Part shown: positions 1 through 64,000 of the stretch, piece by piece
How the letters are laid out: each line of letters begins with the position of its first letter
Position numbering within the stretch: position 1 is the first letter of the stretch
Notes under the pieces: generated by a model
The model's input: only the letters and a program-made list of their open reading frames with translations
What the model was told of the DNA's origin: nothing
Databases searched by the model: none
Translations under genes and position numbers: made by a program
Source of the DNA: Anthoceros angustus
Lineage: Eukaryota; Plantae; Anthocerotophyta
Direction: 5' to 3'
Length of the DNA stretch: 64,000 nt
NCBI GenBank assembly: GCA_010909165.1
Contig: VJWM01000144.1
Span: forward strand, 62,001 to 126,000

Positions 1-24589: not shown

Positions 24590-25429
24590 TATACAAAAAC
24601 ATACAAAACCATACACAATGCAGAAACTACGGACATGACGAAATTATGGAACAATGAGGTCATTGGCCCTTTATCACACCGACTAAATCGCCATGAACCT
24701 GAGTACAAGGCGCTAGCGCGGTATAAATGACTCGATAGGAAGTAGTGCCAGAGCCGAGAATGCCCGAAACCGATGGATGAACACCTACAAAAACCAACAA
24801 AAACCAAACCAACTTCAGTTTCCAGCGAAATAGGGTTAGGATTTTTTCCAAAACCCCTTTTGACAGGAGAAACCCCTTTCTACACAGTTTTATCTTTAAG
24901 CTAAAAGTCAAAAAGTCAAAACCGATCGCATTGTCTGGTACCACAACCTAAGTACTGTCTGAGAACCATTTAAGGAAGCGGACACGACACAATAGCTGCG
25001 TCACCTTCCACTATAGAGGATTGACCCACAAATTTGCATCCACCTGATCCTGCACTTATTGAAAGGTGGCAGACGTCAGAACACACTGATGTTTCAAGCA
25101 CCTTGTTTGCCTCGTCTGCTAGTGTCACTCTGAATTGCTTAAGCGAAGTGGTCGATCTCTTGATTAAGTTAATTTCATTCACCACCACCTCCCAAAAATC
25201 ATGGTGTCTTGCTTGGAAAGCCTCACTGTTATCGTGTTCCAGATTAGGTTGAGATACAGGTTCCAAGGTTGAGATTGGCAAAATGATACGTTCGTCCACA
25301 TGGGTTATGTCGATTTGGGAGGTTTAGGAATAAAAGCTCCGAGGCAAGACTGAAAGAAATGGCTAAAACTCCCTACTGGGTTGGTGGTTGAATGACTCTT
25401 ATTTTTGGCATACGCATTAAGGGACCCCA

Positions 25430-26050
25430 ATAAGGGAGCCGAAGAAAGCTTGAAGGATGTTAAGGAAGGAATCGAATAAAACTTGAAGGATGTCAAAGAA
25501 GGAATCGAAGAGAGCTCGAAAGACGTCAAGCAATCAGATCAATGCGATGTTGAGATACCTTCTTGGCCTCTTTAACAAGGAGTTCACCTCCATCAAGGTG
25601 AGGGTGAAAACCAATCCTCTCGCGCTAGAGGTATACAAGGCTGGAGAATGAGATGGCGGTAAGTTTTCGCCTAGCTAAAGACGGTGTCCAATTTGTGCGT
25701 AACATGTATGTAGCCTATTCTATACTTACGTGTGTTATGCATGCTTATACTTTAATACATATGTTATCAACATCGTGCCTTCCTCTCCACGGCTTGCAGG
25801 GTCGCCAGTTGTCAGTGCCCTATGAAGATCAAATTTCCAATGCAAGACTTCGATGTATACTTTGATATATCCATAAAGTCCCCGAATTCACTATTAAAAA
25901 AAAAACTTACATATGTTATGCATGATCATCCATGATATATGCCTATACTCAGAGATGTTATGCGTGATCATCCCTTATATGCCTATACTCACAATGTTAT
26001 GCTAGGTCATCCCTAATATCCATATACTTACATATGTTATGCCTGATCGT
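25430..26050. repeat. Degenerate minisatellites (33-bp and ~40-bp units) within TE-like DNA
   Basis: GAAGGATGT.AA.GAAGGAATCGAA units at 25440-25530; ATACTTACATATGTTATGCATGATCATCC-like units at 25720-26050. Confidence 0.7.
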
Positions 26051-26778
26051 CTTAGGAATGTAGTCGTCTCGAAGAATGAGTGAAAGCCTAAAGCCTCAAG
26101 ACATGATAATATAGGTGAACCTTGAGATCAACTAGAGGGAGAGAGATAGCAGATAAAACATTGAACTAACAGAATCAGATATTGAGCTGACAAGAGGACG
26201 TCACATTGACTTACCACTTTGTTGCTTTGTTGCAATTGGTGTGAACCACTCACTCAACGTGCTTTGTTTCTTAGTAAATGCCCTCATTCTTTTTGTCAAT
26301 TGTCACATCAATTTGAGATGACTGTCCACCTTCTTTCGTTGTCCATTGTCACATATGGGGAATGCCAATACCTTGCTCTTCCATGATATGGTCACTTTGC
26401 TGGGCAGAGTCTATCAATCTTTCTAGAACCATTTCATTTGACCTGAGGAAGCGTAGAGAGACAGAAGAAAAGACGAAGCAACCTTATCATGAATAAGTGT
26501 CATACATGGGAGATGGCAAGTCCAAGGGAAGACCGCATTGCCCATACTTAATCATTAAATCGGCAGGTTTTTGACCATCCTCCAAAGATTATCAATTATG
26601 AGAAAACATAATATATTTACTCCTTTTGATCGCTTTGACCAAGTAGTAGAAGAGATTGAGCCAATGGAAATAAATGACCGCAAGTATGTGCTACCGAGTG
26701 TGAGAAATTTATAATCAATTGAACTTGATTGGATAGTGCATTGTATTAATCTGATGGCCATTTATGTCCCCGATGCTA

Positions 26779-26846
26779 AAGTTGTGAGATGCTAGGTCCC
26801 ATTACGCAAATGCCGTCCTTAGTGGACGATAATAAAATGCTTCTTC
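26779..26846 (+). mobile_element. Degenerate copy of the LINE-like stem-loop/(TTC)n 3' tail
   Basis: AAGTTGT...GTCCCATTACGCAAATGCCGTCCTTAGTGGACGATAATAAAATGCTTCTTC aligns to the reverse complement of 54532-54606. Confidence 0.7.
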
Positions 26847-27367
26847 TAGTGCTGTCTCTTATTCGTCTGACCGGCAGTTCAATTTCCATAACCTAATTCT
26901 CGAATGAGCCCTCCAATTCCATTGTCCGCAACGGCCCCAGAAGATGGCGCCCTCAGCGGCACGGGTGCATGTATGTATGTACAGTATTGTGCAGCACGGC
27001 TTGCTCGTGAAGTCTGCAAAGCTGGCCCAAGACGAACTGGTCCGCATATGCTCAGACCCGTGAGATATTTTAGTACCGCTCGAGTTTTTCACCAAAGGCA
27101 GCGAACTATCCCCGACCAATGTAGCAAGGTGCACAACACCGAGAAATTATCATTGAGATGCGCAGTGCACACTACAGTTGTTATACATTCACGTTACACG
27201 ACCCACAGGCCTTGGATTTTGTGTCTAAAACACGTGCACCCAAAGAGAGAATTGTACTAAAAAATAAGGCAAAGGCAGCACGACGTCTCCCTACCACACC
27301 GCTGAAACATGGCAGATGCGAGCTCCGGCGCCCAAAACCCGTTCTTCAGGGACCCAGCAGACAGATT

Positions 27368-27946
27368 TCAGGGCTGAGGTGCATGGCCTTCAGGAGCGGG
27401 AGCAGGGGCCTCAGGAGCGGGAGCAGCAGGAGCATCTTCAGGAGCTGGAGGGGGAGCAGTGGCTTCAGGAGCTGGAGGGGGAGCAGCGGCTTCAGGAGCT
27501 GGAGCTGGAGCAGCGGCTTCCGGAGCTGGAGCAGCAGCAGTGTGGCTCTTCTGGTAGCTGCTCAGATATCCCTTGGCCTGGGTGATGTAGGTGCCGTAAG
27601 CGCCCTCGTCCAGCGACGTTTTCGCAGAGACGCCGTCCAGAAGGTCGGATGCTGCCCCGGCTAGCTGGCCGTAGTCCACACCCTCGCCCTTGTTGGATGC
27701 TGCTGCGAACACCACCTGGGCGCTGCTCAGCAGCTCCTGGTAGGACGGATCTGCTTCCGGAGCAGCAGCAGGAGCACCCGGTGCCACAGCAGCTGGTGCA
27801 GAAGCCGCATCTGGAGCGGCAGCAGGGGCGGCTTCCGAGGAGATGAAGGAGGAAGCCAATTGGGTCACCTCGGTGAAGGTTCCAGCCCCCTCCTGCCCGC
27901 CGGAGGCGGCCTTGGCCAGACCCTGAACCTTGCTGAAGAAAGACAT
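27368..27946 (-). CDS. Nodulin-related protein 1 (NRP1)-like protein with Ala/Pro-rich repeats, 192 aa
   Basis: ELLSSAQVV...LAGAASDLLD...LDEGAYGTYITQAKGYLSSY matches the NRP1/NRP2 core. APAPEAAAP repeats. TATA-like CTATATA ~80 bp upstream. Confidence 0.8.
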   Translation of the reverse strand: MSFFSKVQGLAKAASGGQEGAGTFTEVTQLASSFISSEAAPAAAPDAASAPAAVAPGAPAAAPEADPSYQELLSSAQVVFAAASNKGEGVDYGQLAGAASDLLDGVSAKTSLDEGAYGTYITQAKGYLSSYQKSHTAAAPAPEAAAPAPAPEAAAPPPAPEATAPPPAPEDAPAAPAPEAPAPAPEGHAPQP

Positions 27947-28358
27947 AGCCGCTGAGTGGAGCTTGGAAGAGCAGGAAGAAGGTTGACGAGATCTGTGAAT
28001 GATGGAGAGGGCCCGGCCCGGGTCTAGATATAGAGAGCGCTAGTGGTAGTCATGATAGAGATCGTGCACAGGAGCACACGGGATATCGGATATCACCGAC
28101 AATCCGATCAAGCCATGTTCTCCGCGTTTCTTGCCCTTTCCACAGCCTGTCGTGACCATGACCTTCTACCCCAGAAAGTAGCTAAAGTAACACTCGTCCG
28201 GCAGTAAGCACAGCCATCCCCTTCCCGGAGAAAGCTTCCTCCAATCCCTCTCCTGCCTCCTGAAGGTGGTCCCCATGCTGACATGCCTCCGGTGCTGCAC
28301 CACCGACATGAAAGCTGCTTCTTGTACAATATCAAACAATACTTAACTCCTCCAAGCT

Positions 28359-28916
28359 TCAGAAGTCCAGTCTACGTCGCGTGCCTGTGCCCTGCAAGCC
28401 CGTTCTTGCGGCAGGTTCCCTCCTCGGCTTAATTGGAGCAGCTGGAGGTTGCAACTCAACTGCTGGAGGTCTCTCTGGAGTAGTTTCTCCGGACACCACA
28501 CATTTAGCTGGAATTTCCCTCCCAGGAAATTGGAGCGGCTTTTCAATCCGTGTCTGCTCCACGGATTTCTTCACCTCTGTGTTCATACGACTTGTCAAGG
28601 GGAGACCATTGCTAAGGCCTCTCCCATCCACTTCAGCAGGAGAAATGCGGCTATCTTGAGTTGTTCGACGCCGGATATCACCTTCTTCTGGTGTCAAGGG
28701 AGGCAGTATTCTACAATGCGAAGGAGACGATCCTTCGCAGTTTCCTGTACCACCGCTGCTTGCTTCAACATGATCACCTGCCCCCGGACTCCCCGCTTGC
28801 AGAACCACAGAGTGTGCGCTGCCTTCAGACATCTCAGCAACATTGTTGGAGCAACGTGATTCCCCGGGCTGTGTCTCCATTACGCGTCCTACCCAGGGCC
28901 TTGTGCCGGTGGTCAT
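28359..28916 (-). CDS. Hypothetical disordered protein, 185 aa, ending RRRLDF
   Basis: ATG-initiated ORF with a possible splice acceptor upstream; no recognised domain. Confidence 0.35.
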   Translation of the reverse strand: MTTGTRPWVGRVMETQPGESRCSNNVAEMSEGSAHSVVLQAGSPGAGDHVEASSGGTGNCEGSSPSHCRILPPLTPEEGDIRRRTTQDSRISPAEVDGRGLSNGLPLTSRMNTEVKKSVEQTRIEKPLQFPGREIPAKCVVSGETTPERPPAVELQPPAAPIKPRREPAARTGLQGTGTRRRLDF

Positions 28917-29319
28917 CTTTGCAGGAGCTCACAGGCAGAAACAAATCCTGCAGAGCGTCCCCTATTTCTGCCACCTGAATCGACTGATCAGCGTCCGGAG
29001 ACGGTTAGCCTTACCGCTAACACCAGAGACCGTTCGCAACTTCTGGCGCATCGAAGCACAAAGAACTTCTGCAGAATTCGCGGTCAGCACAACATGCCAC
29101 AACCGAATTGCCAAGAAATGGCCTCAGTCGATTGCCGATGAGCAGATTTCAAAGACTGTCAAGATGCAATGAGCAGCAAAAACAAAGATTCCGGAAAAAT
29201 TTTGCAGTCGAAGCCTTCTCGATTGCGGCCGTCTCGACACCATCCGCCGCCACCGTTCAATCAAGATTCTTGACGGTGACAGAAATCGCAGCTCACAATC
29301 TCGAGCAGGACTGCTCGCC

Positions 29320-32300
29320 GATGTTGGAACTGCGGACGGGGTTAAGACCGTTGGAGGAGGAGATCACGTCAATACTGTGCGTGACGGGCGTAAAGGCTGT
29401 CACGAGTCATGACCGTTGCAAAGCCGTCTCGAGTCGAATGTTGAGAAAGTCGAAACCCTAGCTCTAACATTTGCAGGGATGCGTCTGAGCGATGTTCGTC
29501 TGATGCAGGGTTGTGCTGGATGGCCTGCGGGCATCAGCAAATAGATGGGATCAAAGCTTTGCTGATGCTTGAGGAATGTCAGCAATTTCTACCTCCATAC
29601 CGATGATCTCATTCTGAGGGGCCCTGGGAGCAACAGGATCGTGGCTGACCTGGTGGTCCCAGAACTCCCAGAGTGTGAGCAAATGTTGGAGCTTCTGTGT
29701 ATGGGATTTTGCGGAGGGACGGGAAAGCAGCGTATGTGCTGCAGCAAGAGGCCATTTCTTATGAAGTCCTGGGCTCTGCAATTGCACTGGCATTATGGAT
29801 GCTTGATGTCGTAGTTGTGTTCCTCGCAAGCTATGCTTGCTGAAATGGAGGACTCCAAGCCTGTCGTTGTGAAGACAGGCAGCAATGTCTCCGAGAGCGT
29901 GAAGGCAGATGTCCTGGAAAGGTTTGGGGCCACTCTGTTTGAAATGCAGGACCATTTTCAGGATGCTTTGTTCTCAAAGGATGTTGCAGAGGATAAGAAC
30001 GGGGATACTATCCGTCTAGCTCAGGTATGGGACAGTTGGCGATGGTGGAACTTGGAATTCTTGGTGAAGCAGTGCGTGAGGAAGCTTGTTGTTGGGGTTT
30101 TGAGTTGCAGAAAAACTTTATGGTGGAGCACGCCACCGTCAGACGGCTGCGTGCAAAGCTTCGAGAGAAGGAGAAGCTTGTCATGTCTTTGCAGAAGGCC
30201 ATTGGGGCTGCCTGTGAAACTGCCCTGGACCAGAAGGATAAGGAGGGGAAAGAAATTGCAAGCTTGCACAATGTTTTGTCTCTCAGAGATGAACGCAGCT
30301 TGCAGGATGTGAAGGCTGCTTTGAAGGTGATTATATCTCTAGGGTATCACACCTGTCACTTGTTTGTCGCCTATGGTTGCTGATGGACATTGTGGGAGCT
30401 GGTAGGATATGATTAAGGAAAAACCGGAAGCAGCCAAAGGGTTGGCTGCTGATTTAGCAGGTCTTCTTGATGACAAACTTAGTGACCTCCTGGCGAAACA
30501 TGATCGCAAGGTTGAGGAACTCCATGGAAGCTTGGACTCATGGAAAAAACGGTAGGGTGTTATTTGATGCTGAGTCTCTCTCTGGACCTCGACGTGGTCA
30601 CACTGTTACGTCTAGAGCAAACAGTCACAGCCCTTGAGGATGTATCAGAGGGCTGCTTTTCAGATTCTGAACAATTTGACACTTGATTTTCTATTTAAGA
30701 TGCCGAGACCTGGAAGGTCAAATCGCAGAAAGTAAGCAGGCTCGACTGAAAGATACTAGCCCACAGGTATGAGTGATCCAGTTCAGAATCTTTAGGTTGG
30801 TATACGAGGCTAGGCACGACGGAAAGCAAATTGTCTATAAGTACTGCAGGAACTTCAGCTGGTGCCACATTCACCCTCCCCCAGAAGATCAGAGGCATTC
30901 GTGGAAAAGCTCAAGCTCAGACTTAGTAAGGTTTGAGATTTCCATGGATGTTTCTCCAGACCTTGCTGCGTATTAGAAACAGCTGGGTGTAGTAGGCAGA
31001 CGCTTTGCTGTCTGTTGATTGCAGGCAGTTTCCGATATTGGAATGAAGAGAAATCAAGTTAACTCAGGGAGGCGGAATTTGCAGGTGTCAAGGAATGTAA
31101 AGTACGACAACTGATAGACCAGAATAAGGAGCTGCAGCTTCAGCTTGCTCGTGCCTTAGAATCAAGCATTGACGCGAACCTTCAAAGGAGCATAGCTCAG
31201 AACTATGAACGAGCACGAAGGAAGGCACAATACCTGGAGGACCTTGTTACCAAGTTAAAGAAGGAGGTTCGGTACTTGAAGAGCACACCATCTAATAGTG
31301 GTGTTGAAGCTGGATTAGAGATTGTGAAAGTACTACACATAGAACTGACTCATAAATTTGTCTTTTGTCCAGTGATGCTGTTGTGCAGCGGGCACACAAA
31401 AGACTATCACGGACATGGGTTATATTCGCATTGACTTGTTCCTTTGCAGGTGAGAAAGTTGGAGCAGGAGCTAGAGAGCGAGCGCAAGAGAGTTCAGGCC
31501 ATGGTTTTTGAACTTGCCCAACAACGGAACAAGAAATTGGAAGCCAAAAGTCGCAATCCAGTTTCAGAAAGCTCTCAAGCTGAAGCCAAGGCAGTGAAGC
31601 TGAAAGAGGTTGTCCATGAACTGACAGCCAAGATCTGCAAGCTACAGCATACTTACCAACAACTATCGTCTAAGTTTCGTGGGGTGAGAGCCAGTTCTGG
31701 CGCTGCAGATGTTTTTGATGACCTGTGCCTTACACAATCAGCTAGAGATATGGATACAAAAGAAGTGCATGCCAAACTTCTGGGCCGGATCAAGGAGATA
31801 CAGAAGAAACTGACCCAGTGTCAAGAAGATTTGAACGTCAGTGAGACAAACAAGCAATTCTTCGAAGAAAAGCTGCAGATCATGGAGGAACGGGCTCTAA
31901 GGGCAGAGCTCAAGCTAGCTACTTCAGGGAAGAAAAAAGCGGTTGACCTTCAGAAGACTACTGACGAAGATGCCTCTTCAAATGCGGGAATGAAGAATCC
32001 TAGACTTCAGAAAACGAGAGCTTGCCCAGGATGTGTTTCATTTGAGGAAAAAGAGCCAGAGTTTTATGAGCTCATACTGCTATCGGACACCCGTGGCGTG
32101 CCAGAATGTACTTTAGGTGGGCATGAGGAGTGGCTAAAGCAAATCCAGGCATTTAGGCAACATATGAATGAGGCAACAGGTGATAGGAAGGTAGTGTTTG
32201 CCAACGAGGCTCTGATTTTGGAGTTAGGCTTCACACATGAGGGCGCTCAGTGCAAGCTGTTATCCAAGAGAAAACTTCGTGTCGCTCCCCATGGAAACAT

Positions 32301-33421
32301 GGTATCCAGTGACAGCTGTCAAAGAGAGACTAGTTGTGGGTTAGATCCAGAAACTGCTATTGCACGTTTGAAAAACGATGTGGAGCAGTTGAGGAATGAA
32401 AATAACTCATTGAGGGAGACGCGACCAAGCAATTTGAAGTACATGAGTCTTATGAAGAAGAACAAGGAGGTGAATAAAGCTCTGATAGAGCTCCAAGGCG
32501 AAGTTGCCAAAGCCAGTAAACTTGATTCTTTCCTGGAACTGACCACAATGGAGGAGATCCTCAGAGGTCGGGGTAGCTTCTGAACTCTCACGTCTCCATC
32601 TGCCTCCACACGTCCATGGTCTGCCTTCGCAAGTTACGTCGTCTCATCAGATTTCATGAATTGCTTCAGGCTTGAGGGGAGGTCTCAAACGATGGTCTGG
32701 CAATTCACCTTGGATTCAAGCACTGGCGAAGTTAAACACTTGCTGTGCAAACCTCAAAAAGAAGGTCCCGAAACTCGCTCAACCTCGTAATAGGCAGTGG
32801 CTCCCCCATATCCTATTTCCCTCTAATATGGAATCTGGCTTTGCTGTTCAGCTTGCAAGTACTTTTGTACTAAAACCTGCTAAGGAGAACACCCTCCACG
32901 CCCAAAATGTGAAGGAAAGCGTGAAGAATTGGAAAGCCGATGTGCAGAGCTCCAAGAACAATGTAAAGAACGATCCTGAACTGGCACTTAGATTGGAAGA
33001 GCAAGCGTTACAGTTGCAGCAGTTGCAGCAAGAGTTGAGCCAGAAAATCCAGGCTATTTCCAACCTCAACATACAGCTGGACAGACGAGATAGTGAGCTG
33101 AATTTTCTGCACGAAAAGACCAGTGATACAACAGTGCAGCACTGCTGTCAGCATTTAAGGGAAAACATCGAGAACCTGCAGGCGGAAAATATGAGGTTGA
33201 AGAACTCAGCAGCTAGTGGCAGAGTTTTGAGGGAGGTGGACGATCTTAAAATTGAACTTTCTGAGGTCTACCAGGTAACAATACATTTGTGTAGTCCACA
33301 GATTTCATGACAACTGCTTCTAAAACTTTGAGACTTGCGCCAGGTGTGCGGCAGATATGAACAAATGTTGATCCAATACACCGGGCAACTTGGTGTTCCA
33401 TTCAAGCCGTCACGATTTTGA
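29320..33421 (+). CDS. Long multi-exon coiled-coil protein of unknown family (5' structure uncertain, may be partly disrupted)
   Basis: E/K/Q/L heptad-rich ORFs 30027-30327, 31451-32570 and ~32850-33273, plus last exon 33344-33421, flanked by plausible GT-AG sites. Confidence 0.6.
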
Positions 33422-33907
33422 TCAGGATTTACGTTCAACAATCGATTATGACAATTGACTTAAGGTTGCATCAGAAGCTTGGGTGCGTCTGAGAAAGCTT
33501 AGTGAAATTAACAGCTGCACCAAACCCACCAAACTGTCGTTACCAATAGCTGACTGCATGGTACATTGATGCAGGGGATGCTGCAGATGGTTGAAACTCT
33601 ATACTGCCCCGTCCAAAAAGCATTAAGGAAAATCCAGATTATTCGCACTGAAAAGACCGAGGCAAACAGATTATCTAGAGAGATGCTACAGCTTCATGTC
33701 CCTGTTTTGCTTCACAGGTCAATCTTCAGCAGGACCGATAAAAGTTCAACCCCATGCATTTGATGGGTTCACCACTAATTTCAGGCTTCTGACGTTACTA
33801 TGTCTACAAGACTCCCGAGCCTAAAGAGATTGACCTCTCTGCCGCTGGAGTGAAGTACTGTACAAACTATGAAGTATCGTACGAACTATGCCTTAGCTTT
33901 ACTTCGT

Positions 33908-36900
33908 CTAAACATAGTACACCATGCCCACCTGCAAGAGATTTTCATGAGGTATTTTCAACGTCACAATGCTATCTCTGCATATTCTGCGGAGGAAGGA
34001 ATAGCAGCCATCTATCAGTAACCTGTTCATGAGACCAGACTCTCTCCTGGCCCGCACAGAGGTGTTTCCCAGAAGATGTACCAGACCAGCCTCCTTACCC
34101 CTGGCGAGAAAAGCCAACTCTTCTTCCAATACGGCATCCGCATCTTGCGAGCTGTACGTACTCAACTCACCTTCACTTGCGATGCTCCTATGCCCAATAC
34201 TAGCAATCTCGGAGCTCCCCTCTTGCTTCGCTCCCTCAAGTTGTGCAGCCCAGATTGCACCCAGAACTCTACTTTGCAAGCTCTCTTCCTCTGACTGCAG
34301 CAAATAACTGCCCAGCGCCTCTTTCCTTAAATGGCTTTCCAAACTTTTCATGAGAACTTCCTCAAAATCATCATCCTTCTTGTGCACATCTGTATAGCCG
34401 TACCTCACAGCACACCGGAACATACAGTACTGTTTAGGTCCAATGCGTCTGAACAAGAATCTCTCTCTATCAATGACCGTGGCCACTGGGAGATACTTGA
34501 TGCAGACAAAGATCACAGTTGAGTGCATGGCTGGGAGATTGGTGATGAAATGCGAGAAGATAGAGGGAACTCCATGGGCTAGCTCGGTATAGACGAGCCC
34601 AACACCAGGTACTCTGACGAGCCCAAGGCTGGGACCAAGACTCGCAATATAGCCCACCGAGACCTTGTTCTGCATCTCAAACTCGTATCTCTTCAGACTT
34701 CCGTAGTGCCAGGAATACATTACAGTCATGAGGGCCGCAGATATGACGATGGGCACCCACCCTCCCTGAGCCGCCTTGGACAGGACAGCAGATAGGTATA
34801 CAGACTCAATAAATCCGAAAAACAGCAGGAATCCGAGAGCCAGAAGAACGTGTTTTTGCCAAACTACTACCATGATGAGCGCTGTTAGGCAGGTTGTTAC
34901 CAGAAACACAGCCACAACAGCTATACCTGCATAAAATAACCTTCACCGTTACTCTGTCTGGCAAAATTCCAGCCGCCAAGTCACCACAAACACAACTAGA
35001 CCATTGCATAGTTTAGCCTACCGTAAGCATTGCCAATCTGAGTAGTATCTTGAAACCCGGCGACGACAACAATTGAGAGGCCCATAAGAATCCAATTCAC
35101 TTCAGGGATGTATATCCTTCCCCACAGCTCCTTTGAAGTGTGAATTATCTTCACCCGAGGAAAACAAGAAAGGGCTACAGACTGCTTGACAATGGAAAAC
35201 GTTGCTGAAATTATCGCTTGGCTGCCAATTATGGCAGCAAAGGTAGCCACAACGAAGATAGGCCAATACAGTGGATCTGTTCACACCCCAACAATTTTGA
35301 TGCCCAGTCAACAACAACCAAAAAAAGCCACACGACGTCAGAATCACCTGAGCAAAGCTTGCCTGGAAGTGACTTGTAGAAAGCTTTATGCACATCTTCA
35401 GGATGTTCCAAAAGGTAGGCTCCTTGACCAAAGTAAGCCAACATCAAGCAGGGAAACACCAGCGTCATGAAGGCAACCTGATCGGGGTCACATCCATCCG
35501 ACATCATGAGAGTCAGATTAAACACCTAGACTGAGAACCCCACAAGAGAACCACAGGAAGACTTACCCGGATTGAGGTGTCTGTAAAGTGCCCCAAGTCA
35601 GCAAACAGTGCCTCCGTACCTTTCACAAAACGTACCCAACATCAGGCCGGATGCAGGTTCAAAAGTAATGGAATTGATTGAAACTTCACATCGAAAGTTG
35701 GCAGCTCACATGGGCATCGGAGCACTCACCAGTAATAGAAAGCACTACCCCACCAAGAGAAGCCCATCCTCTGTGCTTGTTCCTTTGAAAATACTTGATC
35801 AGGTAGTGAGGAGAAAGAGCTCGGAACACCGAGGTATCATGCCGCACAATATTGTAGATTCCAACTACCCCAATCGAAAGAAACCATACCAGTACCACCG
35901 GAGCAAAGAGGAATGCCACCTTAGTCGTCCCAGACCGCTGCATGGCGAACAAAATGACCAATATCCCAATGGCCAACAGAACAACCATGTCTGTGAACAA
36001 ACCGGAAAGTAATCAGCTCATACGTCTCTCACCAAACATAGCCCCATACTCAATACAAGGGCAGAAGTGAGGTGTATGACTCACCTTGGCTCAAGCTGTT
36101 GTTCTCAGTTCGAATACCATCAACTGCCGACAGAACTGCAGCCGTGATGCAACCAGATTTGAGATCATCTTGTCACGATGAAACTGAGTCTTCACGGAAT
36201 CAAATAATGCAATCCCCAAAAGGTCGGGACACAGCCTAGAGTCCAGGCAGCTAAAAGACCATTTTTTTAATTTTCAGGACTAGGTAAATGTCTGGAGTGA
36301 CTTCAGTAGCAAGCAGAATCATACCTGAAATGGCAGGAGTCAAAATGCCATCCCCGATAACCATGCACGTTCCCAAAAGCACTAGGACAAGCAACATATT
36401 CTGCCAAAACTTGCTTTGCTCCAACTTGCGCCTCAGCTTGTAACCCAGACTACTAGGAGGTAGTTCCTTCTTGACGTAAGTCGTAAGCTTCTCATCACTT
36501 GGATGCTTGTTTGGCAAAGAGCTAATATTTACATGCCGGCAAATCAAGGAATAGAGAGCAAAGGTTCCACCTTCACATCACAAACATCACAATGCCTTTC
36601 AGCTCACTCCTACAACCCTGGGATGCTGACCGAAACCAACAGGAAGCAGCATCCTCACCTTCCCCAAGGTCACTGGCTCTCAACACTATGAAGACATACT
36701 TAATCACAGGAATCAGCGTAACAGTGTAGAACACCAGGCTGAGAGCTCCCAACACGTCCTCCACAGGATTCTCTGGGTTTATCCCATTGGAGAAAATGCT
36801 TCTGAACACATACAACGGGGACGTGCCCAGGTCTCCGTAAACAACGCCAAGACTCTGGAAAGCCAAGCGCAGAGTCACCACCACAGGCAGTACCTGCAGA

Positions 36901-37146
36901 CAGGAGACACACGAACTCCCTCAGAATCCGCACCCTCCCTCAGGATTTCAATCCGCTTCCAAAGACTGCAATTATCCAAATCAAGAAGAATCAGCTCACC
37001 TGCACACCACCTCCCATGCCGTGTACACGACCAGCCTCTTCCCCTATCGGTTGATCCAGCGCTTGGTCTAAATTCCAAAACGGCCCTCGGCCATCTAAAT
37101 TCTCCGCACCTGCTTCGAGATCCGACATGTCTGCCATCTCCTCCAT
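33908..37146 (-). CDS. KUP/HAK/KT potassium transporter (N-terminus resembles KUP9/10/11 clade), multi-exon
   Basis: [71 protein letters not shown]; exon 1 [17 protein letters not shown]. Confidence 0.96.
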
Positions 37147-38100
37147 ACTCCGAGGTGAACTCTAAGCGAGCACAGTAGCTATCCGTACCAAACCGACAGC
37201 CATGGCTGAGCTACAAACACATCCACAAATCCAAAACAAGAAAGAACTACACAATCCGACTCGGAATCCTCACAAAACCCGCACCATCCGCACGCGTGAA
37301 TTGGATTCTGACAGTGAACAGCATCAGACAAATTCCACAACCCTGTTCCGCTACCACTAGAGCAAAATTGGCTTCCGAGCAGCTGCAAATCGGCACCACA
37401 TCGGCACTCCGAGCCGGATAGCGTGTTCGTTGGGAACGGTGAGATCCCAGGAAGGAAGTACGCAGCTACATATACTGCCGTAACGGGAACGGGGCTTGCG
37501 CTATTTATGGCCAAGCGAGGTCCCGCCATCTCCATTTTGCAGAAGCTCAAGCCAGAGGTGCTTCCTGGAGCAGCTGGGACTTCCTGGGCCCAGGAGTCAG
37601 GACGCGGTGCGTTTCAGACAGCAGGTGGCTTCCTATTTCCGGCTGCAACTGCGTCTTGCCAAATACGCTATGCGAAGCTTCCCGGGCGATGTGAGGCCCA
37701 CCTTGGGCGGCTACTGCAGATTCCGCTTTCCCGTTTTGCTCAAGCCCGCTCATTACTTCAGCTTCAGCCAATGGTCACAGCACACTTCAAGCCATCGGAC
37801 TTTTGCTACCTGCTGTGTAAAAATTAATTAATGGAGGTAATTGACGTGCCACTTTGGGCGGCAAATTGTCCAAACTCAGGGATGTATGGAGTGGCGAAAG
37901 GGGGTCTCTTACCCCCTTTTGGCCATTACGACAAGCTATTCGAGATTGGCAACGGTGAACGTAGTGGGGTACCTACTACGGCGTGTGGACTGCGGAAAAG
38001 GGCAATAATGTTACCGTACACTGCAAAAAAGGGCAATACGCATATGCTATACAGATTCAAGCGGGCAGACGAAAACGTGTGCTATTAATAATAGGGGCTC

Positions 38101-38200
38101 AAAGTTGAAGAAACGAAGAATTCTATTCTAAGAAGAATTTTATTCTAAGAAGTCCACTAAGGACGGATTTCCGTCATAGGATTTGGTACTTAACAACTGC
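38101..38200 (-). mobile_element. LINE-like stem-loop/(TTC)n 3' tail
   Basis: GTCCACTAAGGACGGATTTCCGTCATAGGATTTGGTACTTAACAACT, near-identical to 54557-54604, preceded by GAA-rich repeats. Confidence 0.8.
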
Positions 38201-40649
38201 AAACGCACAACCCTGTTCAATAGTGAATTACCACTTATCATTAGGTGTGATTAGACACATGAAGAAGAATCCTTTAAGAATCTGAAGCAACTCGATCCAA
38301 GTATATGTGTTTCTTCTTTAATTCTCGTGGAGCATCTTTTGAGTCATCGTTGTTGTAGACTAGTCCCCCAAAGCATCATCATTATGCTAGGATAGGCGGA
38401 GATTTTGAAAACGATATTTTTCCTTAGCTTGGAGTTCCAAACCCAATATCTCTTAAGTCCCTTTTGGATTAACTAGTACCTAGGGTGTTTTAGACATCTG
38501 CTATACAAAAATGCACAAAGTTGTCAATTTACAGTGATGAGTAATGAAAATCATGTGGTAATCATGACAATGGGCTCTTATCTTGTGTTTTGTCTTATCA
38601 GCAAATCTTTAAGAATGAAAGGAGAAAAGTTTTTTTTATCTTCATTTTCCACCTTATATCGATTTACATTCTCTTCAGATAATTGTAAGAGACAGCACAA
38701 TTCCAAATAACCTTTTGTATCTTCTTGTTTGTCTTCATCTCAATCAAATAATAAGTGAGTTTAGTACTCATTGTAGAGAGTAAACAAAGATTAAATAAAA
38801 AATAATTTAAACATGACGCTACGGCCAAGGGTGTATACAACACCAACGATAACCATAATATATATTTACACATGAAAAATTTATTAAAAAATAAAAATTC
38901 TAGTATATGTGCCTAATCCTGTACACTGTGATTTGTATGTGTTTCCATGGTGATCTACTGATCATTCTGGATTTCGTATAGACCCAACTGTAAGTTGATT
39001 TTCGTATCTCAAAATTAAGATCCTTCTGTTTGGTGATTATGTTCGCTTAGCTCTACATAAAAAATAGAGCCAAGAGTTATTACTATAAATTAAAAAATAA
39101 ATTAAATACTTCAGTATTAAAGAGTATGCCATGTTTTCCTGTTTCATTTGTTGGACGTCAAAGTGGATATTTTTCAATCAAGACCATTGTATCCTCTTGG
39201 ATATTCTTCACAACATTCGAATGTTGCCTCATTTTCTAAGAAAGAAAAAAATTACTATTAGTGCCAGCAAACAAAAATATAAGAGTTGAAAGCTGTTGGA
39301 AAACTTACCCTTTTAATGATCTAAAACACTTTGGGGAAATTTACAAGAAGTAGGAGGTCATTCTTCATGTTTCTCTTAAACATAGTATGCCCTTTGATAG
39401 CTGCACAGAACAAGAGACTCATCAAATTAGCACAACAAAATATTGAAACATAAAATTAAAAAAAACTACCTTTTTCGATAGTATTGGTTATGTGATCTGG
39501 TGTCAAATCTTAAGTATTATGATACTTCTTCTTTTCAAAATTTGGATACCTCGGATGAACTTGTTTGGGATCCTCTTCTTTAAAATTAAGTTTATTGATT
39601 TAAGACATGGTTCTATCATAACATGGTTCTATGGTATCTTGAAAGCCAAATTGAGGCGCGCTGGCTCCAATTGTCTTCAAACCTAGCATGCTTGCTTTAT
39701 TTCACCATAGTGTGTCGACTCTGAGACACGACTAAGCCATACTTTAAGCCACACATTTTTTAAGACATGGTTATATCATAAACGACATGGTTTTGACATA
39801 ACATGGTTCTTGGCCTATGGTAACTTGAAAGCTATGACACATTCATGTGGTAAGAATTGGCTAAAACTGCCACGCTGTGCAGCCTTTAGAAAATGGTAAC
39901 CCAAATCAAGTCCTTGCACATACAAATGTAAGCCACAACTTCTACGGTTGAACTGACAGCAGTTTCGAAATTGTCAAGTAGCAACCTGCCATGAGTAGGC
40001 TGTACAGTGTGATGTTGAACTTGCCAAGCTCCACAACACGATCCTTCCGACCTGCACCCAGTTCAACTAATACAGGCACGAGAATGGCACAGGGCATGGT
40101 ATTGGTGATCCTCTACCCAACCTATGCAACACCATAGCAACAACCTTTTCATGACATGGTATTAGCGACCTAGGTGAAGTGTTCAATGGAAAGGGCTGCA
40201 CTTGGTTAACAAGGACTATGAACGTTGGGTGCAACATTTAATCGTCTCTCTCTTGGAATCCTCCAAGTACCGACCAAGCCTACATGTGAAGCTCTTCTCA
40301 AAGTCTTGTTGTGTATATGACTTCCATAGTTATGAGGGGTGTCTAGCCGACGGTAGGATTTAAGGTTCACTGCAACCTTAACTGCACTAGCCGTTTTGCC
40401 AATTTGAATGTGCTACTTTGGTACAATCCCGGCAACGGCGGATACGTATACTATGGACAGTTCCGATATCATCCGTCTTATTATTCACCTGCACCTGGCG
40501 GTGTGCAGTGCGATGGTGCGTGGTGTGCGATGTGCAGAGCACGATATGGTTTGCGGTGGGGCTTATCCCAAAAGTTCAGGGATTGCTTTGTGGTGGCCTC
40601 TGTGACTCTGTCGCTTTAAACATGGGGTGTTGGAGTTGATATCGCGGTG

Positions 40650-42332
40650 GGGATGGGGTGGAGAAGGTCACGGTTAGGACATGATTTAGGGTTTTTGGTG
40701 CGGCGGCTTGTGATGGGTTGTGTGGAGGAGGTCGCGTTTACTTTATTTTTATTGATTTTTTGAGGTTTATGGTTTCTATTGTTGCTAAACGTAAAACAGT
40801 TAAATATGTTGACAACAGGGTATCAATACCGCTGACTAGATTACGTAGTATTGAGGATAAATATGAAGACAACAAGGTATATGTATTGGAGACTAGAGTA
40901 TGTAATATTGAGGTGGAGAATATTTCCTTAAGGAAAAATATGAGTCTCTTCTGGCCAAGCACCAATGTTTGGCATGGGACCCGATGATGAGGGGGATGAG
41001 GAGGGGCAGGAGGACGAGGAGGATGAGGTCAATTCCGAAATGGATGATCTTATAGATAAGAGATTTGATAGTTAGGATGTTATCATTAGAAAATTGCACC
41101 TGGATCTTCATTCGGTAAGCTCATGGGCTCTAATCTTGGTAATAACATTGAGAACCACTTGTAGCTGCAAAGGAGTTTCTCAATAGGCTAAAAGTCGATG
41201 TGGTCGTTCCTCGAGCCTCCTGGCTTGGAAAGGATCCTGGTAGAGAACGCATATTGACTATGACTTTTCACTCTATGGATGATCGCCTCCAGGCTATGAA
41301 GACTAGGTCTATGTTACGGACAACTTACAGTCAAACCCCTCTAATTGGGACCCCTATAAATGGGAACCCCCTTTAAATGGGACGCCCGGGCTTACTCCCT
41401 TGAATGTGCTACATGCTAAATGGGAAACCCCTCTAATTTGTAAATGGGAACATGTCTCCCAAACATTCAATGCAAGTACACCTCTGTAAAAGGGAAAATA
41501 CATTTTTTTTAAAAATAAAAAATTGAGGAAATCGTCTTATCTAGATTACGTATATTCCTACAGAGGACGAAATATGGCAAGCATTAATCCCTCCGCCTGT
41601 CAATGAGGAGGGTGAGGAGAATGATACAGCGTCAATGGAGACCATAGCGCCAAGATCGCGTACGACAAAGGATGCTGTAGATAATGCTATGAGGATAGCG
41701 AAGATGTTTTTGGAAGAGATGCCACATAACACTCTTGATGCTTTGAAGTTGCATTCTCAGTTGGAAAAACATATTGCTAGTCATTGGATGAAAGTAACTC
41801 AAAGATCAATCAAGGATTGATGATTATTTTAACCCGGCAAACTAGAATTAGGTTGGCAGCTATGTAGTATGAGGAAACATTTTGGATTTTTTGGAAGCTT
41901 TTAAGCTCTTTCGAATTTTTGATTCAAAGGATTTTTGATTTTTTAAATATTTTTATTTTCAAAAAAAAGATGAAAATGCCTAAACGGGAACCCTCTAAAT
42001 GGGACGATTTTTGCTACTCCCAATTGTTCCCAATTAGAGGGGTCTGACTGTAGTTACATATCAATGAGGATCTTACACCATTACAGTGGAAGCCTAAGAA
42101 GGAGAAGTTACCCGCTTTTAGAGCTACTCGTGTTGCAGGTCAAGTGGCTTTCTTTTGTGGGGATGAATGGGTGGTGTTTAGCCCTCGTTCATGCATTTTC
42201 ATTGACACTGTTGATTGATTGAAGATTATTTGTCTTGTTTGTATTTTATCTTTGCATTCATCCAGACCATTTTACCGTAATCTATGTAATTGCCATATTT
42301 CAATCCCATGGTAGAAATCTTGTTCTTCTTCA
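40650..42332 (+). mobile_element. ORF1-like LINE-related element (copy 2), degenerate, interrupted by a pogo-type insertion; 5' boundary approximate
   Basis: 41150-41327 plus 42053-42330 align to 10-520. Upstream coiled-coil-like LETRVCNIEVENISLRK and acidic linker are consistent with ORF1. Confidence 0.7.
41328..42050 (+). mobile_element. Non-autonomous Tc1/mariner-superfamily (pogo/Tigger-like) element, 723 bp
   Basis: 23-bp TIRs CAGTCA(A/G)ACCCCTCTAATTGGGA with one mismatch; TA on both flanks; subterminal AAATGGGA repeats; internal remnant resembling a pogo transposase C-terminus (QRSIKD..YF). The uninterrupted homologous site is visible at ~200-220. Confidence 0.92.
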
Positions 42333-43277
42333 TGGGTGTGTGCCGTTTTGCCACTTTGGATGTGCCACATTGCATTTCTTGCCAACCCGAGGGCGTATTC
42401 ACATGCATCGTGCGAATACATATGTACGGTATTGCTAGAGAGATACTATTACCCCCGTACAAGGTAAGATGCACATTGCAAAGGTGCAATGTGGAACACA
42501 GTACGTAGTGGGCTATAATAAAGTTCTTTCCTCCTTCCGCATGGCCCCAAAGATTCTTTGGCTTCCCACTTACAACATACTGCTGACTACATGCACCATA
42601 CGGTACTCCTACCACCCATGCGTGTGATGGACAAGCTTCCAGTTGCGATGCCTGACAGTTGCCCTGGCAAAGGCAAGATTTAGCCTCCTTTCTGGACATT
42701 CCCCTACGGAATTCGGATATTCTGAACTGAGCTTCTGCACGAGCACGTGGCAAAGCTAGGCTGTTACTGTTGGCTCCAAGTGGACCCTTCTTTTGCTCTC
42801 AATCTCTCAAGGAACAGACCTAGTCAATGCCCATGGGGATTCGGGGGGCGCGCTTCCAAACATAGCAGCAAGACCAGCGAGGAAAGGCTGAACGAAGATT
42901 CCAGGTGGTGTCATCGATAAGCTGGATATGACAGTATTGCACAGGTTTGTGTTGATAGAGGCTGAATTATTCTAGAGACTCGGCAGTGGCAATGGCACCA
43001 ATGTTTCTCAGAAGGAGAGGTAACAGAATACCGCAATGTGTGATTCTTGTGCTGTGCATGGCATAGCATGACGCCAAAGGAAATATAAAGGTTACAACGC
43101 TAGGGCAGCACCTGCCTTGCACAAGTCATCATCTCTGGTCTGTTCAGACAGGACGTCGCAACAGGAACATAGAACATGCATGCATCTGAGGGTGGTCCCG
43201 ACACAGCATGAGCAATTGCAACCCTCACGGCACTATGCTTCTGTTGCATTTCGACACCTGTGGCTTCCTTGGCTGCA

Positions 43278-43956
43278 CTACCTTTTCATGATCTGGATCT
43301 GTGGAAGCTTGATACCCTTATTCCCCTCGTACCCTGCTCCGTGGAGAACGTCAGCATGCTTGTTTGGAAGGTTTATGGAAGTAGAGGTAATGCCTGGATT
43401 AGGTGAAGAAGATGCTTACCCCGAGAGGGCTCGTAGCCACGGTGCTTCAGCTCCCGGTACTGTTGCGTGAGAGAACAGCACGGACAAAGACAGTCCGCGA
43501 AGAAGTCGTTGCACGGCTGTGCTGGTAGCCCGAATTTTTGACGAAGCCGAGACCGGTACCCGCAAGTGTACAGACACCCGCATCCTGTGCAGGCCTGCAA
43601 GCAGCAGAACAACATGCAGCCTGCACGGCAAGCTGCACTTTGCCATCTTCTCAGCTTTGCATCACATCCATGTAGTCGGACTCGTGGAACATGTGGTCAT
43701 AGCCATTGAAAGAAAAAACAAACAACAGTACTCACATGTGGCTCCTTGATCGAGGATCTCCACTATCCTGCCTACCAGCACGCAAGGGCAGAAACAGCCA
43801 CACAGACCTGAAGCCGACATTGAGAACGTCAGATCTGATGCTTGGATGGAGAGCTTGCAAACAAGGGATTTGAAACTCACATGACTTCCAGTCCTCAAAG
43901 CATCCGCAGAAGCCAGTGTGCCATTTCTCGGAGGATTTGCTGAATGGGAATACCAT
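43278..43956 (-). CDS. PLAC8-family (PCR/CNR/FW2.2-like) Cys-rich protein, 4 exons (alternative upstream ATG at 44058)
   Basis: KWHTGFCGCFED, CFCPCVLVGRIVEILDQG, YTCGYRSRLRQKFGLP..PCND...CPCCSLTQQYRELKHRG. Confidence 0.92.
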
Positions 43957-44323
43957 GGTTGGAGAGCAATGGCCAGCTGCTTCTTCTGGAACGAGCCTCC
44001 TTCGGATTTGTGTTCTGGTGCACACGCCATGGTTGCATCGCAAGCATAAAGGGGGCATTCGAAGTCGGCAATCCGCGTCTTCAACGCCTCGGAAACAGCT
44101 CCCATGTAGCTGCGTCTTGTCGTTTCTGATAACCTCTGCTCTTCATTCTCATTTGACAGGTGTCATCAGGCGGAAGGGGATGCGCATGACCTTGACACTG
44201 AGCAGAGGAACATAACTTCCTCCCGGAAACATGTGCACCCTGTGCTTAGGTTCGGCCAGCCTGCTACCATTGCACTGCACTTCATCTCAGCTCATTGACC
44301 ACCAATGCACAGAATATGAAACC

Positions 44324-46478
44324 ATGGAAGCCCGTCTGTCGTGTGGATTTTCTGACCTGACTGTCCATGTCATGGCCTGAGAAAGGGGCTTACCATCTTG
44401 AAGCCTGTTGCTGAAGTGGTGGATGGTGCTTCCAATGTTGTCATGGCAGATGCGGACCTGCAGTTTGGAATGAGAAGTGTACCTCGGTCTACATTGGTCT
44501 CAACGTCTGCAAGTGAAAGGTATGTTCTCTCCAACGAGGTGTTTGAGTTTTCAGGTGTTTCACTTGTGAGTGTGATCATTGGTGGTGGTGGCAGGGTACT
44601 TGTGTTCCTGACTGGCTCGAGTTCGTTCCGGTTGTGCCATTTACAGGAGCTCAATGACATCCATGGATATCTGTCCGTTTGAGACTCTTCGCAGGGAGGG
44701 AAGGCTAGACCAGGTTCTACCCTTGCTGGAGGACATGGACCACCAGGGAAGTGTGCCTTCAGTGAACATGTACCAGAGGCTACTGCACGCTTGCACAAAA
44801 AGGAAAGCACTGGATGAGGCCAAGCATGTCCATGCTCATATGGCAAAACATGGGTGGGAGTCTAACAATTTCTTGGGAGATCTTATGATCACCACGCTGG
44901 TTAACTGTGGGAGCTTCAGGGACGGGCTAGAGTTATTTCGAAGGCTGTCGTAACGAACAGTTTACTCGTGGACAGCCATTATCTCAGGATAGGACAGTTC
45001 TGGACAATCTCGTAAGGCTCTGTCATGCTATGAACAGATGCAACAAGGAAGGCGTGCAGCCCAATAACTACACATTTGTTAGCCTGTTGAAAGCATGCAG
45101 CAGGTAGGAGGACCGCTCGCAAGTATGGGTTTGAATCTGATATCTATGTCGGAAGCGCTTTGGTTAATATGTATGGTAAGTATGGGAGCATCAGCGAAGC
45201 ACGGCAGGTCTTTGATGGACTGTCCCAGCGCACTGTAGTATCGTGGAATGCCATGCTTTCCGCATATGCTCAACATGACCAAGGAGGAAAGGCGTTAGAC
45301 ATATACCAGCAAATGCAAGCCGAAGGGGTAAGGCCAGATGTCCGCACCTTTGTGGGTGCTGTCCAAGCATGTGGCAGCTCTGCAGAACTGGAACAAAGTG
45401 CAGTTGTAGAGCGGGATAGTGTGAAAGTGGTGTCTCTGCGGGAAGGCAGAAATGTACATGCTAGAGCTAAGGAGAGGGGTTTTGATGCAAATGTGTTTCT
45501 TGGTAGCTCGTTGGTTAGTATGTATGCAAAATGTGGGAGCATCAAGGATGCAGCTCAGGTGTTTGGAAGATTGTCCAAGCGCAATGTGGTTACATGGACT
45601 GCCATGATTCAGATATGTTTCTGGGTAGCAGTTTGATCAATACGTATGCAAAGTGTGGAAGCATCCAAGAGGCCGAACAGGTGTTTGAGAGACTATCCAA
45701 TCGGAATGTAGTTTCATGGAATACCATGATTGCAGCATACGCGCAGCAGGATCAAGGGGAAAACGCTTTGGAGCTTTTGCCCAGATTGAAGTTCAATGCG
45801 TGAGGGCGAATGAGGCAACCTTGCGGTCTGTGTTGAAAGCATGCAGTAGTACAGGAGCTTTGGACACCTGTGCACGCATCCACCGGACTCTTGTCGGGGG
45901 TGATTTGGAGTTCAGTGTGTCTTTGCCGACAAGTCTGATCCAGGCGTATGGCAAATGTGGTAACATGGTCGAGGCTCAGCGTGTTTTTGACTTACTGCCT
46001 CAGCCTGACTTGGTATCATGGAATGCATTACTAGCCGGATATGCTGGCCTAGGAGGTTTTGAGATGTTGATCAGCGCTTTCAGCAGGTGCGTCAAACAGG
46101 AGTTAAACCAGATAGAGTCACATTTTTGGCTCTCCTCACTTCCTGCAGTCATGCTGGCATGGTGGACAAGGGATTGGAATACTTGAATGCATGACACGAG
46201 ATCATGGCACCCCTCCAGAGCTGGAGCATTACTCATGTATGATTGATCTTTTTGGCCGCGGAGGGCTCTTGCGCAAGGCAGAAGAGTTGCTCGTGCAGAT
46301 GCCTATGCAGCCTGATCTGCCAGTGTGGTTATGTTTGCTGGGTGCCTGCCGAAAGCACGGGGATGTGGTGCTGGCAAAGCGTGCCCTCGATGGTGCCTTT
46401 CATCTGCAGGAAGAAAAATCCTTCTTCCGATTAGGTTCAATTATGATGAGACACTCGTCAGCATCCTTCAGCAGCTAA
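44324..46478 (+). pseudogene. PLS-class PPR gene with E-domain remnant; multiple stops, frameshifts and deletions
   Basis: Repeated LVNMYGKYGS..EARQVFD...VVSWNAM motifs and HYSCMIDLFGRGG...WLCLLGACRKHG. In-frame TAA at 44951 and TAG at ~44989; several frame changes. Confidence 0.9.
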
Positions 46479-47259
46479 GTGGAAGATGCAGGTTTCCGTA
46501 TGGTTCAGCCTAGGAATTGAGACAACACTTGTTCCAAGTCCAGCCTAGTCTACAAACCCTGCAACACCACACGAAACCAAGGATGTCGTGCGGCACCGAG
46601 CCCGAGGACTGACACGCTTCGCCATTACTTCTTTGTGATAGGCGTCCTCTGTCGGCCTCGACATTATAGACCCAACAGCCCGTCTCACCACCTTCGTGAC
46701 TATTAGGTGACACGGTTGTACACGCAGAACATCAATTGGTTGGGAGACACGTCTGTACACGCAGAACATTAATGGGTTGCTGAGGCGGCAGCGGCTATCA
46801 CTATAATTCAACACCCGTCGGAATTGATTGCTGCGTTGGATGTTGAATCACAAATTGCCAATGCCGCCGGCGTGTTCTGAATCGTCTCCCCGTTCACCTT
46901 GTTGCGGATTGCACAAGCAGACAGCGACGCCTTCCTTTAGCCTCTCGCCCAAGAGAGAACTTTTAATGGTAGCTCGCGGACAGTGAGAATTTCCGGTCAG
47001 CTTCCAGCCTTGTGCTGAGCTTACTCTTGTCCTCCCTTCGGCGCCAGTGAGTTTTCACTTGAATTGTGATTAGGGGAACATCGCTTCTGTTGTGATAGGT
47101 TGTTGTCCTCGCAGGCGTGTCTGGAGTTGGCAGTAGCGGCATCTGAGGTAGGTCGTTGAGCGCTTGATCCATGTTGGAGATGACGATGGTCCCGTCGTCC
47201 AGGGGGCGATCGACAAGACGATAATCGTTGATCCCAGGAACAGAGGTTCGGGCATCATC

Positions 47260-50200
47260 ATGGGAGGATATCCGATGTGGGTGGAGGGGGCGTGTGAAGG
47301 GAGCGACGGCGAGATTGCCACTCCCGCATGGCCTGACACCGAAAGCGGTCTAGCTGACTCAGGGAACTTCAGGTCGGATTGCAACGCCACGGGAGCTGAA
47401 ACTGCACAACCGAGGTCGTTGGAAGATAATGGGGAGGCGATTGGAAGTGTGTACATGACTCGGAATGTCATGGAGGAGGTTGCGCATGCGAAGGTATTTC
47501 CTGACGGTAGCAGCGGTGCAACTTCGAGGGATGTCGAGGGGCCGACACTGCATAGGCTCATGCGTGTGAGGGCCGACAAGTTGGACCAGAGCTTTGTGAA
47601 GAAGATAATCTTGCCTCCGGATGGTATTGAGGGGTTCTGCAATGACGTCAGGTTCAACTCAGCGGCATGTCGTGATGGAACGACGCTGCTGGATTTCGAC
47701 GCCTTGAACAATGCGTCTGCCCACGTCGTGGGACTGTATGGGAGTAAGAAGGTTCTCGCTCGAGTTTTCTCCAAGCTTGGGTTTCATACTGTCGTGTCCT
47801 CGATGCTGGGCTGTCTTGATGTAGGGATTTATGGCTTTCTTCATCAGGGAGTATTGTTCCTTTTGTATTGGCATGAGGGTGAACGAATGCTGAAGGCCTC
47901 GAGGAAGGATGTGTCTTGCAACTTCATTCGTTATCTGGCGGACTTATGTGCGACTGTCTACATCTGCCTGGAGGATGAAAATGATGTGGACTTGTCTCTC
48001 ATGACCTCGGGGCGGTCTACTGCTGCTGAAAAGCAGCGTACGCAGAGGCTGGAGATATCAGTGGTCAGGCAGCCAGAGAACAGTGTGAAGCTGCGGAAGG
48101 GCTTTGACAACCTTAAGCGTCCTCTGTGCCTTCCAGGGAAGGAGCCAGGCAATATCGGCACATCTTCCTGCTCGGGGCCTAGTTTCAGACTTGCTGGCGG
48201 TCTTCACCGTTGCGCATTTCTTTCTGCATCAGTAGTCCCTCCTAAGAAGATTCGGACGTTGCAGAAAAAGACACTGGACATTCAAAGCTTGGCAAAGGTG
48301 GTTGAGGAGTGGTCTGCCTCCTTCAATCTTGACGTTACTCAACTACCTTACCGTGAACTTTGCCTGTTTCTAGAACATGCTGGTCTTGAAGGGAGCAGAG
48401 ACTTGCCCTTGCTCAGGGAGTCCTTCGAAAGAAGAAGAACGCATTTTCAATTTGCAGAGTTCTTCGAGTCACACAAGTTACAAGAGCGGGAAACGATGAT
48501 GAGAATCTTTGACAGGGCTCAAAAAACGTACTTGCAGCTTTCCCACTCACAGACTGAGCATGCGAGTCACTCTGTCCTCCCTGCTCGCTCCCTGTACATG
48601 CTGAGGTCTACGTTCTTGACACCGAGCGCGGAAGATCTTGTTCAGACAGAAGCTGCCCTGGTTAACATTTGGACAGGTGATGGTGGCCTTCAAGGAGGAA
48701 CAAGTTCTGCATCTTTTATTTTTGTCGGCACAAAGTTCCGTATGCATATGATCAAAGGGGCCCACTGGACCAATGGGGAGTTCCGCGTGCATCGCATTTG
48801 CTCAAAACGGTCTTCAAGTTCGGCGGGGCCTATCCTTTGTGGGGAGGTATTTGTGGCCAGGCCCACAGGTGCTGGAGCAGATATCAAGGTAACATGCAAG
48901 GCTCTGAACGAGGATTGCCCCGAAGGTCCAGTGTTAACGTCTCGTCTTATGAATGTCACCATTCAGAATGTGAGTAGCCAAAATGGAAGGAGTGAGGACT
49001 TGGAAGTGATGCTTAGTACAGGAGGACCATCAGGCGAAGGGATGCTGGCATGGATGGAGTCATATTGCAAGCCTGCTGTGAACATAATGCAGGAAGGGTT
49101 CGATGTTGTGAAAGAAGTTTTTTTTCTTACTGCCCAGAGTGATGCTATCCTTTCTCGAGTTCTAAAAGATGTACAGGGGATCCTCAGTTCGTCTGAGCTT
49201 CTCAACCAATTCAAGGAGCGATTTTCAAAGCAAGCTCTGGCGCAGTTGAAGAAGGAAAGCGCAGTGAATATCGACTCAAAATTCCGCTCCGTTGCCCCAG
49301 AAGTCGAGGAAGATTCCCAGGGACTGATCGTATCAAAGGACCCCCAGCAGTGGAAACCACTGCGGGAGCTGTTGCGAAGGGTTTCTGATGAAGCCTGTGC
49401 CGAAGTTTCACGCGCAGTAGAGGAAATGGTGAAGAGAGAACTATGCCCCATGTTGTGGACGAAGATAGAGTTTGAAGCAAAGCGTGATGCCAACCGCTTG
49501 GAACAGTCCTTTGAAAAGGGGGAAAGGCAATTAGTGACCAGGTTACAAGAGCAGCTACTTGGGGGGACACGTCGAGAAAATTGTCTGTCCGTCCGAAGGT
49601 GCATCTTCCAGCGTGGTCAGAGAGAGTCCTTCATTGCTAAAGCTCTCACTTTTGTTTCACGTCGCAGCTCAGAAGGTGAAAGCTGTGACAAGCTGGAGGT
49701 TCATTTTGAGTCAGAAGAACAAACAGACAGTCAGCGAATCGCCTGGAATATTGAAGAGCTTACACCAATGAAGAAGGATTTGGACGCTTCCATGTGCAAT
49801 TACGGGCACCTCATCATCCCAAAGTGTTCTCAAAACTACAGGTTGATCGAGGTAGACCCAAACTCAGAGAGGCTATTTCAAGTGGTTGCGGTGAAATCCG
49901 GTGAAGTTTTAGTGTTCGTGGAGGATCTTAAACAGCCAGCACTTCATCTCTTCGTGCTCCCGAGGCTGGGAGTAGACATAAAAGGCATGAATCCTGTGAA
50001 GACCTTCAAGAGGGGTTACGACATTGTGGCAGTGGATGAAGTATCCAAGCTTGTTGGCTTGTATGATAGGGAAATTGGCACAATCGCCATCCTGCGCCTT
50101 GACAAATCATTCCATCACTCGGACTGGTCTGGAGTTACCTTGAATCTCTCGGGGTACTCCGAAATTAGGATTTTGACTTCTATGTCCTTCATCCCTGGCC

Positions 50201-53200
50201 GGGGGGAAATGGTGCTAGTTGACGAAGATTTCAAAGTTCGGGTGTTCGAGATCAGCCATCCTGCGATGTTGAGACCAGGGCATATTCAGTTACCGGGACC
50301 AGGGCATAACATTTGTGTTTCCACAGATGGATATTGTTTACTGGCCTTGTATAAGTCCCTTGCAGATGGACCTGCGGAAGCAGCAGAGCGCTTGACGCAA
50401 CGCAGTGACCAGAGTGAACATACCCAGCTTGCAGTGGACGATTCTGCTGAAGGTTCTTTAAAGATTGAGGTCTACCTGCTTGGGGAATCAATGTGTCATC
50501 TCAAGACACTCTTCCTTGACTACGCAGTAGCAGACGTAAGAAGCATTAATGCAGCTGTGGTGGCCTTTGGATCACAGGTCCATCTCGTACTTCTGGATGC
50601 TTCAAGGCCGGACAGAGGCATATGCTCAAAAGTCATTGAGATCACAACGGCTTCCGAAGTCTGCCAGCTGCAACATATGTATAGAGGTCGGCAGACTGCC
50701 ATTTCTTCTGAAAGAACTGAAAAGGGTGGCCATGGCTGTCCGGCTTTAGACTATGTCTACCACATATTTGAGAAGTATGCCACGAGCCCCCCTCTGATCC
50801 AGAAGACAAGATATCTCCATCTCCATCTGGTTTTGGCTGGTGAATCCAAGGAGAAACAGGAGGCTTTGAAGCGCAGCTCTGTGAGTTACGTCAATTGTTC
50901 CTTGAACAAGCTGGCACGAGATAAAGGGAAACAGTTCTCGCAGCTGAGAATAGCTGTTTCCGCAGGCACTGTGGATAGCTACATTGTCCATAATATCCTT
51001 TTGGAGAGCACGGAAGGTAGGAACATTGTGAATTTAGGGGATTGGGTGCGACAACTTGTTTGCCTTGTGCCCATTCAAATAGCCCGAGCCGAGAAGAATA
51101 CCCTGCGGCCTTTAGTAGACGGTCTGCAAAATCCCAACCTGAATTATGCAGATGCAGTGGGGCTTGCTCAGGCTCTACGATTTGGTTTCTACGACTCCGT
51201 GTTAGCCCACTGGTCTGGGAATATCAAAGTGATATCGTCCATGGGTAAGCAGAGCAGTGGTAAGTCCTACCTGCTGAACCATTTGGCTGGTTCTTTATTC
51301 GATGTGGCTGGAGGCCGATGCTCAGACGGAGTGTGGATGACAATGCGTGCATCCCAAAGCTGCTTATACGTAATTCTGGACTTCGAGGGCCTGGGAAGCT
51401 TTGAGAGAAGCGAGCAGGAGGATATGCTATACTCTGTTCTAAATGCATCTGTAAGCAATATCACGATATTCACTAACAAGGTAAGGCATTCAATCTGTCC
51501 TTGTGGATTTCGGTACTGAGTGTACAGCAACGCATAGGGCTAACCACACGATCTGGACAGGATTTTCATGTTGACAAGGAAATAGGAGCTGTCTTTGACC
51601 GTCTTGAGAATGGCGTAAGCTTGGTTACGCGGGACAACCGGCTCTTTAAGGGCATCTTGTATATGGCCATCAAAGACGTGGATATATCAGACGTGGATGA
51701 CGTGAAAGAAGAATTCTCGGCGAAGATACAGCAAAGATGTGACAAATCTCAACACTGCTTTCTCACAAAGATGTACGGCGGGGGGGTTGAGATAGCAGCG
51801 ATGCCACCCTTCCAAAAGTTGGAATTTCACGACAGTGTTGCCGCTGTAGCTACAGCTTTAGAGGAATTGGAAGCTGTCCACCGCAATGGCAACAACTTTG
51901 CAGTAGATCTGAAGCTGGTAATGGCTCAGATAACTGCCAAGGATTGGTCTCCAATTGACTCAAAGCGCTTAGCTTTGAAACTGGAGCTCCTCAAGAGACA
52001 CATGAATGCAGCGATCGCTATGGGAAAGGTGATGAGCAAGGCACACCATGTTCTGAGAAACTTTGCAACGCAGGAGGAAGTGGCTGATATCCCTGTTGAG
52101 GTTGACGGTGTGGTCTTCCATCTTAGTGACACGGACTTGAACCTGTACCCTCACGAGGACAGCCAAGAGATGGGTGAGATACTTCAGACCCTGAATGATC
52201 ATTTCCAAGGTGTAGAAAAGCGGACTGGTGTGGATGATGAGCGGTGGCACACTTCCTTTGAGAAATTTCTCATGGCATTGGCTGATAGGCGGAGGGGGAG
52301 AATTCTTGAATGGATCAGGTGCAACACAGCAGAGTTCCAGCAGGAGGATGGTGATGTTCAGAAGCTTCGTTCGGAAGCTATTGCCACGCTGGCTGAAGTC
52401 AAGCAGAGTCTGTCCCTCTGTAGCAGCAAATGCGAGACCTGTTTCCTGCGATGCGTTATTTCGAAAGGTCATCCAGGCCTGCACACGTGCAGGGGGAAGC
52501 ATTACTGCTCGGACGTTTGTACGTTTTGCTCTGAGGAGCAATTGACGAGCTTGCTGTCTAGTGCGTGTGGCCATCTCTCGGGACATGAAGGTCCACACGA
52601 CTGTAAGTGCAGAAGTCACACTTGTGCAAAGGATTGTTCTCTTCTCAAGTCATCCACCTGCAATCGGACTTGTGCCATGAAGCCTGGACATGGTGGGGAC
52701 CACAGGTGCGATACCAAGCAGCACTTGTGCGCAGAGAAGTGCTCTTTACCGGAGTGCAGAAACCTCTGCACTATCAGTGTTGACGGCGGAGAACATGACG
52801 ACCATATCTGTCATGAAAGGATGTGTCCCATGACGTGCATCGTGGACGGGTGCAACAGGAAGTGCATATTCGGGGACCACTTTCATTCTGTTACCTCTGC
52901 TAGGCATTTCTGCGGCAACGAGCACACTTGCAAGAAGCAGTGTGAGGCGGATGGAATGTGCGAGATTGTGACACAGGTGGTGAAGAAGACCAAGGGTTTC
53001 GATGGGAAGCGATATCGCTTTGAAGACGAGCAAGTTTCTGAGCAGAACGGGGTCAGGAAATCTTGCTGTATCCCGATTCCACCCTGGAAGTTAAAGCACG
53101 AGGGGAGGCACTGTCACAGTGTCAACCCCAAAGCAGTGCACCTTTGCACAACAAGATGTCCAGCTTGTGCATACTTCTGCAATCGTCCCATGGGGCATCT

Positions 53201-54296
53201 GGGCTTACATGACACCGCACACGGAGACATGAGGAACGTCAATTTTGTGGCAGGGTCAGAGGACATCGACCTTGTGGACTGGAAGTATGCTCGGGGAGGG
53301 TCCGGTGTGGCCGAGATGTGCGTTGTACATTGTAAAACCCAAGGCCGCGGGCACATCCACTCGGTCAGGTCTGGTGCCCATGATGGAAGCAAGGAGGGGG
53401 CAAGGCATCAGACTGGACGGCATGGGCCTGAGACGACTGTCCCCAAGACTGCAATGACTCACAAGGCATACTGGAAGCACTTGATGTTCAAGGATCCCTG
53501 CCAAGCGCGGGACCAGAGGCAGGTCGAGATGTGTCGCTCGGAAGATCATGCATCTGCAACCGCGGCATCGCGACAGCGATCCTACTGTACTGAGAGGTTG
53601 TGGGACAAATCTGTCAGGAGTACAGGATCTACAACTATGGAAGGGTATGCGACGGAGAACGGCCATGCCGTGGGCTGCAACAAGATGAAAAATGCTCCAT
53701 GCCACCTAGTGTTCGTCATCGACAGGTCCTACTCTATGGGCTCTACAGATGTGAAGCCAACACTGGCAAGATTTGCAGCCCTCAACAACCGGCTGGGCTG
53801 CGTGTACGAAGCCGTCACCCGATTCATCCGGACTCGGATTGCAGATGGTCAGCTAGATGTGGTATCCATAGTCCTCTTCCGCCAGCAAGCCATCATCGCC
53901 GTGGAGAGACAGCCCATTTCTGAGAACCTTCTAGATGGTCTCCCGCAACACTCCAAGATCCGTGGAGGCGCCATCTACTCATGCGGCCTGGATCTGGTAC
54001 AGCAGATTCTACAGCGAGCTTCTGCGGATGCCTCGATCCTAGGCAAGCAGCCTGCTGTCATCTTCCTGAGTGGCGGCGCAAATTGCGGTGTCACGGATCC
54101 GGTGGCCATGGTGAAGAAGATGAAAGACCGCGACAACAATCTCGTCTTCCACACGATTCGCTTCCGTGCAGACAATAAGGACGAGGAGACATTGCAGAGG
54201 ATGGCAGCCTCCGGCGCGGGGAAGTACCAGGTCTGCATCCACGGAGTGCAGCTAACAAGGAGCTTTGAAGGTTTAGCCAAGAGTTTGAGGACATGA
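47260..54296 (+). CDS. Giant (~2318 aa) GB1/RHD3-superfamily (VLIG-like) GTPase with beta-propeller-like region, Cys/His zinc-finger array and C-terminal VWA; exons 47260-51480 and 51561-54296
   Basis: An 80-bp GT-AG intron joins two long ORFs in frame. G1 GKQSSGKS (51244), G2 GRCSDGVW, G3 LDFEGLG, G4-like IKDV. Repeated C-x3-C...C-x4-H-x3-H-x-C units at ~52420-53350. VWA FVIDRSYSM at 53721. The ATG position is supported by the aligned ATG of copy 2, but upstream exons are not excluded. Confidence 0.88.
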
Positions 54297-54531
54297 GGTA
54301 GTCTTGAGCCATGTGCGGGCCTTCAAGAGGGGCCTTCAAGAGCAAGTTGCAAGATTCTAAATTTTTCCAGTTGCAAGATCTTTCCACAGAGCATTCTGCA
54401 ATTCATGTCTCGTGCAGAGACGTCTGTAAATGTTCTTCAAGCTTGTGGTGCAATCTCTCAGGATGGAGATCTTACAGTTGGGCAAAAGTCAGTGGTCTTG
54501 GGGCATGCGGAATGCTTGCAGACAAGGGGAT

Positions 54532-55050
54532 AGAAGAAGAAGAAGAATTTTATTTTAGTCCGCTAAGGACGGATTTCCGTCATAGGACTTGGTACTTAAC
54601 AACTTGTACCATGGTGTGCCTAAGCTACTTAGGCTGGGCATTCACTCCCTTTAGGAACCCCATCTAAGTACCGATCTAAGATAATCATGACGTCCTTATA
54701 AATGTGTGTCCATTTGGCCTAAGCCATTTGGATAGGTGCATCCATAAACGGGAGTCACGTCAAGATCCAGTCACTAAATGGAGGAAGGAGATTCATGCAT
54801 GCGCTGGCTACTCAGTGGTCCCTAGGGACTGGACGATGCAAATGCAAAGTATGACTTCCCAGCAGCCAGTCAGGAGTTAGGGAGAATGCAACAGGCAGCC
54901 ATCAATCTCCACATACTTAGATGAAACAGTTAAGCCTCTCGAAATGTCAAGTCAGATCTTGCTAGCTGAGGTGTTTGAAGCAGCAAGCTACAGAATATCT
55001 GGAAGCTGTGATTTTACAGTCTTACCACGACCTCCTACTCAGAACGGTCA
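54532..55050 (-). mobile_element. 3' fragment of a LINE-like element with stem-loop, AATAAA and (TTC)5 tail; upstream boundary approximate
   Basis: Minus strand ends GTCCTATGACGGAAATCCGTCCTTAGCGGACTAAAATAAAA(TTC)5. Confidence 0.7.
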
Positions 55051-55253
55051 CAGCCTAGGAAACGCAAGCTAAACCGAAACACACCTGGTCTAACACGCGG
55101 TTTTTAAATATAAGCATTAATCCCGGATGACAGGGGGATGACACAGGATAGATATCCCGGCCGATCCGCTTTTGAATTTTTATGGGCACGTGATGTATCT
55201 AACAAATCCGGGTAAACGGAGCGACATATCCTCATCCTCCGCTATCCATAATC

Positions 55254-55556
55254 TTAATTTTGCCGTAAATGGGTAAATGTCTTCTCCCTTCCAAGGATGT
55301 CATCCAAAACATGAGTTCCCATCCACATACAATGTCCCAAGCACATAGAGGACCAGGATCTTTCTTTTATTTCTTCCTCCCTCCATTCATTCATCACTGA
55401 TGCTTCTTCCCTCTGTTCATTCATCTTCGTTGTTGACGCTGGAATTTTTACTTGTCTAATCTTTGGCATAAGCACCAAATCCGTAGTATGAAGCACCAAA
55501 TCCATGCTATGAGAACGAACACGGCATGGCGCATCTTTTCGAATCTCTAAACTCAA
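55254..55556 (-). mobile_element. Possible PIF/Harbinger transposase C-terminal remnant
   Basis: EQREEASVMNEWREE...MW resembles the terminal helix of PIF/Harbinger nucleases; nearby CCCGG/GATGAC motifs. No clean TIR pair found. Confidence 0.3.
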
Positions 55557-56640
55557 TGTTCTGTCTCTTCATGGTAAGACAGTGCCGTTTTTCCTTCATC
55601 AAAACCCACTTCCAGCAAACTTCGCTCAAGACCTCGTAAAAATACACAAAGTCCAAACGCTCACAAATCGACATCAACTCCAAACGAGTCGTTTCAGCGT
55701 TCTGGGGTTAAAAGGCTGGGAAGCGAGGGCGATGGAGTCCTTTGTAGTGGTTAGCAACTGCATCTGGATGGGAGACGTTTGTACAAGGTAGGCAACGGCA
55801 ATCGCGGAGTAGCTTATCTCCATCTCCCGCCGCCAGCAATTGATGACCCGCCCAAATTAATTATACAGAGATAAACGCGATGCCCCAATGCTCCCGTACC
55901 CCCAGGCCGTCGTGGGCATCGCGCATGGCTCTGAGAATGGATGGGGCGGCATGTGTGCACAGAGATTTGGGCATGGAGACCTCGAAGCATGTGCATGGCG
56001 TTCCGTCGCTGATGGGCATGGGGCGGAAACCGGAAACCGGGAACCGGGGGTGCTGGTGGTCTGTTCGGCCGTTCGGCCTCGGGAGTAGAGCGCAGCCTTC
56101 GCAATGATGGTCATTATGGGGCGACTTAGGCAGCATCAATGGCGGAGTCGGTCATCCCGGCCGCCGATAATAACTGATGACCCGCCGGAACTCGTCGCTC
56201 TATGAAACGCGAATCGGCGAGCGTGTTTTCAGGATCTCTTCTGAGTCGACTTCCACTCTCATCTTCCCGCGAAGTGCGAGAGGCGAGATTTTGCGTCTAG
56301 CAGGAAGCCTTGGTGTGCGCCTCCTTTCTGTGCGCGCTGCCGGGCGAGTTCTCGCTTCTGGTATGAACTTCCTTCCCTTCCTGCTTCGATTCGATTGAGC
56401 CTGTCCCAAAACACAAGGAGCTTGTGCTTGCTTTGCTTGCTCGCGTTTCTCGAGTTCTTAGGAGCGGAATCTGCAGTCGTCTGTCGGCGTCTGGAGCTTT
56501 TCAAGTTTCAAGCTTGTGTGGTCAGGTATGTCTGTGTCCGAGATGACTGGTAAGTCCCATGTCTGCGGTTTGGAATGCATCCAATTGAACGTCCTTTGAA
56601 GCGTGTGCTTGCTCGGGGGAGCGCAGGTCGCTGAAGGAGC

Positions 56641-59600
56641 ATGGGAGGAGGTCCAGAACTGTTGGAGGGAGCGTCGGAATTGAGCGGCGATGAGGTTTTG
56701 ACCCCGCGTGGCCTGATACCGAAAGCGGTGTAGCTCACCCAGGGAGTTCATATCAGTAAGGAGCAGTGGGGATGCGGCAATGGCGCTCCTCTAATTTGTG
56801 TTGCATCCTCGCCTGTGAGCCAGCGGGTTGAAATAATTGATTCCCTCGTTTTGCGAGGGAAGACGGGGAGGTTGATGTAGCCGACGCTGGTGAGTGCGGT
56901 TCTCCTCCTGTTGTTGTTCCTCACCCTGTCTTGGAGGTTGAGGCCGTTGGAGCTGAAACTGCATCCCTGGTGGGGTTGGAAGATGACCGGGAGAAGGTTG
57001 AGAGAGTTTCCGTTCCCCCGAATGTGAGGCCGGGGGTTGCGAAGGTGTTACCTGATGCTAGCAGCGATGCAAGTGTTGAGGGGCCGACTCTGCACAGGCT
57101 CATGCACCTGAGGGATGATAAGCTGGATCAGAGCTTTGTGGAGAAGGTCGTCTTACCTCCAGACGAGATTGTGAAGTTCTGCAATGAGGTCAGACTGAAG
57201 TCAGCAGCGTGTCGTGATGGAAAGACGGTGCTGGATTTCAATGCGTTGAACAACGAATCTGTACACGCTGTGGGACTGTATGGGAGCAAGAAAATTCTCG
57301 CTCGAATTTTCTCGGAGCTTGGGTTGCAGACTGTGGTGTCCTCGATGCTTGGCTCTCTTGATGTAGGGATTTATGGCTTTCTTCATCAGGGAGTATTGTT
57401 CATCTTCTATTGGCATGAGGGTGAGCGAATGCTTGAGGCCTCCAGGAAGGATGTGTCTTGCAACTTCATTCGTTATGTGGCGGACTTGTGTGCCACTGTT
57501 TACATCTGCCTGGACGATGAAAATGACGTGGATTTGTCTCTCATGACCTCGGGGCACTCTACTGCTGCCTCTATAAAGCAGCGTACGCGGAGGCTGCAGA
57601 TATCAGTGGTCAGGCAGTCAGAGAACGATTTGAAGCTGCGGAAAGGCTTTCACAACTGTTCTTCTATCCTCACAGGGAAGAAGCCAGGCAATGTCGAGAC
57701 ATCTTCCTGCTCGGAGCGTGGTCTCAGACTTGCGGGCGGTCTTCACCGTTGCGTTTTTCTTACTTCATCACGTGTCCCTCCTAAGAAAGTTTTGAATCCA
57801 CATCAGAAGACTGTGGAGATTCGAAACTTTGCAAAGCTTGTTGAGGAATGGTGTGCTTCCGCTAATCTTGACTTCATTCAACTACCTCACCGTGACTTTT
57901 GCCTGTTTCTAGAGCATGCTGGTCTTGAAGGGAGCAGAGACTATCGCGCGCTGAAGGATTCCTTCGAAGTACGAAGAAAATCTCTAAAGGAAAAGTTTTA
58001 CAACTTAGAGGAGCGCTTGCAGGATGAAGAAAAGAAGATTTTGAATATTCTAAACGGAGTTCAAAATGCGTACTTGAAGCTTTACCATCCATGGGCTGAG
58101 AGCCTTGTTGCGACCTCTGAGGTTGACTCGTCCGGTGGAGCCTCCTCACCCGTGCAGAGTGCGTTCGAACCCAACGATGTGCTTCAGGCAGAAGCTGCCC
58201 TGGTTAACATCTGGACAGGTGACTGTGCGGTTCAAGCAGGAGAAAAGTCTGAATCTTTCATTTTGTTGGAAGAACCAGATTGCTTACGTGCAAGGCTCTG
58301 AATGATCATGGCCGACGGGACCTCATGGCGCACTGAGAGCTATGACACTGACGAGTTCATCGTGGTTAGCTTTTCCTCAGCACGGTCTTCAAGATCGGCA
58401 GGGCCTATCCTTTATGGGGAGGAATTTGTGGCCATAGCCAGAGGCGTTGTAGCAGAGAACCAGATTAAGCTTACGTGCAAGGCTCTGAATGAGAATTTTC
58501 CGGAAGGTCCTGTGTTAACGTCTCGATATATGAGCGTCACCATCCAGCATGTCAGTATCCAAAATCGAAGTATTAAGAAAGTGGCCCAATTGATGCTTAG
58601 TACAGGAGGACCATCAGGCGAAGGGATGCTTGCATGGATGGAGTCATATGGCAAGCCTGTTGTCCACCCTATCCAAGAAAGCATCGATACTCTGGTCTCT
58701 GCAGTTGAAAATTCTTCGATCAACAGTGACACCATCGTTGCTCGAGTTTTACAAGCTGCACACGAGGTCTTGAAGTCGTCTGAGCTTCTCATCCAATTTA
58801 AGAAGCGATATTCAAAGCAAGCTCTGGCGCAGTTGAAAATTCTTCGATCAACAGTGACACCATCGTTGCTCGAGTTTTACAAGCTGCACACGAGGTCTTG
58901 AAGTCGTCTGAGCTTCTCATCCAATTTAAGCGATATTCAAAGCAAGTTATGGCGCAATTGTTGAAGGAAAATGAAGTGAACATGGACTCCAAAAGCCCCA
59001 CCCAGGAGGCGGAAAACGCGTTCAACCTCGTTGCCCCTGAGGAGAGGAACTACTCCTGCAACTGGTGCGGAAGGTTTATGTTGAAGCCCGTGTTGAATTT
59101 TCGCGCGCAGTACAGACAATGGTGAAGAAGGAACTATGCCCCATGTTGATGAAGAAGATGGAGTTTGAAGCAAAGCATAATACCACTTTCCTAGAGCAGT
59201 CCTTTCGAAAGGAGGAAAGGGAATTTGTGACTAGCTTGCAGCAGCAGCTGTCCAGAGGGACACTTCGAGAGCGTCGTCTGTCTGTCCGAAGTTGTATCTT
59301 TCAGCGTGGTGTGAAAGAGACCTTCCAACCTAAAGCTTTACTTAAAACTATCGGTTTGCTTCGCAGCTCAGAAGGTAAAAGCTGTGACAAGCTGGAGGTT
59401 CATTTTTTGTTGGAAGAACCAGACAGTGAGCGGCTCGCGTGGACCATAGCTGAGCTTACACCGATGAAGAAGATGGAGTTTGAAGCAAAGCATAATACCA
59501 CTTTCCTAGAGCAGTCCTTTCGAAAGGAGGAAAGGCAATTTTGTGACTAGCTTGCAGCAGCAGCTGTCCAGGGGACACTTCGAGAGCGTCGTCTGTCTGT

Positions 59601-62600
59601 CCGAAGTTGTATCTTTCAGCGTGGTGTGAAAGAGACCTTCCAACCTAAAGCTTTACTTAAAACTATCGGTTTTCTTTCAGGCCGCAGAAGGTAAAAGCTG
59701 TGACAAGCTGGAGGTTCATTTTGTTGGAAGAACCAGACAGTGAGCGGCTCGCGTGGACCATAGCTGAGCTTACACCGATGAAGAAAGATTTGGACGCTTT
59801 CATGTGACCTGGGCACCTCATCATCCCAAAATGTTCGGAAAACCACAGGTTGATTGAGGTCGACCCAAACTTACAGAGGCTATTTCAAGTAGTTGCGGTG
59901 AAATCTGGTGAAGTTTTAGTGTTCGTGGAGCATCTTGAAGAGCCAGCAGTTCATCTCTACGTGCTCTCGAGGTTGGGTGTAGAGATACAAGGCATGAATT
60001 CCGTCAAGAGATTCAAAAGAGGTTACGACCTTATGGCTGTGGACGAAGTCTCGAAATTTGTTGGCCTCTATGATAGGAAAATGGAAAAAATCGAGATCCT
60101 GCGCCTTGACGAATCCTTCCGCCACTCGGACTGGTCTGGAGTTACCTTGAATCTCTCGGGGCCTCCATTAGGATTTTGACTTATGTCCTTCATCCCTGGC
60201 CGGGGAAATGGTGCTAGTTGACGAAGATTCAAAGTTCGGGTGTTCGAGATCAGTCAACCTGCGATGCTGCGACCAGGGCATATGCAGTTACCTGGTCGTG
60301 CCCATAAGATTTGTGTTTCCACAGATGGATCTTGTTTAATGGCTTTCTACAAGGCTCTTCCAGACGGACCTTCGGAAGCAGCAGAGGGATGACGGAGAGT
60401 AGTGACGAGAGCGAAGATACAGAGCCTGAAATGGACGAGTCTGCTGAAGGTTCTTTAAAGATTGAGGTCTACTTGCTTGGCGAATCAATATGTCATCTCA
60501 AGACACTCTTGGCTACGCAGTAGCAGACGTAAGAAGCATTGATGCAGCTGTAGTGGCCTTCGGATCACAGGTCCATCTCGTACTTCTGGATTCTTCCAGG
60601 CCGGAGAAAGGAATATGGTCAAACGTCATCGAGATCACAACGGCTTCCGAAGTCTGCCAGCTGCAACATATGTACAGAGGTCGACAAACTGGCATTGCCT
60701 CTGAAAGCACTGAAAAGGGTGGCCATGGCTGTCCGGCTTTGGATTATGTTTACCAGATGTTTGAGAAGTATTCGACGAGTCCCCTTTGATCCAAAAGACC
60801 AGGTATCTCCATCTCCATCTGGTTTTGGCTGGTGAATCCAAGGAGAAACTGGAGGCTTTGAAGCGCAGCTCTGTGAGTTACGTGAAAGGTTCCATGGACA
60901 AGCTGGCACGAGATAAAGGGAAACAGTTCTCGCAGCTGAGGTTAGCTGTTTCCGCAGGCACGGTGGATAGCTACATCGTCCATAATTTTCTTGTGCAGAG
61001 CACGGAAGGTAGGAACATTGTGAATTTAGGGATTGGGTGCGACAACTTGTTTGCCTTGTGCCCATTCAAATAGCCTGAGCTGAAAACAATACCTTGCGGC
61101 CTTTGGTGAACGGTCTGCAAAATCCCAACCTGAATTATGCAGATGCTGTGGGGCTTGCTGAGGCTCTACGATTTGGTTTCTATGACTCCGTATTAGCCCA
61201 CTGGTCTGGGAATATCAAAGTGATATCGTCCATGGGAAAGCAAAGCAGTGGAAAGTCCTACCTGCTCAACCATTTGGCCGGCTCGTTACTCGATGTGGCT
61301 GCAGGCAGATGCACGGACGGAGTATGGATGACTATGCGGGCATCGGAAAGCTGCTTATATGTCCTTCTGGACTTCGAGGGCCTGGGAAGCTTTGAGAGAA
61401 GCGAGCAGGAGGATATGCTCCTCTCTATTCTGAATGCAGCTGTAAGCAACATCACCATATTCAACAAAACGGTAAGACATCCAATCTGACCTTGTGGATT
61501 TGGTCATTATGATGCGTGGTGCCGTAACACATAGGGCTGACCCCATGATGTGGACAGGATTTTCATCTGGACAAGGAAACAGAAGCCGTGTTTGAACGCT
61601 TTCAGAATGGCGTCAGCTTGGTAAAGCAGGACAGCCGGCTCTTTAAGGGCCTCTTTTACATGGCCATCAAAGACGTGGATACATCAGACGTGGATGACTT
61701 GAAAGAGGAGTTCTCAGCGAAAATACAGCAAATATGTAACAAATCGCCAGACAACTTTCTCACAAAGATGTACGGCGGGGCGGTTGAGATAGCGATGCCA
61801 CCCTTCCAAAGGTCGGAATATCACGAGAGCGTTGCTGAGGTAGCTGCAACTGTGGAGGAATTGGAATCGGTCCACCATGGCAACAACTTTGCAGTAGACC
61901 TGAAGCTGGTAATAGCTCAGATCACCGCCAAGGATTGGTCTCCAATCGACTCGAAGCGCTTAGCTTTGAAACTGGAACTCCTGAAAAGACACATGAATGC
62001 AGCGATCACTATGGGAAAGCTGATGAGCAAGGCAGACTATGCACTGACGAACTTTGCAACGCAGGAGGAAGTGGCTGACATCCCTGTTGAGGTTGATGGT
62101 GTGGTCTTTCATCTTAGTGACACTGACTTGGAACTGTACCCTTACGAGGAGACCCAAGTGATGGGTAAGATTGTTCAGACTCTGAATGATCATTTCCAAG
62201 GTGTAGAGAAGCGGACTGGTGTGGATGATGAGAGCTGGCACACTTCCTTCGAGAAATTTCTCATGGCATTGGCTGATAGACGGAGGAGCAGAATTCTGGA
62301 ATGGCTCAGGTGCAACACAACAGATTTTCCGGAGGATGGTGACGTTCAGAAGCTTCGTTTGGAAGCTATTGCCACGCTGGCAGAAGTGAAGCAGAGCCTG
62401 TCCCTGTGTAGCTGCAAGTGCGAGAAGTGTTTCCTGAGATGCGTTCTTGAGAAAGGTCATCCAGGCCTGCACACGTGCAGGGGGAAGCATTACTGCTCGG
62501 ACGTTTGTACGTTTTGCTCTGAGGAGCAATTGACGAGCTTGCTGTCTAGTGCGTGTGGCCATCTCTCGGGACATGAAGGTCCACACGACTGTAAGTGCAG

Positions 62601-64000
62601 AAGTCACACTTGTGCAAAGGATTGTTCTCTTCTCAAATCATCCAACTGCAACCGGACCTGTGCTATGAAGCCTGGACATGCTGGAGAGCACAGATGCAAC
62701 ACGAAGCAGCACGTGTGTGCAGAGAAGTGTTCTCTATCGGAGTGTAACAACCTCTGCACTTTCAGTGTTGATTGTGGAGAACACGATGAACATGTTTGTC
62801 ATGAAAGGATGTGTCCCATGACGTGCATCGTGGACGGATGCAACAGGAAGTGCATATTCGAGGACCACTTTCATTCTCTTACCTCTGCTGGGCATTTCTG
62901 GTAACGAACACACTTGCAAGGCGCAGTGTGAGGATGATGGAATATGCGAGATTCTGACAGAGGTGGTGAAGAAGTCCAAGGTTTTGTAGGGAAGCGATCT
63001 TCTTTTGAATACGAGCATGTGTCGGAGCAGGATGGGATCAGGAAAGGTTGCTGTATCCTGATTCCACCCTGGGAGGCTAAACACGAGGGCCGGCACTGCC
63101 ACACTGTCAACCCCAATGCAGTACACTTTTGCACCACAAGATGTCCTGCTTGTGCATACTTCTGCAATCTTCCCATTGGGCATCTGGGCTTACATGACAC
63201 CACACACGGAAACATGAGAGACGTCAATTTCGTGGCAGAGTCAGAGGACATCGACCTTGTGGACAGGAAATATGCTTGGGGAGAATCCGGTGTGGCCGAG
63301 ATGTGCGTTGTACATTGTAAAACCCAGCGGCACATCCACTTGGTCAGGTCTGGTGCCCATGGTGGAAGCAAGGAGGGCAAGGCATCAGACTGGACGGCAT
63401 GGGCCTGAGACGACTGTCCCCAAAGATGAAATGAGCCACACAGCTTACTGGAGGCACTTGAGGTTCAAGGATCCCTGCGCGGGACCAGAGGCAGGTCGAG
63501 ATGTGTCGCTCGGAAGATCATGCATCTGCAACCGCGGCATCGCGACAGCGATCCTACTGCACTGAGAAGTTGTGGCACAAACCTGTCAGGAGTACAGGAT
63601 CTACAACTATGGAAGGGTATGCGACGGAGAACGGCCATGCCGTGGCTGCAACAAGATGAAAATGCTCCATGCCACCTAGTGTTCGTCATCGACAGGTCCT
63701 ACTCTATGGGCTCTAGATGTGAAGCCAACACTGGCAAGATTTGCAGCCCTCAACAACCGGCTGGGCTGCGTGTACGAAGCCGTCACCCGATTCATCCGGA
63801 CTCGGATTGCAGATGGTCAGCTAGATGTGGTATCCATAGTCCTCTTCCGCCAGCCAAGCCATCATCGCCGTGGAGAGACAGCCCATTTCTGAGAACCTTC
63901 TAGATGGTCTCCCGCAACACTCCAAGATCCGTGGAGGCGCCATCTACTCATGCGGCCTGGATCTGGTACAGCAGATTCTACAGCGAGCTTCTGCGGATGC
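56641..64000 (+). pseudogene. Second tandem copy of the giant GTPase-ZnF-VWA gene; frameshifted as given and truncated by the window end
   Basis: Collinear with 47260-54030; same intron position (61472-61557); GKQSSGKS/GRCTDGVW/LDFEGLG. In-frame stop at 58299, internal duplications and many 1-3 bp indels (real decay or consensus error). Confidence 0.85.

What the first reader, a model, noticed from the sequence alone, without database searches (positions are those of the whole stretch)
47260..54296. Giant plant VLIG/GBP-like GTPase fused to propeller-like, zinc-finger-array and VWA domains: candidate undescribed immune/conflict machine
Seen: one ~2318-aa, two-exon gene ordered as N-terminal domain, helical region, WD40-like beta-rich region (~49830-50660), P-loop GTPase (GKQSSGKSYLLNHL...GRCSDGVW...DFEGLG.FERSEQED), helical stalk, ~300 aa of NFX1-like Cys/His repeats, then VWA. 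Known: these G motifs place it in the GB1/RHD3 superfamily. GxQSSGKS and GRC[T/S]xG are VLIG/GVIN-like, and LNHL/ERxExD are RHD3/Sey1-like. That superfamily includes animal GBP/VLIG and plant GBPL immune GTPases. No transmembrane hairpin is evident, so it is not an ordinary RHD3 fusogen. Inference: a propeller sensor, GTPase switch, Zn-finger scaffold and VWA adaptor in one chain, in a tandem diversifying locus, looks like a cell-autonomous defence protein. I know of no functional characterisation of this architecture in plants.
Basis: partly seen in the sequence, partly recalled or inferred. Interest (0 to 1): 0.88.

Follow-up and report, generated by a model that had tools for sequence, protein, structure and literature searches.

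The report
Giant VLIG-like GTPase gene, non-flowering plant
This is an intact two-exon gene for a 2318-residue soluble GTP-switch protein related to animal defence GTPases (GVIN1, GBP); it belongs to an old, unstudied eukaryotic family not seen in flowering plants, and its function is untested.

Summary
Exon 1 (47260-51480) and exon 2 (51561-54296) are joined across an 80-nt GT-AG, phase-0 intron. Seven homologues run unbroken across the junction, and a moss and a liverwort have an intron at the same site.

- **Confirmed:** a six-blade-like beta-propeller (AlphaFold2 plus two fold searches), a GBP/VLIG-class G domain, a conserved Cys/His block of about 410 aa, a VWA domain, and no transmembrane segment.
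- **Not confirmed:** the "NFX1-like" label and diversifying selection (Ka/Ks below 1 in every domain measured).
- **New here:**
  - The N-terminal domain looks like a second, degenerate P-loop/large-GTPase fold. Human GVIN1 was recently modelled with two such domains.
  - This copy has lost a VWA metal-site Asp that 15 homologues keep.
  - The downstream tandem copy is a pseudogene.

The family has about 400 clusters across eukaryotes and expansions in several lineages. No angiosperm appeared among the hits listed. I found no paper on it.

A defence role is plausible by analogy and by the way the genes expand, but it is untested, and single-copy bryophyte orthologues also fit a housekeeping role. 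RNA evidence could not be obtained.

The scan has already reported this family at three other loci of this genome.

The parts
47260..51480 (+). Exon 1, 1407 codons, starting at the first ATG of the ORF
   Evidence: The ATG context is also present in copy B.
51481..51560 (+). Intron, 80 nt, GT...AG, phase 0; it splits the G domain after G3
   Evidence: One search shows the sequence. Homologues are contiguous across the junction. The moss and liverwort genes have an intron at the same site.
51561..54296 (+). Exon 2, 911 codons plus the stop codon
47260..47535 (+). Variable N-terminal tail, aa 1-92, not alignable to homologues
   Evidence: 0.25 identity among land plants.
47536..48009 (+). N-terminal alpha/beta domain, aa 93-250. 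Probably a degenerate large-GTPase (P-loop NTPase-like) fold. It has VGLYGSKK where GBP has VGLYRTGKS.
   Evidence: The AF2 model has pLDDT 76-88 here. The only non-helical VIA hits are GBP1, atlastin-1, GBP2 and atlastin-3 at Z 5.9-6.4. Foldseek gave weak ARL, atlastin and GBP hits. The Atlas shape search gave an EF-Tu/MMR_HSR1 GTPase, and the Atlas feature search gave GBP, RHD3 and Smg8/9. Ka/Ks is 0.20. There is no sequence-profile support.
48010..49776 (+). Fast-evolving linker and middle region, aa 251-839, of unknown fold (the C-terminal part of the N-terminal model is a long helix)
   Evidence: Identity is 0.26-0.32 among land plants. Ka/Ks is 0.77-0.92. There is no Pfam match.
49837..50664 (+). 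Beta-propeller, aa 860-1135, probably six blades
50707..51189 (+). Conserved region before the G domain, aa 1150-1310
   Evidence: About 50-55% identity to plant homologues. Not modelled.
51190..51480 (+). G domain, N-terminal half. P-loop at 51244-51267. Switch I has Ser at 51322-51324 where other land plants have Thr. DxxG at 51379-51396.
51561..51950 (+). G domain, C-terminal half (exon 2 aa 1-130), with the G4 KD at 51672
51951..52418 (+). Short conserved, presumably helical, region between the G domain and the zinc block (exon 2 aa 131-286)
   Evidence: Alignment. Its fold was not tested.
52419..53660 (+). Cys/His-rich, presumed zinc-binding block (exon 2 aa 287-700)
   Evidence: There are 41 Cys and 33 His. 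About 55 Cys/His columns are invariant in 10 land-plant sequences. The H-x-C-x3-C core occurs 5 times against 0.3 expected. No Pfam, PDB or Atlas match.
53700..54230 (+). VWA domain (exon 2 aa 714-890). DxSxS is kept (53721-53735). The metal-site Asp is replaced by Gly (54072-54074).
   Evidence: VWA_2 scores 27.6 bits against a cut-off of 27, and VWA 24.0 against 23.8.
56641..64000 (+). Tandem paralogue (copy B), a pseudogene that runs off the window's end
   Evidence: More than 20 indels are not divisible by 3, and there are 125-nt and 311-nt insertions.

Best explanation
The gene encodes an intact member of an ancient eukaryotic family of giant, soluble large GTPases of the GBP/VLIG (GVIN) branch of the dynamin superfamily.

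**Shown**
- The gene model.
- A canonical, extremely conserved central G domain.
- A beta-propeller upstream of the G domain.
- A large conserved Cys/His block and a VWA domain downstream of it.
- No membrane anchor.

**Probable**
- The N-terminal domain is a second, degenerate large-GTPase-like fold. That gives an LG-like, linker, LG layout like the one modelled for human GVIN1.

**Inferred mechanism**
- GTP binding and hydrolysis at the central G domain drive G-G dimerisation or higher-order assembly, as in GBP, atlastin and GVIN1.
- The fast-evolving middle region and the propeller select or regulate the target.
- The conserved zinc block plus VWA form a docking platform for partner or effector proteins. 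Oomycete relatives carry a RING E3 domain at that end.

**Most likely biological role (unproven)**
- Cell-autonomous defence or another genetic-conflict function.
- This copy may bind differently through its VWA, because its metal site is incomplete.
For: - **Gene model:**
- **G-domain class (Pfam):** URGCP_GTPase is the best Pfam match in this gene and in homologues. Of the 120 family members listed, all but two carry PF25683.
- **G-domain class (names, structures):** three oomycete members are named "VLIG-type G domain-containing protein" by UniProt. Among solved structures the family profile hits GBP2, GBP1 and GBP5 best (E about 2e-9), then Sey1.
- **Propeller:**
- **N-terminal LG-like fold:** converge on this.
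- **GVIN1 parallel:** the GVIN1 paper models two LG domains and shows a coat forming on cytosolic Burkholderia (bioRxiv 10.1101/2025.03.24.645074).
- **Conflict-like evolution:**
  - There is a tandem copy plus a pseudogene here, and more copies just beyond the window according to scan note s1-300107.
  - Cryptomeria (more than 15 proteins), Mesostigma, an acoel and oomycetes have their own expansions.
  - Relatives are fused to RING, B-box, kinase or AAA+ domains.
  - No angiosperm appears among the hits listed.
- **Conserved core, variable periphery:** identity among land plants is 0.82 in the G domain and 0.26 in the middle region. Ka/Ks is 0.12 against 0.77-0.92.
Against: - There is no functional, expression or localisation evidence.
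- Pfam URGCP and RHD3 scores stay below their curated cut-offs.
- I could not fetch animal VLIG, URGCP, atlastin or RHD3 sequences, so no tree with outgroups was built.
- The N-terminal LG-like assignment rests on weak structural scores (Z about 6, Foldseek E above 0.03, whole-model pLDDT 57). Profile comparisons found nothing.
- Ka/Ks never exceeds 1.
- The moss and liverwort orthologues have no second copy within 10 kb.
- The G and zinc modules are under strong purifying selection, which suits a housekeeping enzyme too.
- This copy has Gly at the VWA metal-site Asp and Ser at the switch I Thr.
Confidence: 0.5

Rival explanations
1. It is a housekeeping giant GTPase. A conserved nucleotide-driven machine would act in an ordinary cellular process, such as organelle or membrane dynamics, ribonucleoprotein or protein quality control, or ubiquitin-linked turnover through the zinc block and VWA. 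The local copies would be mere duplication noise.
For: - The G domain is 82% identical across land plants, and the zinc block has about 55 invariant Cys/His.
- The intron position is conserved from bryophytes to this genome.
- Land-plant sequences form one clade (SH-aLRT 99), broadly in line with vertical descent.
- In Ceratodon and Calypogeia no second copy lies within 10 kb.
- Ka/Ks is below 1 everywhere.
Against: - No angiosperm appeared among the hits listed, and the deep distribution is patchy. That is unusual for a core function.
- Several unrelated lineages show repeated tandem expansion and pseudogenes.
- Relatives are fused to RING, B-box, kinase or AAA+ domains.
- The nearest characterised relatives (GVIN1, GBPs) are defence proteins.
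Confidence: 0.3
2. This copy is a decaying or functionally altered paralogue. The reading frame is still open, but the copy is under relaxed constraint or has changed its binding mode, and other copies in the genome carry the ancestral function.
For: - It has Gly where all 15 land-plant homologues have the VWA metal-site Asp, and Ala at the metal-site Thr position (also seen in one Cryptomeria copy).
- A conserved Cys and a conserved His are lost in the zinc block (C604S, H682D). Ser replaces the switch I Thr.
- Its immediate neighbour is already a pseudogene.
- There is no RNA evidence.
Against: - About 7 kb of reading frame is intact, while the neighbour has more than 20 frameshifts.
- Its rate of change at otherwise invariant sites (9-10%) matches other lone lineage representatives, Selaginella and Riccia.
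- Ka/Ks is 0.12-0.36 in the G, zinc and propeller parts.
Confidence: 0.12
3. It is an RHD3/atlastin/Sey1-type ER membrane fusogen with extra domains.
For: The LNHL and ERxExD motifs recall RHD3. Pfam RHD3_GTPase gives a weak hit (25-28 bits) and Sey1 is hit at E 1.5e-5.
Against: - There is no hydrophobic segment able to span a membrane.
- RHD3_GTPase stays below its 42.4-bit cut-off in this gene and in the four full-length homologues scanned.
- URGCP and GBP score better.
- The architecture is entirely different.
Confidence: 0.02

Closest known systems
GVIN1 / VLIG-1 (very large interferon-inducible GTPase) and URGCP of animals
   Same: - It is a giant soluble protein whose G domain gives its best Pfam match to the URGCP/VLIG model.
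- It probably has a two-LG layout with a linker between, as modelled for human GVIN1.
- The family is multi-copy and expands within lineages.
   Different: - A propeller precedes the G domain, and a Cys/His block of about 410 aa plus a VWA follow it. The GVIN1 model describes none of these.
- The first LG-like domain lacks a P-loop.
- The Pfam score is below the family cut-off.
- Induction by infection and coat formation are unknown here.
GBP1/2/5 of animals and GBPL1-3 of Arabidopsis
   Same: - These are the closest solved structures by sequence profile (E about 2e-9 over G1-G3).
- The P-loop neighbourhood is shared (GKSYL.N), as is DxEGLG followed by an acidic stretch.
   Different: - Only about 100 residues of the G domain align.
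- No GBP C-terminal helical domain was detected.
- There is no CaaX box.
- The protein is four times larger and has unrelated accessory domains.
RHD3 / Sey1 / atlastin
   Same: The same GB1/RHD3-type G-domain superfamily, with weak Pfam and PDB hits.
   Different: No transmembrane hairpin, a score below the family threshold, and a different architecture.
VWA-plus-RING proteins such as plant RGLG ligases, and copines (comparison from my own knowledge, not tested)
   Same: A C-terminal VWA domain; oomycete members of this family add a RING directly after it.
   Different: The window's protein has no RING, its VWA metal site is incomplete, and the rest of the protein is unrelated.
NFX1 / ZNFX1 zinc-finger arrays
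   Same: A Cys/His-rich array with a recurring H-x-C-x3-C core.
   Different: No match to Pfam zf-NF-X1 even at E 10. There are zero matches to the NFX1 consensus pattern as I recalled it, and the spacing after the core differs.

Membership tests
VLIG/URGCP-type large GTPase (Pfam PF25683; PROSITE VLIG-type G) | The G domain matches the family model above its curated threshold | tested here: inconclusive
   It is the best Pfam family, but it scores 33.7-37 bits here and 34-43 bits in full-length homologues, against a cut-off of 55. Only profile positions 187-296 of 396 align. Three oomycete family members carry UniProt's "VLIG-type G domain" name.
VLIG/URGCP-type large GTPase | Two large-GTPase domains separated by a helical linker (the human GVIN1 model) | tested here: inconclusive
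   The N-terminal domain gives only GBP and atlastin as non-helical VIA hits (Z 5.9-6.4), and GTPase or terminase folds in the Atlas. Its P-loop is degenerate and profile comparison found nothing.
VLIG/URGCP-type large GTPase | Induced by infection or an immune signal, and coats invaders | not testable with these tools
GB1/RHD3-type G-domain superfamily (GBP, atlastin, RHD3) | G1-G4 motifs and detectable homology to GBP G domains | tested here: met
   G1, switch I, G3 and G4 are present. Pfam GBP scores 22 bits on the segment and 23-25 bits in three of four homologues, against a cut-off of 21.1. The PDB profile hits GBP2, GBP1 and GBP5 at E about 2e-9 and Sey1 at 1.5e-5.
GBP family proper | C-terminal GBP helical domain (PF02841) | tested here: not met
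   It is not reported in this gene or in the four homologues scanned.
RHD3/Sey1/atlastin fusogens | C-terminal transmembrane hairpin | tested here: not met
   The highest 19-residue Kyte-Doolittle mean is 1.46 in exon 1 and 1.29 in exon 2.
RHD3/Sey1/atlastin fusogens | RHD3_GTPase model above its threshold | tested here: not met
   It scores 19-30 bits against a cut-off of 42.4.
Beta-propeller fold | A closed array of four-stranded blades | tested here: met
   The model has pLDDT 79 and pTM 0.74. Foldseek gave at least 500 matches at E<=0.001, and all 50 listed are beta-propellers. VIA gives Z 14.4 over 220 residues to six-bladed NHL domains.
WD40 repeat family (sequence) | Match to the WD40 repeat models | tested here: not met
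   No Pfam hit on the segment, even at E 10.
NFX1-type zinc finger | Match to zf-NF-X1 or to the C-x(1-6)-H-x-C-x3-C-[HC]-x(3-4)-[HC]-x(1-10)-C pattern (recalled from memory) | tested here: not met
   No Pfam hit at E 10. The pattern has 0 matches; only the H-x-C-x3-C core recurs.
VWA domain | Match to the VWA models above threshold | tested here: met
   VWA_2 scores 27.6 against 27, and VWA 24.0 against 23.8.
VWA domain | Complete metal-ion-dependent adhesion site (DxSxS, Thr, Asp) | tested here: not met
   DRSYS is kept. The site has Ala at the Thr position and Gly at the Asp position, and all 15 aligned land-plant homologues keep that Asp.

The most novel reading that the evidence does not exclude
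Non-flowering plants and many protists keep a counterpart of the animal GVIN1 defence module. This would be a two-LG giant GTPase that assembles on invaders or their replication sites in a GTP-dependent way. It would use a propeller for recognition and a zinc block plus VWA platform to recruit effectors. The system would predate the split of plants and animals and would have been lost in the angiosperm stem.
Probability: 0.3. Interest if true: 0.8.

Novelty: new variant of a known kind. Interest (0 to 1): 0.6.

Why it matters
Large GTPases of the GBP/VLIG class are central to cell-autonomous immunity in animals. Human GVIN1 was shown only recently to coat cytosolic bacteria.

A family with the same kind of G domain exists in bryophytes, lycophytes, ferns, gymnosperms, algae, oomycetes and other protists. 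It probably shares the two-LG layout too, but adds its own propeller, zinc and VWA modules. No angiosperm appeared among the hits listed.

If it acts in defence, it would be an immune layer that Arabidopsis-centred plant immunology has missed. It would also bear on how old coat-forming GTPase defence is. Bryophytes that appear to have a single copy make this directly testable by knockout.

If it is housekeeping instead, it is still a large, conserved, unnamed machine with an unusual zinc-binding block.

Tried and rejected
- The exons were handled separately by reference. Analyses of the whole G domain used full-length homologues instead.
- **Complex prediction:** an LG-domain homodimer (Ceratodon homologue 975-1290, two copies, with GTP and Mg) returned "no answer", score 0.00. 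This is not evidence either way.
- **N-terminal domain:** a profile-profile comparison with the central G domain found nothing. The PDB profile search also found nothing. A profile search for standalone relatives found only split gene models of the same family, with no Pfam domain.
- **Cys/His block:** no hit in the PDB profile search, Pfam at E 10 or the Atlas feature search. The NFX1 label is rejected.
- **First Ka/Ks run:** the run from tblastn pieces was distorted by the pseudogene's frameshifts. I replaced it with a DNA-alignment version. That run ended in an error on the partial VWA stretch because Ks was zero.
- **G-domain tree with outgroups:** this was not possible. The search tools list only the best hits, and all of them belong to this family, so no animal VLIG, URGCP, GBP, atlastin or RHD3 sequences could be fetched.
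- **Literature:** a conflict-systems paper (PMC7159879) does not mention VLIG, GBP or NFX1.
- **Weak matches set aside:** G-domain profile positions 132-215 matched plant TIR NADases at E 0.12-0.3. I take this as chance.
- **Myristoylation:** the MGG start does not fit the usual consensus, as I recall it.
Full report
**1. The observation**

The + strand carries two long ORFs, 47164-51519 and 51501-54296. The first ATG of the first ORF is at 47260. The sequence reads ...AACAAG|GTAAGG...GGACAG|GATTTT..., which gives an 80-nt GT-AG intron (51481-51560) in phase 0. It joins 1407 codons to 911 codons, 2318 aa in all, with the stop codon ending at 54296.

Each exon was used by reference, and full-length homologues stood in where a whole G domain was needed.

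Two independent lines support the splice:
- In seven full-length homologues, exon 1's last residue aligns to residue n and exon 2's first residue to n+1.
- The moss Ceratodon (114-nt intron) and the liverwort Calypogeia (405-nt intron) have a GT-AG intron at exactly the same codon boundary, between ...IFNKK and DFH....

The pseudogene copy has an ATG in the same sequence context (ATGGGAGGA) at 56641, and homology between the two copies begins there.

**2. The parts**

*G domain.*
- G1 is GKQSSGKS (51244). Switch I is GRCSDG. G3 is DFEGLG (51379). G4 is KD (51672).
- Pfam ranks URGCP_GTPase (34-37 bits) above RHD3_GTPase (25-28) and GBP (19-22).
- The ranking is the same in full-length homologues. 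There URGCP and RHD3 stay under their curated cut-offs, while GBP just passes in three of the four scanned.
- A profile of 16 family G domains finds GBP2, GBP1 and GBP5 as the nearest solved structures (E about 2e-9, about 100 residues aligned), then Sey1 (1.5e-5). It finds no atlastin.
- UniProt names three oomycete members "VLIG-type G domain-containing protein".
- The domain is remarkably conserved: 39 invariant columns across plants, a fungus, oomycetes and unnamed protists.

*Propeller.*
- Residues 840-1160 of exon 1, folded with 17 homologues, gave pLDDT 79 and pTM 0.74 with about 20 strands.
- Foldseek returned at least 500 matches at E<=0.001. All 50 listed are beta-propellers.
- VIA-align's best hits are six-bladed NHL domains (Z 14.4, 220 residues, rmsd 3.8), followed by Elp2, Sec12 and PROPPINs.
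- No WD40 sequence model matches.

*N-terminal domain (new here).*
- Residues 93-440 were folded with 15 sequences. The first 148 residues or so are confident (pLDDT 76-88); the rest is poor apart from a long C-terminal helix.
- Four weak lines converge on a P-loop NTPase or large-GTPase fold:
  - Atlas features give Smg8/9, RHD3, Sey1 and GBP.
  - Foldseek gives ARL, atlastin-1, GBP1 and terminases, at E 0.04-0.5.
  - VIA's only non-helical hits are GBP1 (Z 6.4), atlastin-1 (6.2), GBP2 (6.0) and atlastin-3 (5.9), each over the N-terminal half of the LG domain.
  - The Atlas shape search gives an EF-Tu/MMR_HSR1 GTPase (TM 0.52 normalised by the match, 0.24 by the model), Der and terminases.
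- The family motif V-G-[FL]-Y-G-[DS]-K sits where GBPs have V-G-L-Y-R-T-G-K-S. It is one residue short and lacks the Ser/Thr. If the fold is right, the nucleotide site is degenerate.
- Sequence profiles give no support.
- The domain is under purifying selection (Ka/Ks 0.20).
- The point matters because the GVIN1 paper models human GVIN1 as N-terminal domain, LG, helical linker, second LG and C-terminal domain.
- I put the odds of this assignment at about 0.6.

*Cys/His block.*
- It covers about 410 aa (exon 2 residues 287-700), not about 300 aa.
- It has 41 Cys and 33 His. About 55 Cys/His columns are invariant in ten land-plant sequences.
- The H-x-C-x3-C core recurs five times, against 0.3 expected by shuffling.
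- The NFX1 consensus, as I recalled it, has no match. Pfam finds nothing even at E 10, and neither do a PDB profile search or the Atlas.
- "Zinc-binding" is an inference from composition. "NFX1-like" is not supported.

*VWA.*
- It is above Pfam's thresholds.
- The DxSxS motif is kept. This copy has Ala at the metal-site Thr position. It has Gly where all 15 aligned land-plant homologues have the metal-site Asp.

*Other features.*
- No transmembrane segment is present.
- The "stalk" between the G domain and the zinc block is only about 155 aa, and I did not model it.
- The region 251-839 has no assignable fold and is the least conserved part of the protein.

**3. Family and history**

Word-indexed searches found full-length relatives in the following groups:
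- Land plants: Ginkgo, Cryptomeria (more than 15 proteins, many with neighbouring locus tags), Taxus, Ceratopteris, Adiantum, Selaginella, Ceratodon, Calypogeia and Riccia.
- Algae: Klebsormidium, Mesostigma (some fused to AAA+/helicase modules), Galdieria and dinoflagellates.
- Oomycetes, many of them with a C-terminal RING.
- Amoebozoa and a foraminiferan.
- The acoel Convolutriloba.
- The mycorrhizal fungus Ambispora.

Other relatives carry RING/B-box or kinase modules.

No angiosperm appears among the hits listed. The weakest of the 120 listed still has E 5e-59. The G domain is so conserved that an angiosperm orthologue should have ranked high, so absence is likely within the length range searched.

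An exhaustive profile search counted 398 cluster representatives at E<=1e-30 and 745 at E<=1e-10.

In a maximum-likelihood tree (70 rows, quick search), land plants form one clade (SH-aLRT 99). The window's gene sits with moss, liverwort and Selaginella, while ferns and gymnosperms form their own groups. The streptophyte algae do not come out as sister to land plants, and deep branches are long and unresolved. Together with the conserved intron, this argues for vertical descent within land plants. Origins deeper than that remain open.

The source organism was not identified. Its nearest relatives in exon 2 are the moss (50%) and the liverwort (48%).

**4. The locus**

- Copy B (56641 to beyond 64000) has more than 20 indels not divisible by three, a 125-nt insertion and a 311-nt insertion. 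By BLAST, 49458-49776 of copy A matches copy B twice, so the 311-nt insertion looks like an internal duplication.
- Copy A has no disruption in 7 kb, so these are not assembly errors.
- DNA identity is 66-87% over the first 2.4 kb and 82-100% afterwards. The last 470 nt or so inside the window are 99-100% identical, with Ks of zero. That points to recent gene conversion.
- Ka/Ks in copy A's reading frame, by part:
  - tail 0.89
  - LG-like domain 0.20
  - residues 251-440: 0.92
  - middle region 0.77
  - propeller 0.36
  - pre-G region 0.25
  - G domain 0.12 and 0.36 (N- and C-terminal halves)
  - helical region 0.21
  - zinc block 0.36
- Nothing exceeds 1, and the pseudogene's neutral phase inflates these values. 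Diversifying selection is therefore not shown, only a conserved core and a fast-changing linker.
- The same pattern holds among Cryptomeria paralogues and across land plants.
- Scan notes report six more copies starting 2.6 kb beyond the window (s1-300107). They also report single genes on two other pieces of the genome (s1-384827, s1-278046), one of which that note describes as transcribed. I could not check those.

**5. Mechanism and verdict**

- **Shown:** an intact gene for a soluble giant GTPase with a canonical GBP/VLIG-class G domain, a propeller, a conserved Cys/His block and a VWA.
- **Probable:** an N-terminal degenerate LG-like domain.
- **Inferred from the dynamin superfamily:** GTP-driven G-G dimerisation or assembly. 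The one complex prediction I ran gave no verdict.
- **Inferred from conservation patterns and relatives' fusions:** recognition or regulation by the variable region and the propeller, and partner docking by the zinc block and VWA.

A defence role is the likeliest reading. It rests on the nearest characterised relatives, on repeated lineage-specific expansion with pseudogenes, on conflict-type domain fusions and on the lack of angiosperm hits. It remains untested. The bryophyte orthologues, which have no second copy nearby and are strongly constrained, keep a housekeeping role alive.

I found no paper on the family. The family is a new variant of a known kind. This locus is one more member of it, already met by the scan elsewhere in this genome.

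Noticed in passing
window 56641-64000: The tandem paralogue (copy B) is a pseudogene. It has more than 20 frame-breaking indels, a 125-nt insertion near 58838 and a 311-nt insertion near 59420 that looks like an internal duplication. Small indels in its 3' half are almost all deletions.
   Followed up: yes
window 53560-54031 versus 63530-64000: The two copies are 99-100% identical here (Ks zero), although they are only 66-87% identical in the first 2.4 kb. This suggests a recent gene-conversion tract over the start of the VWA region.
   Followed up: partly
window 44654-46478 (+): A pentatricopeptide-repeat gene lies directly upstream. It is broken into at least five ORFs in different frames, all with PPR Pfam hits, and is probably a pseudogene.
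   Followed up: partly
window 54530-54604; also 462-519 (-) and 38130-38198: A short repeat of about 60-70 nt (88-90% identity) lies just after the gene's stop codon, with two more copies in the window. It may be a small dispersed element.
   Followed up: no
related proteins P0051, P0065, P0046, P0049, P0075, P0023: Relatives fuse the same G domain to other modules: AAA+/helicase in Mesostigma, RING plus B-box (TRIM-like) in two unnamed metagenome proteins, a protein kinase in P0075, and a C-terminal RING in many oomycetes.
   Followed up: no
tree: Family members from Klebsormidium and Mesostigma do not group with land plants. In this quick tree the land-plant clade sits next to two dinoflagellate sequences (support 88, long branch). 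The cause could be old paralogy, gene transfer or an artefact; it is unresolved.
   Followed up: partly
family G-domain profile positions 132-215: Weak matches (E 0.12-0.3) to plant TIR-domain NADases in the PDB. Probably chance.
   Followed up: no
L001 (Ceratodon) and L002 (Calypogeia): The bryophyte orthologues have no second family copy within 10 kb on either side. The Ceratodon gene has about six introns and Calypogeia two, against one in the window's gene.
   Followed up: partly
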